Source: an uncultured Candidatus Saccharibacteria bacterium
Lineage (GTDB): Bacteria > Patescibacteriota > Minisyncoccia > Phycocordibacterales > JACOZG01
Length of the DNA: 64,000 bases
Assembly (NCBI GenBank): GCA_964651115.1
Contig: CAZYXJ010000002.1
Coordinates: 48,338 to 112,337, forward strand
Direction of reading: 5' to 3'
This document shows, piece by piece, positions 1 through 64,000 of the stretch. Below the pieces are notes generated by a model that was not told the origin of the DNA, did no database searches, and saw nothing but the letters and a program-made list of their open reading frames with translations. A program made the position numbers and the translations under genes. Numbering within the stretch: the first letter of the stretch is position 1; every line of letters starts with the position of its first letter.

Positions 1-41
1 TAGCTAGAACTAATTAGAGTCGGGGTGGTACAATAGAGCTC

Positions 42-992
42 ATGATCGAGCAGATTTTGGGTTTTACCGAACAGTTGCGTTGGCAACCAGTGATCGCCAA
101 CGGCGAGAGCTTGGCCCAAACCAATAAGTTTATTGTGGCGGGGATGGGCGGGTCGCATTTGGCCGCTGATTTGTTGCGGACTTATCGACCCGAGTTAGAT
201 CTATTAGTCCACCGAGATTATGGCCTGCCGCGAGTGCCGGCTTATTTTTTGCGAGAAAGTTTAATTGTGGTTTGTTCTCATTCGGGCGAGACGGCGGAGG
301 CGCTTGATGTTTTGCGGCAGAGTTTGGCCGCCGGCCTTAAAGTGGCCGTTTTGACGGCCGGCGGCCAGTTGCTACGTTTGGCGCAGGAGCAGGGACTCCC
401 TTACGTGCTCTATCCTGGCGAGGCGCTGGCGCCCCGCCAGGCACTTGGTTTTACTTTGGTGGGCTTGGCGGCGCTTTTTCGCCAAGTCGAACTGGGGGCG
501 GCTTTGGCGGCCACCGCGGGGGAGCTCAATCCGGCAAGTTTGCGGGAGCCGGCGGCGTTGATCGCGGATCGACTAGCTGGCCGGTTGCCCTTAATTTATA
601 GCGCCACTCAGCAGTGGTCTTTGGGCTATATTTGGAAGATTAAGCTAAACGAGACGGCCAAACTCCCGGCCTTTGCTAACGTCTTTCCGGAGCTTAATCA
701 TAATGAGCTTGAGGGTTTTGATCGGGCCGAAGCTTTGCGATATTACGCTCTGGTTTTGCTAAGTGACCCGGACTCAGATCCGCGGATCAAAGAGCGTCAA
801 GCGATCACCACCGACATCTATCGTTCGCGCGGTGCCGAGGTGGTCGAGGTGCCCTTGACTGGTAGAGGGTGGGCCAAGTTGTTAGCTAGTGTGTTGCTGG
901 CCGATTGGGTGAGTTGGCACTTAGCCGATCGAGCGGGCTTGGATCCGGTGAGCGTGCCACTGATTACCGAGTTCAAAAAACGTTTAACCTAA
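42..992 (+). CDS. SIS-domain bifunctional phosphoglucose/phosphomannose isomerase-like protein
   Basis: The translation has SIS-type motifs (GMGGSHLAADLL and CSHSGET). The ~316 aa length is typical of archaeal-type PGI/PMI. Confidence 0.55.
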   Translation: MIEQILGFTEQLRWQPVIANGESLAQTNKFIVAGMGGSHLAADLLRTYRPELDLLVHRDYGLPRVPAYFLRESLIVVCSHSGETAEALDVLRQSLAAGLKVAVLTAGGQLLRLAQEQGLPYVLYPGEALAPRQALGFTLVGLAALFRQVELGAALAATAGELNPASLREPAALIADRLAGRLPLIYSATQQWSLGYIWKIKLNETAKLPAFANVFPELNHNELEGFDRAEALRYYALVLLSDPDSDPRIKERQAITTDIYRSRGAEVVEVPLTGRGWAKLLASVLLADWVSWHLADRAGLDPVSVPLITEFKKRLT

Positions 993-997
993 TCCCA

Positions 998-1762
998 ATG
1001 TATCTTTTATTTGATATTGGCGGTTCTAAGATGCGCTTAGCCCTTTCGGCTGACGGCCAAACTTATCGTGATCCCGTTTTGGTATCGACACCTTCGGATG
1101 CCGCTAGTTTGCTGGAAGTTTTTCGCGGCTTGGCTGACTCGTTGGTGGCGGGCCAGAAGCTGGCGGGCGTGGCCGGAGGGATTACTCGTAAGCGCCTCGA
1201 GAGTGTGCCCGACCTACAGTCTCTGTTTGATTGCCCGGTGGCGATCGAAAACGACACGGCCTTGGTGGGCTTGGGTGAGGCGGTGGCAGGCGCTGGCCAG
1301 CCAGAGGGCATTATGGCTTACGTGACGGTGAGTACTGGGGTTGGCGCGGTCCGGTTAGTCGACGGTCGGATCGATCGCTCGGCGCGAGGCTTTGAACCCG
1401 GCCACCAGATTATTGATTGGGAAAATAATCGCTCACTCGAGTCGCTGGTCTCGGGCAATGCCGTTTCGGCCGAACGCGGAGTGGAACCTCAGTTGGTGAC
1501 GGACGTTGATTATTGGCGTGCTAAGGCCAAAATTTTGGCCATCGGTTTACATAATTTGATTTTACATTGGTCGCCAGAGCTGGTGGTGCTCGGTGGCAGT
1601 ATGTTTAAGACACCTGGTTTGGATTTGGAGGAGGTGAGGGCGGCGCTGGGGGAGATTCCTAGTATTTTGGGCGAGCCACCAACTTTGCGTTTAGCTAAGC
1701 TCGGAGACTTTGGCGGTCTCGATGGCGCCTTAGCTTTAGCGCAAGAAAAATTCGGCGCTTAA
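998..1762 (+). CDS. ROK-family sugar kinase (glucokinase-like)
   Basis: An in-frame ATG at 998 gives the N-terminus MYLLFDIGGSKMRLAL, a ROK/BadF-type ATPase signature. The ORF-track start at 905 overlaps the upstream gene and is less likely. Confidence 0.55.
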   Translation: MYLLFDIGGSKMRLALSADGQTYRDPVLVSTPSDAASLLEVFRGLADSLVAGQKLAGVAGGITRKRLESVPDLQSLFDCPVAIENDTALVGLGEAVAGAGQPEGIMAYVTVSTGVGAVRLVDGRIDRSARGFEPGHQIIDWENNRSLESLVSGNAVSAERGVEPQLVTDVDYWRAKAKILAIGLHNLILHWSPELVVLGGSMFKTPGLDLEEVRAALGEIPSILGEPPTLRLAKLGDFGGLDGALALAQEKFGA

Positions 1763-1903
1763 AATCGGTTCCAATTGCACCCTTCGCTTGCGTCAGAGGA
1801 GCATTTATTTTCTAACCGTTATTTGATGCACTTATCCACTCGGTCGCCGAGGGCGAGTGGTTTACAATGACTCTGTTACTATTAATTAACTTCGACTTTC
1901 CCC

Positions 1904-4237
1904 ATGCCTAAAGTTGCCAAACGCTCACCTAAGATCGAAAAGAAGAAGCCCGTTTACGTGGTAAAAAAGGTGCGCAAGCGCGACGGCTCCGTAGTCTCGT
2001 TTGATGAGGGGCGGATTGCTTTGGCTGTGGGCAAGGCCATGAAGGCGACGGGCGAGGGTGGGGAGAAGGAGGCTTTGGCGGTGGCCGCCTCAGTGACGCG
2101 CGACCTCAATAAGGGTGCTCGGCAAGCCGAGGGCAAATTTGTCCCGACGGTTGAGGGGGTGCAAGACATTGTTGAGGCCCAGTTGATTCTCCATGGTTTT
2201 GTTAAGACGTCTAAGGCTTATATTTTGTATCGCCAGCGTCGGGCAGAAGTGCGCCAAGAGAAGGGCGAAGTGCCAAAGGAGGTTAAAGAATTGGCCGCGG
2301 AGAGCAAAAAATATTTCCGCAATCAGTTGTCGGAGTTCGTCTACTACACCACTTATTCCAAATGGATCCCCGACAAGAATCGTCGCGAGACTTGGGTGGA
2401 GACGATTGATCGTTACGTCGATTTTATGCGCGAGAATTTGGGCGACAAGTTGACGACTAAGGAATATGCCGAAGTTCGAGAGTATATGTTGTCGATGAAG
2501 GCGATGGGCTCAATGCGTTTGCTCTGGGGAGCGGGCAAGGCCGCTCGAGCGACCAACGTTTGTGCTTATAATTGTTCGTTTATCGCGCCCAGTCAGTGGC
2601 AAGATTTCGCGGAGATTATGTATGTGTTGATGTGCGGGACGGGCTGTGGTTACTCGGTTGAGAGTCAGACTGTCGAGATGTTACCGGTAATCCAAAAACA
2701 GCGCGGTGAAAAAGTTTTGCATCACAAAATTGCCGATAGCAAAGAGGGTTGGGCCGACGCCTTCTCTTTGGGTCTTCGGACCTGGGCCGAAGGTCGTGAC
2801 ATCATCTTTGATTATTCGTTAATTCGACCACAAGGGGCTCGCTTATCGACGATGGGTGGCCGCGCTTCTGGCCCCGCGCCCCTTCGTGCGCTTTTGGAGT
2901 TTAGTCGCGAACGGATGCTTAAGCGCCAAGGCCGTCGCCTGACTACCGTAGACGTTCATGACATTGTTTGTAAGACCGGGGAGGTGGTGGTGATGGGTGG
3001 CGTCCGGCGAAGCGCGTTAATCTCCCTCTCCGATTTAGATGATGAGTTAATGCGCACCGCCAAAAACGGTCAGTTCTGGATGACTAATCCTCAGCGGAGC
3101 ATGGCCAATAACTCAGCCGTTTATAATCAGAAGCCAACCTTGGATGTTTTCTTGGACGAATGGGTTAACTTAATGAAGGGTCAGTCTGGCGAGCGAGGCA
3201 TCTTTAATCGTGGCGGCTTAATTAATCAATTGCCGGCTCGACGCTGGCCAGTTTTTAAGCCCGATTCCGATACCTCGGGGACTAATCCTTGTGGTGAAAT
3301 CGTTCTCAAGTCTAAGCAGTTTTGTAACCTGTCCGAAGTTGTCGCGCGCGCCGACGACACTTACGAGACCCTGGCCGACAAGGTTCGGATCGCGACGATC
3401 TTGGGCACCTACCAGGCCACTTTGACTAATTTCCCCTATCTCTCTAAGGAGTGGAAGAAAAATTGCGATGAGGAGGCACTCTTAGGTGTGTCGATTACTG
3501 GTCAGTTCGATAGCCGAGTCGTACGCAATCCCAACACCCTACGCAAGCTCAAGGAGGTGGCGATCGAGACTAATCGTAAGTACGCCACTCGCTTTGGCAT
3601 TAACCAGTCAACTTGTATTACGACGGTTAAACCATCGGGTAACGGTTCGCAACTCTTCGATTCTTCTTCGGGAATGCATCCGCGTCATGCCCCCTTCTAC
3701 ATCCGGCGGGTTCGCATCGAGAGCCACAATCCACTCTTTATGATGTTGCGCGACATGGGTGTACCTCATCATCCGGAAGTTGGTCAGACTGCCGAGTCAG
3801 CCACCACTTATGTGCTCGAGTTTCCGATCAAGGCGCCCCGCGGTTCGATTTTTAAGAACGATTTGTCGGCCATTCAGCAGCTTGAGCACTGGCGAATGCT
3901 GAAAGAGAATTATACCGAGCACAATCCTTCCACGACGGTGTCGATTGGCGAGGAGGAATGGTTGCAAGTGGCAAACTGGGTCTACGAAAATTGGGACATC
4001 GTTGGTGGGCTATCCTTTTTACCTCGCAGTGATCACGTTTATCGTCTAGCGCCTTACGAGGAGGTTACCGAAGAACGCTACAACGAGATGGTTAAAAATT
4101 TCCCCAACATTGATTTCTCCAAAATTGTGCTTTATGAGTACGACGATCAGACGAAGGGTGCTAAGGAGCTGGCCTGTGTCTCGGGTACGTGCGAAGTAGA
4201 TATTCCTAGCCCGAGTGAGGAGGTCAACAAGAAGTAA
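1904..4237 (+). CDS. nrdJ: Class II (adenosylcobalamin-dependent) ribonucleotide reductase with N-terminal ATP-cone
   Basis: The N-terminus carries an ATP-cone (VVKKVRKRDGSVVSFDEGRI...). The catalytic region has the NPCGEI motif and the 777 aa length is typical of monomeric class II RNR. Confidence 0.85.
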   Translation: MPKVAKRSPKIEKKKPVYVVKKVRKRDGSVVSFDEGRIALAVGKAMKATGEGGEKEALAVAASVTRDLNKGARQAEGKFVPTVEGVQDIVEAQLILHGFVKTSKAYILYRQRRAEVRQEKGEVPKEVKELAAESKKYFRNQLSEFVYYTTYSKWIPDKNRRETWVETIDRYVDFMRENLGDKLTTKEYAEVREYMLSMKAMGSMRLLWGAGKAARATNVCAYNCSFIAPSQWQDFAEIMYVLMCGTGCGYSVESQTVEMLPVIQKQRGEKVLHHKIADSKEGWADAFSLGLRTWAEGRDIIFDYSLIRPQGARLSTMGGRASGPAPLRALLEFSRERMLKRQGRRLTTVDVHDIVCKTGEVVVMGGVRRSALISLSDLDDELMRTAKNGQFWMTNPQRSMANNSAVYNQKPTLDVFLDEWVNLMKGQSGERGIFNRGGLINQLPARRWPVFKPDSDTSGTNPCGEIVLKSKQFCNLSEVVARADDTYETLADKVRIATILGTYQATLTNFPYLSKEWKKNCDEEALLGVSITGQFDSRVVRNPNTLRKLKEVAIETNRKYATRFGINQSTCITTVKPSGNGSQLFDSSSGMHPRHAPFYIRRVRIESHNPLFMMLRDMGVPHHPEVGQTAESATTYVLEFPIKAPRGSIFKNDLSAIQQLEHWRMLKENYTEHNPSTTVSIGEEEWLQVANWVYENWDIVGGLSFLPRSDHVYRLAPYEEVTEERYNEMVKNFPNIDFSKIVLYEYDDQTKGAKELACVSGTCEVDIPSPSEEVNKK

Positions 4238-4238
4238 C

Positions 4239-4266
4239 TTGCCTTATTGTTTGGTTATTGTATAAT
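4239..4266 (+). promoter_or_regulatory. Sigma70-like promoter (TTGCCT-N16-TATAAT) upstream of the RNase P RNA
   Basis: A -35-like TTGCCT at 4239-4244 and a perfect TATAAT at 4261-4266 sit ~7 nt before the predicted 5' end of the RNA. Confidence 0.45.
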
Positions 4267-4272
4267 GCTAGT

Positions 4273-4580
4273 GTGCGGTGTTGAGTAATCGCTCTCACTC
4301 TCGGCTTAGCCGGTAGTGGGGGAGGAAAGTCCGAACACTCAGCTGTCTTTTGGCAACAAGGGTAGTGGTTAACGGCCACCGGGAGCAATCCTCGAGGTGC
4401 GAACAGAGACGAGTCTTCTGTCTTCGGGCAGAAGGGTGAAACGGCTAAATCCTTACCTGAGTGCAAGGCCGGACTCTCAAGTCCTCACGGATTTAGAGAG
4501 GGTGCCGCTTGATCCGTACGGTAACGTACTGGACAGATAAATGATTACCTAAAACAGAATTCGGCTTACGGACACCGCAC
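4273..4580 (+). ncRNA. rnpB: RNase P RNA (bacterial type, reduced size ~308 nt)
   Basis: Conserved P4 elements are present: GGAGGAAAGTCCG near the 5' end and ACAGAATTCGGCTTAC near the 3' end. A GGGTGAAACGGC motif is also present. Helix P1 pairs 5' GTGCGGTGT with 3' ACACCGCAC. No ORF covers this interval. Confidence 0.7.
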
Positions 4581-4592
4581 GTTTGCATCAGA

Positions 4593-4624
4593 CGCCCCGC
4601 CTATTTCGGCGGGGCGTTTGCTCG
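4593..4624 (+). terminator. Rho-independent terminator after rnpB
   Basis: The hairpin CGCCCCGCC-tatttc-GGCGGGGCG is followed by TTTGCTCGTTTG. Confidence 0.6.
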
Positions 4625-4655
4625 TTTGCCCATTTTCTCTTATGATTACAACATT

Positions 4656-6842
4656 ATGGATTCATCCTTGGTGCGTTCGCGCCCCGGCCTCTCGTTTAAT
4701 ACTCTGGCGCCTTTGATTTTGTCGGCGTTAGTGTTGGTTGTCCCGCTCTTAATTATCCCGGGTTGGCGGGGTGATTTGGAGGCCTGGCGTCGCCTGGTCG
4801 TGGTGGGGTTAGTTTTGTTGTCTGGCGGCGCTTGGACGATTGCTCGATTTCAGCGTGGTCGTTTAAGTTTGCCGTGGCATCCTTTGCTGGCGGCAACCGT
4901 GGCTTTGGCCCTGGCTCAAGCTTTGGCGGCGGCGTCAGTCGGTCCTTGGTTGTATGCGTTATGGGGCGGAGCTTTAGGTCCGGGATCAATTTTAAGTTGG
5001 CTCGGCTTCGCGCTTTCGGTTGCGCTTGGAGCTTACTATTTTAGTACGGCCGAGCGCATCCGTCAGTTAGTCGGCTTGGCCAGTTGGGGATTTGGGGCCG
5101 TGCTCGTGGCCGACACTTTAGCGCCGCTTACGGGCTTTCCCTTTATTGCAACCTTCGATGACCGCTTGCTGGTGCTGGGGTGGTTTATTTTTCTTAGTTG
5201 GTGGCTGATCACGAGAGCGACCACGAGGCGAGCTCGCTTCTTTGCTTGGCTGTTGTTTAGTTTGTCCTTGCTTTGGTGGCTTCTGACGGCTCGAGCGGTG
5301 TGGTTCCCCCTCATTTTAACTTTGGTGGGTTTGGGTTGGTGGTTGGCCCCTTGGATTATCGGCCAGCGAGCCAGGCGAGAAATGCGGCAACCTTTTGGTG
5401 TTTTAAGTGGATTGATGGTGGCCGCTTACGCTTTTTACTACGCTTTGCCTTTTGTGTTTGGTCGATTAGTTGGTTTCGTCGCGTCTCTCGGCTTGCCGGT
5501 TACTGGTCCCTTGCCCTGGTTGTGGTCGGGGAGAGTAATTGATGCCGCTTGGCGTCTTAAGCCGCTTACTGGCGTTGGCCTTTCGGCCGTACCGTCTCTG
5601 GTGGCGAGCCAGGGCGTAGGGACGATTGGTTGGTGGGCGGCTTGGTTGGCCGCTGGTGGGCTGGTGGTGGCCGCCGCTGCCTTGGCCTTGATTTTCTTTT
5701 GGTTGAGAACTTGGTGGCAGAGTCGCGTGCGGCCCAGTGACTCGGCGGGCGAAGCTGGTGAAGTGGCCTGGTTATTGGGGGCGTTGGTGGCTTGGAGTTG
5801 GTGTTCTTTGTTGGTGATTGCTCCCGGACTGCCATTTTTGATCTTGATCGCTCTCTTGACTGGAGCGTGGATCGGCTTATTAACCGCCGAACGGCGCCTT
5901 AACGTTAAAACTTGGGCCTTGGTTGATTCCTCGGGTCGCTTCCATCGAGCGTTTGGTGGTTTGGTATTGTTGGGCATTGTTTTGCTGGCGACCTTGGTGA
6001 TTAGTTTGCGAGTGGGCAGTGGTTTAGTTTTGGTAGAACGAGGTTTGCGTCTGGCTCCCATTAAAGAATCTCAAGCCGTGACCATGGTTACTAATGGTTT
6101 GCGTTTGGCGCCGAGCGATGAGCTGGCGAGATTGCTGGTGGATTGGCGTTTGCGCGAACTGGCTACGATGTCGTCGGCCACGACCACGACGGAGGAATTA
6201 AAGTTCCGCTTTAAGACCACGGCCGAGGCGGCCGTCGCCGCCGCGCGTCAGGCGCTCGTTTGGGCGCCTGACGCGCCAGCCAATTGGCTGGCGGCCGCTC
6301 GAGTTTCTGATGCTCTTGATTATTACGGCGTTGGCGGTGCCAAAGCGGAGGCCGAGGGGGCTTATGGTCAAGCGATTCGTTTGGCACCATACGATCTTAG
6401 TCCGGTGTTGTCGTGGGCTACGATGTTGGTGCGTCACCAAGAATCAGCGTCGGCCTTTAAATTATTGGAAGAATTTTTGGATCGCGTGCCCACCTCGGCG
6501 GCCGGTTTAGCCGCCTTGACGGAGTTGGCGGAGCGCCAAAATAATTTAAAGGTCGTTCTGGAGCGTTACGACCAGGCTCTCTCTCAGTCACCCCAAAATC
6601 CGGAATTGTGGTTCCAACGAGGATACGTCCATTATCGGCGCGGTGAATATTCTTTGGCCGTGACGGATCTGAGTCGGGCGTTAGAACTTTCACCTGGTTA
6701 CGCTAATGCTCTTTATTTCCGAGGATTGGGTTACCGCGCGCTCGGCAATCGGGCGGCCGCTTTGGCCGACTGGCAGTTAGTCAATCAGCTTAATCCTGGT
6801 TCGGCCGAGATCGAGGCCGCGTTAAAATCGCTCGACTCTTAA
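4656..6842 (+). CDS. Polytopic membrane protein with C-terminal TPR repeats (possible O-antigen ligase/polymerase-like)
   Basis: There are many hydrophobic helices rich in W, L and G. The C-terminal ~150 aa show TPR-like repeats (ELWFQRGYVHYRRGEYSLAVTDLSRALELSP, ALYFRGLGYRALGNRAAALADWQ). The ORF-track start at 4626 is a TTG lying inside the rnpB terminator T-tract, so the ATG at 4656 is preferred. Confidence 0.5.
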   Translation: MDSSLVRSRPGLSFNTLAPLILSALVLVVPLLIIPGWRGDLEAWRRLVVVGLVLLSGGAWTIARFQRGRLSLPWHPLLAATVALALAQALAAASVGPWLYALWGGALGPGSILSWLGFALSVALGAYYFSTAERIRQLVGLASWGFGAVLVADTLAPLTGFPFIATFDDRLLVLGWFIFLSWWLITRATTRRARFFAWLLFSLSLLWWLLTARAVWFPLILTLVGLGWWLAPWIIGQRARREMRQPFGVLSGLMVAAYAFYYALPFVFGRLVGFVASLGLPVTGPLPWLWSGRVIDAAWRLKPLTGVGLSAVPSLVASQGVGTIGWWAAWLAAGGLVVAAAALALIFFWLRTWWQSRVRPSDSAGEAGEVAWLLGALVAWSWCSLLVIAPGLPFLILIALLTGAWIGLLTAERRLNVKTWALVDSSGRFHRAFGGLVLLGIVLLATLVISLRVGSGLVLVERGLRLAPIKESQAVTMVTNGLRLAPSDELARLLVDWRLRELATMSSATTTTEELKFRFKTTAEAAVAAARQALVWAPDAPANWLAAARVSDALDYYGVGGAKAEAEGAYGQAIRLAPYDLSPVLSWATMLVRHQESASAFKLLEEFLDRVPTSAAGLAALTELAERQNNLKVVLERYDQALSQSPQNPELWFQRGYVHYRRGEYSLAVTDLSRALELSPGYANALYFRGLGYRALGNRAAALADWQLVNQLNPGSAEIEAALKSLDS

Positions 6843-6845
6843 TTT

Positions 6846-8525
6846 ATGGTGGCTCGCGTCTGGCGTTGGTTTACTCGAGAGTTTTCTAATCTGCACGAAG
6901 CGGCGTTGCTCTTGGGAGTGGCCGCCTTCTCCTCTCAACTTTTGGCGCTGATCCGCGATCGCTTATTGGCCGCCAACTTTGGCGCCAGTGGACAGTTGGA
7001 CGTTTACTACACGGCTTTCCGTTTGCCCGATTTGGTCTATGCCACGATTGCCTCTTTTGTCTCGGTGACTGTTTTGATTCCCTACGTCGTGACGGCTTTG
7101 ACGGAGGGTGATCGTGAGCGCGCGCGACGACTGCTTTCTAGTGTTCTGACGGCCTTTATGGCGGTGATGGTGGTGGCGATGGCGACGGTGTGGTTTTTGT
7201 TACCGTGGTTAGCGCCACGAATCGCTCCCGGCTTTGATCAAGAACAGTTGGCCTTGTTGGTGACTTATTCGCGGATCTTATTGTTTTCGCCCCTCTTTTT
7301 GGGTTTGTCTAACGTGTTGGGGGCGGTGACTCAGTCGGTGAGGCAGTTTTTTGTTTATGCCGCCAGTCCTCTTTTATACAATCTAGGGATTATTATTGGC
7401 GTGGTTTGGCTTTATCCACGCGTGGGACCGACGGGTTTGGTTTGGGGAGTGGTAATCGGGGCTTTTCTCCACGTGGCGATTCAGATCCCGGTGGTGTGGC
7501 GCGCCGGTGTCGCGCCACGTCTCGTTTGGCGTTTGAGTTGGTCGGAACTAGTAACGATTATTCGGACGTCGCTACCCCGCACTCTGGCTTTGGGGGCGCA
7601 TCAATTTACGTTGTTGATTTTGGTGGCCTTGGCTTCGGCGATTGGCGCGGGGGCCGTGTCGGTGTTTAATTTCGCGCTAAATTTGCAGTCGGTGCCGCTC
7701 TCGATTATTGGCGTGAGTTATTCGGTCGCCGCCTTCCCAACTTTGGCGCGTCTGTTTTCTAGTGGTCAGCGGGAGGAATTTTTGAGTCACGTAACGGGCG
7801 CTTTGCGCCACGTGTTATTTTGGTCTTTGCCGGCGACGGTGATGTTTATTGTTTTGCGGGCTCAGATTGTGCGAGTGATTTTGGGCAGTGGATCTTTCGA
7901 TTGGACGGCGACGCGTCTGACGGCCGCCGCGCTGGCCCTCTTCGTCCTGTCGGTTGCCGGACAGAATTTGATCCAATTATTTATGAGGGGCTATTACGCC
8001 TGCGGTCGGACGCGGCGGCCATTTGTGCTCAATGTGGTGGGGCTCTTGGTGTCGGTGGCGGCCGCGCCAGTGTTGGTCTGGTGCTTCCGTACGGCTCCCG
8101 GCTTTCGGGCGGTGGTCGAGAGAATTTTGCGGGTTGATGCCGTCGAGACCACGGCTATTTTGATGTTGCCACTGGCCTTTAGTTTGGGCGTGGCGGTTAA
8201 CGTTAGTTTGTACTGGTATTTTTTCCAAAAAGATTTTGGGCGTTTTTCGCGAGTGGTGGATCGAGCCTTAGGGCAGTCGGCGCTCGGCTCGTTGGTGGCC
8301 GGAGTGGTGACTTACCAGGTGTTGGGTTGGCTGGCGCCGCTGGTTAATCAAAATACTTTTTCGGGGATTTTTGTTCAGGGGGTGGCGGCCGGATTGGCTG
8401 GATTGGTCACCCTCATTATTATCTTGCGAGGCTTTAATAACCGAGAAATTAATGAGATCGAAACTTCGTTACGGCATAAGTTTTGGCGGGCCAAGCCCAT
8501 TGCCCCCGACCCCGAAGGGTTGTAG
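6846..8525 (+). CDS. murJ: Lipid II flippase MurJ (MviN)
   Basis: The N-terminal motif LIRDRLLAANFGASGQLDVYYTAFRLPDL matches MurJ. The protein is ~559 aa with 14-TM-like hydrophobicity. Confidence 0.8.
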   Translation: MVARVWRWFTREFSNLHEAALLLGVAAFSSQLLALIRDRLLAANFGASGQLDVYYTAFRLPDLVYATIASFVSVTVLIPYVVTALTEGDRERARRLLSSVLTAFMAVMVVAMATVWFLLPWLAPRIAPGFDQEQLALLVTYSRILLFSPLFLGLSNVLGAVTQSVRQFFVYAASPLLYNLGIIIGVVWLYPRVGPTGLVWGVVIGAFLHVAIQIPVVWRAGVAPRLVWRLSWSELVTIIRTSLPRTLALGAHQFTLLILVALASAIGAGAVSVFNFALNLQSVPLSIIGVSYSVAAFPTLARLFSSGQREEFLSHVTGALRHVLFWSLPATVMFIVLRAQIVRVILGSGSFDWTATRLTAAALALFVLSVAGQNLIQLFMRGYYACGRTRRPFVLNVVGLLVSVAAAPVLVWCFRTAPGFRAVVERILRVDAVETTAILMLPLAFSLGVAVNVSLYWYFFQKDFGRFSRVVDRALGQSALGSLVAGVVTYQVLGWLAPLVNQNTFSGIFVQGVAAGLAGLVTLIIILRGFNNREINEIETSLRHKFWRAKPIAPDPEGL

Positions 8526-8536
8526 AATGCGCTTCT

Positions 8537-10348
8537 ATGGCTGAAGCCAAATTTATCCGAAATTTCTCGATTATTGCCCATATTGACCACGGTAAATCAA
8601 CCTTGGCCGATCGCTTGCTGGAGGCCACCGCCACCATCGAAAAGCGCAAAATGCGCGAACAGGTGCTGGATAGCATGGATCTGGAGCGCGAGCGGGGAAT
8701 TACGATCAAGATGCAACCGGTGCGCTTGCGCTATCATCGAGGGGCGGAGGAGTATCTTTTCCATCTAATTGATACGCCGGGGCACATTGATTTTTCTTAC
8801 GAAGTGTCGCGGGCCCTTAAGGCCGTTGAAGGGGTTCTGCTATTGGTTGATGCTACCCAGGGCGTCCAGGCTCAGACTTTTACGGTGTTGGCTATGGCTC
8901 AGGAGTTGGGATTGAAAATTATTCCGGTGGTGAACAAAATTGATTTGCCGGTTGCTCGGGTGGAGGAGACGAAGGCGGAGATTGTGAACTTGATTAAGTG
9001 TCGTCCAGAAGAGATTGTGGCCGTTTCGGGCAAGACTGGTGCTGGTGTGCCGGAGTTGTTGGAGGCGATTGTTGATCGTGTGCCACCGCCGACGAGCGAG
9101 TTTCCTACTACGGACGGCGCTCGCGCCTTGGTTTTTGATTTTTCTTATTCGATCCACCAGGGCGTGGTGGTCTATGCCCGAGTTTTTGATGGCGAAATTG
9201 TCACTGGTGATGAGTTGGTGTTTGCGGCCACGGGCGAGAAGTTTACCGCGTTAGAGGTGGGGACTTTCGCGCCGGAGAAGGTGGCGACTGGACGTTTGGC
9301 GGCCGGAGAGATTGGTTACGTGGTAACGGGCATTAAGCGCACGGGCAGTACTCGCGTGGGTGACACGCTGTTGCGGGCTAAAGTGCCATTGCCGCCCGAG
9401 CCAGGTTACGCCGAACCGCGTTCCGTCGTCTGGGCTTCTGTCTATCCGGAAAGCCAGGATGATTTGCCTACTTTGCGTCAGGCTCTGGGTCGCCTCAAGC
9501 TTGGCGATGCCGCTCTCTCGTTTGAAGAAGAGGCCTCCACGACCTTGGGCCGCGGTTTCCGTTGCGGTTTTTTGGGGTTGTTGCATCTAGAAATTATTAG
9601 CGAGCGACTCAAGCGCGAATTTAATTTATCGCTGATTATTGCGACGCCGTCAATTAGTTATACTGTAGAAAATTCTCGAACGGGCGAGCGCGAAGTGATC
9701 TACTCTCCGCACCTTTTTCCTGACGAGACCAAAAATTATCGGATTTGGGAGCCATGGGTCAGCGCGCGAGTGATCGTACCACCAAGTTACGTGGGTAATG
9801 TGATGAAAATTTTTAATGATCACGAAGTGGTGGTGCTGGCCGTCGAAACCTGGGGGACGGACCGAACGCTTTTAACTGTCGAATTGCCGCTGCGCGAACT
9901 GATGCGTAACTTTTTTGATGAACTGAAAAGCGTTTCTTCTGGTTATGCCTCTTTTTCTTATTCTCTTTTGCCCGAACGAGAGGCCGAGGTGATGAAGTTG
10001 GAGGTGCTGGTTAACGAGGAGGTGATCCCGGCTTTTACGCGGGTGGTGGCCCGGCGAAAATTGGATCACGAAGCGCAGGATGTAGCCGAACGGCTGAAAA
10101 ATTTATTACCGCGGCAGTTAATCGCGATCAAGATCCAGGCCCGCGGCGGTGGACGGATTGTGGCCGCCCGCAGTATTAGCGCCATGCGCAAAGACGTTAC
10201 CGACTATCTCTATGGTGGTGATATTACCCGCAAGATGAAATTGCGTGAGAAGCAGAAGAAAGGTAAAAAGAAAATGCAGTCCTTGGGCTCGGTTTCGATC
10301 CCCGAGGAGGTCTTCTTAAAGATGATTAGTGGCGGCGGGCAGAATTAA
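8537..10348 (+). CDS. lepA: Elongation factor 4 (LepA)
   Basis: The in-frame ATG at 8537 gives [29 protein letters not shown], the GTPase G1 motif, plus DTPGHIDF. The conserved LepA C-terminus ends ...EKQKKGKKKM. Confidence 0.9.
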   Translation: MAEAKFIRNFSIIAHIDHGKSTLADRLLEATATIEKRKMREQVLDSMDLERERGITIKMQPVRLRYHRGAEEYLFHLIDTPGHIDFSYEVSRALKAVEGVLLLVDATQGVQAQTFTVLAMAQELGLKIIPVVNKIDLPVARVEETKAEIVNLIKCRPEEIVAVSGKTGAGVPELLEAIVDRVPPPTSEFPTTDGARALVFDFSYSIHQGVVVYARVFDGEIVTGDELVFAATGEKFTALEVGTFAPEKVATGRLAAGEIGYVVTGIKRTGSTRVGDTLLRAKVPLPPEPGYAEPRSVVWASVYPESQDDLPTLRQALGRLKLGDAALSFEEEASTTLGRGFRCGFLGLLHLEIISERLKREFNLSLIIATPSISYTVENSRTGEREVIYSPHLFPDETKNYRIWEPWVSARVIVPPSYVGNVMKIFNDHEVVVLAVETWGTDRTLLTVELPLRELMRNFFDELKSVSSGYASFSYSLLPEREAEVMKLEVLVNEEVIPAFTRVVARRKLDHEAQDVAERLKNLLPRQLIAIKIQARGGGRIVAARSISAMRKDVTDYLYGGDITRKMKLREKQKKGKKKMQSLGSVSIPEEVFLKMISGGGQN

Positions 10349-10475
10349 CGGATCAGGGAGGGGATATAGAGCAAAATCATTCCGGCAATCACGATTAGAC
10401 TGACGATGGCGCTAATTAGATTGAGGGTGCGACGATGTCTTTTATTTAAAATCATAAGAGTATATTATACGAGGA

Positions 10476-10850
10476 ATGCGCGAGTTTCAAGGCAAACGCC
10501 GGCTAAAGCAATTTTTTTATTCTCGGGCAACCGTGGCCTTATTGATTTTGGCCGTTTTGCTCTTAGGGAAAGCGGCCGCCGGTGTTTGGTGGCGGTCGCG
10601 GGGTGTGGCTGAGGAACGTCAGGCAGTTGATCAGGAGTTGGCGGAGGCGGTATCGCGCCGTCAGGAACTGACAGCGTCGATTGCTCGCTTGGAAACGGCT
10701 CGGGGTGTCGAGGCGGAGTTGCGATCGAAGTTTTCGGTGGCACGGCCAGGCGAGCGAGTGATTTCGGTGATCTCGTCTGGGTCAGCCGAACCGGTGGCGC
10801 CACAAGATCGGGGCTGGTGGGAGTGGGTAAGGAATTTTTTGCGGGATTAG
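10476..10850 (+). CDS. Septum formation initiator-like protein (FtsB/DivIC family, putative)
   Basis: A single N-terminal TM helix is followed by a coiled-coil (QELAEAVSRRQELTASIARLETARGVEAELRSKF), an architecture typical of FtsB/FtsL. The last 10 nt overlap tRNA-Gly. Confidence 0.4.
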   Translation: MREFQGKRRLKQFFYSRATVALLILAVLLLGKAAAGVWWRSRGVAEERQAVDQELAEAVSRRQELTASIARLETARGVEAELRSKFSVARPGERVISVISSGSAEPVAPQDRGWWEWVRNFLRD

Positions 10851-10914
10851 TTTAGTGGTAGGACGATTGCTTCCCAAGCAATAGGCGGGGGTTCGATTCC
10901 CCCATCCCGCACCA
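10841..10914 (+). tRNA. tRNA-Gly (anticodon CCC), CCA encoded
   Basis: I folded a cloverleaf by eye. The anticodon loop TTCCCAA sits on stem TTGC/GCAA. The T-arm is GGGGGTTCGATTCCCCC and the acceptor is GCGGGAT/ATCCCGC. Confidence 0.85.
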
Positions 10915-11193
10915 ATGTTCATCAAGAAGCAGGAAAATTTTACGTGCGAGCGCTGTGGTGCGGTGGTGGAGGGCGATGGCTATACCAATCATTGCCCCGC
11001 TTGTTTGTGGTCCAAGCACGTGGATGTGGAGCCGGGTGATCGCGCCGCCGAGTGCGGGGGCTTGATGCGTCCGGTTGAGTATCAGGCCGCTGGCGGCGGC
11101 TTTGATCTGATCCACGAGTGCCTCAAGTGTGGTCACCGCAAGCGTAACAAGGTGGCGCCGGATGATGACCTTGCTCGGCTAGCGGCCCTCTGA
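10915..11193 (+). CDS. RNHCP-domain zinc-ribbon protein
   Basis: The translation contains CERCG...YTNHCPACLWSKHVD...CLKCGH, which matches the RNHCP domain signature. Confidence 0.5.
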   Translation: MFIKKQENFTCERCGAVVEGDGYTNHCPACLWSKHVDVEPGDRAAECGGLMRPVEYQAAGGGFDLIHECLKCGHRKRNKVAPDDDLARLAAL

Positions 11194-11205
11194 TAAACTG
11201 CAGTC

Positions 11206-11454
11206 ATGAAAAAAGTTGCCATTTACACGACTCCGACTTGTACTTATTGCCAGATGACTAAAGAGTTTTTTAAGCAGAATGGGGTAGAGTATTCCGAATA
11301 TGACGTGGCCGCCGACGTGGCCAGGCGTCAGGAGATGGTCGGTAAGACTGGGCAGATGGGCGTACCGGTAATCTCGGTGACGGAGGAGGATGGGGAGGAG
11401 CACTTGATTGTAGGCTTCGATAAGGGCGGTTTGTCGGCGGCGCTCGGCATCTAG
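11206..11454 (+). CDS. Glutaredoxin-like protein (NrdH/glutaredoxin family)
   Basis: A CTYC active-site motif (TPTCTYCQMTKEFF) sits near the N-terminus of an ~80 aa thioredoxin fold. Confidence 0.7.
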   Translation: MKKVAIYTTPTCTYCQMTKEFFKQNGVEYSEYDVAADVARRQEMVGKTGQMGVPVISVTEEDGEEHLIVGFDKGGLSAALGI

Positions 11455-11461
11455 TTCGCCG

Positions 11462-11535
11462 GCCTCTATAGTTCAATGGATAGAACAGTCCCGTCCTAAG
11501 GGATCGATCCCTGTTCGATTCGGGGTAGAGGCGCC
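11462..11535 (+). tRNA. tRNA-Arg (anticodon CCT)
   Basis: A cloverleaf folds with acceptor GCCTCTA/TAGAGGC and anticodon loop GTCCTAA. The T-loop is TTCGATT. Confidence 0.75.
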
Positions 11536-11558
11536 TTAAAAAATGTTATACTAGCACC

Positions 11559-11816
11559 GTGGATCAGCAAGACAAAATTTTACTTAAACAAGTCGCCGAG
11601 CTAACGGAAGAGAATAATCGGCTGGTCCGCAAACTCGTCACTTCCCAGCGGTGGAATCGGATCCTCTTTTTTGCCAAGTGGTTCGTGGTAATCGCCCTAA
11701 CTTTGGGAGCTTATTATTACATCCAGCCATTGGTGGACCAGGTGATCGAGACTTATCGTAATTTAGGAATAAAAATTCCCGAGACCAATAGTCTGGAGAA
11801 GTGGTTTAGCCAGTAA
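11559..11816 (+). CDS. Hypothetical small membrane protein with N-terminal coiled-coil
   Basis: An 85 aa ORF has one TM helix (ILFFAKWFVVIALTLGAYYYI). It lies between two tRNAs. No family was recognised. Confidence 0.35.
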   Translation: MDQQDKILLKQVAELTEENNRLVRKLVTSQRWNRILFFAKWFVVIALTLGAYYYIQPLVDQVIETYRNLGIKIPETNSLEKWFSQ

Positions 11817-11867
11817 GCCCTAGGGTTTACTTTTGAGCCTTTTTTCTCTAAAATAAGCCCACCCGAT

Positions 11868-11943
11868 GCTTGGATAGCTCAGTTGGTAGAGCATTCCCCT
11901 GAAGAGGGAAGGGTCGCCGGTTCGAGCCCGGCTCCAAGCACCT
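11868..11943 (+). tRNA. tRNA-Phe (anticodon GAA)
   Basis: The 5' end reads GCTTGGATAGCTCAGTTGGTAGAGC. The anticodon loop CTGAAGA sits on stem TTCCC/GGGAA. The T-arm is GCCGGTTCGAGCCCGGC. Confidence 0.85.
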
Positions 11944-11947
11944 TAGA

Positions 11948-12421
11948 TTAGAGCGACTTAACTTTGAGAGTTTGTTTCTTTCCCTTGTCGATTTTGGGCA
12001 GGCGGATCGTTAAGAGGCCGTGCTTTTCGAGGGCCTCAGCTTCTTCTACCTCCACTTCCGCAGGGAGGAGGATGGTCCGCGCGAAAGAGCCCCAGTAGAG
12101 CTCGCGCTGGAAGTAGTTATCCTCATTGATCTCTCGGACGCTCTCGCGCTTGCCCCGGATCGTGACCATGTCGCGAGTAATCCCCACCTCTAGATCTTCT
12201 GGCTTAACCCCAGAGACCATTGCTTTGATTACAATTTCTGAGGGTGTCTGGTAGACGTCGACGGCAAGCTCTCCTTCTTCGGCATCTTCGAGCCAGGCAC
12301 TACTTGAGGGGGCGGCGTGGCCGCGTTCGGGAGTTATTTCGGTTGGTCCCGATACCTCATCCTCATCTTGGATAGAAATACTGCCAGTCAAACGCTCAAG
12401 GAAAGATCGCTTTTTATTCAT
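11948..12421 (-). CDS. Hsp20/alpha-crystallin family small heat shock protein
   Basis: The alpha-crystallin domain is recognisable (VDVYQTPSEIVIKAMVSGVKPEDLEVGITRDMVTIRGKRE...GSFARTILLPAEV). Confidence 0.8.
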   Translation of the reverse strand: MNKKRSFLERLTGSISIQDEDEVSGPTEITPERGHAAPSSSAWLEDAEEGELAVDVYQTPSEIVIKAMVSGVKPEDLEVGITRDMVTIRGKRESVREINEDNYFQRELYWGSFARTILLPAEVEVEEAEALEKHGLLTIRLPKIDKGKKQTLKVKSL

Positions 12422-12425
12422 TGTT

Positions 12426-13166
12426 TTAAATAGTGTTTACTAAATCTCGAGTTCTCTGTGTCGCTTTAACTCGCTCGAACAAGAGAATGATCAGCAGAGC
12501 GGTTAGCCACAAGAGAGCAAAAATCTTCAGCACTCCCGAACCGTTACTCTGAATTATAGTGTAGTTAAACAGGGCATGCAACCCAACGGCCGTGCTTAGT
12601 CCGAGTAAAAAGTAAACGAGACGAGCGAGTGGTGATTTGTAAAAACCCAAACCAACAAAGCCACCGACTAAACCTGAGGCCACAATGTGGACCACTGAGG
12701 CGCCGATAAAGCGGAAGTTGCCGGTAATTAAAAAAGAGAGCGAGGATGAGCCGTCGGCGTTGATTGCGCCCAGCATAAAGAGCATATTTTCTAGCGCGGC
12801 AAAGCCGAGAGCGCCGGTAATCATATACATCATGGCGTCAACGGGCTCATCATAGTTGCGACCAGAGAGCGCGCCCACATAGACGGCCAAATACTTTAAA
12901 CCCTCCTCAATCAGCGACCAGAGAAAGACGACCAGGAGGAGGTTTTGGGCTAAGGGCCAAGTGTTGCCGACGGCGCGCTCGATAAAATAAGCCGGGATGA
13001 CGGCGAGTGCGCCGAGGACAAAGGTTTCGGCAATTTTGCCCCGCGGCTCAGGACTTTTTTGATCTTCGTGGAGCCAAAACCACAACCAAAAGAGCGCAGG
13101 CAGAACGCCACCCAAAAAAATAAAGGGGAAGATTTGCCAATTCTCGACTAGCGCGCTAGCGGCCAT
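12426..13166 (-). CDS. PrsW-family intramembrane metalloprotease
   Basis: It is a multi-TM protein carrying the EEGLKY and GFAALENMLF motifs characteristic of PrsW/YpdC proteases. Confidence 0.55.
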   Translation of the reverse strand: MAASALVENWQIFPFIFLGGVLPALFWLWFWLHEDQKSPEPRGKIAETFVLGALAVIPAYFIERAVGNTWPLAQNLLLVVFLWSLIEEGLKYLAVYVGALSGRNYDEPVDAMMYMITGALGFAALENMLFMLGAINADGSSSLSFLITGNFRFIGASVVHIVASGLVGGFVGLGFYKSPLARLVYFLLGLSTAVGLHALFNYTIIQSNGSGVLKIFALLWLTALLIILLFERVKATQRTRDLVNTI

Positions 13167-15307
13167 GGCGTGATGATGAGGGGAGTAGTTTCTTCATGGG
13201 GCAGGAGAGACCACAGTTCTTCGGTCACGGCGGGCATAAAGGGGTGGAGCAGTTTGAGCGAAGTAAGTAGAATCGTTGGTAAGACCGCGCAAACTTTTTT
13301 ATCTTGTTTGGCCTCCTCGATTATTTTATCAGCAACCGTGTGCCAAATATAGTGGTATAACTTTTCGCCGGCTAGATCGAAGCGGAAGTTCTCTAGGTCG
13401 TTAGTGATTTCTAGTTTAAATTTTTCTAATTCCTCGAGGTGGGGATGGTCGGGGGCGTTGGTCCAATCTTGGGCTTGAGCGTTGGTGGTAACGAAGCGAG
13501 CGATGTTCCACAGCTTGTTGGCGAAATGTTTGTAGGCTTTAACTTTGTTATCGCCAATTTTAGAATCATTGCCCGGACCGGTGCCGACGATGAGGGCCAT
13601 CCGGAGGGCGTCGGCGCCATATTTGGCGATAATCTCGAGCGGATCAATGGCGTTGCCAAGAGATTTGGAGAGCTTGCGACCCTGCTCATCGCGAACTAGG
13701 CCGTGGAGATAAACGGTGTGAAAGGGGATGTCGCCAAGCAGAAAGCCGCTCATTAAGATCATGCGTGCCACCCAAAAAAAGATGATGTCGTAACCGGTTT
13801 CGATCACATTAGTGGGATGGAAGGCGGCTAGATCAGCGGTTGGCTCGGGCCAACCAAGGGTCGAGAAGGTCCAAAGCCCGGAGGAGAACCAGGTATCGAG
13901 GGTGTCTTCGTCTTGCGTCCAGCCCTCGCCCGTGGGCTCTTCTGTGCCCACATAAATCTCCTCGCCGCGGTACCAAACAGGAATCCGATGGCCATACCAA
14001 ATTTGGCGGGAGATGCACCAGTCCCGGAGATTGTCGATCCAGTTAAAATAAATATTCTCAAACCGCTCGGGCAAAATTTTGATCTGGTCGTTTTTGACGA
14101 CGGCCTGCATCGCTTCTTTTAACGACACCATTTCACCTCTCTGGATACCGTTAATTTTATCGCTGGCGAAAGGGAATTTTTTGTTGACATCAATAAACCA
14201 CTGGCGCAAAATTTGTGGTTCAATTATCTCGTCACTTCGTTCGCTTGTGGCAATGTTGTGGACATAATTTTCTTCAATTTTCTCGACCAACCCCTTAGCC
14301 TTCAATTTTTCTATAATTGCTGGACGCGCCTTTTTGATGTGTTGGCCGGCAAATTCGCCGGAAATGGGCAGGAGTTTTCCCTTAAGATCGATTACCTGTT
14401 CTTTGGATAGATTGTGTTTTTGGGCTAGTTCAAAATCAGCCTGACTGTGCCATGGGGTGATGGTCATTACTCCCGTACCAAAATTCATGTCGATTGATTC
14501 GTCTTTAATTATCGTAGCGGTGATTGGCCCGTTAATCCACTCTAGGTCGATTTTCTGGCCATGATCATATTTATGGTAACGATGGTCGTCGGGGTGCATT
14601 ACTACGTACTTGTCTCCGAATTTTGTTTCTGGTCGGGCTGTGCCAATGATAAAGGGCCCATACTTTAAGTAGTAGAAATTAGTTTTTTCTTCTTTGTAAA
14701 CTATCTCATCGTCAGAAATGGTGGTTTGCAGCTTGGGATCCCAGTTAACGATCCGGTCGCCGCGGTAGATCAGTCCCGCTTCGTACATTTTTTTAAACGC
14801 GGTCCGGACGGCACGGGTCCGCGGCTCATCTAGCGTAAAGGCCTCGCGACTCCAATCCAGTGATGCCCCCATCTTTTTGCTCTGATTGATAATCGTGTCG
14901 TGGCTTTGCTGGGCAAATTCGTGCACGCGACGCAAAAATTCTTCGCGCCCGAGGTCGTGGCGATTTTTGTTTTCTTTTTTAACTAATTCTTTTTCTACTT
15001 TTGACTGCGTGGCGATAGCCGCGTGATCAGTGCCGGGCAACCAGAGTGTTCGGTCGCCGCGCATCCGATGGTAGCGGACCATAATATCTTCGATGGCGAG
15101 CGTCAAGGCGTGACCAAGATGGAGTTGGCCGGTGACGTTTGGTGGCGGCAGGACGATCGAAAAGTTTTGCCCACGATGATTGGGGCCATTTTCGGGTTTA
15201 AAATAGCCAGCTTCTTCCCAGGCACGATAAAGGCGATCTTCGGTGCTGGCCGGATCATAGGGTTTGAGCAATTTTTCGGGCACGTTGGGGGATGGGGGGG
15301 TGACCAT
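13148..15307 (-). CDS. valS: Valyl-tRNA synthetase (short form lacking the C-terminal coiled-coil)
   Basis: PPPNVTGQLHLGHAL is the HIGH motif in a ValRS-type context, and KLSKSLGN is the KMSKS motif. An editing domain is present. Confidence 0.8.
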   Translation of the reverse strand: MVTPPSPNVPEKLLKPYDPASTEDRLYRAWEEAGYFKPENGPNHRGQNFSIVLPPPNVTGQLHLGHALTLAIEDIMVRYHRMRGDRTLWLPGTDHAAIATQSKVEKELVKKENKNRHDLGREEFLRRVHEFAQQSHDTIINQSKKMGASLDWSREAFTLDEPRTRAVRTAFKKMYEAGLIYRGDRIVNWDPKLQTTISDDEIVYKEEKTNFYYLKYGPFIIGTARPETKFGDKYVVMHPDDHRYHKYDHGQKIDLEWINGPITATIIKDESIDMNFGTGVMTITPWHSQADFELAQKHNLSKEQVIDLKGKLLPISGEFAGQHIKKARPAIIEKLKAKGLVEKIEENYVHNIATSERSDEIIEPQILRQWFIDVNKKFPFASDKINGIQRGEMVSLKEAMQAVVKNDQIKILPERFENIYFNWIDNLRDWCISRQIWYGHRIPVWYRGEEIYVGTEEPTGEGWTQDEDTLDTWFSSGLWTFSTLGWPEPTADLAAFHPTNVIETGYDIIFFWVARMILMSGFLLGDIPFHTVYLHGLVRDEQGRKLSKSLGNAIDPLEIIAKYGADALRMALIVGTGPGNDSKIGDNKVKAYKHFANKLWNIARFVTTNAQAQDWTNAPDHPHLEELEKFKLEITNDLENFRFDLAGEKLYHYIWHTVADKIIEEAKQDKKVCAVLPTILLTSLKLLHPFMPAVTEELWSLLPHEETTPLIITPWPLAR

Positions 15308-15333
15308 GCGCCCAATAGTAGCAAAAACTAGCG

Positions 15334-16500
15334 TTAGGTTAAAGAGAGGTTGCCCTTGGCGGCCAGGGAGAAATCAGTCGTTAATTCTTTCTGTTCGAGG
15401 GCGCGGAAGTAAGCCGCCAGCCCAATCATGGTGGCATTGTCGGTAGTGAGAGCCGCCTCAGGAACGAGGAGTTTAATCTTGGGATATTCGTCGTCGAGGT
15501 ATTCTTTAAAAGCTTGTCGCAGACGCTGGTTGGCGATGACGCCACCGCCGATGATAAAAGTTTTAGGTTGATAAGCCTCGATTGCTTTGACGCTTTTGCG
15601 CAAGAGGACGTCGATGACTGCCTCTTGGAACTCGGTGGCGATCTCGACTTTGTCGATGTTTGAGAGGGGCTCTTTTTTGCGAGCCAAATAGAGGACAGCC
15701 GTTTTTAGGCCAGAGAACGAGAAGTCAAAATCGCCCGATTCCATCATGGGACGAGGGAGGCGGAAGTCGCGTTCACGTTCTGGTTCGGTCTCAGCCAGGC
15801 GGGAGATTTCTGGTCCGCCAGGATAAGGTAGTCCCAGAATTCTGGCCACCTTGTCGAAAGCTTCGCCGACGGCGTCGTCTCGTGTTTGCCCCAGAATTTT
15901 ATAATCATGCCAGTCGCGCACCAAGACTAGTTCGGTGTGGCCGCCACTAATTAACAAGGCGATGGCGGGGAAGTTGACCTTGCTCTCGGGTGAGGTGAGG
16001 ACGGAGACGATATGACCCTCCATATGATTGACGGGGATGACGGGCGCATTCCAACTTTTACTTAGGGCTTTGGCGCAGTTGATCCCCACCCAGAGGGCTG
16101 GTTCTAGGCCGGGACCTTGGGTGACGGCGATGGCATCAATATCGGGCACGGTCAGCGCCGGTACGGTGTCGAGAAAGAAGCTCAGTAATTCTGGTTCGCG
16201 CTCCAAAATTTCGCGGATCTCTTCGATCGTGGCCAGAGTTAGTTGATGGCCGGTTTTTTCGCGCGAGGCCACCGGCACCTTGGCGGTGCGGAGCGCTTCC
16301 ACCACGAGGGGGAGTAAGTTTTTAGAGTGTTCGCGTTTGGCTAGCGAGGGGACGACGCCGCCCCATTCGGCGTGGAGTTTGACTTGAGAGGAGACCAGGT
16401 GCGCGAGAACCGTAAAGTGCGGACGAGTAAAGCCACCAGTCGCTTCGATGACGCTGACAGCCGTCTCGTCACAGCTCGTTTCGATGGCCAGGATGCGCAT
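15334..16500 (-). CDS. tsaD: tRNA N6-adenosine threonylcarbamoyltransferase TsaD (Kae1/Gcp family)
   Basis: The N-terminus MRILAIETSCDETAVSVIE matches TsaD. An internal FDFSFSGLKTAV motif is also present. Confidence 0.85.
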   Translation of the reverse strand: MRILAIETSCDETAVSVIEATGGFTRPHFTVLAHLVSSQVKLHAEWGGVVPSLAKREHSKNLLPLVVEALRTAKVPVASREKTGHQLTLATIEEIREILEREPELLSFFLDTVPALTVPDIDAIAVTQGPGLEPALWVGINCAKALSKSWNAPVIPVNHMEGHIVSVLTSPESKVNFPAIALLISGGHTELVLVRDWHDYKILGQTRDDAVGEAFDKVARILGLPYPGGPEISRLAETEPERERDFRLPRPMMESGDFDFSFSGLKTAVLYLARKKEPLSNIDKVEIATEFQEAVIDVLLRKSVKAIEAYQPKTFIIGGGVIANQRLRQAFKEYLDDEYPKIKLLVPEAALTTDNATMIGLAAYFRALEQKELTTDFSLAAKGNLSLT

Positions 16501-16509
16501 TAAGATTAT

Positions 16510-17064
16510 TTACATCGACTGGATAACCTCCAGGAGTGGTCCGCGGCAATTGGCTGAGCCGTCAAAGATTCCCGTCATTAACGTTTGCGATGATTGCTGG
16601 AAGCTGGCGGAATTATTAATGACGCAGGTGAGCTCCTTGTTTTCCCAATCGGGGTTAGGGTTTTTGGTATATTTAAAGCTGATTTGGCAGCCACCACTGG
16701 CGGGTCCGATAATTTTGTACTCGACGGCCGCGATGCCTTCGGCGTCCACGTTAGTTGTGGCCGGCTGGCAAGCAGCAAATTTCTGCTCGAAGCAGTTTGC
16801 TCCCGAGCAGTTATTGGTGGTGGCAAGGTCGGTCGTGACCGAAACGTTAACGGTGCCAACTGGCGACGTGGCGCTGGTGGTGGCAGTGACGGTGGTTGTC
16901 GTGGGGGTGACAGCGGCTTCGGTCTCAAGTTGGGTCTCGGGCGCTTCTTCGACGGTGATGCCGGCGTTATTGACGCCGTACCAATAATAACCGCCGCCAG
17001 CGACGGCCAAAGCCACCACTATTACTAACACGATGCCAATAAATCCCGAATGGTAATTTTTCAT
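16510..17064 (-). CDS. Membrane-anchored secreted protein with Thr-rich linker and Cys-containing C-terminal domain (hypothetical)
   Basis: An N-terminal TM helix (FIGIVLVIVVALAVAG) is followed by a low-complexity TTTTVTATTSAT linker and a C-terminal domain with about 5 Cys. Confidence 0.45.
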   Translation of the reverse strand: MKNYHSGFIGIVLVIVVALAVAGGGYYWYGVNNAGITVEEAPETQLETEAAVTPTTTTVTATTSATSPVGTVNVSVTTDLATTNNCSGANCFEQKFAACQPATTNVDAEGIAAVEYKIIGPASGGCQISFKYTKNPNPDWENKELTCVINNSASFQQSSQTLMTGIFDGSANCRGPLLEVIQSM

Positions 17065-17091
17065 CAGATTAAAATTAAAATTATAAAAAGT

Positions 17092-17164
17092 GGGCGATAC
17101 AGGACTCGAACCTGTGACCTTTTCTACGTCAAAGAAACGCTCTAGCCAACTGAGCTAATCGCCC
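17092..17164 (-). tRNA. tRNA-Val (anticodon GAC)
   Basis: The reverse complement folds with acceptor GGGCGAT/ATCGCCC, anticodon loop TTGACGT and T-arm ACAGGTTCGAGTCCTGT. Confidence 0.85.
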
Positions 17165-17179
17165 ATTGCCGCGGGGGCG

Positions 17180-17268
17180 GGCGGAGGCGAGAGGATTTGA
17201 ACCTCTGAGGGGCTTTCGCCCCTGCCGCGTTTCGAATGCGGTGCCTTCAACCACTCAGCCACGCCTCC
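17180..17268 (-). tRNA. tRNA-Ser (anticodon CGA), long variable arm
   Basis: The reverse complement reads GGAGGCGTGGCTGAGTGGTTGAAGGCA... with anticodon loop TTCGAAA. The long extra arm (GGCAGGGGCGAAAGCCCCTC) and the T-arm GAGGTTCAAATCCTC fit a serine tRNA. Confidence 0.8.
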
Positions 17269-17433
17269 AGGGTTACGGCTGTAATCCTATCATCTTTTTG
17301 CCAAAAGCTCAAAAGATGCTATATTTTAGGCGCACGAGCCAGATAGCGGCCCTATCGTCCCTGCCTGCGCAGGCAGGTAATGGCTAGTGACATTCCGGAT
17401 AAAACAAAAAGAACTGTTTCGTAAATAATATAA

Positions 17434-17505
17434 GGCCCTATCGTCTAATGGCTAGGACATCACCCTCTCACGGTGGTAATCGGGGTTCGACTCCCCGTAG
17501 GGTCA
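17434..17505 (+). tRNA. tRNA-Glu (anticodon CTC)
   Basis: The 5' end reads GGCCCTATCGTCTAATGGCTAGGACA. The anticodon loop CTCTCAC sits on stem TCACC/GGTGG, and the T-arm is CGGGGTTCGACTCCCCG. Confidence 0.8.
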
Positions 17506-17672
17506 CAGGATCAAAAAAGATGTAGCCGGAGGTTACGTCTTTTTGCATCCCTAGTGATCTCTTGGCCGAGAGAGTTGAAAGTCACAGTCCGCCAGGGGGC
17601 GGACGAGGCGGGGTCGAGCAATCCGCCAGCGGGGCGGATATGCGTGACCACAGATTTTGATATAGTTATAAA

Positions 17673-18329
17673 ATGAAATTATTACTCACTTCAGCCGGAA
17701 TAACCAATAAATCTCTGGCAAATGCCCTGCTTGAGCTTACGGGTAAACCTTTCGAGGAAACCTCAATTGTTTTCATTCCTACCGCTTCAAATGTTGAAAA
17801 AGGTGATAAAGGCTGGCTGATTGATAACTTAGTTCAGCTTCAAAACCTAAACTTTAAACAAATTGAAATTGTCGATATTTCTGCTGTTCCCGACAGGGTT
17901 TGGAGGCCCAAGCTCGAAGAGGCCGATGTGCTTTTCTTTGGAGGCGGTAACACTTATTACTTAATGGAATGGTTGAATAAGTCCGGCCTTACTAAGCTTC
18001 TGCCCGAACTTCTCAAAACCCGTGTGTATTTAGGTGTGAGTGCGGGAAGTATGGTTACAAACCCTGATTTAGCTCTCAAGCTTTCTCAGGTGGTATATGG
18101 AGAAGATTTGGATAAGATGGAAGATGTGGATGGCTTAGGGTATGTAGATTTTTACTTCTTGCCCCATCTTAACTCTGAGTACTTTGTAAATCTTAGGAAA
18201 AAGAATATCGAAGAAGTTTCTACTGGAATGACCGCAAAGATTTATGCGATGGATGATGCTTCTGGTTTGAAAATCGTTGATGGAAACATAGAAATTGTCA
18301 GCGAAGGTGAATATCTAGAATTTAATTAA
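17673..18329 (+). CDS. Peptidase E-like (S51 family dipeptidase)
   Basis: The GGGNTYYL and GVSAGSMV motifs and the overall colinearity match PepE. The local GC (~40%) is well below the window average. Confidence 0.7.
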   Translation: MKLLLTSAGITNKSLANALLELTGKPFEETSIVFIPTASNVEKGDKGWLIDNLVQLQNLNFKQIEIVDISAVPDRVWRPKLEEADVLFFGGGNTYYLMEWLNKSGLTKLLPELLKTRVYLGVSAGSMVTNPDLALKLSQVVYGEDLDKMEDVDGLGYVDFYFLPHLNSEYFVNLRKKNIEEVSTGMTAKIYAMDDASGLKIVDGNIEIVSEGEYLEFN

Positions 18330-18355
18330 TAGACGAGGTCTGGAAAAATTAGAAG

Positions 18356-18745
18356 ATGATAAATCCTTCACGTGGGCTTAAAATAATCATCTTAGCTACT
18401 TTGTTTATTGTGGCTGGATTTCTCTTAAGCGGTAAATCAAGCGCCGTTACTCCTTCCGTGGCCAATGTTGAAGTAAATAATACTCCCCTGATAATAGATC
18501 ACGGGCAATCTATTCCCGATTATTATCCAACGAAGAAAACGGTCAGCGGTAATAATTACTCAAATGCTGAACCTCAGAAATCTGTTATGGGCCCAAGTAC
18601 GAATGGCGATAAAGACTGCAAAGACTTTAGTACTCAGCTTGAGGCGCAGACCTATTTTGACTTTAATGGTGGCAGTCTTGTCAACAACGTGGACAAATTA
18701 GATGGTCCAGATCGCGATGGGAAGGTTTGCGAAAGCTTACCGTAA
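18356..18745 (+). CDS. Excalibur calcium-binding domain protein (secreted)
   Basis: The N-terminal signal/TM is followed by a C-terminal DKDCKDFSTQLEAQTYFDFNGG...DGPDRDGKVCESLP segment, a close match to the Excalibur signature (DxDxDGxxCE). Confidence 0.7.
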   Translation: MINPSRGLKIIILATLFIVAGFLLSGKSSAVTPSVANVEVNNTPLIIDHGQSIPDYYPTKKTVSGNNYSNAEPQKSVMGPSTNGDKDCKDFSTQLEAQTYFDFNGGSLVNNVDKLDGPDRDGKVCESLP

Positions 18746-18761
18746 ATTTTAGAATATTTTC

Positions 18762-18986
18762 ATGATCAAGCCGGGAATCTATCGACACTTTAAGGGCGAG
18801 GATAAGAAATATGAGGTCATTGGCACCGCGATGCACTCCGAGACGGGCGAGTCGCTGGTGGTCTATCGCGCCCTCTATGGTGAGGGTGGTCTCTTTGTTC
18901 GGCCGGAAGCAATGTTTCTGGAGGAGGTGGACAAGCCCGAGTACAATTACCGCGGCCCGCGATTTATTTTTGTGTCAGAAATTTGA
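18762..18986 (+). CDS. DUF1653 domain protein
   Basis: The GIYRHFKG...AMHSETGESLVVYRALYG pattern is typical of DUF1653. Confidence 0.6.
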   Translation: MIKPGIYRHFKGEDKKYEVIGTAMHSETGESLVVYRALYGEGGLFVRPEAMFLEEVDKPEYNYRGPRFIFVSEI

Positions 18987-19136
18987 CAATCTTGTTGGTG
19001 GGTTTATGATTAAGGGTATGCAGTGGTTAAGTTCTATCACGAAGTTCGTCCGCGTCTACCTTGCGCTTATTGCGCCGGGGAGATTGGCGTTGGTACGGAT
19101 CGCGCGCTAGCACTTGATCACTCGTACCTCTCCAAA

Positions 19137-19163
19137 CTCCCCGCATGTCGCGGGGAGTTTTTG
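19137..19163 (+). terminator. Rho-independent terminator
   Basis: The hairpin CTCCCCGCATGTCGCGGGGAG is followed by TTTTT. Confidence 0.5.
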
Positions 19164-19200
19164 GTGGAGGTGGGTGCTAAAATCAGTGGAGGTTGTTGTG

Positions 19201-19398
19201 ATGGAAGAACGGAGTCAGTCGGAGCGTCCTCTTGGTCAAACAACGCCGAGTCAAAAGTTTGTTGCTGGTCGGCTGGGCCGAACCCAGCGCGTGGCGCCGG
19301 CGCGTTCGCGTCGTCCAGAGGAGTATCTGCCGGCCGAAGATCGGCGGCACAGCGCCTGCGGCATCGAGTATGAGCCAGAGGGGGAAGCGAGTTGATTT
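19201..19398 (+). CDS. Small Arg-rich hypothetical protein (65 aa), weak call
   Basis: The ATG is preceded by GGAGG 9 nt upstream, and the ORF lies between two terminators. ORFs are open in several frames here, so it could be non-coding. Confidence 0.2.
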
Positions 19399-19418
19399 GC
19401 CTGCCGCTTTTACCCCTT

Positions 19419-19448
19419 CCCGCCGAGCTTGGGCTCGGCGGTTTTTTT
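19419..19448. terminator. Bidirectional terminator between the small ORF and murA
   Basis: The hairpin CCCGCCGAGCttggGCTCGGCGG is followed by TTTTTTT, and has an A/G-rich run on the other side. It overlaps the murA stop codon. Confidence 0.55.
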
Positions 19449-20742
19449 ATTTGACGACTTGGATATCCGCTCCTAGTTTGGCGAGACGCGCGGCCAAGTC
19501 TTCGTAGCCGCGATTGATGGAGTAGACGTTACGTAGGAGCGAGGTGCCCGGGGCCGCGAGCATGCCAATCAAGATAATCGCCGCCGGCCGCAGAGCGGGT
19601 GGGCAGATGATTTCCGCGGCTTTGAGTGGCGTTGGACCGTTAATTATTACTCGATGAGGATCAGCCAAAATAATTTCCGCGCCTAATTTGGTCATTTCGA
19701 GATAATAAATGGCGCGATTTTCGTAAACCCAGTCGTGGATGAGGGTCGTGCCTTTGGCTTGGGTGGCGATAGGCACAAAAAAGGGCAAGTTGTCGATGTT
19801 TAAGCCGGGGTAGGGCAGGGGGTGGATTTTTTCTTCCAAGGCCTTGAGCTTGCTTGGTCGGGTGGTCAGGTCCACCAGTTTGGTGTGGCCGTTGTCGCTC
19901 AGATAAATTTTTGAGCGCGAATATTTAAAGCCCATTTTTTCTAATTTCAAGAGTTCGAGTTCCAAGAAGTCGATGGGCGCGCGCTTGATCGTGATGGTCG
20001 ACTTAGTCACGGCGGCAATGGCCAGAAAGAGCATGGCTTCGATCGGATCTTCGCCCAGGCTGTAGCTGACGTCACGATTAATTTCTTTGACGCCGCGGAC
20101 GGTCAGGGTGTTGGAACCGATGCCGTCGATTTCCACGCCGAGAGCTACGAGATAGTGGCACAGATCTTGGACCATGTAGTTGGCCGAAGCGTATTTAATT
20201 GTGGTGGTGCCGGGCACGAGCGCGGCGGCGATGAGGGCATTTTCCGTCACGGTATCGCCGGTTTCGTAGAGGACAATTTCGGCCGGTTTTAATTTGGGTG
20301 CGCGGACGAGATAGTCGTCGTGCCGCGAGGTCACCGAGACGCCCAATTTTTCTAGCGCGTAGAGATGTGGTCGGACGCTCCGCGCGCCGAGCTTGCAACC
20401 ACCCGGATGCGGGAGGGTAAAGTTTTGTTCGTGATGGATGAGCGCGCCCAGCATCATTAGCACGCTTCGCGTCCGGATGGCCGCCGCGCGGTCTAATTTT
20501 TTAAGACTTAGCTTGGCTGGCGGGGTAATGATCAGATCTTCGCCTCGCCAAACGCTTTTCACTCCCAGACTGGCCAAGACTTCGGTAATCCGATTAACCT
20601 CTTCGATCTTGGGGACGCGCTTAAGCGTGGTGGTGCCGCGATTGATTAGCGAGGCGCAGAGGAGGGCGACGGCGGAGTTTTTGGCTGAGAGCGTTGTAAT
20701 ACTGCCGGAGAGGGTTTTGCCTCCCTTGATCTGGAAGTTCAT
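19447..20742 (-). CDS. murA: UDP-N-acetylglucosamine 1-carboxyvinyltransferase
   Basis: The N-terminus MNFQIKGGKTLSGSITTLSAKNSAVALLCASL matches MurA. The 431 aa length fits. Confidence 0.9.
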   Translation of the reverse strand: MNFQIKGGKTLSGSITTLSAKNSAVALLCASLINRGTTTLKRVPKIEEVNRITEVLASLGVKSVWRGEDLIITPPAKLSLKKLDRAAAIRTRSVLMMLGALIHHEQNFTLPHPGGCKLGARSVRPHLYALEKLGVSVTSRHDDYLVRAPKLKPAEIVLYETGDTVTENALIAAALVPGTTTIKYASANYMVQDLCHYLVALGVEIDGIGSNTLTVRGVKEINRDVSYSLGEDPIEAMLFLAIAAVTKSTITIKRAPIDFLELELLKLEKMGFKYSRSKIYLSDNGHTKLVDLTTRPSKLKALEEKIHPLPYPGLNIDNLPFFVPIATQAKGTTLIHDWVYENRAIYYLEMTKLGAEIILADPHRVIINGPTPLKAAEIICPPALRPAAIILIGMLAAPGTSLLRNVYSINRGYEDLAARLAKLGADIQVVK

Positions 20743-20752
20743 GACCGAAAGT

Positions 20753-21679
20753 CTATTGTTTGGTTAGGTACGAATAAATATCTTCAATTGCCTTGACGGC
20801 ATCACCCGCGGCGATATTGTTTTGATGATAGAGACCGTCGGTACAATCGCCCGCCGACCAGATGCCAATGCGGCTGGTGCGTTGAGTACGAGGATCAACT
20901 CTGACGGCGCCATGTTCGGTAGTCTCAACCAGAGGTTTAACAAAGTCGGTGCTCGGCAAAAAGCCAATTTCCACAAAGACGCCCGTGACGTCCAACTCGT
21001 GGCTAGTGCCCGTGGTCGTGTCGCGGTAAACTAATTTTTTGACGAAGCGCTCACCCTTAAACTCGGTGGTTTCGGCGTTGGTGATGATTTTTACTTTGGG
21101 ATTGGCCTTAACTTTCTCGAGCGTGATTGCGTCGGCACGCCAAACATCACTGCGATGGATTAGCGTGACCGTCTTGCAGTAGGCGACGAGCTGGAGCACG
21201 GTTTCGAGAGCGGCATTGCCCCCACCGATGACGGCGACGTCTTGGTCGGCAAAGAGTGGGCCATCACAGGTGGCGCAATAAGTGATGCCCTTTTGTTCGA
21301 ATTCGGCCGCGCCAGGCACGGTTAGTTTGCGACGGTGGGCGCCAGTAGCCACCAGCACAGTTCGGCCCTCCTGAGTGCTCCCATCGCTGGTGGTGACGAT
21401 AAAGCCGCGAGGACTGGGCTCGACGGCTGTCACGCGGAAGCCCTCCTTGGTTTGCAAGGTTTGACCTTGGTAGCTTAAGAGGTGGTCGCGCAGATTTTTG
21501 GCTAGCTCTTCGCCCGAAATATTTTTGGTGCCGATCCAGTTTTGGATATCAGCCGAGACGATTGATTGACCGCCCCAGCTCTCAGCGATGACGAGGGTGG
21601 TTAAGCGTTTGCGGGCGGCGTAGACGCCGGCCGAAATGGCGGCGGGTCCGCCGCCGATAATGATCACATCATGAGTCAT
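20753..21679 (-). CDS. trxB: Thioredoxin reductase
   Basis: It has the IIIGGGPAAISAG FAD-binding motif and the CATCDG redox-active motif. The start was moved to the internal Met (MTHDVIIIGG), which matches TrxB N-termini. The ORF-track start at 21745 would add 22 aa and overlap ftsZ. Confidence 0.85.
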   Translation of the reverse strand: MTHDVIIIGGGPAAISAGVYAARKRLTTLVIAESWGGQSIVSADIQNWIGTKNISGEELAKNLRDHLLSYQGQTLQTKEGFRVTAVEPSPRGFIVTTSDGSTQEGRTVLVATGAHRRKLTVPGAAEFEQKGITYCATCDGPLFADQDVAVIGGGNAALETVLQLVAYCKTVTLIHRSDVWRADAITLEKVKANPKVKIITNAETTEFKGERFVKKLVYRDTTTGTSHELDVTGVFVEIGFLPSTDFVKPLVETTEHGAVRVDPRTQRTSRIGIWSAGDCTDGLYHQNNIAAGDAVKAIEDIYSYLTKQ

Positions 21680-21692
21680 GGCGTACAGTATA

Positions 21693-22874
21693 CTACTTCT
21701 TGGGTCGGCGGAGAAAGGCGGGGATTGATGACCAGTCGTCGTCATCTTCTACTTCGGCGGTGACCGTCTTGGCCGGGGTCATTTTGGGGGTCACGGGCTC
21801 GGGTTTTTTAATATTTTTTAGATCAAGTGGAGCCGGTTCGTGTTCTTTCATGATCGGAGTTTCGTCCACGATTTTTAGATCAGCGCTTGAGCCCATGGAG
21901 AGAGGTTTACGTTTAAGATTTTCCGGGAAGCCGGAGGCGATGACGGTAATCTTGATTTCGTTCTTATTAAGATTGTCGCTGTAGAAGGCGCCGAAGATAA
22001 TTTTAGCGTTTGGATCAATGGCCTCGATAATAACCTTGGCTGCTTCTTGGATCTCAAACATCGTCATATTCTGATCACCGGCGATGGCAAAGAGGACACC
22101 CTTGGCGCCATCGATCGAAATGTCGAGTAGGGGCGAGTTGATGGCGGCGCGAGCGGCTTCGGTGGCGCGATTGTCGCCCGCTGACCGGCCGATGCCCATG
22201 AGAGCGGGACCAGCATTCGACATAATCGCTCGGATGTCGGCAAAGTCGACGTTAACCACACCGTTGGTAGTGATGAGCTCCGAGATGCCCTCAACGGCTT
22301 GGCGGAGGATCTCGTCACACATCGCGAAGGCGGTGGAAAAGCTGGTATTTTTATCAATCAGGTTAAGTAGTCGATCGTTGGGGATCACGATAATCGCGTC
22401 AACTTCTTTGCGAATTTCTTCGATGGCGCGATCGGCAATCTGACTGCGCTGATTGCCTTCAAAAAAGAACGGACGAGTGACGACGGCGACGGTGAGGATG
22501 CCTTGATCCTTGGCGGCTTTGGCAATTGGGGCCATCGCGCCCGAGCCCGTACCACCACCCATGCCGCTGGCCAAGAAAACCATGTCGGCGCCCTTTAAGA
22601 CATTTTGGACTTCTTCCAAACTTTCTTCCGCGGCTTTGCGACCGACTTCCGGATTCATGCCCGCGCCCAACCCTCGCGTGAGATTTTTACCGATGTGGAC
22701 TTTCTTCTTCGCGAGCGAGTGATGCAGATCTTGAGCGTCGGTGTTGATGGCGATAAAGTCCACGCCCTTAACATTCGATCGGACCATGTGATTAATCGCA
22801 TTACAACCAGAGCCGCCAACTCCAACAACTTTCAATCGGGCAAAGGCTTCAATTTCTGGTTCAATTTTGGGCAT
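21693..22874 (-). CDS. ftsZ: Cell division protein FtsZ
   Basis: The GGGTGSG tubulin signature, KVVGVGGSGCNAINHM and a C-terminal linker plus conserved tail (SIPAFLRR) are all present. Confidence 0.9.
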   Translation of the reverse strand: MPKIEPEIEAFARLKVVGVGGSGCNAINHMVRSNVKGVDFIAINTDAQDLHHSLAKKKVHIGKNLTRGLGAGMNPEVGRKAAEESLEEVQNVLKGADMVFLASGMGGGTGSGAMAPIAKAAKDQGILTVAVVTRPFFFEGNQRSQIADRAIEEIRKEVDAIIVIPNDRLLNLIDKNTSFSTAFAMCDEILRQAVEGISELITTNGVVNVDFADIRAIMSNAGPALMGIGRSAGDNRATEAARAAINSPLLDISIDGAKGVLFAIAGDQNMTMFEIQEAAKVIIEAIDPNAKIIFGAFYSDNLNKNEIKITVIASGFPENLKRKPLSMGSSADLKIVDETPIMKEHEPAPLDLKNIKKPEPVTPKMTPAKTVTAEVEDDDDWSSIPAFLRRPKK

Positions 22875-22948
22875 AGGAATAGTCGGGCGTAGTAATTTTC
22901 TAATACGCTAAGGTTAACAGTTATAAGAGAAAATGCAAACCCTTATTT

Positions 22949-24109
22949 TTAGGGCCAGAATTCCTTAAACCAACGCAAAAGACGGCTTCCCGTGGCTTTA
23001 ATTCGGCTATGGATTGAGCCCCGGGTGTCGTGGTCTAGACCATAAAGGCAGAGGCCATAAGCGACGGTCCAGCCAGAATCTTTAAGACCGCTCCGGAAGG
23101 GTCCGTCGCGGCTGGGGTCAAAAATTTTGGCGGGCAAGCGCAGGGCGGACTTGGCCAGATTTTCTAAATTTTCTTCATGAGCGCCACCACCCACAATGAT
23201 GATGCCGGCCGGCAAGAGACCACCGCGACCAATTTTTTTCAAATGAGCGTCAATTAACTCGAGCGTGTCGGTTAGTCGAGCTTCGATAATCTCGTCGAGT
23301 TTCCGTCGTTGGTAATTAGAATTGTCGGGATTGAGTTTGACGCGCTCGGCCTCATCAAGGGGGATGCGGAGGCCGAGGGCAATATCGTTAGTCACATCGT
23401 TGGAACCGATGGGCAAAACTTGCAAAGAGATCGGCAGACCTTCTTCGAAGGTGACGAGCGAGGTGGTTTGTGACCCGATGTTGACGAGCAGGCAGCCGGC
23501 GGCTTTTTGGGTGGCGGTGAGAGTGGGCAGGCTGGCCGCGATGGGCGCGGCGACAACGTCGTCGATCGAGAGGCCCGCCGCCTCAACTACGCGGATAAAA
23601 TCATGGAGATGTTGGCCGAGACTGTGAATGAACAAAGTTTTGACTTCTAACTTTTGGCCCCGCAGTCCGCGTGGCTGACCAAGAACTTTGTGGCCATCAA
23701 TTTTGTAATTGATGGGTAGGGCGTGGATGATTTTTCGATTGGCAAAGTCGGTGAGATTGCGTTCACTGGCTTCGCCCGCCCGCTGGAGGTCGTTACTAGA
23801 AATTTCTAGATCCCCGGTCGAAACGAGGACGCTCCCTTCGGCGACGCGCGATTCTAAACTAATGCCGCCAATGCCCAAAAAAACGCTCCGCAGTTTAACG
23901 CGAGCGATTTTTTCGGCTTCGGCGATGGCCGCCCGGACGCTGTCTAAAGTTTCGTCAAAGTTAATGATGTAGCCCCGGCGGACGCCACTTGATTCTTTGC
24001 GAACCTGGGCTAAAATTTTCGGCGCTCGGTTATCGGGCCCGGCGAGAGCGACCACCACCCTGATGGCGGAGCTTCCGATGTCGAGGCCGGCGACGATGGG
24101 ACGAGGCAT
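22949..24109 (-). CDS. ftsA: Cell division protein FtsA
   Basis: The N-terminal actin-fold motif IVAGLDIGSSAIRVVVA matches FtsA, and the gene lies immediately upstream of ftsZ. Confidence 0.85.
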   Translation of the reverse strand: MPRPIVAGLDIGSSAIRVVVALAGPDNRAPKILAQVRKESSGVRRGYIINFDETLDSVRAAIAEAEKIARVKLRSVFLGIGGISLESRVAEGSVLVSTGDLEISSNDLQRAGEASERNLTDFANRKIIHALPINYKIDGHKVLGQPRGLRGQKLEVKTLFIHSLGQHLHDFIRVVEAAGLSIDDVVAAPIAASLPTLTATQKAAGCLLVNIGSQTTSLVTFEEGLPISLQVLPIGSNDVTNDIALGLRIPLDEAERVKLNPDNSNYQRRKLDEIIEARLTDTLELIDAHLKKIGRGGLLPAGIIIVGGGAHEENLENLAKSALRLPAKIFDPSRDGPFRSGLKDSGWTVAYGLCLYGLDHDTRGSIHSRIKATGSRLLRWFKEFWP

Positions 24110-24455
24110 GAGATAAAAAAAGCTGAAGTAATCTAGCTTCTTCGGCCTCCATTGTACTACCGTGGTCCAATCCTTTCAAATGAAGTAATCCGTGGATAAA
24201 TAAAAAGAGAAAATAATCGGCGTAATTTTTTTCAAATTCTGGCGCCTTTTTAGCAATCATCCCGCGATTAAAAATTAGCTCGCCCTCAGTGGTGGAGAGG
24301 GGGAAGGAGAGAACATCAGTCGGTTCGTCGAGTTGACGATAAGTTTTATTTAACTGCCGAATCGTCGCCCGGTTAACAAAGGCGACGGAAAGTTGATACT
24401 CGGGACCGAGAATCGTCTCTTTAATTTTGGTTTTAAGAGCGGCGGGCAGTGACAT
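24030..24455 (-). CDS. ybeY: Endoribonuclease YbeY (rRNA maturation factor)
   Basis: The TDVLSFP and HGLLHLKGLDH metal-binding motifs are present. The Arg-rich C-terminal tail overlaps the ftsA start by ~80 nt. Confidence 0.65.
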   Translation of the reverse strand: MSLPAALKTKIKETILGPEYQLSVAFVNRATIRQLNKTYRQLDEPTDVLSFPLSTTEGELIFNRGMIAKKAPEFEKNYADYFLFLFIHGLLHLKGLDHGSTMEAEEARLLQLFLSHASSHRRRPRHRKLRHQGGGRSRRAR

Positions 24456-24672
24456 CGACTTTGCCTAACTTCTTGAGTCGTTCGTAGGCGGTTCGGCGAG
24501 CCAGGCGGGTGAGGGCGGACTTTTTCTTTTTGTAGCTCGAAAGGGCGCGTTCCGAAAAGCGCATGCCCTTAAGGCGCTTAACAATGCCCGATCCTTGAAC
24601 TCTTTTAGAGAAACGGCGCAAGACACTAGAGTTGGACTCGTTCTGCTCGCGACTGACTTCGATCATAATCAT
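24433..24672 (-). CDS. rpsU: 30S ribosomal protein S21
   Basis: An ~79 aa basic protein with RRFSKRVQGSGIVKRLKGMRFSERALS is consistent with bS21. Confidence 0.65.
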   Translation of the reverse strand: MIMIEVSREQNESNSSVLRRFSKRVQGSGIVKRLKGMRFSERALSSYKKKKSALTRLARRTAYERLKKLGKVDVTARRS

Positions 24673-24714
24673 AGTGGCGCTAGTCTACCACAGCCATTTG
24701 GCCGTGGCAAGACG

Positions 24715-26031
24715 CTATTTAAGGTGTTTAACGTAGTCGGCTAACTTGGTCACCGCGACGATGTCTTGGGAGCGGGTGGTCATATTGCGGACGATGACGG
24801 TGCCTTCGAGGGCTTCTTTTTGGCCCAGGATCAAGGTGTAGGGGACGCCCATCTTTTCCGCGATGCCCAGCTGGATACCTAGCGAATCTTTGGAGAGTGA
24901 CTGAGCCATGGGGATCCGGGCCTTGCGCAAAATCTCGATGACCGGGATGCTTTTTAGTTTGGCATCAAAGGAGAGCTGGATAAAAAAGACTTTGGGTTTT
25001 TTGAGGATTCGTGGATCTTGGCGTTGGTAGTTGGGGGAGAGCATCATCCGATCGACACCGATGGCCCCACCAACGGCTGGCAAATCTTTTTTGCTACCCA
25101 GAGAGCGGGCCAGGTAATCGTAGCGACCACCACCAGCGATGGTGAGGGGTTGACCCGTTTCGTCGCCCGAGGGCTCGCTCGTCACCGCCGGATCGATAAT
25201 TTCGAAAACAGTTCGCGAGTAATAATCGAGTCCCCGGACCAGGCTGTGATTAATCTCGTAGGGGATGCCCATTTCCTCCAAGTATTCGAGAACTTCTTTA
25301 AAGTGGCTTTTACAACTGCCGCATAAGTAACTAATCGAGGTGGGGGCGGCCTGTTTGATTTCTTGGCACTTAGGATTTTTGCAATCGAGCAGACGCAAGG
25401 GGTTAGTCTTGAGTCGTTCGCGACAGTCGGGGCAGATTTGGCGCAGATTTTTTTTGTAATAGTTAACTAGCTCGCGCCGGTAAATCGGGCGGCACTCTTT
25501 GTCGCCAATGGAATTGAGTTGGACGGTCAGATTTTTTAATCCGGCTTCTTCAAGAATAGTGAGGAGGATCTTGATCGTCATGGCGTCGGCGATGCTTTTG
25601 CCGGTGCCAATGGCGTCAACGTTAAATTGATAAAATTGGCGATAGCGACCCTTTTGTGGTCGGTCGTGACGAAAGAGTGGTCCGTAGGAATAGAGGAGGA
25701 CGGGTTGCGGTTGTGATTGCATGCCCGTTTCAAAATAAGACCTCATAATTGCTGGCGTCAGTTCTGGTCGGAGAGAGACTTCGTCACCGCCACGAGTTTT
25801 AAAGCTATACATTTCTTTATCAACAATGTCGGTGGCTTGGCCGGTGCCGCGTTCGAAGAGGGCGGTTTTTTCGAGCATGGGCGTATCGATTGGCGTAAAG
25901 CCGTAGTAAAGGGCAATTTCTGACGCCTTTTCAAAAAAGCCTTGCAGGGCGTAAAAATCTTCGCCAATAATGTCGCGCATCCCCTTAACGGTGCTAAGGG
26001 GTTCGTTGGAATCTGTTTTTTTGGGCGTCAT
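24715..26031 (-). CDS. hisS: Histidyl-tRNA synthetase
   Basis: It has class II aaRS motifs (KGMRDIIGEDF, GGGRYD) and a C-terminal anticodon-binding domain. Confidence 0.9.
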   Translation of the reverse strand: MTPKKTDSNEPLSTVKGMRDIIGEDFYALQGFFEKASEIALYYGFTPIDTPMLEKTALFERGTGQATDIVDKEMYSFKTRGGDEVSLRPELTPAIMRSYFETGMQSQPQPVLLYSYGPLFRHDRPQKGRYRQFYQFNVDAIGTGKSIADAMTIKILLTILEEAGLKNLTVQLNSIGDKECRPIYRRELVNYYKKNLRQICPDCRERLKTNPLRLLDCKNPKCQEIKQAAPTSISYLCGSCKSHFKEVLEYLEEMGIPYEINHSLVRGLDYYSRTVFEIIDPAVTSEPSGDETGQPLTIAGGGRYDYLARSLGSKKDLPAVGGAIGVDRMMLSPNYQRQDPRILKKPKVFFIQLSFDAKLKSIPVIEILRKARIPMAQSLSKDSLGIQLGIAEKMGVPYTLILGQKEALEGTVIVRNMTTRSQDIVAVTKLADYVKHLK

Positions 26032-26041
26032 AAAATGGTGA

Positions 26042-26593
26042 CTAATTGGCTAATGTGGCGTCGACGGCTCCGGGCAGTAGGTTGATCCGGTCGAGCGGGA
26101 AGAGGCGCAGAAAGGCTCGGCCCTTAATATTTTCGCTAGGCAGGGCGCCCCAACTGCGAGAGTCGAGACTGACTAAGCGATTGTCGCCCATGACAAAATA
26201 TTCCTGATCGCCTAGCGTTTGTTCAACGTCAGCCCAAAAGCCGCCCGTGAGGTAGGGTTCTTGGAGGACGGTGGTTTGGCCGTTGGTGGTAATGCTGACT
26301 TCATTATTTTTGACGCGAACCGTTTCGCCGGGCAGGCCGATGATCCGCTTGATGAAATATTTTTTTGGATCGCGAGGATATTTAAAAATCACGACTTCAC
26401 CGCGAGCCGGCGAGCGCAGATGGTAAGATAGCTCGTCCACGATGAGATATTCGTTGTGGAGGAAGGTGGGAGACATCGAGGCCCCAGAGACGATAAAGGG
26501 TTGGGCGATAAAGTAGCGGATTGGCAAGACAATCACTAAGATCGTAATCACAAATTTGAGAATCTCCCATAGATTGCTTTGCAAATCCTTCAT
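26042..26593 (-). CDS. lepB: Signal peptidase I
   Basis: The SGASMSPTF (catalytic Ser) and GDNRLVSLDSR motifs are present behind an N-terminal TM helix. Confidence 0.8.
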   Translation of the reverse strand: MKDLQSNLWEILKFVITILVIVLPIRYFIAQPFIVSGASMSPTFLHNEYLIVDELSYHLRSPARGEVVIFKYPRDPKKYFIKRIIGLPGETVRVKNNEVSITTNGQTTVLQEPYLTGGFWADVEQTLGDQEYFVMGDNRLVSLDSRSWGALPSENIKGRAFLRLFPLDRINLLPGAVDATLAN

Positions 26594-26659
26594 GATTGCC
26601 TTGTAGTGTATCGTCTTTTTTAGTTTGACGCAAGAAAATTTTACTCTTATAATTCGGTA

Positions 26660-27229
26660 ATGAAATATCTGGTGGTGGGTTTAGGCAATGTTGGTCGCGA
26701 ATACGAATTAACTCGCCACAATCTCGGCCGCCGCGCCGTCGTCGCGGCGGCGCGCGCCGTAGGCGCGCCCGACTTCCGCTTGGAGCGGAGGTCGTCGAGC
26801 TTGGTCACCACGGGTCAGGTGGCTGGCCACGGAGTAGTTTTTATGTTACCTGAGACGATGATGAATAATTCTGGTGCCGCCGTGTCGTCCTACGTGGATT
26901 ACGAAGTGCCCCGGGAGCGGTTGGTGGTAGTCTATGACGATGTTGCTCTGCCTTTGGGCGTGACGCGAATCTCTTTTGATCGAGGTGATGGCGGTCATAA
27001 CGGAGTGGCCTCGATTGCCGAGCGAGCGGGGGGAGCCGATTTTATTCGAGTGCGCTTGGGGGTTGGTCCCGTCGCGCCTGGTCGTGATTTGTCCGAATTT
27101 GTTTTAGAGCGTTTTACGCCGACGGAAGAGGAGGCGCTCCCGGCTTTGATTGCACAGGCGGGGGCAGCGCTAGTATCGATTGTCGGTGACGGCCTGGCCG
27201 CCGCCATGAACGAGTGGAATTCGAGATAG
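26660..27229 (+). CDS. pth: Peptidyl-tRNA hydrolase
   Basis: The N-terminus MKYLVVGLGNVGREYELTRHNLG is the canonical Pth start. Confidence 0.85.
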   Translation: MKYLVVGLGNVGREYELTRHNLGRRAVVAAARAVGAPDFRLERRSSSLVTTGQVAGHGVVFMLPETMMNNSGAAVSSYVDYEVPRERLVVVYDDVALPLGVTRISFDRGDGGHNGVASIAERAGGADFIRVRLGVGPVAPGRDLSEFVLERFTPTEEEALPALIAQAGAALVSIVGDGLAAAMNEWNSR

Positions 27230-27243
27230 GGGCCAAAATTAAC

Positions 27244-27272
27244 TTGACTTTAGATATAAAAGTGATATAATT
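27244..27272 (+). promoter_or_regulatory. Consensus sigma70 promoter (TTGACT-N17-TATAAT)
   Basis: A perfect -35 and -10 with 17-nt spacing lie ~60 nt upstream of a GTG start that is preceded by AAAGGAG. Confidence 0.5.
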
Positions 27273-27331
27273 AAAAGAGTTCTTTAACACTGGGTTAAAG
27301 ACGATTTTCTGGTGAGAAAGGAGATGATAAG

Positions 27332-27985
27332 GTGGGACTTACTCTTCGAGAGTGGTCTGCCATTGTGTCGGCGACGCTGGTGATTGTGGGTACGTTTTGG
27401 TATGTGACCTTGGTCCTTCTGCGGATCAAGATTCGCCCAGTACTCGCAAGCTGGATCGTCCTGGCTGGCACAATGACCTTGTCATTTGCCACCTACTGGA
27501 CGTCGCCGCGCCACAGCCTTGTCAGTAATGCTTGCAATGCGGCAAGTGTTATCTCGACTCTGGCAATTCTCGGGGCGGTGATCTGGATACACTGGAAGAC
27601 GGGCGGAGAACTCCGTTTCTCCCTTTTCCAGAAGTGGTGTTTGGGAGTTTCCGCTAGTATCGCCGCGCTTTGGATAACGCTGGTGTGGGGTTTGCATCGC
27701 ACCGGCACGGTGCCCAACGTCATGACGCAGATTTTGATGCTTATCGGTTATTTGGTAACCGCCGAGAAATTATGGCGAGCGACCAAGAACACCGAGAGCT
27801 TCTTCACTTGGGGGTGTATCATGATCGCTAGCGCGATCGCGCTCTACACCGCCTGGGTGAGCCGGGATGTGCTCGCGGGACTCTATGCTACCCGAGCCAC
27901 CTTGGCCTCTGCGACAATCGTTGTTTTGATGTACCGCCTTGAGCGTAGGCAAAATGTGGTACTAGAAACAGTCACTACTCAGTAA
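27332..27985 (+). CDS. Hypothetical polytopic membrane protein
   Basis: About 6 hydrophobic helices are predicted. It has a GTG start with a good RBS and its own promoter. No family was recognised. Confidence 0.45.
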   Translation: MGLTLREWSAIVSATLVIVGTFWYVTLVLLRIKIRPVLASWIVLAGTMTLSFATYWTSPRHSLVSNACNAASVISTLAILGAVIWIHWKTGGELRFSLFQKWCLGVSASIAALWITLVWGLHRTGTVPNVMTQILMLIGYLVTAEKLWRATKNTESFFTWGCIMIASAIALYTAWVSRDVLAGLYATRATLASATIVVLMYRLERRQNVVLETVTTQ

Positions 27986-27991
27986 ACCAAA

Positions 27992-28030
27992 TGGCGCGTT
28001 CCTTCGGGAACGCGCCTCTTTGTTTTTATA
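27992..28030. terminator. Bidirectional terminator between the membrane protein gene and rpsA
   Basis: The hairpin GGCGCGTTCCttcgGGAACGCGCC is followed by TCTTTGTTTTT. Confidence 0.5.
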
Positions 28031-28037
28031 TTCCGGG

Positions 28038-29138
28038 CTACTTCTGGGCTGGCTTCTCGCCAAGCGAGAGAGTCATTTTTTGATCCTTGGCGTCAAAGAC
28101 GTTGATCGTAAAGGTGTAGGTTTTGCCTAATTCGAGGGCTTTCTTGAGCTCGTCGTCAGAACCGAATTCGGAGATGTGGACTAATCCCGCCACGCCTTCC
28201 TCGATGGCTACCAGGGCGCCGTGTTTGTTGTGTTTGATGACTACGCCCTTTACCACGTCGCCCTTTTTGTACTTATCACCAGCGTCCTGCCAGGGATTTT
28301 TCTTGAGGGCCTTGATGGAGAGAGAGATTTTGTCGTCCTTGATTTCGATGATCTTAGCCTTGACCTTGTCGCCAACCTTAAAGTGGTCGCGGGGGTTTTC
28401 TACCAAAGACCAGTCGATTTCCGAAATGTGGATCAGGCCTTCAAAGCCCTCTTCCATCTTAACGAAGACACCAAAGTCCACTACGCCCGTTACTTCGCCC
28501 GAGACGGTGTCGCCTAAATTGTACTTAGCGATAATCTCTTTGCGGCTCTTGGAGGCGAGGGCTTTTTCCGAAAAGATGAGTTTGCCTTCTTTGGGATCAG
28601 CGGTAATGAGATAGACTTCCAACTTCTGACCAACGAGCTTTTTGAGCTCTTCCATGATGCGGTCCTTGTTGCCGTCCTCAACTTTAGGATAATGCTCTGG
28701 TTTGAGCTGAGAGGCGGGGAGAAAGCCGTCGATGCCTTGCCATTCGATCATCAAACCGCCCTTGTTGGCGTTTTTGACCGGCAGTTCAAAGACGGAGTTC
28801 TGTTCGATGGCGCGCTTAGCATCAGCCCAGATAATGGCTTGTTTGGCTTCTTTGAGCGAGAGTTCGATGTAACCGTTTTCGCCTTCGGCCTCAACCACCT
28901 TAGCGGTAATCGTGTCGCCGACGTTAACTTCCTTAATGATGTCGCGAGCATTGAGATATTCGCGACCAAAAATAATGCCGGTGCCAAAGGGGGAGATGTC
29001 CACAAAAACGCCAGCTTTGGACTTGGCGATCACGGCGCCCTTAACGAGCGATTTTTCCCGCGGACGTTCGGGGGTAGTTTTATAGACCTCGTCCATGGGG
29101 GTCTCGGGCTTCGTGCTAATAATTTGTTCTATTTCCAT
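28038..29138 (-). CDS. rpsA: 30S ribosomal protein S1 (short, ~4 S1 domains)
   Basis: It contains repeated S1 domains (for example GDVVKGVVIKHNKHGALVAIEEGVAGLVHISE). Confidence 0.8.
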   Translation of the reverse strand: MEIEQIISTKPETPMDEVYKTTPERPREKSLVKGAVIAKSKAGVFVDISPFGTGIIFGREYLNARDIIKEVNVGDTITAKVVEAEGENGYIELSLKEAKQAIIWADAKRAIEQNSVFELPVKNANKGGLMIEWQGIDGFLPASQLKPEHYPKVEDGNKDRIMEELKKLVGQKLEVYLITADPKEGKLIFSEKALASKSRKEIIAKYNLGDTVSGEVTGVVDFGVFVKMEEGFEGLIHISEIDWSLVENPRDHFKVGDKVKAKIIEIKDDKISLSIKALKKNPWQDAGDKYKKGDVVKGVVIKHNKHGALVAIEEGVAGLVHISEFGSDDELKKALELGKTYTFTINVFDAKDQKMTLSLGEKPAQK

Positions 29139-29195
29139 AGGGTTTTAGTATATATATTTATTGATAAATGGCAAATTTTTTGCTAGAGTAGGGCA

Positions 29196-29813
29196 ATGGT
29201 ACTCAGCTATCACGGTCTCGGGATGATTAAGGCCTCAATTGGCGATACGACAGTGGTCTTTAACCCCATTGCCGAGGCGCCCGGTCTTCGGGCTTCTAAA
29301 TTTGGCGCCGATTTGGCCCTCGTTTCGCTTAACGACCCTGGTTATAACGGGATAACTCAGGCTTCTCGTGGCGACCGCGTACCCTTTGCGGTGACGGGGC
29401 CAGGAGAGTATGAGGTCGGAGGCATCTTTATTAAGGGTGTGGGGACGCCTGGACCAGGCGGTCGGATTAATACGATTTATTCGTTGATGTGGGACGGCAT
29501 TAAGTTAATCCATTTGGGGGTGCCAGCTACCACCGAAATTTCTCCTCGTGACAAGGAGGCGCTCGGAGCGGTGGATATTTTGTTTGTTCCCTTGGGCGCC
29601 GCCGGCGGCCTTGAGGCCAAGGCCGCCGCGAAATTCGTGACGGCCTTTTCGCCGCGCCTAGTAATTCCGGTTGATTATGATGAGCGGAGCTCGTTGCCCG
29701 TGTTTCTAAAAGAGGTTGGGGCCGAAGGTAAGTCACCTGTGCCCAGTTTGTCGCTTAAGCGTAAGGATTTACAAGATAAAGAGACGGAAGTGGCCGTGCT
29801 GGCCTTAAGTTAG
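29196..29813 (+). CDS. Metallo-beta-lactamase-fold hydrolase (UPF0173-like)
   Basis: An ~205 aa protein with an MBL-like topology (IDILFVPLG...VIPVDYD). Confidence 0.5.
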   Translation: MVLSYHGLGMIKASIGDTTVVFNPIAEAPGLRASKFGADLALVSLNDPGYNGITQASRGDRVPFAVTGPGEYEVGGIFIKGVGTPGPGGRINTIYSLMWDGIKLIHLGVPATTEISPRDKEALGAVDILFVPLGAAGGLEAKAAAKFVTAFSPRLVIPVDYDERSSLPVFLKEVGAEGKSPVPSLSLKRKDLQDKETEVAVLALS

Positions 29814-29826
29814 AGTTTAAAATATT

Positions 29827-30084
29827 ATGGGTATTTGGGAGTGGATCGAACAAGTGCGGCGCCGTGACGAGGCCTATCGCCGACGTTTGGTCCTGGGCGT
29901 GACGTTCGGAGTTACTTTTATAATTGTGATAGTATGGGCAAGCTCGCTCCGACTAACATGGAACGAGCCGGCCATTAGTGGACCGGCCTCCAAGCCCGAG
30001 GTTCAGGGGCCCGTGGGACGTTTTTGGGACGAGAGTAAGCTAAGAATTATTACAGGATGGCACAAGATCACGAAGCAGAAGTAA
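29827..30084 (+). CDS. Small hypothetical membrane protein
   Basis: An 85 aa ORF has one TM helix (LVLGVTFGVTFIIVIVWA). Its last 28 nt overlap the gyrA start. Confidence 0.3.
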   Translation: MGIWEWIEQVRRRDEAYRRRLVLGVTFGVTFIIVIVWASSLRLTWNEPAISGPASKPEVQGPVGRFWDESKLRIITGWHKITKQK

Positions 30085-32513
30085 AAGCTGGACGCATCGT
30101 CCCCACCGATATTATCGGGGAGATGAAGGAGTCCTACATCAACTACGCGATGTCGGTGATTGTTTCGCGTGCCTTGCCCGACGTCCGCGACGGCCTTAAA
30201 CCTGTTCAGCGACGAATTTTATACACCATGCACGAGCTGGGCCTCTCGCCGGGAGCCAAGTTCCGCAAATGCGCCAAGATTACCGGTGACACGACCGGCA
30301 ACTATCACCCGCACGGGACGGCTTCGGTTTATGATGCGTTGGCGCGCTTGGCTCAAGATTTTAGCTTGCTCCACCCGCTGATTTGGGGTCAGGGTAACTT
30401 TGGTTCGATTGACGGTGACCCGCCGGCGGCCGAGCGTTATACCGAAGCTAAATTAATGCCCCTGTCGCTTGAGTTGTTGCGTGATATCGAAAAGGATACT
30501 GTTGATTTTAGCCCCAACTACGAAAATACCCGCAAAGAGCCAGTCGTCTTGCCTTCTCGTTTCCCTAATCTTTTGGTTAACGGCACGCTCGGCATCGCGG
30601 TCGGCATGGCCACGCGCGTGCCGCCGCACAATTTAGGCGAGGTGATGGAGGCCTTGATCCATTTAATCGATAACCCCGAGGCCACCACGGAGGATCTGTT
30701 GCAGTTTGTGCAGGGTCCCGACTTTCCGACGGGTGGTTTAATTTTTAATGCTAAGGATATTGCCCACGCCGCGGCGACGGGTCGGGGAGGCGTGCTGTGT
30801 CGCGGCGAAGCGGAAATCGTTGAGCCCAAAAATGGTTCGTTCCAGATCGTCATCAGCTCGATTCCTTTTCAGGTTAACAAGCAGGATTTAATCACCAAGA
30901 TTGCCGATTTGGTTCGCGAGAAAAAGATCGAAGGGATTCGCGACATTCGCGACGAGTCAACGACGCTTGATGACATTCGGATTGTGATTGAGCTCAAAAA
31001 TGGCGCTTTCCCGCAAAAGATATTAAACGCTCTTTATAAACACACCGAGCTGGAGACTGTTTTCCATTACAACATGTTGGCGATTGTTGATGGCGTACCA
31101 AAGCTTTTGTCGCTGAAGGGAGTTATCGAAGAGTTTATTGATTATCGTCGTGAGGTGGTGACGCGGCGCACCAAGTTTGATTTGGCGCGCGCCGAAGAGC
31201 GTGAGCATATTTTGGAGGGTCTCAAAAAGGCCGTTGATATTATCGACGCGATTATCGCGACGATCCGGAAGTCGGCTGACGGTCCGGAGGCCCACGCTAA
31301 TTTGATGAAGAAGTTTGATTTTACGGATCGTCAGGCGACAGCCATTTTGGAAATGCGCTTGCAGAAACTGGCCGGCCTCGAAATCAAAAAAATTATTGAT
31401 GAGTTGGAGGAGAAGCGCGCCTTAATTAAAGAGCTCAAGTCTTTGCTGGCTGATGTAAAGAAGATGATGGCCGTCATTAAGAACGAATTTGTGGAAGTTA
31501 AATCCAAATATGCCGTGGCGCGTCGAACTAAGATTGTTAAGGGCGGCGTCAAAGAAATTAGTACCGAAGATTTAATTCCGGAAAAAGAGAATGTATTGGT
31601 GATCACGGCCGGGGGCTACATCAAGCGGACGGATCCGATCGAGTATCGCGCTCAGCGTCGCGGTGGTGTGGGCGTCATTGATTTGGATGTGAAGGAAGAA
31701 GATTTTGTGACCATGTTTTTGACGGCCAACACCCACTCTGATTTATTGTTCTTTACCAACAAGGGCAAGGCTTATCAGATTAAGATGTACGATATTCCCG
31801 AGGGCAAGCGGGCGACTCGCGGCAAGTCGATTATGAACTTTTTGCCACTCTCGGAGGACGAGAAAATCAATTCGGTCTTGGCTAGACCAAAGGAGGATAA
31901 GGGTAAGCAGGCGTCATTAATGTTGGTCACGCGTCGTGGTACGGCGAAAAAAATGGGTATCAAGAGTTTTGAGGATGTGCGGCGCAGTGGGATTATTGCC
32001 ATTCGCTTGGATGCCGGCGACGCTCTCCACTCGGCGTTGTTGGTGGAGAAGGGCGACGAAGTAATTGTTGCCTCACGCGCGGGCCAGTCGATTCGTTTTA
32101 AGGAAGGCGATATCCGCGAGATGGGTCGCACGGCGGGCGGCGTGCGGGCGATGAAGTTGGGCGCGAGCGACCACATCGTGGGCGCGAGCGTGATCCGACC
32201 CGTCGACAAAACCGCTCAATTTTTAATTATGACGGAGCATGGTTACGGCAAAAAGACCAAACTCCCAGAATATAAGACGCAAAAGCGTGGCGGCTCGGGT
32301 ATCAAGACGGCCAAAGTCACCAGCAAGACCGGAGCGGTGATTGATAGCAAAATTATTTACGAAGATGAGTCGGAGATCATCGCGGTTTCCAAAATGGGTC
32401 AAGTCATTCGCACTAAGTTGGACGAGATTCCTTCGCTGGGCCGACAGACGCAGGGTGTTCGCATTATGAAGTTGCGCACAGGCGACTCCCTCGCTTCGCT
32501 TACTTTCTTGTAA
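30057..32513 (+). CDS. gyrA: DNA gyrase subunit A
   Basis: The MSVIVSRALPDVRDGLKPVQRRILY motif is present together with C-terminal beta-pinwheel repeats. Confidence 0.9.
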   Translation: MAQDHEAEVKAGRIVPTDIIGEMKESYINYAMSVIVSRALPDVRDGLKPVQRRILYTMHELGLSPGAKFRKCAKITGDTTGNYHPHGTASVYDALARLAQDFSLLHPLIWGQGNFGSIDGDPPAAERYTEAKLMPLSLELLRDIEKDTVDFSPNYENTRKEPVVLPSRFPNLLVNGTLGIAVGMATRVPPHNLGEVMEALIHLIDNPEATTEDLLQFVQGPDFPTGGLIFNAKDIAHAAATGRGGVLCRGEAEIVEPKNGSFQIVISSIPFQVNKQDLITKIADLVREKKIEGIRDIRDESTTLDDIRIVIELKNGAFPQKILNALYKHTELETVFHYNMLAIVDGVPKLLSLKGVIEEFIDYRREVVTRRTKFDLARAEEREHILEGLKKAVDIIDAIIATIRKSADGPEAHANLMKKFDFTDRQATAILEMRLQKLAGLEIKKIIDELEEKRALIKELKSLLADVKKMMAVIKNEFVEVKSKYAVARRTKIVKGGVKEISTEDLIPEKENVLVITAGGYIKRTDPIEYRAQRRGGVGVIDLDVKEEDFVTMFLTANTHSDLLFFTNKGKAYQIKMYDIPEGKRATRGKSIMNFLPLSEDEKINSVLARPKEDKGKQASLMLVTRRGTAKKMGIKSFEDVRRSGIIAIRLDAGDALHSALLVEKGDEVIVASRAGQSIRFKEGDIREMGRTAGGVRAMKLGASDHIVGASVIRPVDKTAQFLIMTEHGYGKKTKLPEYKTQKRGGSGIKTAKVTSKTGAVIDSKIIYEDESEIIAVSKMGQVIRTKLDEIPSLGRQTQGVRIMKLRTGDSLASLTFL

Positions 32514-32525
32514 TACAATAGAAGA

Positions 32526-33050
32526 ATGTTTTCTGACCCTGTTCAGAATGTCGCCGCTCTCGGTCTAACTGAGGGGATGCGGGTGGCTGATTTTGGCGCC
32601 GGTACCGGCGACCACACTTTAGCTTTGGGTAAACGGGTCGGCGCTCACGGCAAGGTTTACGCGATTGACGTAAACAAAAATTTGCTTGATCGCTTGCAGT
32701 CAGAAGCCAAGCGTCAAGGTATTTTAAATTTAGAGATTATTTGGGGTGATCTCGAAAAGCGCGGCGGCTCGACGCTTAAAGAGGACGCGGTGGATCTGGT
32801 TTTGCTGGCCAATGTCCTCTTTCAATCTGAGGCGCGATATTCGATGCTGTTGGAGGCTCGGCGGATCGTCCGTCCAGGCGGTCGGGTGGCGGTGATCGAG
32901 TGGAGTGATTCGTTTGCTGGTTTGGGGCCAGCGCCCGAGAGCGTGGTCCAGCCGATGGCGCTAAACGACATTGCTATCCAAGCTGGCCTCCGCCCCGAGA
33001 GAGAGTTTGCCGCTGGCGCGCACCATTATGGTCGGCTTTTTGTAAAATAA
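32526..33050 (+). CDS. Class I SAM-dependent methyltransferase
   Basis: The VADFGAGTGDHT SAM-binding motif I is present. Confidence 0.6.
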   Translation: MFSDPVQNVAALGLTEGMRVADFGAGTGDHTLALGKRVGAHGKVYAIDVNKNLLDRLQSEAKRQGILNLEIIWGDLEKRGGSTLKEDAVDLVLLANVLFQSEARYSMLLEARRIVRPGGRVAVIEWSDSFAGLGPAPESVVQPMALNDIAIQAGLRPEREFAAGAHHYGRLFVK

Positions 33051-33054
33051 TTTT

Positions 33055-34356
33055 ATGAATAATCTTAGTACTTTCCAGATCATCCTGCTCCTCGGCTTTG
33101 TCTTTGTGGTTTTTGTTGGCGTCCTGGTTTTCGCGGGCATTATTCCCGGTTTTCGAGCGCCAGAAGGAGGTTCGGGTGGTCAGGTGACGATCTGGGGCAC
33201 GATCCCATCGGAAACGATGAATCAGTTCTTTTCTGACTTTCAGGATGCCCACGAGTCGGAGTTTACGGTTAATTATAATTACGTCGATCCGCGCCGGATT
33301 GAAAACGAATTTGTTAACGCCCTCGCCGCTGGTCGGGGTCCGGATCTAGTCATTTGGCCGCATTCGTATTTACTTAAGCATCGAGATAAGTTGGCCGCGA
33401 TCCCTTACGAGCAATTGGCCGTGCGCAATTTCCGAGAAAATTTTGTTCGGTCGGCGAACGTCTATCTCTTCCCGCAAGGAATTTTGGGCCTGCCCCTAAC
33501 CGTTGATCCTCTCGTCCTTTATTACAATCAAGATTTGTTGACCACTGCGCGTTTGGTGGCGCCACCGCGCGCCTGGTCGCAGATCCAAGAGACGGTTAAG
33601 GCGTTAACCAAAGTTGATGATCGGGGGAGTTTGACGCAATCGGCCATCGCGATGGGGACCTTTAATAATAACGCCAATGCTCGAGACATTTACGCTCTGC
33701 TAACTTTGCAGGCGGGCAATCCCATTTTTGAATTTGGCGCCGAGGGAGGGAAGATCGTGCTTCAAGAGAGTCGAGGTTACGCGCAGAGTCCGGCGATCGA
33801 AGCTCTGAACTTTTTTGTGCGCTTTATTGATCCGGCTAATTCTCTCTATAGTTGGAACGCCGCTCAGATTGACGCACGGCAAGCTTTTGTGCGCGGAACG
33901 CTTGGGCTGTATCTTGGCTATGCTAGTGAGTACAATACTTTGCGACGTCAAAACCCCCAGCTATCAATTGGGGCTGCTCCGGTTCCACAACTGGGTGCCG
34001 CTGGCGACGCGACGATTGCTCAATTAACTGGCGTGTCGCTGGTTAAAAATTCCGCCAACTTAAATACTGCCGCCACCGTGGCCTACTATCTCTCGGCCGA
34101 AGCTTTTGCTGGTCCGTTGGCTCAAGCTTCGGGCCTGCCACCGGCGGCGGTTGATCTGGTGCGGGTGGATCCGCCAGATCCGGTGGCTAGTGTGGCTTAT
34201 GAGTCGGCGATTATTGCTCGCGCCTGGCTGGATCCTGATCCAGTGGCTTCGCGGGCCATCTTCCAGCGCCTGGTCGAGACGTATACCAGCGGCCGCGAAG
34301 AGGTTGGCTCGGCCATCAATCGCGCCCAGCTCGAACTGCAAGCCTTAGTCCGATAA
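33055..34356 (+). CDS. Extracellular solute-binding protein-like (membrane-anchored)
   Basis: An N-terminal TM anchor is followed by a ~400 aa periplasmic-type domain, and the composition resembles ABC sugar-binding proteins. The assignment is tentative. Confidence 0.4.
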   Translation: MNNLSTFQIILLLGFVFVVFVGVLVFAGIIPGFRAPEGGSGGQVTIWGTIPSETMNQFFSDFQDAHESEFTVNYNYVDPRRIENEFVNALAAGRGPDLVIWPHSYLLKHRDKLAAIPYEQLAVRNFRENFVRSANVYLFPQGILGLPLTVDPLVLYYNQDLLTTARLVAPPRAWSQIQETVKALTKVDDRGSLTQSAIAMGTFNNNANARDIYALLTLQAGNPIFEFGAEGGKIVLQESRGYAQSPAIEALNFFVRFIDPANSLYSWNAAQIDARQAFVRGTLGLYLGYASEYNTLRRQNPQLSIGAAPVPQLGAAGDATIAQLTGVSLVKNSANLNTAATVAYYLSAEAFAGPLAQASGLPPAAVDLVRVDPPDPVASVAYESAIIARAWLDPDPVASRAIFQRLVETYTSGREEVGSAINRAQLELQALVR

Positions 34357-34366
34357 TTTTTAACCT

Positions 34367-34756
34367 ATGATGTGGCGACAAAAATTTTTTGTTCATCTCG
34401 TGGCGGCGGCGCTTGTGCTGTTGGGTGGCGCGGGGGTAGTTTGGGCGCAAACGCAAACTTCGGGTTTGGTGCCCTGCGAGGGGTTAGAAGATTGCAATTG
34501 GGATAAATTTTTAAAGCTTTTGGGTAATATTTATGGTTGGTTGGTGCGCTTGGCCTTGCCGCTGGCGACGATTATGATCATGGTGTCTGGAGGGATGTAT
34601 CTGGTCTATTCGACTAATCCCGGTAAGCGAGAGTTGGCGAAAAAATATCTTCTGGCCTCGGTGATTGGTTTGGTGGTTGTGCTAGGGTCTTATATAATAG
34701 TAGCAACGATTATCAGATTTATCGCCGACCCCAGCACGGTTAGAAAACTATTATGA
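34367..34756 (+). CDS. Small secreted 2-TM protein, paralog 1 of array (TrbC/VirB2-like T4SS pilin candidate)
   Basis: It has a signal peptide (LVLLGGAGVVWAQTQ). The mature part has two TM helices with the shared pattern ...MVSGGMYLVYSTNPGKRELAKKYLLASVIGLVVVLG... Confidence 0.4.
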   Translation: MMWRQKFFVHLVAAALVLLGGAGVVWAQTQTSGLVPCEGLEDCNWDKFLKLLGNIYGWLVRLALPLATIMIMVSGGMYLVYSTNPGKRELAKKYLLASVIGLVVVLGSYIIVATIIRFIADPSTVRKLL

Positions 34757-35136
34757 TTTTGAGCTTATTGTTTAAAGTACTTCATGCCGCCGAAGAGGGT
34801 TATACCGGTTTTGGTGGCGAGGAGGGTTATAGCGGCGGCGGTGATTTTGGAGATTCTGCTGGGGGCATCCTCCAGAATTATTTAAAGTCTGGCATTGATA
34901 GTATCCCTCAGTTGATTTCTTACATCCTTAAATTAGCCGCCATGATTGGCTTGCCGATCGTGGTGCTATTTATTATGTGGGCTGGTTTTATGTATGTGAC
35001 GGCGCGTGGCGATCAGGCCAAGATCAGCCGAGCCCATGACGCCTTTCTTTACAGCGTCATTGGTGCGGCTCTGGTCTTGGGCGCGGCGGTGATTGCGGCG
35101 GCCATCCAGGGGACGATTAGTAATTTAAGCGTTTAA
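34753..35136 (+). CDS. Small 2-TM protein, paralog 2 of array (Gly/Glu-rich N-terminus)
   Basis: The shared core is FIMWAGFMYVTARGDQAKISRAHDAFLYSVIGAALVLG. The start overlaps the preceding gene by 4 nt. Confidence 0.4.
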   Translation: MILSLLFKVLHAAEEGYTGFGGEEGYSGGGDFGDSAGGILQNYLKSGIDSIPQLISYILKLAAMIGLPIVVLFIMWAGFMYVTARGDQAKISRAHDAFLYSVIGAALVLGAAVIAAAIQGTISNLSV

Positions 35137-35139
35137 ATT

Positions 35140-35550
35140 ATGCGTTACAAATGGTTATTAGCTTTGGTGTTGGTCTTGCCTCTCGTGACCTTGGCTCAAG
35201 TGACTGGTCCGGGCGGGGTTAGCGGGCCGTGGTCGCCCGATGTCGCGGCGGCCAACGACACCTCCACCTTCGCGGGGATGGTTAACTACGTGATTATCAA
35301 TATTGGTGGGCCGATCAGGAATTTGATTGTGGCCGGAGCCCTGATTTACTTTTTGTGGGGCCTGTTCCAGTACATCAATTCTGGCGGTGATCCGGCGACG
35401 AGGAAGAAGGCCACCGGTACAATGACTTGGGGAATAATTATTTTAGCGGTGATGGTTTCGGTTTGGGGATTGGTCAATCTCTTACTAGACACCTTCCCGC
35501 TGGATAGTAAAACAACACCAAAACCTCCCCAACTTCTCCTGTCTAACTAG
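35140..35550 (+). CDS. Small secreted 2-TM protein, paralog 3 of array
   Basis: It has a signal peptide (LLALVLVLPLVTLAQV). The core is IYFLWGLFQYINSGGDPATRKKATGTMTWGIIILAVMVSVWGLVNLL. Confidence 0.45.
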   Translation: MRYKWLLALVLVLPLVTLAQVTGPGGVSGPWSPDVAAANDTSTFAGMVNYVIINIGGPIRNLIVAGALIYFLWGLFQYINSGGDPATRKKATGTMTWGIIILAVMVSVWGLVNLLLDTFPLDSKTTPKPPQLLLSN

Positions 35551-35605
35551 TGGAGCTGTGGTATACTGTAGAGCATTATAAAGATTATTAAGTTAAGTTT
35601 ATTTT

Positions 35606-35992
35606 ATGGTTCAGAAAATTAAAGGCTTAGTTTTGGGTTTGGCTGCCTTTTTGCCACTGGCAACTTTCGCTCAAAGCGCTTTTCGTAGCATTGGCGGTGC
35701 TTTCAAAGAAGTAATTGCCATTCTCAACACATATGTCATCCCGTTTATTATCGGTTTAGGGGTGATCTATTTCTTGTGGGGCTTGCTCGGTTATATTCGT
35801 AAGGCAGGAGATGAGAAGGAACGAGAAGCCGCTAAACATCAAATGATCTATGGAATCATTATCTTGTTTGTAATGACAGCAGTTTGGGGGCTAGTCAACG
35901 TGCTTACTGATACGCTTGATCTCAAAAAGGCGATTCCTAACCTGCCTGATGTTCCCACAATTAACGTCGGGGATGATACTGTTAATCGCTAA
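35606..35992 (+). CDS. Small secreted 2-TM protein, paralog 4 of array
   Basis: It has a signal peptide (GLAAFLPLATFAQSA). The core IYFLWGLLGYIRKAGDEKEREAAKHQMIYGIIILFVMTAVWGLVNVL is near-identical in pattern to paralog 3. Confidence 0.45.
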   Translation: MVQKIKGLVLGLAAFLPLATFAQSAFRSIGGAFKEVIAILNTYVIPFIIGLGVIYFLWGLLGYIRKAGDEKEREAAKHQMIYGIIILFVMTAVWGLVNVLTDTLDLKKAIPNLPDVPTINVGDDTVNR

Positions 35993-35998
35993 TCTGCA

Positions 35999-36262
35999 AT
36001 GATTGCTTACGCCGCTGAGACTTTCCCTCTGCTCAATCAGATCCAGACCAGTATTATCAATCCTTTGATCTTACTTGGTTTGGCGGCGGCTGTGCTGGTG
36101 TTCTTGTACGGCTTGTTTGAGATGTTGCGGGGGATTAATCAGCCCGCCCAGGTAGAGAAGGGTACCAAACATATTATCTGGGGGGTGATCGGACTGACAA
36201 TTATGGTTTCTGCCTTTGGGCTGATTAACTTGATTTGTTCGACGATTGGGGCGCAGTGTTAA
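35999..36262 (+). CDS. Small 2-TM protein, paralog 5 of array
   Basis: The core is VFLYGLFEMLRGINQPAQVEKGTKHIIWGVIGLTIMVSAFGLINLI. Confidence 0.4.
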   Translation: MIAYAAETFPLLNQIQTSIINPLILLGLAAAVLVFLYGLFEMLRGINQPAQVEKGTKHIIWGVIGLTIMVSAFGLINLICSTIGAQC

Positions 36263-36280
36263 AAGTTTATTTCGGATAGG

Positions 36281-36317
36281 AAAAAGGCCGTCGCGCAAGC
36301 GACGGCCTAGTTGTTTT
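36281..36317. terminator. Bidirectional terminator between the pilin-like array and the convergent membrane protein gene
   Basis: The hairpin GGCCGTCGCgcaaGCGACGGCC is flanked by AAAAA on one side and TTGTTTT on the other. Confidence 0.55.
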
Positions 36318-37230
36318 AGGGGAGAGGAAGACCTTTTTTTAGGTTCTCCCTCTCTTCCCTTGAGAGCGGTTGAATTGTTAATTTGGCGGTCGTTGGAAAA
36401 ATCCCCAACGACTGCAGGCGAAACTTTTTGTCGTTTTCGCCTATTTTCCCCACCTTTCTTTCGACTTCTGGTGAAATTTCCCGTTCCTTCCCCGAGGCGT
36501 TTTGGCAGAGAGTTCTGCCGCTTACCTCAAGTTTGAATCTTACCAGGGGAGGGATTTCGATCCATCTGCTCCACCTCTCTACCGGAACCTCGATCAACTC
36601 GGTCACAGTGGAGGTTGGCGTGGCGATGGACGTATTCTCCACGGGAGCGGGTTGTTTGGCGTAGGCGCGCTCCCGCCCCAGATCGTTGAGGGACAATTTC
36701 CCCATCCCCCAGGTGTCGGCGTAAGCCAACGCCACGAAGGCGATCGATCCAACGAGGATCCATCGCCGAGCGCTGACGGATAGATTTGTGGCCGTCAGCA
36801 GTCCCGCAATCATGGTTGTAATGATCGCAGTGACGAGCAACTTGGGGGCCCAGGTTGGCACTTGACCGATCTGGAGGTCTCTCCATTCTTCCCATTCCCG
36901 CCAAGAGATGAGCAGAACGCAAAGACCAAAGGTCAAGACCAGCGCCAGGCTGATCTTGATCACGTCGCGGACGGTGTTGGCCGTACCGGACATGGCGCCA
37001 CTGGTGAACCGCCAAATTTTTTTAGCGACCCACACCCCGCCGAGCACGCCAGCGATGCTTAAAACGATCAGCCCATTTAATCGCTCACCTGACATCTCCG
37101 AGATTGGCGGGGGAGAGAGGTCTTTTTCTGGTGAAGGGTCAGAAAACAAGACCCAGGTCACGCAGAGCGCCAGGCCCACCACCGACAGGGTGATCAAGGC
37201 CATCCAATGGCGACGGATGAATTCCTTCAT
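36316..37230 (-). CDS. Hypothetical membrane protein (4-5 TM) with soluble C-terminal domain
   Basis: A 304 aa ORF with hydrophobic helices in the N-terminal two thirds. It is separated from the SPFH gene by a terminator. Confidence 0.4.
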   Translation of the reverse strand: MKEFIRRHWMALITLSVVGLALCVTWVLFSDPSPEKDLSPPPISEMSGERLNGLIVLSIAGVLGGVWVAKKIWRFTSGAMSGTANTVRDVIKISLALVLTFGLCVLLISWREWEEWRDLQIGQVPTWAPKLLVTAIITTMIAGLLTATNLSVSARRWILVGSIAFVALAYADTWGMGKLSLNDLGRERAYAKQPAPVENTSIATPTSTVTELIEVPVERWSRWIEIPPLVRFKLEVSGRTLCQNASGKEREISPEVERKVGKIGENDKKFRLQSLGIFPTTAKLTIQPLSREERENLKKGLPLP

Positions 37231-37381
37231 GATTATTCTCCTACTATTGTAATTGTTTGTGAAAGTCCTAAAAGGTCACTTAAATAATATATCATTAAAC
37301 GCAATTAGTCAAGGGCTAGAAATTTGGGTATAAAAAAGCCGTTCGCGTGGCCGGGGCCAGCGAACGGCAGATGGGAACTTG

Positions 37382-38680
37382 TTAGGAGTTTGACGAGTTG
37401 GGAGGTAAGAGTGTCTTGGTGGGCGGGAGAACGGCCTGGGCGGTGCCCAGTAATTCTCGGAATCCCTCCAGACCCAAGAGCACCACCTTTCCCTCGCCCT
37501 GGGCGATGGCTTTGGCCACTTCAGCCCCTTGTATTTGCTCGGGCGACAAGCCGCTTTCTTCCGCTGACTCTCTGAGGCCTTTGCCTATTTCCGCAATCAG
37601 CCGTCTTTGGTTTTCCGCTGCCGCTTGGCCCTCAGCGATTTTCTTTAACCGTTCTTGCTCTGCTTTGGCGGCAGCCGCCTGAATCCCCACTTGCTCGGCC
37701 ATGGCGGTAGCTTGGGCCTTACTTACCCCCCTCTGAATACCCGGGCCCTTAATCGAGACTGAAAGAAGGTTTATTCCCCAGCTATGATTGGGATTGATGT
37801 CTCCCGAGTGGGCGAGTTCCGAGGGGCTACCCTTTTCGCTCTCTGGTCGTTTGGCCCCCTCTTCACCTATTGCCCACTCCAAAGCATTTTTGATTTTGGC
37901 TTCGAGGTGAGAAAGGAGAAGAAGGTAAACCGCTGGGTTCATCCTGGGTACTAGGGCTTGTAACTGGGAGATGACTATGTCTTCCAGTTGAGTGGCCGCA
38001 GCTTCAATAGTGCCAATTCGCGGAATAAATTCCACCGTATTGGCTACCTGGCCCCGGAAGACGATTCGGGGATCCCACGTCTGACCCTCTATAACGTTGA
38101 GAGGGTCAGTCTTGGACTTTGCGGTCAGCATGACTTTTTCCCACAGTCTTTCAGCTTGCTGGACCTGGGCTGGGTCAGCCGGATTAAATACCAGCCAATC
38201 TTCCATTTTTTCGGTGCCGTCTTTGAATCCGACGCCGCTGCCGAAGACGACCCGGAAGTCCCGGGTATGACCTCTTATAAGTAAAGTATTTTCATCTACT
38301 TGTTCGGCCCTGGCGATGCCGACATTACTTGAGTCTACTTCTCGGTCCGAGGCAATTTCGACTTGAAAATCAAGCCCAGAAATTGTTGTGACCGTACAAA
38401 ATCCTCGAGGGGCGTAGTATAGGCCCGAACCGAGGTGCTGAATCGGCTTGCCGAAAAATAATTTGGCACCGATAAGGGGAGCTGTGATTTCTCCCAAACT
38501 GGTAACGTTGTACCAGGCGAGGGCCGCGATCACCAGCAGAATTGCCGGTATTTTGATCACGAAGAGGTCAATACGGCCGAGCCCAAGGCCAACCCCTAGA
38601 ACGGCCAGGTGGGCCACGATGACCCAGAACCAAAATCTATTATTGTATTCAGAGATTTTGGCTTGCCACTTGTCTTCCAT
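37382..38680 (-). CDS. SPFH/Band 7 (flotillin/YqiK-like) membrane protein
   Basis: An N-terminal TM hairpin is followed by a C-terminal region (WGINLLSVSIKGPGIQRGVSKAQATAMAEQ...AEQERLKKIAEGQAAAENQRRLIAEIG...KVVLLG) that resembles SPFH C-terminal Ala/Glu-rich helices. An intrinsic terminator lies downstream (37335-37375). Confidence 0.5.
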   Translation of the reverse strand: MEDKWQAKISEYNNRFWFWVIVAHLAVLGVGLGLGRIDLFVIKIPAILLVIAALAWYNVTSLGEITAPLIGAKLFFGKPIQHLGSGLYYAPRGFCTVTTISGLDFQVEIASDREVDSSNVGIARAEQVDENTLLIRGHTRDFRVVFGSGVGFKDGTEKMEDWLVFNPADPAQVQQAERLWEKVMLTAKSKTDPLNVIEGQTWDPRIVFRGQVANTVEFIPRIGTIEAAATQLEDIVISQLQALVPRMNPAVYLLLLSHLEAKIKNALEWAIGEEGAKRPESEKGSPSELAHSGDINPNHSWGINLLSVSIKGPGIQRGVSKAQATAMAEQVGIQAAAAKAEQERLKKIAEGQAAAENQRRLIAEIGKGLRESAEESGLSPEQIQGAEVAKAIAQGEGKVVLLGLEGFRELLGTAQAVLPPTKTLLPPNSSNS

Positions 38681-38874
38681 AGTCCCTAACTCCTTATTTT
38701 AAGGTTCTGTGCTTAATTTTCGAACACCGTCCCTAATAATACATATTTTAAATATTGTGTCAATGTCAAATATTTTAATCTATTGACGAAAATAACTTTT
38801 AGTGCTAGTAGTTAGAGCTGGTAGTTCATCGTCAAGAGTGGAAGATTTAATCACAAAAGAGAAAGGAGGGTTCT

Positions 38875-39630
38875 ATGAACCCCAGTAACCCTGCACCCGC
38901 ACCAACGCCGACGACCCCAAATCCAGCTCCCCCGGCTGTTGCGGCCCCAAATTGGAAGGAATCTTGGGAAACAGCCAAGGTTCCAGTCGTAGTCATCGTC
39001 ATGGCGACCTCGCTGTTTTTTGCGATAATGATGTTTTCCTCGGAGGGGTGCCGTCAGTCGGTGCGCAATTTGCGCTTAAGTGCGCAGGAGCGCGACCGCG
39101 AGGTGGCGGCTTCGCCCGTGATTCAAGAGAAGATGCGCGGCCTCGCGAGGGACGAGATTCGCACGGCCACTCAGCCGGGCGGTACCTTGGAGGAGGTTCG
39201 TGGTCGTTACCACGTTACCACCTCCAGCCCCGCAGTTCGACCCCCGCTCGAGAGCGGCATCCTCGTCCAGAACTACTGGATGAAAATGCGCGATGGTAGT
39301 GAGGGCTCGTGTTATGCAGGGGATTCACTCCAGGTGGTGGATCGAGTGGGCGATGCCTCCTGCATCGTCACGTGCGTTCATCTTCGTAATGAGGATTCTT
39401 CTCGTCGGCATGAGGTTGCGGAGGGTCGAGGGGAGAATGCGACAGCGATTATTCCCTACCAGGAGTATCGAAAACTGGTGGGAGAGTCGTCGATTGCTTC
39501 TCGCCCCACCGCCGCGAAGCCGCGGGTGGAGTTCTCCGGACCGCGAGAGATCAAGATCCCTCAGCGGATCGAGGTGGAAGTAAAGTATTTACCTCCACCG
39601 TGTCCCGGCCCGCCTTGCGGCGGCAAGTAG
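38875..39630 (+). CDS. Hypothetical membrane-anchored protein with Pro-rich N-terminus and Cys-containing C-terminus
   Basis: It has a strong RBS (GAAAGGAGGG). The N-terminus is PAPAPTPTTPNPAPPAVAAP followed by a TM helix, and the C-terminus is PPPCPGPPCGG. A terminator follows (39640-39665). Confidence 0.45.
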   Translation: MNPSNPAPAPTPTTPNPAPPAVAAPNWKESWETAKVPVVVIVMATSLFFAIMMFSSEGCRQSVRNLRLSAQERDREVAASPVIQEKMRGLARDEIRTATQPGGTLEEVRGRYHVTTSSPAVRPPLESGILVQNYWMKMRDGSEGSCYAGDSLQVVDRVGDASCIVTCVHLRNEDSSRRHEVAEGRGENATAIIPYQEYRKLVGESSIASRPTAAKPRVEFSGPREIKIPQRIEVEVKYLPPPCPGPPCGGK

Positions 39631-39721
39631 TTTTTGGCCAATCCCCGGCGCCGCGGGGTTGGCTCCAGCAGGCGCGCGTTCCCTTTGGGGTTCGCGCGCC
39701 TTTTTCTTTGTCCCATTATTC

Positions 39722-39805
39722 GGTGGGCGGGAGAGGACTTGAACCTCCACGGATTGCTCCACTAGCTCCTAAGGCTAGCGCGTCTGCCAATTTCGCCACC
39801 CGCCC
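39722..39805 (-). tRNA. tRNA-Leu (anticodon TAG), long variable arm
   Basis: The reverse complement reads GGGCGGGTGGCGAAATTGGCAGACGCGCTAGCCTTAGGAGCTAG..., with anticodon loop CTTAGGA and a long extra arm. Confidence 0.75.
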
Positions 39806-39825
39806 CTTTTAAATTTTACCGAGTG

Positions 39826-39898
39826 CCCCGTGAGGGATTCGAACCCCCGACCGTTCGCTTAAGAGGCGACTGCTCTACCAACTGAGCTAACGAGGCGC
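39826..39898 (-). tRNA. tRNA-Lys (anticodon CTT)
   Basis: The reverse complement reads GCCTCGTTAGCTCAGTTGGTAGAGCAGTCGCCTCTTAAGCGAC..., with anticodon loop CTCTTAA and T-loop TTCGAAT. Confidence 0.8.
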
Positions 39899-39936
39899 AC
39901 GCTTTTTATACCACAGAAAATCTTTTTCCGAAACGG

Positions 39937-40018
39937 TGCCCGGGGTGGGGGTCGAACCCACACGCCTTACGGCGATCGATCTTAAGTCGATTGCGTCTGC
40001 CAATTCCGCCACCCGGGC
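39937..40018 (-). tRNA. tRNA-Leu (anticodon TAA), long variable arm
   Basis: The reverse complement reads GCCCGGGTGGCGGAATTGGCAGACGCAATCGACTTAAGATCGAT..., with anticodon loop CTTAAGA. Confidence 0.75.
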
Positions 40019-40061
40019 AATTTTATGGGATGATCTTAAGGTTCTCTTTTGCTCCACTCCC

Positions 40062-40135
40062 GGAGGCCTGGGCGGGAATTGAACCCGCGCATAAGGGTTT
40101 TGCAGACCCTTGCCTTACCACTTGGCTACCAGGCC
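40062..40135 (-). tRNA. tRNA-Cys (anticodon GCA)
   Basis: The reverse complement reads GGCCTGGTAGCCAAGTGGTAAGGCAAGGGTCTGCAAAACCCTT..., with anticodon loop CTGCAAA. Confidence 0.75.
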
Positions 40136-40146
40136 ATCTTCTATTA

Positions 40147-40434
40147 TTACTGTTTTTGACCAGAGAGCACAACCTCGAGCCAGGGGATGTGCCGCGCGCG
40201 CAAGTTTTCCATCATGTAACCGCGCAAGCCCGAAAGTTGCCGGTGAGCAAAGTCGAGGGCCGCGGCCGCTTTGTCATCGGGTAAAACGGAGATGGCAATG
40301 ATGGCTGTTCGTCCCTCGTCTTTTAATGTGACGCTAGTAACAGTGATTAGCGATTGACGATTAGTCTCGCGATTAAAATATTCGGCGGCGAGCTCGTGGA
40401 GGGCGCTGGTTAATTTGGCTCGACGATCAAGCAT
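40147..40434 (-). CDS. rbfA: Ribosome-binding factor A
   Basis: An ~95 aa KH-like protein (RAKLTSALHELAAEYFNRE...) lying immediately downstream of infB, the canonical infB-rbfA order. Confidence 0.8.
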   Translation of the reverse strand: MLDRRAKLTSALHELAAEYFNRETNRQSLITVTSVTLKDEGRTAIIAISVLPDDKAAAALDFAHRQLSGLRGYMMENLRARHIPWLEVVLSGQKQ

Positions 40435-40437
40435 AAA

Positions 40438-41952
40438 TTATTTTGTAACCATTTCTACTACTTGGATGAGGTCGCCCGGAGCGATCGTGACCTTGGCGTC
40501 AATCATTGCCCCGAATTGGTTACCTTCGCTAACTTCTTTGACCGCGGTTTTGAGTTGCTGGAGTTCGACGATTTTGCCGCGACCGATTTCGGCCTCGCGA
40601 CGAATAATTTTTACAGCTCGTCCGAGGCCGATGGTGCCGCTGGTTACTGCGCCACCGATTACTTGTTTGGTGCGCGCCGCGCTAAAGAATTTTAAGATTT
40701 TTGCTTGACCGGTAACCTCTTCGGCGGTCACGCGCGGCGTGCGACTGGCTACTTCGAGCGCTAGCCATTCGGAAAGTTTGTAAATGATGTCAAAGGTTTT
40801 AACGGTAATTCCATTGATCTCGGCTAACTCTAGGGCGCTCGGCTGGATGCTAACGTTAAAGCCCAAAACGAGACTGCGATTGGAGCCGCTGGCTAGCTTA
40901 ATGTCGTTTTCAGTAATTTGTCCGACACCACTACCGATGACGGCGATGGCAACGTTTGGGGTGGCTTGATTTTTAACCTCGCGACTCACCGCCTCGACCG
41001 CGCCCGCGACGTCGGCTTTGATCAGGACGGGGATAATGGCTTTGAGGGGATCGTCGGTGGTGGTGAGGGGGCGAGTGGGATTAGTTGGGGCCGCCGCCTC
41101 GGGCTTTTTGGCTAGTGCTTCGGCTTCCGATTTGGCGGTGGCGGTTGTAAAGTTGGCGCCAACTAGTGGCAATTCTGGTAGCCCCAAAACTTGCGCCGGG
41201 GCGGAGGCCACCAAACTTTCCACTGCTTGGCCCATAAAATTGTTAAGTCGTTTGATCTTGGCGACTAGTTGATTGATGATGAGAAAGTCTCCCACTCGCA
41301 CGGTGCCGTTTTTAATAATTAACGTCGCCGTCACGCCCTGACGCGGATCGCGGTTGGTTTCTAAAATGTAGCCACTGCCCGCGGCGGCGGCGTCAGTTTT
41401 TAGTTCACTGATTTCCGCGACCAAGAGGACGAGGTCGAGAAGTTCGTCGATGCCGGCGCCGGTTTTGGCCGAGATCGCGGCGGCGGGGATGGTGCCGCCG
41501 TACTCTTCGATCAAGATATTATTTTCGGCGAGCGATTGTTTGGTGCGTTCGGGACTCGCGTTGGGCCGGTCAATTTTATTGATGGCGACGATGTAGGGCA
41601 GACCAGCTTCGGTAATGGCCGTAAGGGCTTCGAGCGTTTGCGGTTTAACGCCTTCTTCGGCCGAGACGACCAAGATGGCGATGTCGGCAATCTGGGCGCC
41701 GCGCTGACGCATGGTTTGGAAGGCGGCGTGTCCGGGCGTGTCGATAAAGGTGATGGTGTGGGGCTGACCATTTTTTTCGCGGACGACTTCGTAAGCCGAA
41801 ATACTTTGAGTGATGCCACCGGCCTCGGAGGCCACGACGTTAGATTGTCGAATAAAGTCGAGCAGAGTTGATTTGCCGTGGTCGATGTGACCCATCACCG
41901 CGACGATGGGCGGCCGGACGTTAGGGGTAGAAGGTGAGGAATTTTTCATCAT
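40438..41952 (-). CDS. infB: Translation initiation factor IF-2 (short form, 504 aa)
   Basis: [16 protein letters not shown] (G1) and DTPGHAAF (G3) are present. The domain order matches IF-2 domains G2-C2 without the long N-terminal region. Confidence 0.9.
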
Positions 41953-41959
41953 GAAAAAA

Positions 41960-42415
41960 TTAACGACCGAGAGCTTCGCGTTCTTCGGTAGTGAGTTCGA
42001 AATCGGATTGACCGCTAGCGATTGGTTTGGCGTAGACGCTTACGCGATCGCGAGTGTACAGTCCGGTGATCACCGCCCCCGAACCCTCTTCGTTGAGAAA
42101 GGCGGTGGCAAAGCTATGATTGCCACCTTGCCCAGCGCCCTGGAAGGGGTTAAAGCGGATTGTTTTGACGTGTTGAATGCTTTTGCGCAATCGACCCTCG
42201 ACCGAAATTAAATGCTTTTTAATTTCTTCGTTAATGGTGTCGGTGCTATCAATTCGCTTCAAAATCGAGATCAAGGTATCTTCTAGACTCGCGGCGCTTC
42301 GACCACTCATAAAACGAGCTAGCTTCCGCTCTAGCCAGGCGACCCAACCAGCCAAAAAAACGATGACCAGTCCGAGGCCAATAATAACCAAAGTGATGGG
42401 ATCAAGCGCGGGCAT
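41960..42415 (-). CDS. Hypothetical membrane-anchored protein (possibly DUF4446-like)
   Basis: An N-terminal TM helix is followed by a soluble domain with an RFNPFQGAGQGGNHSF segment. The family assignment is uncertain. Confidence 0.35.
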   Translation of the reverse strand: MPALDPITLVIIGLGLVIVFLAGWVAWLERKLARFMSGRSAASLEDTLISILKRIDSTDTINEEIKKHLISVEGRLRKSIQHVKTIRFNPFQGAGQGGNHSFATAFLNEEGSGAVITGLYTRDRVSVYAKPIASGQSDFELTTEEREALGR

Positions 42416-42483
42416 AGTGACCGGAATTATAGCGTATCAAAGCCATCTTTGCAAAGTTGGCGTTCAATCAGTAGAATGCGGAG

Positions 42484-43665
42484 ATGAGACGAATCTATCT
42501 CGATACGGCGGCGGCCACACCCTTGGATCGGCGGGTGGCGCGGGCGATGTGGCGAGCCGGAGCGTTGGTGGGCAACCCCGCTAGCTTGCATGAGGAGGGA
42601 GTTGTGGCATCTCGAGCACTGGCGCGGGCTCGAGCGGTGGTGGCCGGCTGTTTGGAGGCTCGACCGGAAGAAATTGTTTTTACCAGCGGTGGAACGGAAT
42701 CAAACAACTTAGCTCTGCGTGGGGTTGGCGGCGATGGCTCAATCATCACGACGATGATTGAGCATGCTTCGGTTAAACATCCGGCCCAAGAATTAGCCGC
42801 TCGGGGCACGGAGGTGGTTTGGCTCGGGGTTGATAAAAACGGTTTGATTGATTTGGCGGAGCTGGCTCGGTCCTTGCGTCCTTCCACCAAATTAATTTCT
42901 TTAATTTACGCTCATCACGAATTTGGCGTGATTCAACCAGTGCGCGAGATCATGAAGGTGGTGCGCGATCATCGAGCTAAGCATGGTGTGGCGACGCCGT
43001 ACGTTCATCTGGATGCTAGCCAGGCCGCGCGGCATTTGGATTTGTCGGTGGCGCGATTGGGGGTGGATCTAATGACTTTGGGCGCGGGCAAATTTTACGG
43101 TCCGCGCGGCATTGGTTTGCTTTATGTTCGACGTGGCGTGCCGGTGGTGGCGGAGCAGCTGGGTGGTGGACAGGAGGCAGGCCGTCGGTCGGGGACGGAG
43201 CCAGTGGCTTTGGCGGTGGGTTTGGCGCGCGCGCTAGAATTAGCGCGCGCGAGCCGCGCCGGCGAGGCGGCGCGGCTCGAAAAATTGGGAACAATTTTTG
43301 CGCGCGAAGTGACGTCACTGCCCGGCGTGGAACTAGTGGCCGCCACGGCGCCGCGCGTGCCGCACATTTTAAATTTTTTAGTCGACGGGGTGCTGGCCGA
43401 ACAGCTCGTGCTGGAGCTGGATGCTCGGGGGATTGCCGCCTCAACGGGCAGTGCTTGTGCCATCCGTACGGCCGAAGAGTCGTATGCTATAATGGCTCTC
43501 GGGCACTCGAGCGAAGCGGCCAAAACGGCCATCCGTTTTTCGCTTGATCGCACTACCACGGCTCGACAGTTGCGAGTAGTCTCTCGTCACTTGGCCGCGG
43601 TCATTAGTCGCTTAAGAAAATATCAACCCCAAGCTTATGCACGAGATTCCTTCCCTGTCTTATAA
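42484..43665 (+). CDS. Cysteine desulfurase (class V aminotransferase, IscS/NifS-like)
   Basis: The N-terminus MRRIYLDTAAATPLD matches. A PLP-lysine region and a C-terminal SGSAC active-site Cys motif are present. Confidence 0.8.
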   Translation: MRRIYLDTAAATPLDRRVARAMWRAGALVGNPASLHEEGVVASRALARARAVVAGCLEARPEEIVFTSGGTESNNLALRGVGGDGSIITTMIEHASVKHPAQELAARGTEVVWLGVDKNGLIDLAELARSLRPSTKLISLIYAHHEFGVIQPVREIMKVVRDHRAKHGVATPYVHLDASQAARHLDLSVARLGVDLMTLGAGKFYGPRGIGLLYVRRGVPVVAEQLGGGQEAGRRSGTEPVALAVGLARALELARASRAGEAARLEKLGTIFAREVTSLPGVELVAATAPRVPHILNFLVDGVLAEQLVLELDARGIAASTGSACAIRTAEESYAIMALGHSSEAAKTAIRFSLDRTTTARQLRVVSRHLAAVISRLRKYQPQAYARDSFPVL

Positions 43666-44236
43666 GTACGGAGATTTGGAGCCGTTCTTCGATGAGGAGA
43701 CGATGCGATTGCACCACACTAAGCACCATCAAACTTACGTTGATAAACTTAACGCGGCTTTGGAACCTTATCCGGATTTGGCCAAGCTAGCGGTGGCCGA
43801 TTTGGTTGCTAATTTGGAAGCGGTGCCTGAGGCCATTCGTCCAATTGTCCGGAATCATGGTGGAGGACACTTTAATCACTCTTTGTGGTGGGAGATGATT
43901 GGTTTGCCAGGCAGTTCGCCTCGCGAAGAGACGATTACTCGTCTTGATCAGACTTTTGGCGGCGTAGAACAATTTAAGGCCGCCTTTAAAGAGGCGGCTT
44001 TGGGGCGATTTGGTTCGGGCTGGGCCTGGTTGGTATTGGGAGGGGAAAATAATTTGCAAATTACTACCACCGCTAATCAGGATACCCCTTGGAGTGAGGG
44101 TAAAAAACCACTGCTGGGTATCGACGTTTGGGAGCACGCTTATTATTTAAAATATCAAAATCGGCGAGCTGATTATTTTGAAGCTTTCTGGTCAGTTATC
44201 AATTGGGCGACGGTTGAGAAAAATCTTGCCGTTTAA
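43637..44236 (+). CDS. sodA: Fe/Mn superoxide dismutase
   Basis: It contains LPSLSYKYGDLEPFFDEETMRLHHTKHHQTYV and DVWEHAYYLKYQNRRADY, the canonical SOD motifs. Confidence 0.85.
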   Translation: MHEIPSLSYKYGDLEPFFDEETMRLHHTKHHQTYVDKLNAALEPYPDLAKLAVADLVANLEAVPEAIRPIVRNHGGGHFNHSLWWEMIGLPGSSPREETITRLDQTFGGVEQFKAAFKEAALGRFGSGWAWLVLGGENNLQITTTANQDTPWSEGKKPLLGIDVWEHAYYLKYQNRRADYFEAFWSVINWATVEKNLAV

Positions 44237-44262
44237 CGTTAAATGTTGTAAAGTCATAAACA

Positions 44263-45102
44263 ATGGAGGACCTGAATAAAAATCAAATTGTTCTCTTGGT
44301 TTTGCTGGTCAGTTTTGTCACCTCGATCGCCACGGGGATTGTGACGGTGACCCTAATGGATCAGGCGCCGGCGGGAGTTACGCAGACGGTCAATCGGATC
44401 GTGGAACGGACCGTGGAGAGAGTTGTTCCGGGCGAGCCGACCGAGCGGACGGTAATCCGCGAGGTGCCGGTGCTCGTTAGCCAGGAGGAGGTGATTCTTG
44501 ATATCGTACGCAACGCCGAACTCTCGGTGGTGCGGCTGGCTGATGCTCGCGGCGATGTGGCTTATGGCAGTGGTTTTGTGATTGATAGTCAGGGGACAGT
44601 CGTGACCGCGGCTCACCTTTTGCCTCAAGATCGTCGGACTCGTGGATTGAGCATCTTTTTTCGCAATGGCGAGCGAGTGGAAATGAGCTTGGTAAAAATT
44701 TCATCTGAACGTGATATTGCTATCATGAAGCCGGCAGACCCCGCTCGTTTTACGGCCGCCGTGACTTCGCTCATGGCCGCGGTCTCACAGGCCACTTCTA
44801 CTGCGCCCGCACCGGTGTGGCGACCCTTGGAGCTCGCTCTTGATACCAACATTATTTCTGGTCAAACGGTAGTCGCTTTGGGGATGAGTGAGAATGATCC
44901 GATTGTTTCTGGTGGCTTGGTCTCGGCCGTCACCAGCGTACCGGACTTGCCTTCGGCGAAGTTCATCAAAACTAACGCAATTAATACGAGTAATATCGGC
45001 GGCCCCTTGCTCAATACTAAAGGTTTAGTTGTGGGTTTGGGCGTGGAGGTGGGGAGCGCGCTCGCGGCTAATGCTTTAGCCACCTTCGCGAACGCTAATT
45101 AA
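44263..45102 (+). CDS. Trypsin-like serine protease (S1 family, membrane-anchored, no PDZ)
   Basis: An N-terminal TM helix is followed by a His-box (VVTAAHLL), an Asp-box (DIAIMK) and a Gly-rich C-terminus consistent with the catalytic Ser region. Confidence 0.55.
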   Translation: MEDLNKNQIVLLVLLVSFVTSIATGIVTVTLMDQAPAGVTQTVNRIVERTVERVVPGEPTERTVIREVPVLVSQEEVILDIVRNAELSVVRLADARGDVAYGSGFVIDSQGTVVTAAHLLPQDRRTRGLSIFFRNGERVEMSLVKISSERDIAIMKPADPARFTAAVTSLMAAVSQATSTAPAPVWRPLELALDTNIISGQTVVALGMSENDPIVSGGLVSAVTSVPDLPSAKFIKTNAINTSNIGGPLLNTKGLVVGLGVEVGSALAANALATFANAN

Positions 45103-45132
45103 GGACTTGACGCGTCGTGTATACTAAAAAAT

Positions 45133-47838
45133 ATGTTACCACCATTTTCTAATTTCACATCCAAAGCCAAAGAGGTCATTCGTAAGACACACGAATTGGC
45201 GATTGAGCGGGGTCAGAATCAAGTGACGCCAGTTCATTTATTGGCGGGCTTACTCTTGCAAGAAGAGGGTATTTTGACTTCGATTCTCGATAAGGTTGAG
45301 GTGGATACGATTATGCTCACGGATCACGTGATCGAGCAGATTGATGGCGGAGAATCGAGTCCCGTCGTTTCCCCTTCCTACCAAATTTATTTGACGCCAG
45401 AGTTGGTCCGAATTTTGGATAGTTCGGTTAAGGTGGCCAATACGATGGGGGATGAATTTGTTTCAGTTGAGCATTTGCTCTTGGCTCTTTTGGAGACCCC
45501 CAATCAGGCCCACGAAATTTTGAATCGCTTTCGCGTTAACCGTGATCGCGTTTTAAAGGTGGTGCAAGAGATGCGCACTAAGCGGACTGAGACAACGGGT
45601 GGTGAGAAGCGCTTTAAGGCGATTGAAAAGTTTACTAAGAATCTCACCGAGCTAGCGCGCCATGACAAACTTGACCCAGTAATTGGTCGCGAGGAGGAGG
45701 TCCAGCGGATTATGGAAATTTTGTCTCGTCGGACGAAAAATAATCCGATCTTGATCGGTGAGGCCGGTGTTGGTAAGACGGCGATTGCCGAGGGATTGGC
45801 CAATAAGATTGCTAAGGGTGATGTGCCCGAGTCTTTGCGTGATAAAGAACTTGTTTCGCTTGATCTTGGTTTGTTGGTGGCGGGGACTAAATATCGAGGC
45901 GAATTCGAAGAGCGCCTCAAGAATGTGATCAAAGAGATTGAGCGTTCGGCCAACAAAATCATTTTGTTTATTGACGAGATCCACACCATCGTCGGAGCCG
46001 GGGCCGCCGAGGGAGCCATTGATGCTTCTAATATGCTCAAACCAGCTTTGGCGCGCGGCGAACTGCGGGCCATCGGAGCCACTACTTTTAAGGAATATCA
46101 AAAGCATATTGAAAAGGATCAGGCCCTAACGCGTCGCTTTCAGCCCGTCCACGTCGAGGAGCCGAGCGTTGAAGATGCTGTGACCATTTTGCGCGGCTTG
46201 AAAGATAAGTATGAGTATCATCACGGTATCCACATTACTGATGGCGCGATCGTGGCGGCAGTAACGCTCTCGAGTCGGTACATCACTGACCGCTTTTTGC
46301 CCGACAAGGCGATTGACTTGGTTGACGAAGCGTCTTCGGCCCTACGCTTGCAGTTAGAAAACAAGCCGGTTGCTCTAGAGCAGGCCGACACTAAGATCCG
46401 TCGTTTGGAGGTGGAGAAGGAGGCCCTCAAAAAAGAGGTGGAATTGAATGATGATAAAAAAGCCAAAGCTCGGATCAAGAAGATTGATAAGGAGGTTGGC
46501 GATTTGCGTGAGGGGGTGGGCGAGTTGGAGCTCCGTTGGCGCAACGAGAAGGAGACTATCGCTGAGATTAAGCAGGGCAAGGGCGAACTAGAGCGCTTGC
46601 GTTTGGAAGCCGAGCAGGCCGAACTGCGCGGCGACCTTTCTCGCGCCGCCGAGATTCGCTATGGGCGAATTCCGGAAACCGAAAAGCATCTCCGCACGCG
46701 CGAGACCAAATTAAAAAAGTTGCAGGGGACGCGTCGGATTTTGAAAGAAGAAATTACTGAGGAAGATATTGCCAAAGTGGTGGCTCGCTGGACGCACATT
46801 CCGGTCACTAAGATGCTTGAGGGTGAGGCCGACAAATTGTTGCGAATGGAAGATGAATTGCGAGCGCGCGTTCGCGGTCAGGATGAGGCCCTCCGCAAAA
46901 TCAGCGAAGCGGTTAAGCGCTCACGCGCCGGCATTTCTGATCCCGATCGGCCGATTGGCTCCTTTATGTTGCTTGGGCCAACCGGCGTAGGTAAAACGGA
47001 GCTGGCCAAGGCGCTCTCGTCATTTATGTTTAATGATGAAAAATCTCTCGTGCGCGTCGACATGAGCGAGTACATGGAAAAATATTCGGTTTCTAAAATG
47101 ATTGGTTCGCCGCCGGGTTACGTGGGACACGACGAGGGTGGGGCGCTAACGGAGACGGTTCGTCATCGGCCTTATTCGGTTTTGCTTTTTGATGAGATCG
47201 AAAAGGCCCATCCCGAAGTCTTTAATATCTTGTTGCAAGTGTTAGATAATGGTCGCCTCACGGACGCCAAGGGGCGGGTGGTTAACTTTAAGAACACGAT
47301 TATCTTGCTGACCTCAAATATTGGCAGTGAGTTTATGAATCGTTTGCAAAAAATTGGCTTTGCCGGCGAGGATGCTTCCACGATGTTGGGAGAGTTTGAG
47401 GAGACTAAGTCGCGCATTATGGATAGTCTCAAGAATCATTTCCGACCAGAATTTTTGAATCGCTTGGACGATATTATTATCTTTAATCCGCTTCGAGCGG
47501 AGGTGATCCGCGAGATTGTGGACATTCAATTGGGTCTAGTCCGGACGCGTTTAGCGGCGAAGCAGATCCAATTAGAAGTTTCGGCCGAAGCGATGGATTG
47601 GTTGGCGCGGGAAGGCTACAGTCAGGAGTACGGCGTGCGACCGCTTAAGCGCTTGATCCAAAACAAAATTCTTAACCCGGTGGCCGAGTTTATTATCTCC
47701 CGCAAGCTCGATCGCGGTGGCGTCTTGGTGGTGGAGATTAAAAACGGTCAACCCGCAATCGAGATCCGTAAGGGCGGGCGATCGCGCAAGTCCTCACTGC
47801 GCAATCTTAACGAGACACTCTCGGCTGGCAGTAAATAG
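45133..47838 (+). CDS. clpB: ATP-dependent chaperone ClpB
   Basis: It has two AAA+ modules ([15 protein letters not shown] and [16 protein letters not shown]), a middle coiled-coil domain and a ~900 aa length. Confidence 0.9.
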
Positions 47839-47882
47839 TGGGTGACATTTGAGCTGGTTTTTGCTATTCTACGAGCGTATTT

Positions 47883-47968
47883 GCGTCGGTGGTAGAGTGG
47901 TCAATTACAACAGACTGTAAATCTGTCGCCCTTTGGGCTACGTAGGTTCGAATCCTACCCGGCGCACC
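47883..47968 (+). tRNA. tRNA-Tyr (anticodon GTA), long variable arm
   Basis: It folds with acceptor GCGTCGG/CCGGCGC, anticodon loop CTGTAAA on stem ACAGA/TCTGT and T-arm GTAGGTTCGAATCCTAC. CC is encoded. Confidence 0.7.
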
Positions 47969-48060
47969 GCTTGATTGACTTTTCGTGTTTGGGGTGGTAA
48001 TATTGTTCGCAGATTGACTGCCACGGTGGCAGTTAAAAACTAGATAAAGGAGGGAGAGCA

Positions 48061-48477
48061 ATGGAGAAGGGAGAACTTAAGGCCAGGCTCGAGAGAGCTC
48101 TTCGTCGCACGGAGAAAGTGCCCCGGCAGCTCGTGGTCATGTTTCCGGATCATCCTCAACTTAACGAAATGATGAGGGTGTTGTCTGGCGACGAGCAGAA
48201 GGAATTTCTGCAGCTCTTTGTGAGAGCTTGGCGGCTGGGGGCGAGGGAGGTATTTGTGGAAATCTTGCCCTGGCTCAATAGCCACAAGTTCAAGTGGAGC
48301 ATGGTAGAGGCTTCCGGTAACGAGCTCCACTTCCATTCCTGCGCTGACGACGGCTTGGTCGTCTGTGAGTGTTCACTAAGTTCGTCGAGTTCTTTGGCGG
48401 GGCTCGACGCTCGGGTTCCTCTTAGGAAGACCCTTTTCTGGGTGGCGGGTCGCTCCCAAGACCTACCCATTTTCTAG
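48061..48477 (+). CDS. Hypothetical protein (138 aa), foreign-looking codon usage
   Basis: It has a strong RBS (AAAGGAGGGAGAGCAATGG). Codon usage is rich in CTC/AGG/AGA, unlike the core genes. No family was recognised. Confidence 0.4.
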   Translation: MEKGELKARLERALRRTEKVPRQLVVMFPDHPQLNEMMRVLSGDEQKEFLQLFVRAWRLGAREVFVEILPWLNSHKFKWSMVEASGNELHFHSCADDGLVVCECSLSSSSSLAGLDARVPLRKTLFWVAGRSQDLPIF

Positions 48478-48568
48478 TTTAGGTTCTGGGTCGCAACCTC
48501 GTTGGTACCTGTTTTTAAGCCAGGGCCGCGGGGTTGCTTTTTTATCCGGATGTGCTATTCTGGCCGGC

Positions 48569-48727
48569 ATGTCGCAAGACCAACTCATCAAGCTCGCCTG
48601 CCAGAAGTGCAAGCGAATCAATTACTGGAGCCGCAAGAACCGCAAGACGGTGGAGCGGAAGATTGAGCTTAAAAAGTATTGCCGCTGGTGCAAGGCTCAT
48701 AAACCCCATAAAGAGATTAAAAAATAA
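48569..48727 (+). CDS. rpmG: 50S ribosomal protein L33 (52 aa, below the ORF-track size cutoff)
   Basis: The translation MSQDQLIKLACQKCKRINYWSRKNRKTVERKIELKKYCRWCKAHKPHKEIKK has the two CxxC zinc-ribbon pairs and the NY..KN...+ELKKYC motif of bL33. Confidence 0.7.
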   Translation: MSQDQLIKLACQKCKRINYWSRKNRKTVERKIELKKYCRWCKAHKPHKEIKK

Positions 48728-48733
48728 TTTCAG

Positions 48734-48764
48734 AAAAAGTCCCCGCTCGGGGACTTTTGTTTTA
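48734..48764 (+). terminator. Rho-independent terminator after rpmG
   Basis: The hairpin AAAAAGTCCCCGctcGGGGACTTTT is followed by GTTTT. Confidence 0.6.
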
Positions 48765-48794
48765 GCGCAAAATCGGCTACTATGGGGCCAATCA

Positions 48795-48868
48795 GGGCCT
48801 GTAGTTTCAATGGTAAAACATCGGTCTCCAAAACCGAGGTTCTCGGTTCGAATCCGAGCGGGCCCGCC
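48795..48868 (+). tRNA. tRNA-Trp (anticodon CCA)
   Basis: It folds with acceptor GGGCCTG/CGGGCCC, anticodon loop CTCCAAA on stem TCGGT/ACCGA and T-arm CTCGGTTCGAATCCGAG. Confidence 0.8.
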
Positions 48869-49031
48869 CCAAATATCTGTTATTGGCAGATCTGAGTGCC
48901 TTGGGGCACTTGTTTGTTGAAAACGATCAGATGGCATCTACTCAACATGTAAATACTGAGCAGATGTCATGCCCATGTTGGTAGCATCTCCTTGCAAAAA
49001 AGTACACCGCGGCTTATACTCATTTATACCT

Positions 49032-49667
49032 ATGCTTGATCACCTGAACGAGAACGACAAGAAGGCCTACGCCCTAATCCGCAACCGTCTCGTGCACGGC
49101 ATGGAGGCCCCCACCCTCAGGGAGATAAATGAGGTGACCGGGAAAGCTTCGCCGCGGTCGGCCGTGCTGGCGCTTGAGCGCCTTGAGCGCGCCGGGCTTA
49201 TCCGCCGCGCCGGAAGAAAGATCCGCCTGACCAGACCGAGCCTCGCATCGAACGCCTCGGTATCGACCGTGAATGTTCCGCTCGTCGGCAGCATCGCGGC
49301 TGGCGCACCGATCCTCGCAGAGGAGAACGTCGAGGCGGTGATTCCGGTTTCGACCGCGCTCGCTCGGCCGGGATCGAAGTACTTCCTGCTCCGCGTTTCC
49401 GGAACGTCGATGAACGAAGCAAAGATTGATGGTTCGAAGATAGAGGGCGGCAGCATCGTGCTCGTGCGCCAGCAGAATTCCGCTGACGACGGACAGGTGG
49501 TTGTCGCGCTCATCAACGACGAAGCAACGGTGAAGATACTCGAACGCAAGAACGGCGTCGTCATCCTCCGCCCGAAGTCGTCTGACCAGCATTCGCCGAT
49601 CGTATTAACAGATAACTGCGCTATTCAGGGCGTGGTGGTGGGAGTCCTGCCGCCCGGCCTGCTCTAA
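49032..49667 (+). CDS. lexA: LexA-like S24-family transcriptional repressor (island-borne)
   Basis: An N-terminal wHTH is followed by an S24 peptidase domain with GSIAAGAP (cleavage-site region), VSGTSM (catalytic Ser) and KIL (catalytic Lys). The start was moved to the ATG at 49032. The ORF-track start is 48969. Confidence 0.7.
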   Translation: MLDHLNENDKKAYALIRNRLVHGMEAPTLREINEVTGKASPRSAVLALERLERAGLIRRAGRKIRLTRPSLASNASVSTVNVPLVGSIAAGAPILAEENVEAVIPVSTALARPGSKYFLLRVSGTSMNEAKIDGSKIEGGSIVLVRQQNSADDGQVVVALINDEATVKILERKNGVVILRPKSSDQHSPIVLTDNCAIQGVVVGVLPPGLL

Positions 49668-49671
49668 ACAT

Positions 49672-49899
49672 ATGGCAAAGAACATCCACACCGTATTCAA
49701 CTCCGACAAGCACCGCTGGGAGAACAAGTCCGAGGGAAGCGCGAAGCCCCTCTCGTGGCACCGCACCAAGGATAACGCGGAAGACCGCGCCCAGGACATC
49801 GCGGAGAACAAGAAGGTCGAGCATTTTATCCATGGTAAAGACGGAAAGATCCAGGAGCGCAACAGCTACGGGAACGATCCATTCCCGCCTCGCGGCTAA
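49672..49899 (+). CDS. DUF2188 domain protein
   Basis: The W.HRTKDNAEDRAQDIAENKKVEHFIHGKDGKIQE pattern is typical of DUF2188. It sits 5 nt after lexA. Confidence 0.5.
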   Translation: MAKNIHTVFNSDKHRWENKSEGSAKPLSWHRTKDNAEDRAQDIAENKKVEHFIHGKDGKIQERNSYGNDPFPPRG

Positions 49900-49904
49900 C
49901 ACCC

Positions 49905-50327
49905 ATGGAATCGAAATTGAAACACCTTGAATTCATTCAGGACGCCATCAAACGGATGGCGGGCAACTCATTCCTGCTCAGGGGGTGGAGTATCACCTTG
50001 GTGATTGCGATCTTCACTCTTGCCAGCCAGACCTACCGGCCGATCTACGTTTGGATCGCCCTTTTTATAACGGTGGTGTTCTGGCTTCTCGACTCGTACT
50101 ACCTCCGTCAGGAACGCCGCTTCCGCTGCCTCTACGAGATAGTCCGGGTGAAAGACCCTGGGAGCATCGACTTCTCGATGTCGCTCCCGAAGAAACACTG
50201 CAGCAACTGCAGCTGGTTCTCGGCAGCCAGATCCCCCATCTTTACCGTGTTCTACGGATTAATAACCATGATCTTGATCGCGATCCTGCTCGGGATCTAC
50301 CTCAATATCTCAATAACCCTAAAATAA
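49905..50327 (+). CDS. Small 2-3 TM membrane protein (hypothetical)
   Basis: A 140 aa ORF has hydrophobic helices GWSITLVIAIFTLA, IYVWIALFITVVFWLL and FTVFYGLITMILIAILLGIYL. It is tightly packed in the cassette. Confidence 0.45.
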   Translation: MESKLKHLEFIQDAIKRMAGNSFLLRGWSITLVIAIFTLASQTYRPIYVWIALFITVVFWLLDSYYLRQERRFRCLYEIVRVKDPGSIDFSMSLPKKHCSNCSWFSAARSPIFTVFYGLITMILIAILLGIYLNISITLK

Positions 50328-50330
50328 TTT

Positions 50331-50975
50331 ATGGCCCGAAAAATATTCTTCAGTTTCCATTATGAGCGCGATGCTTGGCGAGCCGGCCAGGTTCGCAACA
50401 GCGACTTGCTCCCTAACGAGGATGAACGCGGATTCATCGACGCAGCGGCATGGGAGGAAATAAAGCGCAAAGGCGATGCGGCGATTCAGAACTGGATCAA
50501 CGAGCAGCTTGAAGGCACCTCGGTCACAGTCGTTCTAATTGGAGCAGAAACCTCGCAACGCCCGTGGGTTGATTACGAAATCCGCACCAGCTGGGAGCGA
50601 GGCAATGCCATCATCGGCCTCTACATCCACGGCGTGAAAGATCAGGAGAGCAAGACTGACACGAAGGGCGCAAATCCTCTCGACGGCATCTATCTCGCTG
50701 ACGGGCAGCCACTCTCAAGCGCATGCAAGACTTATGACTGGGTTCTCAACGACGGGCGCAACAATCTCGGCGGCTGGGCAGATCTCGCTGCAAAGGAACG
50801 CGCAGAGTACAAGGGCGAAACTAAGCTCAAGGTCGGAGCGGTAAAGGGCTTGGTGCCGCCTCCAACCCGCCCGACAACTCCGGGACTTATTAATCCGACC
50901 ATGCCACGAACCGCGCCCAACACAGGCTTCGTGCCTCATTCTCCGCATTCGGACTATGCTGACGGAGAGCGATAA
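50331..50975 (+). CDS. TIR-like domain protein (ThsB-like / DUF1863-type)
   Basis: The N-terminus MARKIFFSFHYERDAWRAGQVRN, then GTSVTVVLIGAETSQRPWVDYEIRTSWERGNAIIGLYIHG, matches my recollection of the conserved blocks of the MTH538/ThsB TIR-like family. A Pro-rich C-terminal tail follows. Confidence 0.6.
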   Translation: MARKIFFSFHYERDAWRAGQVRNSDLLPNEDERGFIDAAAWEEIKRKGDAAIQNWINEQLEGTSVTVVLIGAETSQRPWVDYEIRTSWERGNAIIGLYIHGVKDQESKTDTKGANPLDGIYLADGQPLSSACKTYDWVLNDGRNNLGGWADLAAKERAEYKGETKLKVGAVKGLVPPPTRPTTPGLINPTMPRTAPNTGFVPHSPHSDYADGER

Positions 50976-51660
50976 GCAGTGGCTGGCGGAAAACTATCCG
51001 AATCTTTCGGTCGAATCAGATAACCGGGTTTTTGGCGAGGTGCCGTTCGTTGCGACCTACAACGCTGAGACTGGACGGTTTTTGCAGATTACTCCTGACG
51101 TCGTAGACGGCGTGGGAGGATTGCGACTGTCCGGAACATTTTGTATCGCCATAGCAGAGCGAACTACGACGCCTAACTCGCGCCTGCCGGCGCTCACCGT
51201 CGAAGGAGTTGATACGCTGCCGGATCGCCACTTCAACCAGTCTGACCTCAGCGCCTGCATGTGCAATCCTCTCGAGGAAGACGAATATCTAGAGCCTGCG
51301 TTCGATTTTCAGAGATACTTCAAGGAGTTGGTGATCCCGTTTCTTTACGGCCAGCTGTGCTATTCACAAGAGACGCGATGGCCTTGGTTCGACTACGCAC
51401 ATGGTGGCGTAGGGACAATTGAGGCGTTCTCCAAAAATCCCACACCAGCCAAAGCGGAGGAATGTATCGGAATCATCTCGCGCGAAATCCGTCTGTGGCC
51501 GCTAGTTAAACGGTTGCTGCTACAGACGGGTGACATAAAGGGACACGCTCCATGCCTGTGTCCGAAGCGCGATCATTTACGGCGATGCCATCCTGTAGCG
51601 CTTACAGGTTTGAGGCTTCTAAGGGACGCGGTGAAAACGCACAAGATCCAGCTCCCGTAA
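50956..51660 (+). CDS. Hypothetical Cys-rich protein, translationally coupled to the TIR-like gene (candidate effector/sensor partner)
   Basis: A 234 aa ORF overlaps the TIR gene by 20 nt. Its Cys/His clusters (CMCNP, CYSQ, HAPCLCPKRDHLRRCHP) suggest metal binding. No family was recognised. Confidence 0.4.
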   Translation: MLTESDKQWLAENYPNLSVESDNRVFGEVPFVATYNAETGRFLQITPDVVDGVGGLRLSGTFCIAIAERTTTPNSRLPALTVEGVDTLPDRHFNQSDLSACMCNPLEEDEYLEPAFDFQRYFKELVIPFLYGQLCYSQETRWPWFDYAHGGVGTIEAFSKNPTPAKAEECIGIISREIRLWPLVKRLLLQTGDIKGHAPCLCPKRDHLRRCHPVALTGLRLLRDAVKTHKIQLP

Positions 51661-51710
51661 AAGTGACACATGAATGTCCCGTTTCAGTGTCACTTTTGTA
51701 ACTTTTCAAA
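51661..51710 (+). terminator. Rho-independent terminator ending the cassette
   Basis: The 10-bp stem AAAGTGACAC...GTGTCACTTT is followed by TGTAACTTTTCAAAAAA. Confidence 0.55.
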
Positions 51711-51830
51711 AAACCAGCTAGCGACCCGGGTGCCTCGGCAAACCCCAGGTGGATGCGCTAGAATACCCTTGTAAACACTCACCTCACGGGTACTAATCCC
51801 GAATGGCCCGCCAAGAAGTGTTAAATTTTA

Positions 51831-51873
51831 AAAAAGATTTCCCCCAGGCAGTTATCTGCGCTGGGGGATGGGG
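51831..51873 (-). terminator. Repeat copy A: hairpin terminator abutting the stop of the 51875-52450 gene
   Basis: On the minus strand the sequence reads CCCCATCCCCCAGCGCAGATAACTGCCTGGGGG followed by AAATCTTTTTT. It is near-identical to copy B at 52537-52587. Confidence 0.5.
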
Positions 51874-51874
51874 C

Positions 51875-52450
51875 TTATGGATGGTCGCGGAGGGAGTTGA
51901 GAAAGGCGGTCATTTCATTCATCGTTCTTTGTTGGAAGTCTTTTGTTCCGGTCAAGTTGATTACCTCTTCGGGAAGCTCGTGCCAACTTTCGGCTCCAGC
52001 ATCGCAGAGGGTAATAATGTGATCAAAAATCTCAAAATTCCCCACGGCCGAGCAGGTTTCTATTCCTGCCCGGGTAAGTCCTTGCCACCGAGGGCGACCC
52101 ACGATCACTGTTAGATTTGGGAACTTTTGACGGTTCGTCGAATTTTGTATCAGTGCCCTAAGCCTTTCTGCTTCCATAAAAGCGTTTTTAGCAGTCCACT
52201 GAGATTCCACTTCATCCACTTCAGCTTTAGCCACAACAAGCCTAGCTGGGGCGAGCTGGATAAAGGGGAAGTATTTCCGCCAATTTTTTGACTCCTGGTC
52301 CGTTTCTTCGTGAGTTACATAACGGCAATTTTTGATGTGGAATCCGTGTTGGCAGAGGGGGGTGAGCAGATCAATTAGGGGTTTGCTAAATCCTTTTTCC
52401 CTCAGCCATTTTTGGCTCGCTTTCTCGGGCAGAAGCGCCTTTGTGTTCAT
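51875..52450 (-). CDS. Hypothetical protein, paralog A (191 aa)
   Basis: It shares a W(K/R)(H/K)(Y/F)FPFI.L block and the N-terminal pattern with the 52588-53121 product. Its lower GC and AAA/AGG codons look foreign. Confidence 0.4.
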   Translation of the reverse strand: MNTKALLPEKASQKWLREKGFSKPLIDLLTPLCQHGFHIKNCRYVTHEETDQESKNWRKYFPFIQLAPARLVVAKAEVDEVESQWTAKNAFMEAERLRALIQNSTNRQKFPNLTVIVGRPRWQGLTRAGIETCSAVGNFEIFDHIITLCDAGAESWHELPEEVINLTGTKDFQQRTMNEMTAFLNSLRDHP

Positions 52451-52536
52451 TTCAATGTTCTCCTTGGGTAAGGTTTGGAATTTTGCTCCTGGCTTCTAAA
52501 CTATTCTTTTAAAAACATTTGTCAATTTTATTTTTT

Positions 52537-52587
52537 TAAAAAAGATTTCCCCCAGAGCAGTTTTCTGCGCTGGGGGATGGGGGGGGG
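52537..52587 (-). terminator. Repeat copy B: hairpin terminator abutting the stop of the 52588-53121 gene
   Basis: The core is the same as copy A (AAAAAGATTTCCCCCAGAGCAGTTTTCTGCGCTGGGGGATGGGG) with an extended G-run. Confidence 0.5.
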
Positions 52588-53121
52588 TTACTTGGTCGGG
52601 AGATTGTCCATGAGCCACTTGCCGAAGGCCACCAATTCTTTACGGCCCCGCTCTTGGAATCTTTTCCGTTTGGTTGGATTGTTATATTCGCGCGGAATTT
52701 TGGCCACCCAGGGTCCGCCCCGGTCACAGAGGGTCAGGTACCAGGCCAGATGTTCTGGAGAAGGTGTTGGCCGTTGACCGTAGATTTTTCCTCGGTGAAC
52801 CTCAAGATCCTTTTTGAATTTGTGGTTAAAGCGGTCCACCAGGTCTGACAGCCGATGGAACTGTCTTTCGTCATTGTCGTCGATGCGTGGCAGTGAGGTG
52901 AAGGTTATGACCGACCCTCGATATGTACCCTCGACTGGCTCGTTGGTTGTCAGGGTTATGAAAGGGAAATGTTTCCAACGTGCGCCCAGCACCGTAAATC
53001 GATGGTAGAAAAGAGCTTCCACCGCATCCCTTAGTGGGTGAGTGGAGCCCATTTTTTGCAACAGGGGGTTTTGGGGCAGATAGCATTTCATCCTTTCGAT
53101 GAAAAGTTCTTGAGGAGACAA
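52588..53121 (-). CDS. Hypothetical protein, paralog B (177 aa)
   Basis: See paralog A. It is divergent, but the shared blocks and the duplicated 3' hairpin indicate a tandem duplication. Confidence 0.4.
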   Translation of the reverse strand: MSPQELFIERMKCYLPQNPLLQKMGSTHPLRDAVEALFYHRFTVLGARWKHFPFITLTTNEPVEGTYRGSVITFTSLPRIDDNDERQFHRLSDLVDRFNHKFKKDLEVHRGKIYGQRPTPSPEHLAWYLTLCDRGGPWVAKIPREYNNPTKRKRFQERGRKELVAFGKWLMDNLPTK

Positions 53122-53232
53122 GTTTATTCCCTTTCAGTAAGAGTTTGATGGTTCAGTTCTGGTTTTTAAATTACTACTTATTAAAATAATGTCAAGTGCC
53201 GGCTGGGGTGAGGCTTTGGTATACTACACTCC

Positions 53233-53916
53233 ATGGCAACTACCGAAGTAAAAAAATTATGGGCCATTATGGCTCTCGTTTTGTTGGCGATCGTCGCCTT
53301 ATTGATTGTGGCGGTAACCTCGGGCAATCGACGGGGGCCCTCTATTTTGGAGCCCCTCACTCTTAGTCAGCCGGTAGTGGCTGGTGAGTGGACGGCCGGT
53401 CTGGCCTCAAGTTCGGTGGCGGTGGTTGAGTACAGCGACTTCCAGTGTCCGGCCTGTGCCACTTATGCTCCGGTGGTTAAGCAGTTGATTGCGGATTATG
53501 GTGATCGAATTTCGGTTACTTACCGCCATTTCCCACTCGCCATTCATCCCAACGCGACCGCGGCGGCGGCGGCGAGTGAGGCGGCCGGGTTGCAGGGCAA
53601 GTTTTGGGAAATGGCCGACGTCTTGTTTGAACGTCAGGCGGACTGGTCCGCCACGCGCGCGCCCGAAGAACTTTTCCTTTCTTATGCCCAGACTTTGGGT
53701 CTAAGCGTCGAGCGTTTTGCGGCCGATCTTAATTCCACCGCGGTCAAGCAAGCGGTGGCTGATGATCTGGCTTCGGCTAACGCCACCGGTCTTAGTCATA
53801 CCCCAACCTTCTTTATTAACGGCCAAGAAATCGATAATCCAAAATCTTATGACGAATTTTCTGCCTTGGCGGAAGCGGCCCTTGGCTCTACCAGCGCCAC
53901 GACGACTGCCCGATAG
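53233..53916 (+). CDS. DsbA-family thiol:disulfide oxidoreductase (membrane-anchored)
   Basis: An N-terminal TM helix is followed by a thioredoxin fold with CPAC (SDFQCPACATYAPVVKQL). Confidence 0.7.
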   Translation: MATTEVKKLWAIMALVLLAIVALLIVAVTSGNRRGPSILEPLTLSQPVVAGEWTAGLASSSVAVVEYSDFQCPACATYAPVVKQLIADYGDRISVTYRHFPLAIHPNATAAAAASEAAGLQGKFWEMADVLFERQADWSATRAPEELFLSYAQTLGLSVERFAADLNSTAVKQAVADDLASANATGLSHTPTFFINGQEIDNPKSYDEFSALAEAALGSTSATTTAR

Positions 53917-53947
53917 GCGCCCGTTGATCCTAACTCTTGTTTTGGCG

Positions 53948-54325
53948 ATGATCGGTTTTATTGATGCCGCCTATTTGGCGGTCTATCATTTTCTCGGTGA
54001 GGTGGTCCCCTGTGCTTTGACGAGTGGCTGTGAGGCCGTTACGACGAGTCGTTTTGCCACCATCGGTCCGGTACCGGTGGCGATCCTGGGAGTGATTTAT
54101 TATGGTTTGATTTTGTTTCTTGGGGCTCATCTTTTGCACTCACGATCTCGGGCCGTGGCTTCGTGGCTGGCGCTGGTCACCGCTCTTGGTTTTGCGTTCT
54201 CGCTCTACCTAATTTTCTTGCAGGCGACGATCATTAATGCTTTTTGTTTTTATTGTTTGGTCTCCGCGACTGTAAGCATTTGTTTGTTTGTGGTGTCGTT
54301 TTTCTTAAAACGCGCTACACTGTAG
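53948..54325 (+). CDS. Vitamin K epoxide reductase (VKOR) family protein
   Basis: A CxxC appears in the first loop (VPCALTSGCEAV) and a TxxxSRxA-like segment is present. A C-terminal CFYC lies in a TM helix. The start may instead be the TTG at 53924. The ORF-track start at 53717 overlaps dsbA and was rejected. Confidence 0.55.
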   Translation: MIGFIDAAYLAVYHFLGEVVPCALTSGCEAVTTSRFATIGPVPVAILGVIYYGLILFLGAHLLHSRSRAVASWLALVTALGFAFSLYLIFLQATIINAFCFYCLVSATVSICLFVVSFFLKRATL

Positions 54326-54334
54326 TTACTAACC

Positions 54335-55570
54335 ATGTCTATTTTGGCTAAAAATCCTGAGACGATTGTGGTAGTCGGGGGAGGATTTGGCGGAGTGGCG
54401 ACCGCTCTTGATCTGGCGCGACGTTCGCGTCGCGGTCAGTACGAAATTATTTTAATTAGCGATAAGCCGCACTTTGAATATACGCCAACCCTGTATCGCG
54501 TAGTGACGGGAGGTTCCGCGCTCGAAGTGTGTGTCCCCTTGGCTAAGATTTTTGCCGGCACTAACGTCCGCCTAATTGAGGCCAAGGTGACGGGGATTGA
54601 TTTGGCTCATCGGACCATCTCGTGCGCCGGCGGTTACGGTACCGCCTTTGACCGCCTGGTCTTGGCGCTGGGGAGCGAGACCGCCTACTTTAACATTCCA
54701 GGTTTGGCCGAGCTCTCTTACGGTTTTAAATCGACTTACGAAGCTTTAATTTTAAAAAAGCATCTGGAGGGCGTGATGTCGGTGGTGGCGACGGCGTCAG
54801 CTCAGGAAGAGAAGGTGGCTCTCGCCCACGTGGCGATCGTGGGCGCTGGAGCGAGTGGCACGGAGTTGGCCGCTGAGTTGGCCATTTATCTCCAGGACTT
54901 AGCTCGACGACATGGCATCGACGCTGGATTGGTGACGATTGATTTGTTTGAGGGCGCGCCGCGCGTGGTGCCGCTCGTCGCGCCAGAAATTTCGGCTCGG
55001 ATCAAATCTCGCTTGCATGCTTTGGGGGTGAACGTTTTTCTTAATCGCACGCTCTTAAAAGAAGAGATTGACGGCGTCTATCTCAAAGATATGCAGATGA
55101 AGGCCAAGACGGTGATCTGGACGGCGGGAGTTAAGCCGCATCACTTGCTGGCTAGCGTGGCCGGCCTCTCGTTTGATAAGCGGGGCAAGGTCATCGTTAA
55201 TGAGTCATTGCAAGTCCCGGGTTGCGAGCAAGTTTACGTGGTTGGCGATGGGGCTTCAACGGAGTTTAGTGGCATGGCTCAGACGGCTATCGCCGGCGGG
55301 CAATACGTGGCGCGAAAAATTTTAGGTCAAGCTCCTGGTCCTTTTAAGCCGCGTCAACCAGTCTATGCTATTCCGGTTGGGCCAGGTTGGGCGGCTGTCG
55401 CTTTGGGGCCCGTTCATCTTTATGGCCGATTAGGTTGGTGGCTGAGACGCTTCGCCGACTGGCGCTATCTCTTGTCGATTTTGTCTTGGGCCGATGCTTG
55501 GCGCGCTTTTCGAGCGGGACGGCGGCTAGCCACTCACTGCTCAATTTGTGGGCCTGGGGAAAAGTGCTAA
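54335..55570 (+). CDS. Type II NADH dehydrogenase (NDH-2) / FAD-dependent pyridine nucleotide-disulfide oxidoreductase
   Basis: It has two dinucleotide-binding motifs (IVVVGGGFGGVATALDL and IVGAGASGTELAAELA). Confidence 0.75.
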   Translation: MSILAKNPETIVVVGGGFGGVATALDLARRSRRGQYEIILISDKPHFEYTPTLYRVVTGGSALEVCVPLAKIFAGTNVRLIEAKVTGIDLAHRTISCAGGYGTAFDRLVLALGSETAYFNIPGLAELSYGFKSTYEALILKKHLEGVMSVVATASAQEEKVALAHVAIVGAGASGTELAAELAIYLQDLARRHGIDAGLVTIDLFEGAPRVVPLVAPEISARIKSRLHALGVNVFLNRTLLKEEIDGVYLKDMQMKAKTVIWTAGVKPHHLLASVAGLSFDKRGKVIVNESLQVPGCEQVYVVGDGASTEFSGMAQTAIAGGQYVARKILGQAPGPFKPRQPVYAIPVGPGWAAVALGPVHLYGRLGWWLRRFADWRYLLSILSWADAWRAFRAGRRLATHCSICGPGEKC

Positions 55571-56423
55571 GCCACTTGATTCGATTGTCTCGACGGAACC
55601 ACGTTAACTGGCGTTTAGCGTATTGTTCGATGGCTCGGGTTAGTTGCTCAACCATTTCCTGGCGAGTTAATTTTTTTTGCAAATACTGAGCCACAAAATA
55701 ATATTCGAGACCAAAGCTTTCTAGTCGCTTCCAGCTTAAGCCCGTGTCGTGCAGGTCGGACACTTCTTTAACCAGTCCGGCTCGCAGGCGCTCTTTTAAA
55801 CGATGGTTGATTTTTTGTTTGAGTTGAGACTCGGGTAGAGAAATTCCTAATTGCAAAAATCGATAGGGCGGCGGATTTTTTTTAAGGGGTGGGACGTGGC
55901 CGAGGGCGCGGGCAATTTCGATGGCGCGGATCAATCGATGGGGATTGTGGCGATCAATCTTTTCCGCTCGGTGAGGATCAAGCTGCTGGAGTTCGTGGAA
56001 CAATTCCTTGGTACTTAGTTGGGCGAGAGAACGTCGTAGCTCGCGGTTGGGTTTAACGGTGGGCAGAATCAAGCCATCAACAATAGCTTGAATATAGAAA
56101 CCTGTTCCGCCCACAATAATGGGGAGTTTGCCGCGACGCAAAATTTCCTGAATTTTCTGGTTAGCTAGTTTTTGATAACGAGCGACGCTAAAAACGCGAC
56201 GGGGTTCAGCGACGTCGAGGAGGTGATGGGGGACGCCAGCCATCTCGCGGCGCGTAATTTTGCCACTACCCAAATTTAGGCCGCGATAGACTTGGCGCGA
56301 ATCGGCGGACACAATTTCGCTCCCGCCTCCTTTGGCGGATAATTTTTTGGCCAGGCGAACAGCCAGGGCCGATTTGCCGCTGGCCGTGGGACCGACGATC
56401 ACTAAGACTGGCGCCAACTCCAT
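55368..56423 (-). CDS. miaA: tRNA dimethylallyltransferase
   Basis: The N-terminus has the VIVGPTASGKSALAV P-loop, the conserved MiaA start. The 3' ~200 nt overlap the convergent NDH-2 gene, so the true C-terminus may be shorter. Confidence 0.75.
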   Translation of the reverse strand: MELAPVLVIVGPTASGKSALAVRLAKKLSAKGGGSEIVSADSRQVYRGLNLGSGKITRREMAGVPHHLLDVAEPRRVFSVARYQKLANQKIQEILRRGKLPIIVGGTGFYIQAIVDGLILPTVKPNRELRRSLAQLSTKELFHELQQLDPHRAEKIDRHNPHRLIRAIEIARALGHVPPLKKNPPPYRFLQLGISLPESQLKQKINHRLKERLRAGLVKEVSDLHDTGLSWKRLESFGLEYYFVAQYLQKKLTRQEMVEQLTRAIEQYAKRQLTWFRRDNRIKWLSTFPQAHKLSSEWLAAVPLEKRAKHRPKTKSTRDSASRRSVSATNLIGHKDERAPKRQPPNLAQPE

Positions 56424-56424
56424 G

Positions 56425-56499
56425 TGGTGTCCCCGGCAGGAATCGAACCTGCATCTCGAGCTTCGGAGGCCCGTGTTCTATCCATTGGACTACGGGGAC
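56425..56499 (-). tRNA. tRNA-Arg (anticodon CCG), CCA encoded
   Basis: The reverse complement reads GTCCCCGTAGTCCAATGGATAGAACACGGGCCTCCGAAGCTCG..., with anticodon loop CTCCGAA and T-arm GCAGGTTCGATTCCTGC. Confidence 0.7.
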
Positions 56500-56780
56500 C
56501 TGTCTGGTGCAGTATTCTTGAATTAGTCCGAACGCATTTCGCCGCCTGCGGCGGCGAGGAAGTCCCCCCGCGAAAATTCGGAAAGGCGGCGGAGCCGCAC
56601 CGCTGACAATTTCTTCAAGTTTTTCTTTGGCGGCATTCAATCCAAGAATTCGCAAAGCGAATACAAATGTATTATATGAAAAATTTAGAAATAAATCAAA
56701 AAGTAAGAAAAAAGAAAGGCCAGCCGTTGATGTTATCGCAAGCTGGCCTGAATGGGTGGCCTGCACATGAACCCCGCCGA

Positions 56781-57128
56781 TTACAGGCCAAGAACTTCGA
56801 GAACCTTCATGGGCATGGCATCTTTCGTGGATTCGTGGTCGCATCCCGCGCTGACGAGCTTGGCACGATATTCTGGCAAGCTCGAGATTGCGATGATTGG
56901 ACCCGTGAAGGTTTCCCTGAACTTCCGCACGAGAGGCGGCGTGGTCGGCGAATCCCCCGGCACGCACGCATCCATGACGATAGCATCAATGTCGGGGCTG
57001 GCAGTGAACTGTTCCTCGGCCTCCTCGATGGAGGGCGCGAAAATCAGCTCCACTTTGTTGTCGAATTCTCGACGCCACCTGTCGTACTTGCACTCCTCGT
57101 CTTCGACAATGAGCACTTTCTTACTCAT
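56781..57128 (-). CDS. Stand-alone response-regulator receiver (CheY-like) domain protein
   Basis: MSKKVLIVEDEE...DIDAIVMDACVPG...PIIAISS gives the acidic pocket, phospho-Asp and conserved T/S positions. A strong RBS (AGGAGG) lies 7 nt upstream of the ATG at 57128. Confidence 0.5.
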   Translation of the reverse strand: MSKKVLIVEDEECKYDRWRREFDNKVELIFAPSIEEAEEQFTASPDIDAIVMDACVPGDSPTTPPLVRKFRETFTGPIIAISSLPEYRAKLVSAGCDHESTKDAMPMKVLEVLGL

Positions 57129-57396
57129 TTGCTGTCCTCCTTTCAAAGGGCTTTCGGTTTGATTTCATCTGGACGGGGTGCCCAGATTTCATTTCAAGTT
57201 ATCACAAATTACCTCGGACGTCAAGAGCGACAAAAAATCCGCAATATTGAGGTTTCTAAATTCTTGACTCTTAGGATTAAAAAATTTTCTTCCCCAAAAA
57301 TGCGAAATCGGGAATTCGTTTTTACCCCCAAAATTGAATACAAATTAGTCGCCGAGCGAAGCGAGGCGAACCAAAACTCTTTGACTTTTCCTACGT

Positions 57397-57480
57397 GGTG
57401 CCGAAGGTGGGAATCGAACCCACACTCCTTGCGGAACACGATTTTGAGTCGTGCGCGTCTGCCAATTCCGCCACTTCGGC
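57397..57480 (-). tRNA. tRNA-Leu (anticodon CAA), long variable arm
   Basis: The reverse complement reads GCCGAAGTGGCGGAATTGGCAGACGCGCACGACTCAAAATCGTG..., with anticodon loop CTCAAAA and T-arm GTGGGTTCGATTCCCAC. Confidence 0.75.
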
Positions 57481-57495
57481 TTATAGTCTTTTAAC

Positions 57496-57518
57496 TGCCA
57501 ATTCCGCCACTTCGGCCT
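57496..57518 (-). repeat. Partial duplicate of the tRNA-Leu(CAA) 5' segment (acceptor plus D-arm, 22 nt)
   Basis: TGCCAATTCCGCCACTTCGGC at 57459-57480 is repeated at 57496-57518, 15 nt away. Confidence 0.6.
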
Positions 57519-57577
57519 TGCCGTCTATCGTACCGAATGTGCGGTCTAAAATCAATTTATGATACAATTTTAAGCAA

Positions 57578-58573
57578 ATGAGCGAGCAATACCATAATTC
57601 GATTTTTTGGATCGAGGTCGATAAAATTCGCCCCAATCCTTACCAGCCGCGACTAGAATTTGATCAGGATAAACTGCAAGCCTTGTCTGATTCTATTCGT
57701 CAATATGGCGTACTCCAGCCGCTGGTCGTGACGCGGCGAGAAGTTACTCGCGAGGACGGAGGAATTGCCGTGGAGTACGAATTGATTGCCGGCGAGCGTC
57801 GCTGGCGCGCCTCCAAGCTCGCCGGAGTTTTGCAGGTGCCAGCCATAATTCGGCAGGGTGAGGGGTCCGACAAGCTCAAGTTAGAGATGGCGATTATTGA
57901 AAATCTCCAGCGCGAAGATCTTAACCCCGTGGAGCGCGCCAAGGCTTTTCAAAAGTTGGCTCAAGAGTTTAGTCTTAAGCACGCGGAGATTGCTCGTCGG
58001 GTGGGCAAGAGTCGTGAGTATGTGTCTAACTCGATTCGCATTATGGCCCTACCGCCAGCGGCGCTGGAACTTTTGTCGGCGGGCAAAATTACTGAGGGTC
58101 ACACCCGTCCGATTTTGATGTTGTCTGATCGCCCCGAGGAACAGTTAACTTTAATGCAAGAGATTTTGGTTAAACATTTGTCGGTTCGTGATACCGAGGC
58201 CATCGCTCGACGGATTGCTTACGATAAGGTGCGGAAGAAGGAGTACTTGTTAGATCCGCGGATCGCTGAGGTTGAGCAAGAGCTAACGCAAAAGTTGGGG
58301 ACGCGCGTGACGATCGACCGCAAGCAGGTCGGCGGCAAAGTGATTATCGACTTTATTTCTAACGACGACCTGCATCTCATTCTCGATTTGTTGTCTAAGC
58401 GTGAGCAGCAGGCCGCGCCAGCGCCGCGGGCCAATCATGGTCGCGAGCAAGAGAGCTTGGAAGCCGAGATTCCCGTGGCCCTGGCGGCGGAGGTGGCGGA
58501 GACGCCCGCGGCGCCAGTTGAGGAGCCGGCGCCGGACGATGACCTTTATAATATTAAGAATTTTTCTCTCTAA
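57578..58573 (+). CDS. parB: ParB/Spo0J chromosome partitioning protein
   Basis: The ParB box ELIAGERRWRASKLAG and an HTH are present, with a C-terminal acidic/Ala-rich tail. Confidence 0.85.
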   Translation: MSEQYHNSIFWIEVDKIRPNPYQPRLEFDQDKLQALSDSIRQYGVLQPLVVTRREVTREDGGIAVEYELIAGERRWRASKLAGVLQVPAIIRQGEGSDKLKLEMAIIENLQREDLNPVERAKAFQKLAQEFSLKHAEIARRVGKSREYVSNSIRIMALPPAALELLSAGKITEGHTRPILMLSDRPEEQLTLMQEILVKHLSVRDTEAIARRIAYDKVRKKEYLLDPRIAEVEQELTQKLGTRVTIDRKQVGGKVIIDFISNDDLHLILDLLSKREQQAAPAPRANHGREQESLEAEIPVALAAEVAETPAAPVEEPAPDDDLYNIKNFSL

Positions 58574-60762
58574 CTTTTTGCTGGAGCGTTTAGTTTATGG
58601 GGATTATGATTCGGACAAGTCTTGTCACTACATCTTTCGGGTATCGTTTTGGTGCCTTCCATCATTAGGGCGCCGCACATTGGGCAGAGTTTGCCGGTGG
58701 GTTTGGTTTTGATGATGTTCTTGCACTTGGGGTAATTGGAACAGCCGTAAAAGGGCCCAAAGCGTCCGCGCTTTTCGATCATGTTACCCTGACGACATTT
58801 TGGGCACTCGACGCCAGTATCACTTAAGCCGCCCTTGCCCCCGCTTTCGTCTTTTTTAATATACTTACATTTGGGGTAGTTGGAGCAAGCCACAAATTTG
58901 CCATAGCGACCTTCGCGCTCCATTAGTTGATGGTCGCAGTCTGGGCATTTTTCTTCCAACAATTTCGGACCCTCCATTTCTTTACCTTCTAGGGTGCGTG
59001 CCCCCTGGCAGTCGGGAAACTTGGCACAGCTGTAGAAGCGGCCACTCTTTCCTAGTTTAATAATCATTGGGCCAGCACAGGTAGGGCACTTCATCTGGCT
59101 GGGGGCCTCACCGAGATTAGAAATTTTTTCTAAATCTTTCTTTGATTTGATTGCTTTGACAAAGGGGCCGTAGAAGTTTTCTAGCATCTTGACGTACTCT
59201 TCTTTGCCGGCGGCAATGTTGTCGAGTTTGTCTTCCATTTCGCGGGTAAAGTCGTCACTGATGTAGTGAGCAAAATATTTGTCGAGAAAGTCGCTGACTA
59301 CTTCGCCGGTATCGGTGGGACGGAGACTGCGCTGTTCTTTCTCCACGTAACCTCGATCAATAATGGTTTTAATAATTGAGGCGTAGGTGCTCGGTCGGCC
59401 GATACCGCGCTTTTCTAATTCTTTAACTAAGCCGGCTTCCGAATAGCGGTTGGGTGGCGTGGTCTCTTTGCCGGTCGCTTCGATGGTGACTAATTCGAGT
59501 GGTGAGTTAACTTGGAGGGCGGGTAGTTCGTTCTCCTCACCGCGAGCCGCTGGATCAGCTTTAAGCCAGCCGTCAAAGGTGACGACTGAGCCGTTAGCGT
59601 GGAAGTCGGGCAAATTTTTAGCTTCGGCCGTGACTTTAGTCTTAAGTAGGCCGGCGTCACTCATCTGACTGGCAATGGTTCGAGACCAGATTAGACGATA
59701 AAGTTTTTGTTCTTGAGGTGAGTGGCCCGCGCCCAGCACGTCGGCATGGGTGGGCCGGATCGCTTCGTGGGCTTCTTGGGCATTTTTTGATTTGGTAGCG
59801 TAGGTCTGACGTTGGTGATAGTTGGCGCCAAATTTTTGCTTGATCACGGTTTCGATTTCTCCCAGCGCGATGGGGCTGAGATTGGTACTGTCGGTGCGCA
59901 TGTAAGTAATGTGACCGGCTTCATAGAGTTTTTGCGCCAGGCGCATGGTGATCGATGGCGAATAGCCCAAGCGCGATGAAGCGAATTGTTGCAGGGTTGA
60001 GGTGGTAAATGGCGGCCGAGCGCGCCGCTTGGTCTCGGTTTGTTTAATGTCGGAGATTTTCCAGTTGGCCTGACGAGCCGAGTCAACAATTTGATCGGCT
60101 TCGGCTTGAGTCGTCGGCTCTACACTGCACCCAAAGGGGATGGTGCCGCCGGTCGTGGTTTTAAATTGCGCCTCAATCACCCAGTAAGCTACTGGGACGA
60201 AAGAGCGAATTTCTTTTTCCCGCTCGACGAGGATGCGGAGGGCGGGCGATTGGACTCGCCCCGCCGAGAGCCCGTAGCGGAGCTTTTTCCAAATGAGGCC
60301 GGAGAGATCGTAGCCAAACAAGCGATCCAAAACTCGACGCGCTTCTTGGGCGGTCTTGAGATTTTCGTCAATGCCGCGGGGGTGTTTGATGGCTTCTTGG
60401 ACCGCCGGTTTGGTGATCTCGTGAAAGACGATGCGCTTGGGATTTTTTAAGCCAATCGCCTCTTGGAGATGCCAAGCGATGGCCTCACCTTCGCGGTCGG
60501 GGTCAGTGGCGAGTAGAACTTCGCTCGCTTTTTTGGCCAAGCTCTTTAGTTCGCTGACAACTTTTTCTTTACCTTTAGAAATTTCGTAATGAGGAACAAA
60601 GCCGCCGCTAATGTCGATGGCGTTCTTGCTCGACTTTGGCAGGTCGCGAATATGACCGATCGACGCGCGAACGGTGTACTCGTTGTCGAGGTATTTAGAA
60701 ATAGTTTTGGCTTTGGCGGGGGACTCAACAATCAGGAGTTTTTTGGAAGAACTCGTACTCAT
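58570..60762 (-). CDS. topA: DNA topoisomerase I
   Basis: The Toprim N-terminus KKLLIVESPAKAKTISKYL and a catalytic Tyr region are present. Multiple C-terminal CxxC zinc ribbons follow. Confidence 0.9.
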   Translation of the reverse strand: MSTSSSKKLLIVESPAKAKTISKYLDNEYTVRASIGHIRDLPKSSKNAIDISGGFVPHYEISKGKEKVVSELKSLAKKASEVLLATDPDREGEAIAWHLQEAIGLKNPKRIVFHEITKPAVQEAIKHPRGIDENLKTAQEARRVLDRLFGYDLSGLIWKKLRYGLSAGRVQSPALRILVEREKEIRSFVPVAYWVIEAQFKTTTGGTIPFGCSVEPTTQAEADQIVDSARQANWKISDIKQTETKRRARPPFTTSTLQQFASSRLGYSPSITMRLAQKLYEAGHITYMRTDSTNLSPIALGEIETVIKQKFGANYHQRQTYATKSKNAQEAHEAIRPTHADVLGAGHSPQEQKLYRLIWSRTIASQMSDAGLLKTKVTAEAKNLPDFHANGSVVTFDGWLKADPAARGEENELPALQVNSPLELVTIEATGKETTPPNRYSEAGLVKELEKRGIGRPSTYASIIKTIIDRGYVEKEQRSLRPTDTGEVVSDFLDKYFAHYISDDFTREMEDKLDNIAAGKEEYVKMLENFYGPFVKAIKSKKDLEKISNLGEAPSQMKCPTCAGPMIIKLGKSGRFYSCAKFPDCQGARTLEGKEMEGPKLLEEKCPDCDHQLMEREGRYGKFVACSNYPKCKYIKKDESGGKGGLSDTGVECPKCRQGNMIEKRGRFGPFYGCSNYPKCKNIIKTKPTGKLCPMCGALMMEGTKTIPERCSDKTCPNHNPHKLNAPAKS

Positions 60763-60827
60763 TGAGCTACATTAGTACTACACGGTCGAAAATTTTGCAA
60801 ACCTAACTGATAATAACTCACCCCAAA

Positions 60828-60852
60828 CCCCTCTCTTACTTTAAGAGAGGGG
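60828..60852. repeat. Palindromic hairpin repeat, upstream copy (CCCCTCTCTTA-ctt-TAAGAGAGGGG)
   Basis: An 11-bp perfect stem. Its partner at 61223-61247 differs by a compensatory pair. Confidence 0.6.
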
Positions 60853-60873
60853 TGGAGTATAATTATATTACTG

Positions 60874-61239
60874 ATGAGTCCGAAAAAGTTTATCTACAAT
60901 AATCAAAAGTTTAAAGAACGCCGAAGGGAACTTAGAAAAAATCAGACTAGGGTTGAGGGGATTTTATGGCAACACATTCGCGGTGGTAAGTTAAATGGAT
61001 TCAAGTTTTATCGTCAATACAGCGTTGGACCATATATCTTAGATTTTTATTGTCCTAAAATTAGACTAACCATAGAGCTTGATGGTAAATCCCACGAGTC
61101 CAAGGATGCAGAGAATTACGATCAAGAACGTACGGATTACTTGTACAATAACGATATCAAAGAAATTAGGTTTAAAAATGTTGAGGTGTTAGAAAACGTC
61201 CGGGGCGTTATCGAGAAAATTTCCCTTCTCTTAAGGTAA
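60874..61239 (+). CDS. DUF559 endonuclease-domain protein (Vsr/restriction-endonuclease-like fold)
   Basis: RRELRKNQTRVEGILWQHIRGGKLNGFKFYRQYSVGPYILDFYCPKIRLTIELDGKSH matches the DUF559 signature. The gene is ~37% GC against ~57% for the window. Confidence 0.7.
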   Translation: MSPKKFIYNNQKFKERRRELRKNQTRVEGILWQHIRGGKLNGFKFYRQYSVGPYILDFYCPKIRLTIELDGKSHESKDAENYDQERTDYLYNNDIKEIRFKNVEVLENVRGVIEKISLLLR

Positions 61240-61247
61240 GAGAAGGG
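61223..61247. repeat. Palindromic hairpin repeat, downstream copy (CCCTTCTCTTA-agg-TAAGAGAAGGG)
   Basis: An 11-bp perfect stem that overlaps the DUF559 stop codon. The C>T change in the 5' arm is compensated by G>A in the 3' arm relative to the upstream copy. Confidence 0.6.
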
Positions 61248-61263
61248 CGAGGGATGAGTTATG

Positions 61264-62136
61264 TCAATATAAACGAATTTCCCCGCCAACTTCTTTGATT
61301 AATCCTTTAAGCTCTAGCAGTCCGAGTAGAGAATTAGCTTCGCTCGTTGAGAGGGCCAGCGCGCGGATTAACTCATCGCGCGGGAGAGCTTCGAGGGCTA
61401 GGCAGTCGACTACGCGACGTTCGCTGGGCGAGAGTTGAGAAAATTCGAAGGAGCGTTGATGTTCGTTGGCTTCGTCGGAACTTAGGCCGAAAACTTCTAA
61501 AATATCGTGGGACGAAGTGATGGGTGTGGCGCCTTGGCGGATCAGGCGATTGGTGCCGACGGACCCACCATTGAAGATTGAGCCAGGCACGGCCAGGACC
61601 TCGCGATTGTAATCTAGGGCCAGTCGGGCCGTGATTAGGGTGCCAGACTTTTCGCCGGCCTCAATAATTAATACCGCTTCGGCGACGCCCGCCATGAGTC
61701 GGTTGCGTTTGGGGAAGGTGTGGAGACCGGCGGGATAAGTGAGCGGAAATTCGGAGACCAGAGCGCCGCCGGCGGCGACAATTTCTTCCGCCAGGCGGCG
61801 ATTCGACGGCGGATGCAAAACACTTGGGTCCAGACCAGAGCCAGGGAAGGCGATCGTGGGTAAGCGGGCAGTTAAGGCGGATTGATGGGCGACAGTGTCG
61901 ACGCCGAGCGCCAGGCCAGAGATGATGGCGATGGGTTGGCCGGTTAACCCGCTGATTAGTGACTCGCAGACTTCTCGACCGTAATGAGAGAGGCGTCGCG
62001 ATCCTACGACGGTGAGGAGGTGGAAGGTGGGTTCGGGCCATTGGCCGGCCAGCCACAGCGTGGCTGGCGGCTCGGGGATCTCGGCTAAGGCCGGGGGCAA
62101 ATCAGCCAGGGCGATTAGTTGGGGCGAGCTCATCAC
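61264..62136 (-). CDS. dprA: DNA processing protein DprA (Smf)
   Basis: A Rossmann-like core (VVGSRRLSHYGREV...ISGLALGVDTVAHQSAL) is followed by a C-terminal winged helix. Confidence 0.8.
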   Translation of the reverse strand: MMSSPQLIALADLPPALAEIPEPPATLWLAGQWPEPTFHLLTVVGSRRLSHYGREVCESLISGLTGQPIAIISGLALGVDTVAHQSALTARLPTIAFPGSGLDPSVLHPPSNRRLAEEIVAAGGALVSEFPLTYPAGLHTFPKRNRLMAGVAEAVLIIEAGEKSGTLITARLALDYNREVLAVPGSIFNGGSVGTNRLIRQGATPITSSHDILEVFGLSSDEANEHQRSFEFSQLSPSERRVVDCLALEALPRDELIRALALSTSEANSLLGLLELKGLIKEVGGEIRLY

Positions 62137-62195
62137 TAATTATTGTAGCACAGCCCGGTTCTCTTTTTTGAGGTTTTTTGTTATTGTAGAGAGCA

Positions 62196-63464
62196 ATGCT
62201 CGATATTAAATTTATTCGGGAAAATCCCGAACTCATCCAAGTGGCAGCAGCCAAGAAGCGCTCTGATTTTAAGGTTGAAGAATTAATCGAAGTAGACACT
62301 AAGCGCTTGGGGCTATTGGCGGCCGTCGAAGCTTTGCGACGCCAGCAGAATGAGGCTAGCCAAAAAATCGCGACGATTACCGATCACGATGTGCGCAATC
62401 AATTAATTGTGTCGATGAAGGCGGTTAAGGATAAGTTGAGCGCGGAGGAGGCGGCGTTGGCGGAAGTGATGAAGTCTTGGCAGCGTTTGATGTTGGCCGT
62501 GCCGAACTTGCCGGATATTTCGGTTCCCGATGGAGCTAGTGACGCCGACAATCAGGAGATTCGCACTTGGGGCGAGAAAACGACTTTTGCGTTCCCGCCC
62601 CGCGATCACGTTGATCTCCTAACCTCTTTGGACCTGGCGGATTTTGAACGCGGCGCTAAGGTGTCGGGCTTCCGCGGCTACTTTCTTAAAAATGAAGGCG
62701 CACGGTTGGAGTGGGGTTTGTTCCAATACGCCTGGCAATTTTTCCAGTCTCGTGGTGGATTTATTCCGCTCTCCGCTCCCTCGCTGGTTAATCGCGAAGC
62801 TTTTTTGGGTACGGGCTATTTGCCGTCCGGCGAAGATGATTTGTACAAGACGCAGGACGATCAATTTTTGGCTGGCACGGCGGAGGTGGCGACCATGGCT
62901 TATTATGCTGACGAAGTTTTGTCGGCCGAATCTTTGCCCCAAAAGTTTTTAGCTTTTTCTCCTTGCTTCCGACGGGAGGCCGGCAGTCATGGTAAAGACA
63001 CCAAGGGACTTTTTCGAGTCCATGAATTTTTTAAGCTTGAGCAAGTGGTGTTGTGTGAGGCGTCTCACGAGACCAGTGTCCGTTTGCACGAAGAGTTAAC
63101 GGCTAATTCGGAGGCCTTTTTACAATCGCTTAATTTGCCTTATCGGGTGGTGGTAAATTGCGGCGCGGACTTAGGCCAAGGTCAGGTTAAGAAATATGAT
63201 TTAGAGGCGTGGATGCCCAGTGAGAATACTTATCGCGAAACTCACTCGTCGTCTTACTTTCATGATTTCCAAACTCGACGGCTTAATATTCGTTATCGCG
63301 ACGCGGAGGGCAAACTACGCTTCGTCCACTCCCTAAACAATACGGCGGTGGCGGCCCCGCGCATTTTGGCCCACTTGGTGGAAAATAATCAGCAAGCCGA
63401 TGGTAGCGTTAAGGTTCCAGAGGTCCTGATTCCCTTTGTGGGAACTGATATACTGAAGCGGTAA
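62196..63464 (+). CDS. serS: Seryl-tRNA synthetase
   Basis: An N-terminal coiled-coil (MLDIKFIRENPELI...) is followed by class II motifs (FRREAGSHGKDTKGLFRVHEF, GDL...E). Confidence 0.9.
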   Translation: MLDIKFIRENPELIQVAAAKKRSDFKVEELIEVDTKRLGLLAAVEALRRQQNEASQKIATITDHDVRNQLIVSMKAVKDKLSAEEAALAEVMKSWQRLMLAVPNLPDISVPDGASDADNQEIRTWGEKTTFAFPPRDHVDLLTSLDLADFERGAKVSGFRGYFLKNEGARLEWGLFQYAWQFFQSRGGFIPLSAPSLVNREAFLGTGYLPSGEDDLYKTQDDQFLAGTAEVATMAYYADEVLSAESLPQKFLAFSPCFRREAGSHGKDTKGLFRVHEFFKLEQVVLCEASHETSVRLHEELTANSEAFLQSLNLPYRVVVNCGADLGQGQVKKYDLEAWMPSENTYRETHSSSYFHDFQTRRLNIRYRDAEGKLRFVHSLNNTAVAAPRILAHLVENNQQADGSVKVPEVLIPFVGTDILKR

Positions 63465-64000
63465 TGGAGCGCGCGACGGATATTTTGAAACGTTCTCGGC
63501 AGCGTCAGGCCGCGAAGCAAATTCGTCGGGGTATTGTGGTGGTGATTACGCTGGGGGTGGTAGCTGGTTTTTCGGCCCTGGTGGCGCACTATCATTCGTT
63601 CCTCTTAACGGAGGTGGTGGTGAGTGGCAATCAGACGCTTTCGGCCGCCCCCGATTCGGCGGCGGCGGCCCACATTATTTTTCAGAAGTATTATTACTTG
63701 TGGCCCAAACGTAGTCGCTGGCTTTACCCGCGCGAAAGTTTGGCCGCCGCTTTAGCCAACGCTTTTCCTCGACTATCCGCGGTGGAGGTGGCCGCTGATC
63801 AGCAAAAATTACTGCTCCAGGTGACCGAACGGGAAGGCGTCGCCCTGTGGTGTCGCGGTGGCGAGTGTTATTTTGTTGATGATGTTGGTTATATTTTTGT
63901 GCGCGCGCCGCACTTTACGGGTAATCCTTATTTGATTATTTCTTCGCCGTTGGCCGGTGAGCCGATTGGTCAGCGACCATTGCCGGTGGGAGATTTTAAA
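63464..64000 (+). CDS. FtsQ/DivIB-like cell division protein (partial, runs off the window end)
   Basis: The ATG overlaps the serS stop (TAATGG). A basic N-terminus and TM helix (IVVVITLGVVAGFSALVA) are followed by a POTRA-like region. The frame is open to the window edge. Confidence 0.4.
   Translation, partial: MERATDILKRSRQRQAAKQIRRGIVVVITLGVVAGFSALVAHYHSFLLTEVVVSGNQTLSAAPDSAAAAHIIFQKYYYLWPKRSRWLYPRESLAAALANAFPRLSAVEVAADQQKLLLQVTEREGVALWCRGGECYFVDDVGYIFVRAPHFTGNPYLIISSPLAGEPIGQRPLPVGDFK

Follow-up and report, generated by a model that had tools for sequence, protein, structure and literature searches.

In type I and type II Thoeris, the partner of ThsB is a ThsA with SIR2-SLOG or a Macro-TM effector. 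The preliminary description of the locus studied here took these to be the only Thoeris partners, which is outdated: a preprint of December 2025 enumerates 29 putative types of effector, among which are several small membrane proteins, and reports Thoeris operons with Cap2 and Cap3 (Yirmiya et al., bioRxiv 10.64898/2025.12.03.692087). Such operons combine a ThsB TIR and an effector with CBASS-derived ubiquitin-like machinery, consisting of the E1-E2 fusion Cap2 and the JAB peptidase Cap3, and their TIRs present a Gly-containing C-terminal tail. In E2-CBASS (type II-short; Serratia marcescens CdnG-E2, PDB 8HSB/9KKB), a UBC-fold E2 that stands alone and possesses a conserved Cys serves a CD-NTase without E1 or JAB. 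The E2 gene lies directly downstream of this signal-producing enzyme, whose extra C-terminal extension forms a helix/beta-sheet ending in a conserved Gly. Three other groups are relevant: the two-gene PADLOC candidate PDC-M50 (Payne et al., bioRxiv 10.1101/2024.01.29.577857, in the text of which no functional data on it were seen); the Thoeris types with small membrane effectors, namely the "3TM" class and type V (ThsF/DUF2270), the latter with a three-helix membrane effector beside a ThsB TIR; and the regulators CapW, CapH+CapP, and CapK+CapS, whose repressor genes head CBASS or Thoeris-type operons and are expected to respond to DNA damage.

We analyzed a cassette of five genes (g1 to g5) from a Candidatus Saccharibacteria bacterium, located in a stretch of DNA of 64,000 nt (hereafter the window). 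The cassette shares with Thoeris in general a ThsB-type TIR (g4) with a catalytic-type Glu and a putative effector gene (g3) conserved beside it. None of the five proteins matched a SIR2, SLOG, or Macro domain at E<=1, which confirms the earlier statement that neither form of ThsA is present. As in E2-CBASS, the UBC-fold E2 (g5) stands alone and has a conserved Cys; it is encoded directly downstream of a presumably signal-producing enzyme with an extra C-terminal extension, and no E1 or JAB gene was found in any locus examined. Members of this E2 family themselves serve CD-NTases (L005, L009, L022, and L038). The client in the window is, however, a TIR and not a CD-NTase, and the cassette would thus work like E2-CBASS without being CBASS. 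Moreover, the E2 of the window is 234 aa long with an added SEC-C-like Zn motif, whereas the Serratia E2 (SmE2) has 159 aa, and the client tail consists of a disordered Pro-rich linker followed by F-x-P-x-x-P-W/H. Relative to the Thoeris operons with Cap2 and Cap3, the window presents an E2 only and a different tag. E2-only Thoeris is not mentioned in the preprint describing those operons, and no E2-only accessory with Thoeris was found in the searchable literature, where only Cap2 and Cap3 are reported with Thoeris. An E2-only accessory on a Thoeris-type TIR, together with a shared C-terminal tag, is apparently undescribed. The original remark that the arrangement was not recognised from any described system stands in this respect but not for g3 and g4, which match PDC-M50A and PDC-M50B end to end; the TIRs of the two-gene form are ~160 aa long without a tail, whereas that of the window has 214 aa and a tail. 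Finally, in contrast to CapW, CapH+CapP, and CapK+CapS, the regulator of the window is a single self-cleaving LexA/S24 repressor without WYL, M78 partner, or kinase. LexA-type heads are not mentioned in the retrieved literature on these regulators, and M78 peptidase pairs occur in two relatives (L001 and L005).

Organization and boundaries of the cassette

Table 1. Features of the cassette and of its left boundary (positions in the window)
Feature	Coordinates	Strand	Remarks
tRNA-Trp	48795..48868	+	left edge of the 3-kb island; boundary marker, outside the defence system
Promoter-like site	48992..49020	+	-35 TTGCAA 48992-48997, 17-nt spacer, -10 TATACT 49015-49020; 9/12 matches
Candidate operator	49014..49029	+	TTATAC-N4-TTATAC (= TATAC-N5-TATAC), overlaps the -10
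g1, LexA-type repressor, 211 aa	49032-49667	+	winged-helix DNA-binding domain and S24 autopeptidase
g2, DUF2188 small protein, 75 aa	49672-49899	+	PF09954 3.9e-17
g3, membrane protein, 140 aa, putative effector	49905-50327	+	PADLOC PDC-M50A family
g4, ThsB-type TIR, 214 aa	50331-50975	+	TIR domain ~1-158, then Pro-rich C-terminal tail
Tail tag FVPHSPH	50928..50948	+	TIR residues 200-206, 8 residues before the C-terminus
g5, E2 (UBC-fold), 234 aa	50956-51660	+	overlaps the TIR gene by 20 nt
Intrinsic terminator	51658..51707	+	closes the unit; hairpin 51658-51698, then U-rich tract

The five co-directional genes reported for 49032-51660 are all present as tightly packed ORFs (Table 1). Their intergenic gaps are 4, 5, and 3 nt (5, 5, and 3 nt in the preliminary description, a trivial difference), followed by the overlap of g4 and g5, which recurs at the same length in loci as distant as L001, L012, and L017. 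The only promoter-like site ahead of the unit is TTGCAA-17-TATACT, which is kept upstream of orthologous LexA genes in L015, L056, L057, and L058. Although a longer ORF of g1 from 48969 exists, its homologues and the promoter-like site favor the start at 49032. Since this ATG lies 11 nt past the -10 element, the leader is very short or absent. The candidate operator reads GTATAC-N4-TTATAC in relatives, an imperfect palindrome GTATA-N6-TATAC, and its columns are invariant in five loci; it may be bound by the repressor.

The single strong terminator claimed at the end of the unit is real: its hairpin folds at -18.5 kcal/mol (z = -4.75; none of 200 shuffles folds as well) and is followed by UUUUGUAACUUUUC. 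It was missed by a simple scan because of its long loop. GC content and GC skew shift over 48.8-51.8 kb, the LexA gene included, which defines a compositionally distinct island of ~3 kb. At 51789-51812, a sequence resembling the 3' end of the tRNA-Trp (putative att repeat) was rejected as an integration scar, its score being no better than background and not significant.

The TIR, its tail tag, and the E2-like protein

The ThsB-type motifs noticed earlier in the fourth gene were confirmed by HMM searches, in which g4 matches PF08937 (5.4e-26), PADLOC ThsB1 (1.3e-64), and PDC-M50B (4e-60 over 1-158 of 162 positions). It also matches the PDB entries 8wcf_A (1e-32) and BcThsB (6lhy, 2.8e-30). The catalytic-type Glu is found in PWVDYEI, where WVDYEI aligns with WVRYEI of BcThsB. 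The ThsB1 and PDC-M50B models, with 162-164 positions, cover only residues 1-158 of g4.

Beyond these residues, the tail contains the tag F-x-P-x-x-P-[W/H], which, judging from sequence comparisons, appears to be a recognition motif for the E2. The tag was found near the C-terminus of 26 of the 27 non-redundant enzymes encoded just upstream of a member of the E2 family, a survey composed of 18 TIRs, eight CD-NTase-type enzymes, and one MBL-like protein. It is absent from partners without E2, such as the 160-aa TIR of L020, TIR2 of L001, and the CD-NTase of L058. The tail of the L022 CD-NTase, PNTGFVPHSPHSDYANGER, is nearly identical to the tail of the window TIR, PNTGFVPHSPHSDYADGER, and the E2 proteins of these two loci are 75% identical. 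The residue ahead of the F of the tag is G, S, P, or A, and no invariant glycine was found in the tail. In contrast, a conserved C-terminal Gly is the single constant feature of the published E2-CBASS and Cap2 substrates, which suggests that the chemistry may differ or that no conjugation takes place.

The product of g5, previously assigned to an unrecognisable family, has the UBC fold and corresponds to the E2 proteins annotated in E2-only CBASS. It presents the motif RHFNQ (R91, H92), an invariant Cys101 (codon 51256-51258), and the SEC-C-like Zn motif C200-x-C202...C211-H212 at its C-terminus. Across the family, the active-site signature HxN...Cys is strictly conserved and K195 nearly invariant; the members also have an additional Zn-knuckle region of ~70 aa at the C-terminus, which the 159-aa SmE2 lacks. 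A PDB sequence search with the profile of this family returned nothing at E<=1, leaving the similarity to SmE2 undetected, so that a fold search was needed instead. No member was found in IMG/VR viral contigs. Members are encoded behind CD-NTases with SAVED or patatin effectors (L005, L009, L022, L033, L038, and L046) and, in L027, behind an MBL-fold enzyme; Thoeris-type TIRs are the clients in 17 of the 26 informative species-level loci. In L001, the E2-linked TIR is found inside a canonical type I Thoeris with a SIR2-STALD ThsA (SIR2_2+STALD).

The membrane protein and the recurrence of the cassette

The 140-aa protein g3, described earlier as a 2-3 TM protein, is recognisable: it matches the PADLOC PDC-M50A HMM at 2.5e-45 over 1-128 of 134 positions. 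Its predicted fold (AF2, pLDDT 84) consists of three long helices (residues 2-43, 46-82, and 111-139). Proteins of this very large three-helix membrane family are ~135 aa long and comprise 5,627 cluster representatives in a profile search of 1.84 billion representatives. They adjoin ThsB TIRs in Patescibacteria, Acidobacteriota, Bacillota, and metagenomes, and do so without E2 in L019 (Thalassobacillus), L020, and L021. In one protein (P0397), the same type of domain is joined to a ligand-sensor domain of the SLOG type, and Pfam searches recognized no ligand-binding domain in g3. Topology and TIR clade fit type V Thoeris, but the link of g3 to Pfam DUF2270 (PF10028) is weak: g3 itself has no match and 6 of 30 homologues match weakly (best E 0.0047), one match shown covering the TM stretch only (E 0.069). 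Pfam scans of 30 and then 10 homologues yielded only weak matches to DUF3278 and DUF2270, and no bridge from the g3 family to DUF2270 was found among the 150 proteins listed by the profile search.

The whole order of five genes is found again in L012-L016, L023, L024, and L030, and the core of membrane protein, TIR, and E2 genes is present in 11 of 28 species-representative loci. The TIR gene is thus conserved together with its neighbors, and, on the evidence of gene order, the arrangement is far from chance. A housekeeping operon was considered and rejected: the neighbors vary among loci, and recombinases, terminase-like genes, and other defence genes adjoin, which bears out the initial reading of a defence-type cassette.

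The repressor and its mobile-element backbone

The repressor g1 matches PF00717 (1e-26) and PF01726 (3e-6) and scores 145.8 bits with the NCBIfam LexA equivalog TIGR00498, above the cutoff of 110.95, so that it could be the only LexA of the cell. It also matches phrog_4 (transcriptional repressor) and CI-like repressor families, and the residues for autocleavage are present: an Ala-Gly site (IAAGAP), the serine of GTSM, and the lysine of ATVK. The adjacent g2 further matches PADLOC PDC-S16 (3.8e-27) and phrog_3220 (1e-22). A DUF2188 gene lies directly after LexA in L012, L015, L027, L030, L056, and L058, regardless of which cargo is present. These two genes form the backbone of a mobile element of Patescibacteria with variable defence cargo directly behind the repressor. 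Indeed, orthologues of g1 (73-81% identity) adjoin a divergent terminase-like/MTase block and are followed by SAVED-CD-NTase-E2 in L056 and L057 or by CD-NTase-Cap15 in L058; L057 also possesses a serine recombinase. By tblastn, the terminase, MTase, and recombinase of these related loci have no match in the window. A metagenome scan with LexA returned six short contigs only. We also considered a fixed pair of S24 and DUF2188 common to all variants and discarded it: in L009, the 69-aa gene after S24 is not DUF2188 and the S24 gene is not an orthologue of g1.

Of 28 species-level loci, 11 have an S24/LexA-type gene next to the cassette, in co-directional or divergent orientation; in L017, the two share an intergenic region of only 50 bp. 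Non-orthologous S24 genes adjoin cassettes of Acidobacteriota and Bacteroidota in both orientations (L037, L038, and L042), which argues for a regulatory link beyond one family of elements. The core is found without any S24 gene in L026, L041, L043, L045, and L047. Together with the unrelated cargo behind the LexA backbone, this suggests that LexA control is optional. The proposal of a LexA/S24 head therefore holds insofar as such repressors recur beside these cassettes; neither LexA nor DUF2188 is restricted to the TIR module, given the CBASS cargo of L056-L058.

Proposed mechanism and alternative explanations

We consider it probable that the cassette, as cargo on a mobile element of Patescibacteria, is a system of abortive infection similar to Thoeris, with added control of the E2-CBASS type. 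As a member of its family, the TIR would sense infection and turn NAD+ into a small ADPR-derived signal, which would activate g3; the membrane protein may then oligomerize and damage the membrane. This scheme is based on the identity of the TIR, on the pairing of membrane protein and TIR across phyla without E2, on the correspondence of both genes to PDC-M50, and on the SLOG fusion of the g3-type domain. The E2, putatively coupled to the TIR in translation through the 20-nt overlap, would bind the tail tag, a recognition suggested by comparative data. By analogy with the Serratia E2 and CdnG, its Cys101 may process the TIR or covalently hold, conjugate, or multimerize it, thereby setting an activation threshold. 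Control by the E2 is indicated by the distribution of the tag with and without E2, by the near-identical L022 tail, and by the CD-NTases behind which members of the same E2 family are encoded, and the published mechanism of E2-CBASS backs the analogy (PMC12948482; bioRxiv 10.1101/2022.05.25.493364). The LexA-type g1 would autoregulate the whole five-gene transcript from the single conserved promoter overlapping TATAC-N5-TATAC, and its RecA-stimulated self-cleavage upon DNA damage or phage replication might raise expression; g2 belongs to the LexA backbone. Control by LexA is suggested by the frequency of S24 neighbors, the conserved promoter/operator-like site, and the autocleavage residues.

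Alternatively, LexA and DUF2188 might be the immunity repressor and backbone of a prophage-like or integrative element, with the membrane protein, TIR, and E2 genes as a co-transcribed "moron" in its cargo slot, expressed constitutively in the carrier state (like lambda cI-rexAB) without SOS induction. The link to LexA could then simply mean that, during lysogeny, the cargo is transcribed together with a repressor of the prophage type. We regard this scenario as possible but doubtful. The differing cargo behind orthologues of g1 next to the terminase-like/MTase block (L056-L058), the recombinase of L057, the phage-type repressor matches of g1, the five loci whose core lacks S24, and the foreign composition of 48.8-51.8 kb with LexA included all agree with it. 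In the window, however, LexA, DUF2188, and cargo stay one tight operon although terminase, MTase, and recombinase are missing, and the non-orthologous S24 genes in both orientations speak against this scenario, as does the lack of E2-family members among IMG/VR viral contigs. The two readings are not exclusive, as a LexA promoter under autorepression allows basal expression as well as SOS induction.

It is also conceivable, albeit unlikely, that the E2-like protein does not conjugate and acts on the F-x-P-x-x-P-W/H tail as a stoichiometric inhibitor, chaperone, or C-terminal protease. It would hold the TIR or CD-NTase in an inactive state, to be ended by a phage factor that displaces or destroys the E2-like protein. 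The tail without invariant Gly and the loci without E1 or JAB are consistent with such a role, as are the extra Zn-knuckle region and the published Serratia E2, a cysteine protease that forms a 1:1 covalent complex. A strictly conserved HxN...Cys signature would nevertheless be superfluous for simple binding, and K195 could be an acceptor lysine like K159 of SmE2. Finally, the TIR itself could be an NAD+-depleting effector, with the small membrane protein as sensor or anchor and no diffusible signal. Many bacterial TIRs are indeed NADase effectors and no ligand-binding domain is recognisable in the 140-aa protein, yet this seems very improbable: g4 falls in the signal-producing ThsB family (E 3e-30 to BcThsB and ThsB1), it fills the slot of a signal-producing CD-NTase while g3 fills that of the SAVED or patatin effector, the TIR of L001 is part of a canonical type I Thoeris, and P0397 combines the g3 domain with SLOG.

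Implications

Returning to the proposed E2 control of a Thoeris-like system, we tentatively raise a broader idea, which we think rather less than even in its chances: the E2 and the F-x-P-x-x-P-[W/H] tail might form a portable plug-in module that can be recombined onto any signal-producing immune enzyme (TIRs, several CD-NTase clades, and the MBL-fold enzyme of L027). Its chemistry would be independent of glycine, unlike ubiquitin-like conjugation through a C-terminal Gly, and its main clients would be Thoeris-type TIRs and not CBASS.

Among bacterial immune enzymes, cGAS-like cyclases are those for which control by ubiquitin-like machinery has been worked out; for TIRs with Cap2 and Cap3, it has been noted only in passing. 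Here, a minimal and putatively regulatory E2 without further partners accompanies Thoeris-type TIRs of at least three phyla and travels with a short, easily mutated C-terminal tag common to TIR and CD-NTase clients. The shared tag and Cys101 provide an experimental handle on how E2-only systems pick and regulate their clients and on whether conjugation primes TIR signalling. In addition, the LexA-headed cargo slot on mobile elements of Patescibacteria, a phylum almost without tests so far, could be mined for more defence systems.

The cassette and its boundaries

At this locus a Thoeris-like system, in which a TIR is paired with a membrane effector (PADLOC candidate PDC-M50), has an E2-only controller of the CBASS type II-short kind. 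The system is cargo of a Patescibacteria mobile element, located behind a LexA-type repressor. The preliminary description had proposed a compact five-gene unit closed by a terminator, and this architecture was confirmed: the ORFs g1 to g4 are separated by 4, 5 and 3 nt, g4 and g5 overlap by 20 nt, and the closing hairpin (-18.5 kcal/mol, z = -4.75) was not matched by any of 200 shuffles. In five of five aligned loci, the ATG of the LexA gene lies 11 nt past the end of the -10 box (window:49015-49034). Because only 11 nt separate the two, the operon mRNA probably has no leader or almost none.

Features of the cassette and its surroundings (window positions)
Feature	Position	Strand	Remark
rpmG (L33)	48569-48727		
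tRNA-Trp	48795-48868		directly 5' of the unit
Sigma-70-like site TTGCAA-17-TATACT	48992-49020	+	sole such site 5' of g1-g5
g1, LexA-type repressor	49032-49667	+	
g2, DUF2188	49672-49899	+	
g3, membrane protein	49905-50327	+	
g4, ThsB-type TIR	50331-50975	+	
g5, E2	50956-51660	+	
Hairpin	51658-51698	+	3' of last stop codon; U-rich tract next
191-aa ORF	51875-52450	-	
177-aa ORF	52588-53121	-	

Over 48.8-51.8 kb the GC content rises to 0.55-0.61 and the GC skew drops to about 0, against +0.1 to +0.2 in the flanks, so that the whole unit, LexA included, looks acquired. A candidate repeat of the tRNA 3' end (51789-51812) scored no better than background. The island is preceded by tRNA-Tyr, a 138-aa ORF of unknown function, rpmG and tRNA-Trp (window:47883-48868); two long ORFs in this region, 48534-48920 (+) and 48542-48937 (-), overlap the tRNA and rpmG and are almost certainly spurious. 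Past the cassette, where local GC falls to 0.45-0.49, lie two neighbouring ORFs that have no match in Pfam, NCBIfam or PHROG and are weakly related as paralogues (25% identity, E 7e-8).

A ThsB-type TIR and a three-helix membrane protein

The proposal that g4 is a ThsB-like TIR protein was borne out by matches to PF08937 (5.4e-26), PADLOC ThsB1 (1.3e-64) and PDC-M50B (4e-60), and to the PDB entries 8wcf_A (1e-32) and BcThsB 6lhy (2.8e-30). All of these models span residues 1-158 only, and residues ~160-214 form a proline-rich tail. The TIR would produce the signal of the system. The preceding gene, g3, encodes a protein of no Pfam family that matches PADLOC PDC-M50A (2.5e-45) and phrog_19896 (9e-37) and whose AF2 model (pLDDT 84) consists of three long helices. 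PADLOC built its PDC models on genes found inside other defence systems (bioRxiv 10.1101/2024.01.29.577857); the publication's text does not discuss PDC-M50.

The g3 family comprises 5,627 cluster representatives (50% identity) at E<=1e-3 and 4,100 at E<=1e-10. Members are also found beside ThsB TIRs without an E2 in Thalassobacillus (L019) and in metagenomes (L020/L021), and those TIRs are tail-less. One homologue (P0397, 378 aa) has a SLOG (LD_cluster2) domain joined to a three-helix membrane domain of the g3 type at its C-terminus, the architecture expected of a ligand-gated effector, and in another (P0410) an 8xMP membrane domain is fused to a g3-type module. These fusions point to g3 being an effector module that can be reused, and it would kill through the membrane. 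Similarity of the family to DUF2270, the ThsF effector of type V Thoeris, is weak (6/30 members match, best E 0.0047). A relationship would be compatible with the pairing of FFSFHYERD-motif TIRs with DUF2270 in Table S1 of Yirmiya et al. (bioRxiv 10.64898/2025.12.03.692087) and with the topology of ThsF, described as a three-helix membrane protein.

A distinct E2 subfamily with a tagged client

The last gene, g5, had been taken to encode a protein of unrecognisable family. This view had to be abandoned: the protein has no match in Pfam, NCBIfam or PHROG, and seven PADLOC models named 'E2' or 'E1-E2' recognise it (best 1.5e-18); it has a confidently modeled E2 fold (AF2, pLDDT 93.5, pTM 0.85) of a helix, 4-5 strands, a long loop and helices. 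Residues R91 and H92, part of an RHFNQ sequence that resembles the E2 HPN motif, are invariant in 36 family members, as are C101 and the C-terminal C200-x-C202...C211-H212 (window:51553-51591, g5 residues 200-212). The latter motif, which reads CPCGSG..K.CH in some members, is probably a SEC-C-like zinc knuckle; unlike the g5 family, the 159-aa Serratia E2 lacks it. We detected 131 homologues of ~230 aa each. Because a PDB search with the family profile returned nothing at E<=1, the g5 family is a distinct E2 subfamily.

The 28 species-representative loci that we sorted with purpose-built HMMs and Pfam belong to Patescibacteria, Acidobacteriota and Bacteroidota. The E2 is co-conserved with a signal-producing enzyme, its client, which is always encoded directly upstream and usually overlaps it.

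Gene arrangements at 28 loci encoding the E2
Arrangement	Loci	Identifiers
TM-TIR-E2 (one as TIR-E2-TM)	11	L023, L024, L026, L030, L037, L041-L045, L047
TIR-E2-TIR	6	L028, L029, L031, L032, L035, L036
Effector-CD-NTase-E2 (SAVED or patatin effector)	8	L022, L025, L033, L034, L038, L039, L046, L049
TM-(MBL-like enzyme)-E2	1	L027
Truncated	2	L040, L048

Among the proteins encoded just upstream of each E2 (27 non-redundant: 18 TIRs, 8 CD-NTase-type and one MBL-like), 26 carry the motif F-x-P-x-x-P-[W/H] at 2-9 residues from the C-terminus, and the 27th has LTPRAPW. The window TIR ends in ...PNTGFVPHSPHSDYADGER; the CD-NTase of L022, which is encoded with an E2 75% identical to that of the window, ends in ...PNTGFVPHSPHSDYANGER. 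The tag was absent from three controls: the 160-aa TIR of L020, the second TIR of L001 and the CD-NTase of L058, which has no E2. Two loci located through LexA rather than E2 (L056 and L057) present the variant tags FTPTRQW and NNPSKPW, each together with an E2. Since the tag is common to TIR, CD-NTase-type and MBL-like clients, and given the likeness between L022 and the window, tail and E2 have moved together between enzyme classes. The residue preceding the tag F is G, S, P or A, and there is thus no invariant glycine. In the E2-only CBASS of Serratia, the E2 processes the CdnG C-terminus (Cys101 thioester, Lys159 isopeptide) and the cyclase is activated by poly-cGASylation. A covalent chemistry between E2 and tail is likewise predicted here.

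The TIR-E2-TIR type as in L001 can be assigned to type I Thoeris because L001 runs on into a SIR2-STALD ThsA. This locus (L001:5400-8918) encodes two ThsB proteins and ThsA, with the E2 only after the first, tail-bearing ThsB. At least 24 contigs of peat and soil metagenomes have this arrangement; in one source an L001-type protein is labelled 'Halobacteriota archaeon', and the identical locus is present in Terriglobia MAGs (L031, L032).

At L027 (3489-6702), S24, DUF2188 and a 197-aa membrane protein precede a client of 345 aa, a metallo-beta-lactamase-like protein with an HPHKDH motif that fell short of the cutoff for Pfam Lactamase_B (0.0015). Its tail, …PFSPKSPWCSL, carries the tag, and its E2 is of the g5 family. 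This protein may represent a third class of E2-controlled immune enzyme.

A LexA-headed mobile element

The first gene, g1, encodes a LexA-type repressor (Pfam Peptidase_S24 1e-26, LexA_DNA_bind 3e-6; 145.8 bits on TIGR00498, cutoff 110.95) with the Ala-Gly site (IAAGAP), the GTSM serine and the ATVK lysine. The second encodes a DUF2188 protein (3.9e-17) matching the PADLOC single-gene candidate PDC-S16 (3.8e-27); DUF2188 is listed among putative Thoeris effectors (Yirmiya et al.). From more than 700 close homologues of g1, we compared the neighborhoods of three with 73-81% identity. Each LexA lies beside a divergent terminase-like/methyltransferase block and is followed by different cargo: DUF2188-SAVED-CD-NTase-E2 in L056, SAVED-CD-NTase-E2 with a serine recombinase further downstream in L057, and DUF2188-CD-NTase-Cap15, without E2, in the complete Moraniibacteriota genome L058. 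Two further loci, L012 and L015, have this backbone and the five-gene order of the window. Because cargo differs among the three relatives and L012 and L015 keep the window order, LexA with or without DUF2188 is the backbone of a mobile element whose cargo slot directly follows the repressor. Together these loci appear to represent one family of Patescibacteria elements, mobile or prophage-like, that has a defence hotspot.

In all five loci with an orthologue of g1 (L056:411-4941, L057:122-4941, L058:1-4966, L012:1-4074, L015:1-4009), the divergent block beside it consists of a terminase-like gene of 480-500 aa and one or two N6/N4 DNA methyltransferases, one of them fused to ParB_N, with a small ORF before and after the methyltransferases. 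A tblastn search of the window with the terminase, methyltransferase and recombinase proteins of related loci gave no match, and in this copy the block was either lost or never present.

E2 cassettes of Acidobacteriota and Bacteroidota also have S24 neighbors, which are non-orthologous (L017, L037, L038, L042, L044); some of these genes are divergent and share a short intergenic region with the cassette. Five loci keep the promoter and, overlapping the -10 box, a TATAC-N5-TATAC site; five core loci have no S24 gene. These neighbors and the conserved site suggest that regulatory coupling of an S24 repressor to the cassette is common, not obligatory. Induction would be of the SOS type. LexA-type heads are not mentioned in the literature that we found on CapW, CapH/CapP and CapK/CapS.

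Relationship to known systems

In its working the locus would resemble E2-CBASS, but without a CD-NTase it is not a CBASS; it is Thoeris-like and belongs to neither type I nor type II. Yirmiya et al. report 29 putative Thoeris effector types, a validation of types V-XI, and Thoeris operons with Cap2 and Cap3 whose TIRs have a Gly-containing tail. In the literature that links Thoeris (or ThsB) to E2-CBASS, E2-like proteins or ubiquitin conjugation, we found no description of an E2-only Thoeris. The portable E2-plus-tag module constitutes a concrete, testable handle on the system.

Follow-up and report, generated by a model that had tools for sequence, protein, structure and literature searches.

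The 234-residue protein encoded directly downstream of a TIR gene in an uncultured Candidatus Saccharibacteria bacterium is, as judged by its predicted structure and its profile matches, a divergent member of the UBC/E2 fold that carries a SEC-C-like zinc knuckle. We propose that it is probably an E2-only accessory enzyme, sharing its family with the E2 protein of type II-short (E2-) CBASS but paired here with a Thoeris-like TIR system. Its role is most likely that of a regulator that captures the tail of its partner enzyme, and not that of a new effector or sensor. The finding points to a ubiquitin-like, E1-free control layer on TIR signalling. To our knowledge, biochemical demonstrations of ubiquitin-like control over bacterial immune enzymes concern CD-NTases only; in Thoeris, Cap2/Cap3 operons are all that has been noted so far, in passing. 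Our search of the literature on E2-CBASS with Thoeris or TIR, on Cap2 with ThsB, on E2-ntca and on PDC-M50 returned only that note on Cap2/Cap3 and Thoeris. For an E2-only Thoeris, a PxxP[WH] tail, or E2 proteins with Pycsar or metallo-beta-lactamase (MBL)-fold partners we found no description, which, given incomplete coverage of the literature, is absence of evidence only.

The operon and its TIR enzyme

Within the window, by which we mean the whole 64,000-nucleotide stretch of DNA that was analysed, the E2 gene is the last of five tightly packed plus-strand genes (Table 1). These encode, in order, a LexA-like repressor, a DUF2188 protein, the three-segment membrane protein PDC-M50A, a ThsB-type TIR protein and the E2; the first four are spaced 4, 5 and 3 nt apart, and the TIR and E2 genes overlap by exactly 20 nt. 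The sequence-only reading had described just this 234-aa ORF, with its 20-nt overlap, and had argued for tight coupling to a TIR-like gene. The coupling is conserved across phyla, and the 20-nt overlap is kept in 58 of 95 non-redundant partner/E2 pairs. A hairpin followed by a U-rich tract lies directly 3' of the E2 stop codon and is a likely operon terminator (predicted dG −18.5 kcal/mol, z −3.7, with none of 200 shuffled sequences equally stable). Judged by its conservation, the E2 gene is a genuine gene and no chance ORF.

Table 1. Features of the operon, with positions counted from the first nucleotide of the window.
Feature	Position	Strand	Basis or remark
LexA-like repressor (HTH + S24 autopeptidase), operon gene 1	48969..49667	+	Pfam Peptidase_S24 1.3e-26, LexA_DNA_bind 3.6e-6
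DUF2188 small protein, PADLOC PDC-S16	49672..49899	+	Pfam DUF2188 3.9e-17, PDC-S16 3.8e-27
140-aa membrane protein, PADLOC PDC-M50A, candidate effector	49905..50327	+	PDC-M50A 2.5e-45
ThsB-type TIR protein, 214 aa: TIR ~aa 1-160 + 55-aa Pro-rich C-terminal tail	50331..50975	+	ThsB_TIR, ThsB1, PDC-M50B
ThsB tail motif G199-F-V-P-H-S-P-H-S207, proposed E2 recognition/attachment element	50925..50951	+	motif statistics
234-aa predicted E2/UBC-fold protein with C-terminal zinc knuckle	50956..51660	+	ATG start
Presumed E2 active-site loop R91-H-F-N-Q-S-D-L-S-A-C101-M-C-N-P105	51226..51270	+	invariance + topology
C200-L-C202-x8-C211-H212 predicted zinc knuckle, SEC-C-like	51553..51591	+	4/4 residues invariant
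Hairpin + U-rich tract, likely operon terminator	51658..51698	+	RNA fold

The TIR-like assignment of the upstream gene made in the sequence-only reading stands. Its product matches Pfam PF08937 (ThsB_TIR, 5.4e-26), PADLOC ThsB1 (1.3e-64) and PDC-M50B (4e-60), and a WVDYEI motif with a putative catalytic Glu is visible by eye. With the matches to PF08937 and ThsB1 the window contains the ThsB-type TIR by which Thoeris is recognised, and with PDC-M50A and PDC-M50B genes adjacent, 3 nt apart, it also contains the pair that defines PDC-M50. Both PADLOC models, ThsB1 and PDC-M50B, span residues 1-158 only, and therefore the remaining ~55 residues form a C-terminal Pro-rich extension. PDC-M50A, encoded on the other side of the TIR gene from the E2 and showing three hydrophobic segments by eye, is the likely effector that responds to the TIR signal. 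The PDC-M50A family comprises at least 2950 clusters, none with a Pfam annotation; among the members compared, 14 of 21 weakly match DUF3278 and 7 of 21 DUF2270 (best E 3e-3). DUF2270 is ThsF, the 3'cADPR-activated effector of type V Thoeris (bioRxiv 10.64898/2025.12.03.692087). PDC-M50A lies near 27 of 66 TIR-linked E2 loci and, because this very large family occurs mostly without an E2, we regard the E2 as an optional add-on.

The first two genes of the operon also travel with the E2. In 22 of 85 non-redundant loci the LexA-like gene stands ahead of the operon, which may be of the TIR-E2, CD-NTase-E2 or MBL-E2 kind, and its presence suggests that operon expression is DNA-damage inducible. 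A tRNA-Trp gene lies directly 5' of it. Here the LexA-like gene could be the host's housekeeping LexA, yet the same gene accompanies the cassette in unrelated phyla. The DUF2188 gene accompanies it ahead of the TIR, CD-NTase and MBL versions alike. DUF2188 was suggested as an effector in the 2025 preprint; its presence ahead of CD-NTase-E2 and MBL-E2 operons as well favours a regulatory role or an independent one.

A divergent E2 fold with a predicted zinc knuckle

To what family does the protein belong? The sequence-only reading had found that it resembled none of the families known to its author, and scans against Pfam and NCBIfam indeed return no match. The PADLOC models of CBASS E2 proteins tell otherwise: the window protein matches PDLC00872 (1.5e-18), 00865 (3.9e-17), 00871 (8.6e-16) and 00861 (2.8e-12) over nearly its full length, and homologues on plasmids score 1e-51 to 8e-70 against these models. 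Among curated E2 families (Pfam UQ_con, Prok-E2 and E2-ntca) there is no significant match for the window protein, and E2-ntca (PF20298) is reached by 3 of 28 relatives at an E-value of only 0.072. Searches of the PDB with the protein (phmmer) and with a 28-sequence profile (hmmsearch) returned nothing relevant, including no solved E2. A word-indexed search recovered 131 homologues, all unnamed and without Pfam domains, and an exhaustive profile search recovered 1370 clusters at 50% identity with E≤1e-3, 478 of them with E≤1e-10. The phage collection held no homologue. In public annotation, homologues are called 'hypothetical' or 'SEC-C metal-binding'. One 343-aa protein, P0125, was considered as a natural ThsB-E2 fusion and set aside, as its junction looks like a frameshifted tail.

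Structure prediction, which the sequence-only reading had proposed as a check, places the protein in the UBC/E2 fold. The AF2 model, built from a 28-sequence alignment (pLDDT 92.7, pTM 0.86), is a soluble alpha/beta protein in which an N-terminal helix is followed by an antiparallel meander of four to five strands, a loop containing His and Cys, a long crossover helix, and more helices around the Cys/His knuckle. Nothing in it resembles a hydrophobic TM helix; the sequence-only reading had predicted none in the N-terminal region. The second-best structural match is the Serratia E2; the fold result also includes Tsg101 UEV and UBE2S.

The conserved residues are concentrated in two places. The first is the loop between the last meander strand (E79-82) and the long helix (118-139), where R91, H92, C101 and P105 are invariant in the 28-sequence alignment, F93, Q95, D97, S99 and C103 are at least 90% conserved, and N94 is the majority residue but variable. 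UBC enzymes carry HPN...Cys at that place, in the loop after strand 4. As hhalign of the family profile against human UBE2D2 left the active-site region unaligned, we infer this correspondence from topology and invariance in place of a residue-level alignment, and H92 and C101 are the presumed active-site pair. The second is the knuckle near the C-terminus, where C200, C202, C211 and H212 are invariant. W142-P-W144 and H149-G150 are likewise invariant.

The Cys/His strings to which the sequence-only reading drew attention are all present, and most have weight: C101 is invariant, C103 nearly so, and CLCP-x8-CH is invariant. The cysteine of CYSQ, C134, is not conserved in the 28-sequence alignment and drops out. 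The zinc-binding module proposed there is plausible. The invariant CxCx8CH is a SEC-C-like pattern, from which metal binding is predicted here; Pfam SEC-C (PF02810) is matched by 2 of 28 members at a best E-value of 6.5e-4, with the window protein itself below threshold, and RefSeq names plasmid homologues 'SEC-C metal-binding domain-containing protein'.

Partner enzymes and a shared tail motif

We classified the gene directly 5' of the E2 gene in 125 further loci, 45 of them from GTDB species genomes and 80 from metagenomes. The 95 non-redundant partners comprise 68 ThsB-like TIR proteins, 24 CD-NTases, two MBL-fold enzymes and one unclear case. The TIR pairing is thus the commonest in the sampled E2 subfamily, in Patescibacteria, Acidobacteriota and others, and co-occurrence with ThsB-like genes in other genomes, which the sequence-only reading had named as a point to check, is borne out. 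The CD-NTase partners match PADLOC Cyclase at 1e-50 to 1e-127 in the sample that was checked. In the window itself the neighbour is a ThsB TIR, and CD-NTases are absent by Pfam and PADLOC. Taxonomically, the loci span Patescibacteria, Acidobacteriota, Bacteroidota, Proteobacteria, Gemmatimonadota, Actinomycetota and contigs labelled Halobacteriota.

Individual loci illustrate the range. For example, in Zambryskibacteria a 58%-identical homologue comes after a SAVED effector and a CD-NTase (7-nt overlap), and this locus is by its gene content a classical E2-only (type II-short) CBASS. Similarly, a 45%-identical homologue on many peat and soil contigs lies in the order ThsB-E2-ThsB-ThsA(SIR2-SLOG), with a 20-nt overlap, which is by the same measure a type I Thoeris plus an extra E2. 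A fourth partner class comes from plasmids of cultured Bacteroidota, where it is represented by one plasmid: Chryseobacterium pA2BH1 encodes PycTM, the Pycsar cyclase PycC (2e-116) and the E2 (1e-51), with a 19-nt overlap. On Haliscomenobacter pHALHY02 a CD-NTase precedes the E2. The effectors vary by locus and include the three-TM PDC-M50A, SIR2-SLOG ThsA (near 11 of 66 TIR-linked E2 proteins), SLOG-patatin, a SLOG-only protein with a TIR_2 protein, SAVED and PycTM. A search of 71 non-redundant operon neighbours and of the JGI gene calls turned up neither ThiF (E1) nor JAB, and the window E2 is a single-domain protein without a ThiF region.

What these partners share is the C-terminus. Whatever the enzyme class, it follows the consensus [A/P/T]-S-A-G-F-A-P-[R/K/H]-[S/A]-P-[W/H], in which the first Pro is present in 94 of 94 partners, the second in 90, the W/H in 93, the Phe in 80 and the Gly in 64. 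The next residue is small in 90 of 94 (Cys in 53, Ser in 24, Ala in 10, Gly in 3). Between 2 and 12 residues always follow the W/H, most of them encoded within the overlap with the E2 start, so that every such tail ends in a peptide that could be removed. A looser version of the motif, P..[PQ][WHY] within the last 18 aa, occurs in 94 of 95 partners but in just 1 of 54 further TIR proteins from these loci and 10 of 1633 background ORFs (0.6%). In the window ThsB the motif is followed by DYADGER.

The motif is inherited together with the E2. Among E2 proteins at least 58% identical to that of the window, all 11 non-redundant pairs (5 TIR, 6 CD-NTase) have a partner ending in ...SPH, and 71 of the remaining 74 pairs have ...PW. 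The tail variant tracks the E2 clade, not the partner class, as read from these sequences. The tail of the window ThsB, TTPGLINP...PNTGFVPHSPHSDYADGER, is nearly identical to those of CD-NTases in two loci, L009 and L055, whose E2 proteins are 75% identical to that of the window; the tail end PNTGFVPHSPHSDYA(D/N)GER is found on those CD-NTases as on the window ThsB. The nearest TIR-linked E2 is 82% identical, and TIR-linked and CD-NTase-linked E2 proteins interleave by pairwise identity in several places. By these comparisons the ~30-residue tail and the E2 behave as one portable cassette, moved repeatedly between classes of signal synthase. A motif and an E2 that are co-inherited and swapped among four synthase classes amount to a simple, testable recognition code (motif, Cys101, His92), and this code offers a handle on how TIR enzymes stay off or switch on.

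Proposed mechanism and comparison with known systems

We propose the following mechanism, by analogy with Serratia E2-CBASS. On infection ThsB would make an NAD-derived signal, at which the membrane effector would open or assemble. The E2 would recognise the linear element GFxP[RKH][SA]P[WH]-small at the end of the disordered ThsB tail. Cys101, aided by His92, may then attack the peptide bond after the motif, beyond the small residue that follows W/H, and cleavage there would free the last few residues (seven if it falls after S207) and form a thioester without E1 or ATP. ThsB could next be handed over to a lysine, which may belong to the E2, to a second ThsB or to some other protein. Conjugation would most likely prime or multimerise the TIR enzyme and so tune its signal output, and the zinc knuckle may buttress or cap the active site.

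The chief alternative is that the protein is a non-catalytic clamp or guard, which would bind the ThsB tail with the PxxPW peptide in a groove and hold the TIR monomeric and inactive until a phage cue or damage to the tail releases it; Cys101 would then be structural, a redox residue or a zinc ligand. There is room for such a clamp because the tail lacks a conserved Gly, and the chemistry may differ for the same reason. We nevertheless consider it unlikely, as the H92...C101 loop does not vary among more than 28 diverse members, as expected of a catalytic dyad, the family matches the PADLOC models of E2 proteins from E2-only CBASS operons, the second-best structural match is the Serratia E2, whose covalent chemistry was demonstrated, and a leaving peptide is always present past the motif. 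Still less probable is an infection sensor, in which the zinc knuckle and the helical C-terminal half would bind a phage protein or nucleic acid and relay this to the synthase tethered by its tail. A cassette portable among four unrelated synthase classes is what a shared input module would look like, the zinc knuckle is invariant, and phage sensing by ThsB and CD-NTases is only partly understood. Pfam and NCBIfam scans show no nucleic-acid-binding domain in the window protein, however, many Acidobacterial loci hold a second, tail-less ThsB that could not use such an input, and in published work Cap2 and the E2 of CBASS are regulators, not sensors. The novel effector or receptor of a TIR-made signal envisaged in the sequence-only reading, to which the position next to the TIR gene and the silence of Pfam and NCBIfam might point, is very improbable, because the same family follows CD-NTase, Pycsar cyclase and TIR, whose signals differ chemically and whose loci have separate, quite different dedicated effectors, and because the UBC fold speaks against it, with no SLOG, SAVED, Macro or CARF-type sensor, TM segment or toxic domain found by Pfam, PADLOC or in the AF2 model. 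The E2 lies always beside a signal-making enzyme with a dedicated tail motif, and for this reason we favour the anatomy of an accessory regulator, as in Cap2 and the E2 of E2-CBASS.

As a more speculative extension of the accessory-enzyme reading, which we advance tentatively, the tail and the zinc-knuckle E2 may together be a portable, E1-free 'auto-ubiquitin-like' cassette, in which PxxP[WH]-small serves as acyl donor, the synthase is controlled by covalent self-conjugation and the TIR is gated by 'poly-TIRylation'. If so, the cassette would plug onto any immune second-messenger synthase, be it a TIR, a CD-NTase, a Pycsar cyclase or an MBL-fold enzyme. It would be a control layer not previously described for TIR enzymes and a second way for an E2 to recognise its substrate, one that does not depend on Gly, and E1-independent E2 catalysis would extend to a non-glycine acyl donor.

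The closest precedent is the Serratia E2. Needing neither E1 nor ATP, it cuts off the residue that follows the conserved C-terminal Gly406 of CdnG, forms a thioester at Cys101 in a His87-dependent manner and converts this to an isopeptide at Lys159; it thereby builds up cGAS chains, which stimulate the synthesis of cGAMP (bioRxiv 10.1101/2022.05.25.493364; PMC12948482). The layout proposed here, W/H-small-leaving peptide, parallels the aromatic-small-leaving arrangement Y405-G406-E407 of Serratia. By this analogy the window protein, which is homologous to the E2 of E2-only CBASS, would work like it. The differences are considerable. In comparison to Serratia marcescens SmE2-CdnG (PDB 8HSB), the window protein is ~75 residues longer, with three to four extra helices, it has the invariant CxCx8CH zinc knuckle, and HMMER detects no sequence similarity between the two. 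Its partner is a TIR instead of a CD-NTase, and recognition would be of a linear element, PxxP[WH]-small, within a disordered Pro-rich tail, whereas Serratia uses a folded module of helix and beta-sheet with a conserved Gly at its end. Of the Serratia combination of conserved Gly and short leaving peptide, only the leaving peptide is present.

Other systems are more distant. Thoeris operons with Cap2, Cap3 and a tailed ThsB were proposed in December 2025 to act like type II CBASS (bioRxiv 10.64898/2025.12.03.692087). Unlike Cap2 (an E1-E2 fusion) and Cap3 (JAB) of type II CBASS and Thoeris, the window protein has no E1 domain, a JAB partner is missing from all 71 neighbouring gene families, its partner's tail lacks a terminal Gly/Ala, and an ATP-independent route would be needed. 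In Bub/Bil (BubB E2, PDB 9EAV) there is a ubiquitin-like protein, an E1 and a DUB, whereas here E1 and DUB are absent and the 'ubiquitin' role would fall to the enzyme tail. The SEC-C motif (SecA C-terminal zinc-binding) shares CxCx8C[H/C], and some members have CPCGSG..K..CH; here it is an insert in a predicted E2-fold enzyme, most members fall below the Pfam threshold, and the link to secretion is absent.

Finally, there are PDC-M50 and type V Thoeris (ThsB with ThsF/DUF2270). The candidate effector here resembles ThsF in being small and in having three membrane segments, though the similarity of M50A to DUF2270 is marginal. PDC-M50 is defined by two genes and its TIR model ends near residue 160, whereas here the TIR extends into a tail of 55 aa and the E2 adds a third gene, which the PADLOC definition misses. 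With type II-short CBASS the window protein shares the E2 HMM match and the lack of E1 and JAB, but not the CD-NTase neighbour. Because that neighbour and the Serratia-type terminal Gly are absent, we place it not as a CBASS component but as an E2-only accessory member associated with Thoeris/PDC-M50.

Enzyme partners and effectors joined to the E2

On the Chryseobacterium sp. ANT_H2B plasmid pA2BH1, the E2 gene follows those for a PycTM effector and a PycC cyclase. The cyclase ends in ...NRPWLKRS and its gene overlaps the E2 gene by 19 nt; RefSeq names the E2 only 'SEC-C metal-binding domain-containing protein'. The operon looks like a Pycsar system regulated by the E2.

Upstream of two other E2 homologues lies neither a TIR nor a CD-NTase but a metallo-beta-lactamase (MBL)-fold protein (Pfam Lactamase_B; PADLOC PDC-M48B). 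The PxxPW/Y-type tail, the proposed E2 recognition element, is also present on both MBL-fold partners, and these proteins may be one more enzyme class under E2 control.

Acidobacterial loci repeat one gene order: after ThsB-E2-ThsB come genes for a TIR_2 protein of 408-422 aa, a SLOG-only protein of 270 aa and a further ThsB. In locus L046 a SLOG-patatin protein is encoded downstream of the E2. The TIR_2, SLOG-only and SLOG-patatin arrangements are additional effector or receptor types joined to the same E2 module.

Possible upstream regulation and genomic setting

Across unrelated phyla, a gene for a LexA-like S24 repressor, frequently accompanied by one for a DUF2188 protein, lies immediately 5' of TIR-E2, CD-NTase-E2 and MBL-E2 operons. 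This position, together with an AAG site of cleavage and with Ser and Lys motifs, all recognised by eye in the repressor, suggests that the whole E2 cassette is under SOS-type induction. DUF2188 is listed as a putative Thoeris effector in a 2025 preprint (bioRxiv 10.64898/2025.12.03.692087); because it also precedes CD-NTase-E2 and MBL-E2 operons, our data suggest that it is not a TIR-specific effector.

In the window, two tRNA genes lie directly upstream of the defence operon. Just downstream, two convergent ORFs, with no significant match in Pfam, NCBIfam or PADLOC, possibly belong to the same island. A serine recombinase gene adjoins the E2 in a Zambryskibacteria relative (L005), and the E2 cassette may have its home in an integrative element.

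Features of the window and of loci carrying E2 homologues (L handles; locus-internal coordinates)
Feature	Locus	Coordinates	Strand
tRNA-Tyr gene	window	47883-47968	
tRNA-Trp gene	window	48795-48868	
LexA-like and DUF2188 genes	window	48969-49899	
LexA-like gene, often with DUF2188	L009, L015, L021, L026, L038, L041, L042, L045, L053, L055, L057, L058, L061, L097		
PDC-M50A member	window	49905-50327	
191-aa ORF	window	51875-52450	-
177-aa ORF	window	52588-53121	-
Serine recombinase gene	L005	6712-8040	
MBL-fold partner	L015	4962-5999	
MBL-fold partner	L053	5022-5996	
PycTM-PycC-E2	L134 (pA2BH1)	3344-5465	
ThsB-E2-ThsB/TIR_2/SLOG-only/ThsB	L014, L017, L085, L089, L096, L101	about 7300-9400 in each	

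The PDC-M50A membrane-protein family

PDC-M50A is a very large family (at least 2950 clusters at 90% identity) that lacks Pfam annotation throughout. Residues H7, L8, Q12, R17, W28, F59-W60, D63, E70 and S91-M92 are invariant in its alignment (A2). Weak matches to DUF3278 and to DUF2270, the type V Thoeris effector ThsF, hint at a remote relationship between PDC-M50A and ThsF.

Follow-up and report, generated by a model that had tools for sequence, protein, structure and literature searches.

Hypervariable allelic loci with conserved flanks are known from Staphylococcus (agr), Bacillus (comQXP pherotypes) and fungi (mating-type idiomorphs). In polymorphic-toxin systems, divergent immunity genes are arranged in tandem arrays (SUKH/Imm families, orphan immunity genes). 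Both were compared with a pair of neighbouring minus-strand genes, here called P1 and P2, in a 64,000-nt stretch of DNA from an uncultured Candidatus Saccharibacteria bacterium (the window; all positions refer to it). Like the agr, comQXP and idiomorph loci, the P locus has near-identical regulatory flanks around deeply divergent homologous alleles at one position. Unlike those loci, its product is a single cytoplasmic protein, a gene for a partner receptor or peptide is lacking, and two types occur in tandem in one genome. The P proteins share with polymorphic-toxin immunity proteins that they are small, cytoplasmic, divergent tandem paralogs, evolve fast and have no invariant set of catalytic residues. 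They differ in that no Imm/SUKH family of Pfam matches them and in that each P gene has its own predicted promoter and terminator-like element. The pattern of the locus resembles both the known hypervariable allelic loci and the divergent immunity-gene arrays, with a protein family that is itself new to all libraries searched.

P1 (type A; 51,875–52,450, minus strand) encodes a 191-aa orphan protein and starts with ATG behind a strong AAGGAG ribosome-binding site. P2 (type B; 52,588–53,121, minus strand) encodes a 177-aa orphan protein with a TTG start. Both open reading frames are present as a first-pass annotation of the window, made from its letters alone, had described them. The internal ATG of the 167-aa NCBI model P0002 reads ATA in the ortholog on a related contig (L003), which makes the TTG at 53,121 the most likely start of P2. 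P1 and P2 are true paralogs. Their homology, which the first-pass annotation had claimed and proposed to check by pairwise alignment, was recovered by BLASTP (E 7e-8, 25% amino acid identity across 177 columns) and by a codon-aware alignment (28% amino acid identity). The shared W(R/K)(K/H)(Y/F)FPFI.L pattern had been read correctly, but the two blocks (NWRKYFPFIQL in P1, RWKHFPFITL in P2) align only with a one-residue gap. A second common block, TLCD(A/R)G, and a common C-terminal helix, F..R...E...F...L, were seen in addition to the features of that first description. In an alignment, all four known family members carry these motifs in common. No further P paralog was detected within the 64-kb window, and a repeat search of the window returned no repeats involving the ORF bodies of P1 and P2.

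Only four sequence types of the family were found among about 15 billion proteins. A word-indexed search of 5.8 billion clusters returned just P1 itself, P2 itself and P0003, and P0004 (172 aa, E 1.3e-8) came out of an exhaustive profile search over 1.84 billion representatives. A further match of the exhaustive search, P0005, was discarded as a low-complexity repeat protein. A search with the four-sequence profile gave no additional family members. Type B consists of P2 and P0003, which are 65% identical at the amino acid and 75–76% at the nucleotide level. Type A consists of P1 and P0004, its closest relative (32% amino acid identity), which have an LRDxP end in common. A dN/dS analysis of P1 and P2, as proposed in the first-pass annotation, was run and was undefined because synonymous sites are saturated; for P2 against P0003 the ratio was 0.34, and the neighbouring dsbA fragment had a value of 0.03. 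dN/dS exceeded 1 in no window of the P2/P0003 comparison. The P genes are real genes under moderately relaxed purifying selection.

None of the libraries searched contained a recognisable relative. All four members were without a match in Pfam, NCBIfam, PHROGs and PADLOC: Pfam, including the Imm*, SUKH and SMI1_KNR4 families, returned just noise at E values of at least 0.13, and in PADLOC-DB 2.0 no family was matched at E≤10. When the family profile was searched against PDB sequences, no match was returned at E≤10, and no meaningful hit came from tblastn against phage records. A search of genome, metagenome and viral collections for related loci, and exact scans of genome and metagenome contigs for the conserved 5'UTR 22-mer, had no hits. 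AlphaFold2 models were poor (pLDDT 53 and 43 with 3- and 4-sequence alignments, respectively), and Foldseek searches against PDB and BFVD returned nothing below E 0.02, with TM-scores up to 0.41. Weak matches to the HIT-family fold were rejected in view of the poor model and the missing HxHxH motif. A reading of TLCDxG as a caspase-like QACxG motif was also rejected, as a conserved His is missing. New to all libraries searched, the P family is essentially a lineage-restricted orphan.

Upstream of each gene, a promoter-like site was located on the minus strand. The site of P2 (53,168–53,195) consists of TTGACA (53,195–53,190), a 16-nt spacer and TAATTT (53,173–53,168). The site of P1 (52,498–52,525) consists of TTGACA (52,525–52,520), a 16-nt spacer and TAGTTT (52,503–52,498); its -35 box begins 9 nt past the end of the hairpin element that follows P2. 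The P2 site was read from the sequence and is missing from the output of a consensus promoter scan; it probably acts as a promoter. The 5'UTR of P2 (53,122–53,167, minus strand), with an AAGGGA ribosome-binding site, is homologous to that of P1 and nearly invariant in related loci (conserved sequence CCATCAAACTCTTACTGAAAGG). Counted from the -35 box up to the start codon, the upstream region measures 78 nt for P1 and 77 nt for P2. When promoter and UTR of both genes were aligned, 51 of 80 positions were identical (about 64%). The alignment score was 18, as against -5.6 ± 4.4 for shuffled sequences, none of which scored as high (0/3000). Homologous promoter and UTR sequences of equal length indicate that the duplicated unit is the whole predicted transcription unit of about 0.7 kb, comprising promoter, 5'UTR, ORF and hairpin. 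The first-pass proposal that gene and hairpin had been duplicated together was thus borne out, with the promoter and 5'UTR (the 51/80 alignment) as further parts of the unit. A toxin–antitoxin pair was rejected as an interpretation of P1 and P2, since the two genes are homologous and each has promoter and terminator signals of its own, and since relatives carry a single gene.

The hairpin elements, described in the first-pass annotation as a near-identical sequence beside each stop codon, were found at 51,826–51,873 (copy 1, behind P1) and 52,535–52,582 (copy 2, behind P2), both on the minus strand. The stem of copy 1 spans 51,840–51,868 and its U6 run corresponds to plus-strand A residues 51,830–51,835; the stem of copy 2 spans 52,548–52,577 and its U6 run corresponds to A residues 52,538–52,543. 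The element is about 48 nt long, and both copies read CCCCATCCCCCAGCGCAGA(T/A)AACTGC(-/T)CTGGGGGAAATCTTTTTTAAAA on the coding strand. They are 96% identical and differ by one loop substitution (AUAA versus AAAA) and a 1-nt indel, an extra U opposite a bulged C. What had been noted as a "(G/A)(C/G)" double substitution is this single indel at the bulge. The edge of copy 1 lies 1 nt from the stop codon of P1 and that of copy 2 lies 5 nt (a run of G) from the stop codon of P2, and the stems begin 7 nt and 11 nt past the stop codons. These are the only two copies in 64 kb, with about 0–0.03 expected by chance. As minus-strand RNA, both copies are predicted to form the extended hairpin that had been proposed, with 12 pairs, folding energies of -22.7 and -23.2 kcal/mol and z-scores of about -5; none of 200 shuffled sequences folded as well. 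An Rfam search over 51,500–53,300 at E≤10 returned noise only.

For comparison with intrinsic terminators, position and geometry of the hairpins were considered. The elements are like intrinsic terminators in having a GC-rich 12-pair stem-loop 1–14 nt past the stop codon, with a U6 run behind it on the coding strand, and in having a hairpin structure that is held by compensatory changes. They are unlike them in the spacer between stem and U-run, which is AAUC in the window and AAUCUG in the related contigs. The U6 run begins 4–5 nt past the stem, not within the 0–2 nt expected of an intrinsic terminator, and a strict terminator scan called neither hairpin. Other strong compact hairpins with a T-run in the window have the run at distance 0 (examples at 19,158, 19,442, 28,023, 36,285, 37,337, 39,701 and 48,738), whereas in the two copies it lies at distance 4. 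Given this offset and the result of the strict scan, efficient intrinsic termination is not assured. Of the first-pass interpretation as a hairpin plus T-tract terminator, stem and U6 were retained, but the position of the U-run is non-canonical. Judged by its fold and position, the element most likely works as an intrinsic terminator of somewhat non-canonical form, or else stabilises the 3' end of the mRNA.

Related loci were available on three metagenome-assembly contigs of 765–1229 nt, one of which carries P0003 (L003) and two P0004 (L004 and L005). Window and contigs have the same order of a divergently oriented dsbA-like gene, promoter with 5'UTR, P gene, hairpin and tRNA-Trp, the latter on the opposite strand to the P gene in the related loci. 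The relatives carry a single P gene at the locus, whereas the window carries two. The intergenic region between dsbA and P2, which holds promoter and UTR, is 91–95% identical between the window and the three contigs, while the adjacent dsbA coding sequence is just 77% identical, with saturated synonymous sites. From this difference, the regulatory flank is either strongly constrained or has itself been exchanged. Among the three contigs, the upstream flanks are 94–96% and the downstream flanks 95–100% identical, but P0003 and P0004 have 24% amino acid identity and no workable nucleotide alignment. Similarity is lost at the start codon and regained at the stop codon; the whole ORF is divergent. 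No mismatch separates L004 and L005, which come from two independent samples, over about 620 nt of ORF and hairpin (100% identity), but 11 mismatches lie in the 68 nt upstream, a pattern that would fit a recombination breakpoint some 30 nt ahead of the start codon. On these three short contigs, alleles appear to have been swapped between conserved flanks. ORFs of 24% identity enclosed by flanks of 94–100% identity would result from allele replacement by recombination in the flanks, or from the maintenance of old allelic types. A diversity-generating retroelement target was rejected, because there is no ORF-body repeat, no reverse transcriptase among the neighbours, and divergence across the whole ORF.

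The first-pass annotation had explained the close match of the two window hairpins by slower evolution of the structured 3' element relative to the coding parts. The related loci contradict this. A hairpin is present in all three contigs (CCCCUGGCGCG-AAACAU-CGCGCCAGGGG, then AAUCUGUUUUUU), and copy 1 is the positional ortholog of this single hairpin. The orthologous hairpin is only 67–69% identical to either window copy, no better than the coding DNA of P2 and P0003 (75–76%), which argues that the hairpin sequence is not slow-evolving. In three to four of the 12 pairs, both bases differ between the window and L003/L005 and pairing is kept; this covariation comes from two independent lineages, and each compensatory pair is a single event. 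Selection acts on the structure of the hairpin and not on its sequence, which drifts at about the background rate. Given saturated synonymous sites between P1 and P2 and promoters of 64% identity, hairpins as old as the duplication should not be 96% identical. The near-identity of the window copies is most likely the product of gene conversion, which is preferred, or of a recent recombination anchored in the hairpins. For similar scans, it should be kept in mind that near-identical 3' hairpins behind diverged paralogs can report gene conversion and not constraint.

Taken as a whole, the locus is best explained, with somewhat better than even confidence, by tandem duplication of a whole unit with an exchangeable coding allele, followed by homogenisation of the hairpins through conversion or recombination. 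P1 and P2 would each be a complete and independently transcribed unit, with a sigma-70-type promoter, a 5'UTR, an ORF of 177–191 aa and a hairpin with U-run. A unit of about 0.7 kb would have been duplicated in tandem between the dsbA-like gene and tRNA-Trp. The coding region would behave as an exchangeable allele, as the same promoter and hairpin flank deeply divergent family members. Homologous recombination in the flanks, which are conserved, could replace one allele by another, or old allelic types could be kept in the long term. Hairpins and promoter/UTR may serve as homology arms, and the two hairpins of the window would owe their near-identity to gene conversion or to recent recombination anchored in them.

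That the P1 unit (promoter, ORF and hairpin) was acquired recently, like a cassette, from a different strain or locus and inserted beside P2, with the hairpin as homology anchor, is regarded as rather unlikely. The likeness of the hairpins would then stem from the copying of one at that moment, and no old duplication in place with later conversion would be needed. Such an event would suit a locus at which alleles clearly move between backgrounds, and the repeats bracket exactly one unit with a copy spacing of 709 nt. P1 is also nearer to P0004, which occupies the single slot of L004 and L005, than to P2 (32% versus 28% amino acid identity), and the 3' ends of P1 and P0004 can be aligned at the nucleotide level. 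An allele from the same slot should, however, have brought the P2-type promoter, which is ultra-conserved before every other allele; the promoter/UTR of P1 is about 64% identical to it and counts against recent acquisition. A donor sequence is not known either.

Conservation of the element in primary sequence, as a binding or recombination site (attC-like, or recognised by a protein or RNA) and not as a mere terminator, is considered improbable. The tail AAUCU before the U-run and a C-run/U/C-run motif 5' of the stem are conserved across lineages, and the U-run spacing is atypical for a terminator. The stem, though, differs between lineages by compensatory changes, so only structure is constrained there. 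The repeated gene with a structured 3' element superficially recalls integron cassettes, which likewise combine an ORF with a conserved imperfect hairpin. Unlike in these cassettes, there is no attC core site (GTTRRRY/RYYYAAC) or extrahelical-base architecture, no integrase or recombinase is encoded within about 8 kb on either side (44–60.8 kb), each P gene has its own predicted promoter, and only two units are present. Least probable of all are independent insertions of a small mobile or dispersed repeat (REP- or MITE-like) behind P1 and P2: near-identical copies in diverged surroundings would fit, but there are no more copies in 64 kb, no terminal inverted repeats or target duplications exist beyond the stem, and the hairpin of the three contigs, with the same position, tRNA-Trp spacing, tail and compensatory changes, points to vertical descent. 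An uptake-signal sequence in the hairpin was rejected, as only two copies occur in the 64 kb.

The paralog unit is to be kept apart from a separate insertion beside it. Next to hairpin copy 1, a 25-nt remnant of a tRNA-Trp 3' end was found (GGTACTAATCCCGAATGGCCCGCCA; 51,788–51,812, plus strand), which marks the ancestral junction of tRNA-Trp and hairpin. It is colinear with L003 and L005, where a tRNA-Trp 3' end, a 28-nt spacer and the hairpin follow one another, lies at this same 28-nt spacing from hairpin copy 1, and ends in GCCA as in L003. The intact tRNA-Trp of the window (48,795–48,868) has a GCCC end, and the sequence beyond it is unrelated. The ancestral spacing and the GCCA end identify the intervening 2.9 kb (48,869–51,787, plus strand) as an island integrated into tRNA-Trp, outside the paralog unit. 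In L003 and L005 the island is absent and tRNA-Trp comes directly after the hairpin. Its genes encode a LexA/S24 regulator, a DUF2188 protein (PDC-S16), PDC-M50A, a ThsB-type TIR protein (PDC-M50B) and an E2-like protein. Unrelated contigs also contain the three-gene core of the island (49,904–51,636), with 78% nucleotide identity; its neighbours there are a serine recombinase, a helicase and a type ISP restriction enzyme.

The P locus is like tRNA defence islands in that it adjoins a tRNA-Trp integration site with a ThsB-TIR/PDC-M50/E2-like module. It is unlike them in that P1 and P2 lie outside the island, have no PADLOC match, and exist without it in L003 and L005. Nothing about the function of the P genes can therefore be concluded from the TIR neighbourhood, and a functional tie to the Thoeris-like neighbours was rejected. 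The island shows only that the region is recombination-prone and variable. A search for further family members and their neighbourhoods, for example next to TIR genes, had been suggested; it did yield members (P0003 and P0004), but TIR genes are absent from those loci.

The first-pass suggestion of an unusually variable gene family agrees with the 24%-identical alleles inside 94–98%-identical flanks in the related contigs. Its assignment to defence or immunity gained no direct support, as PADLOC, Pfam and PHROG matches are lacking and the TIR genes belong to a separate island. Neither a toxin gene nor a toxin-domain remnant was found near the P genes, the neighbours being the dsbA-like gene, VKOR, tRNA-Trp and the TIR island. 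Single-gene layout, cytoplasmic proteins without an invariant catalytic set, and two types stacked in one genome are features that fit an immunity or exclusion factor. It is tentatively considered that the P protein may take part in a conflict or recognition process (immunity, defence or exclusion) in which rare alleles are favoured or balancing selection acts. Held with slightly less confidence, and thus speculative, is the fuller proposal of a conflict or recognition gene so far unrecognised (immunity, exclusion or kin discrimination), whose alleles would be ancient idiomorphs, with promoter/UTR and hairpin as homology arms by which they are swapped or stacked.

The immediate impact of these findings is modest, as the family is very rare. 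If the explanation given above is true, the locus would be a plug-in site, with fixed promoter, 5'UTR and terminator flanks around a freely exchangeable allele of an orphan family, and a new orphan family would be added to the rapidly diversifying genes of bacteria. The function of the P protein might reveal a new mechanism of immunity or recognition in a poorly studied lineage.

The non-coding interval between P2, one of the two tandem orphan genes, and the dsbA-like gene (53122-53232) was 91-95% identical to its counterparts on L003, L004 and L005, the metagenomic contigs that carry the same locus. The dsbA coding sequence beside it was 77% identical, with synonymous sites saturated. Conservation of the interval is far above the apparent need of two promoters alone; a match in Rfam was not obtained for it. 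The DsbA-like thioredoxin-fold protein is encoded next to a VKOR-family protein (53233-54325), and the two genes flank the variable locus occupied by the P genes. Their products may constitute a pair for disulfide-bond formation.

The start region of P2 (53091-53121) was reconsidered by comparison with its ortholog on L003. The database model of P2 (P0002, 167 aa) begins at an internal ATG. Since the ortholog has ATA at this position and retains the 10 codons upstream, translation more likely starts at TTG (53121), which would give a protein of 177 aa.

On the far side of the P genes, the tRNA-Trp carries an integrated island of approximately 2.9 kb (48869-51787). The intact tRNA-Trp (48795-48868) has the 3' end GCCC, with CCA not encoded. 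Beyond the island, the original tRNA-Trp 3' end persists as a degraded copy of 25 nt that terminates in GCCA (51788-51812). No integrase remains in the window. A strong minus-strand hairpin (51717-51760, approximately -21 kcal/mol) followed by CTGGTTTTTT is located between the terminator of the E2-like gene and the tRNA-Trp remnant, and could mark the end of the island or act as an antisense terminator. Within the same tRNA cluster, the interval between tRNA-Tyr and the L33 gene (47969-48568) is a further variable spot: it contains an orphan ORF of 138 aa (48061-48477) without a Pfam match, and L003 has tRNA-Thr(ggt) at this position instead.

The island contains a module of three overlapping genes (49905-51660), encoding a membrane protein of 140 aa (PDC-M50A), a ThsB-type TIR protein (PDC-M50B) and an E2-like protein of 234 aa. 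The module was found again in unrelated metagenome contigs (L006-L011) with 78% nucleotide identity across 1736 nt, in the neighbourhood of genes for a LexA-like protein, a large serine recombinase, DUF3644, a type ISP restriction enzyme and a PIF1-like helicase. Because the PDC-M50 entry in PADLOC comprises two genes only, the system may include the E2-like gene as its third component.
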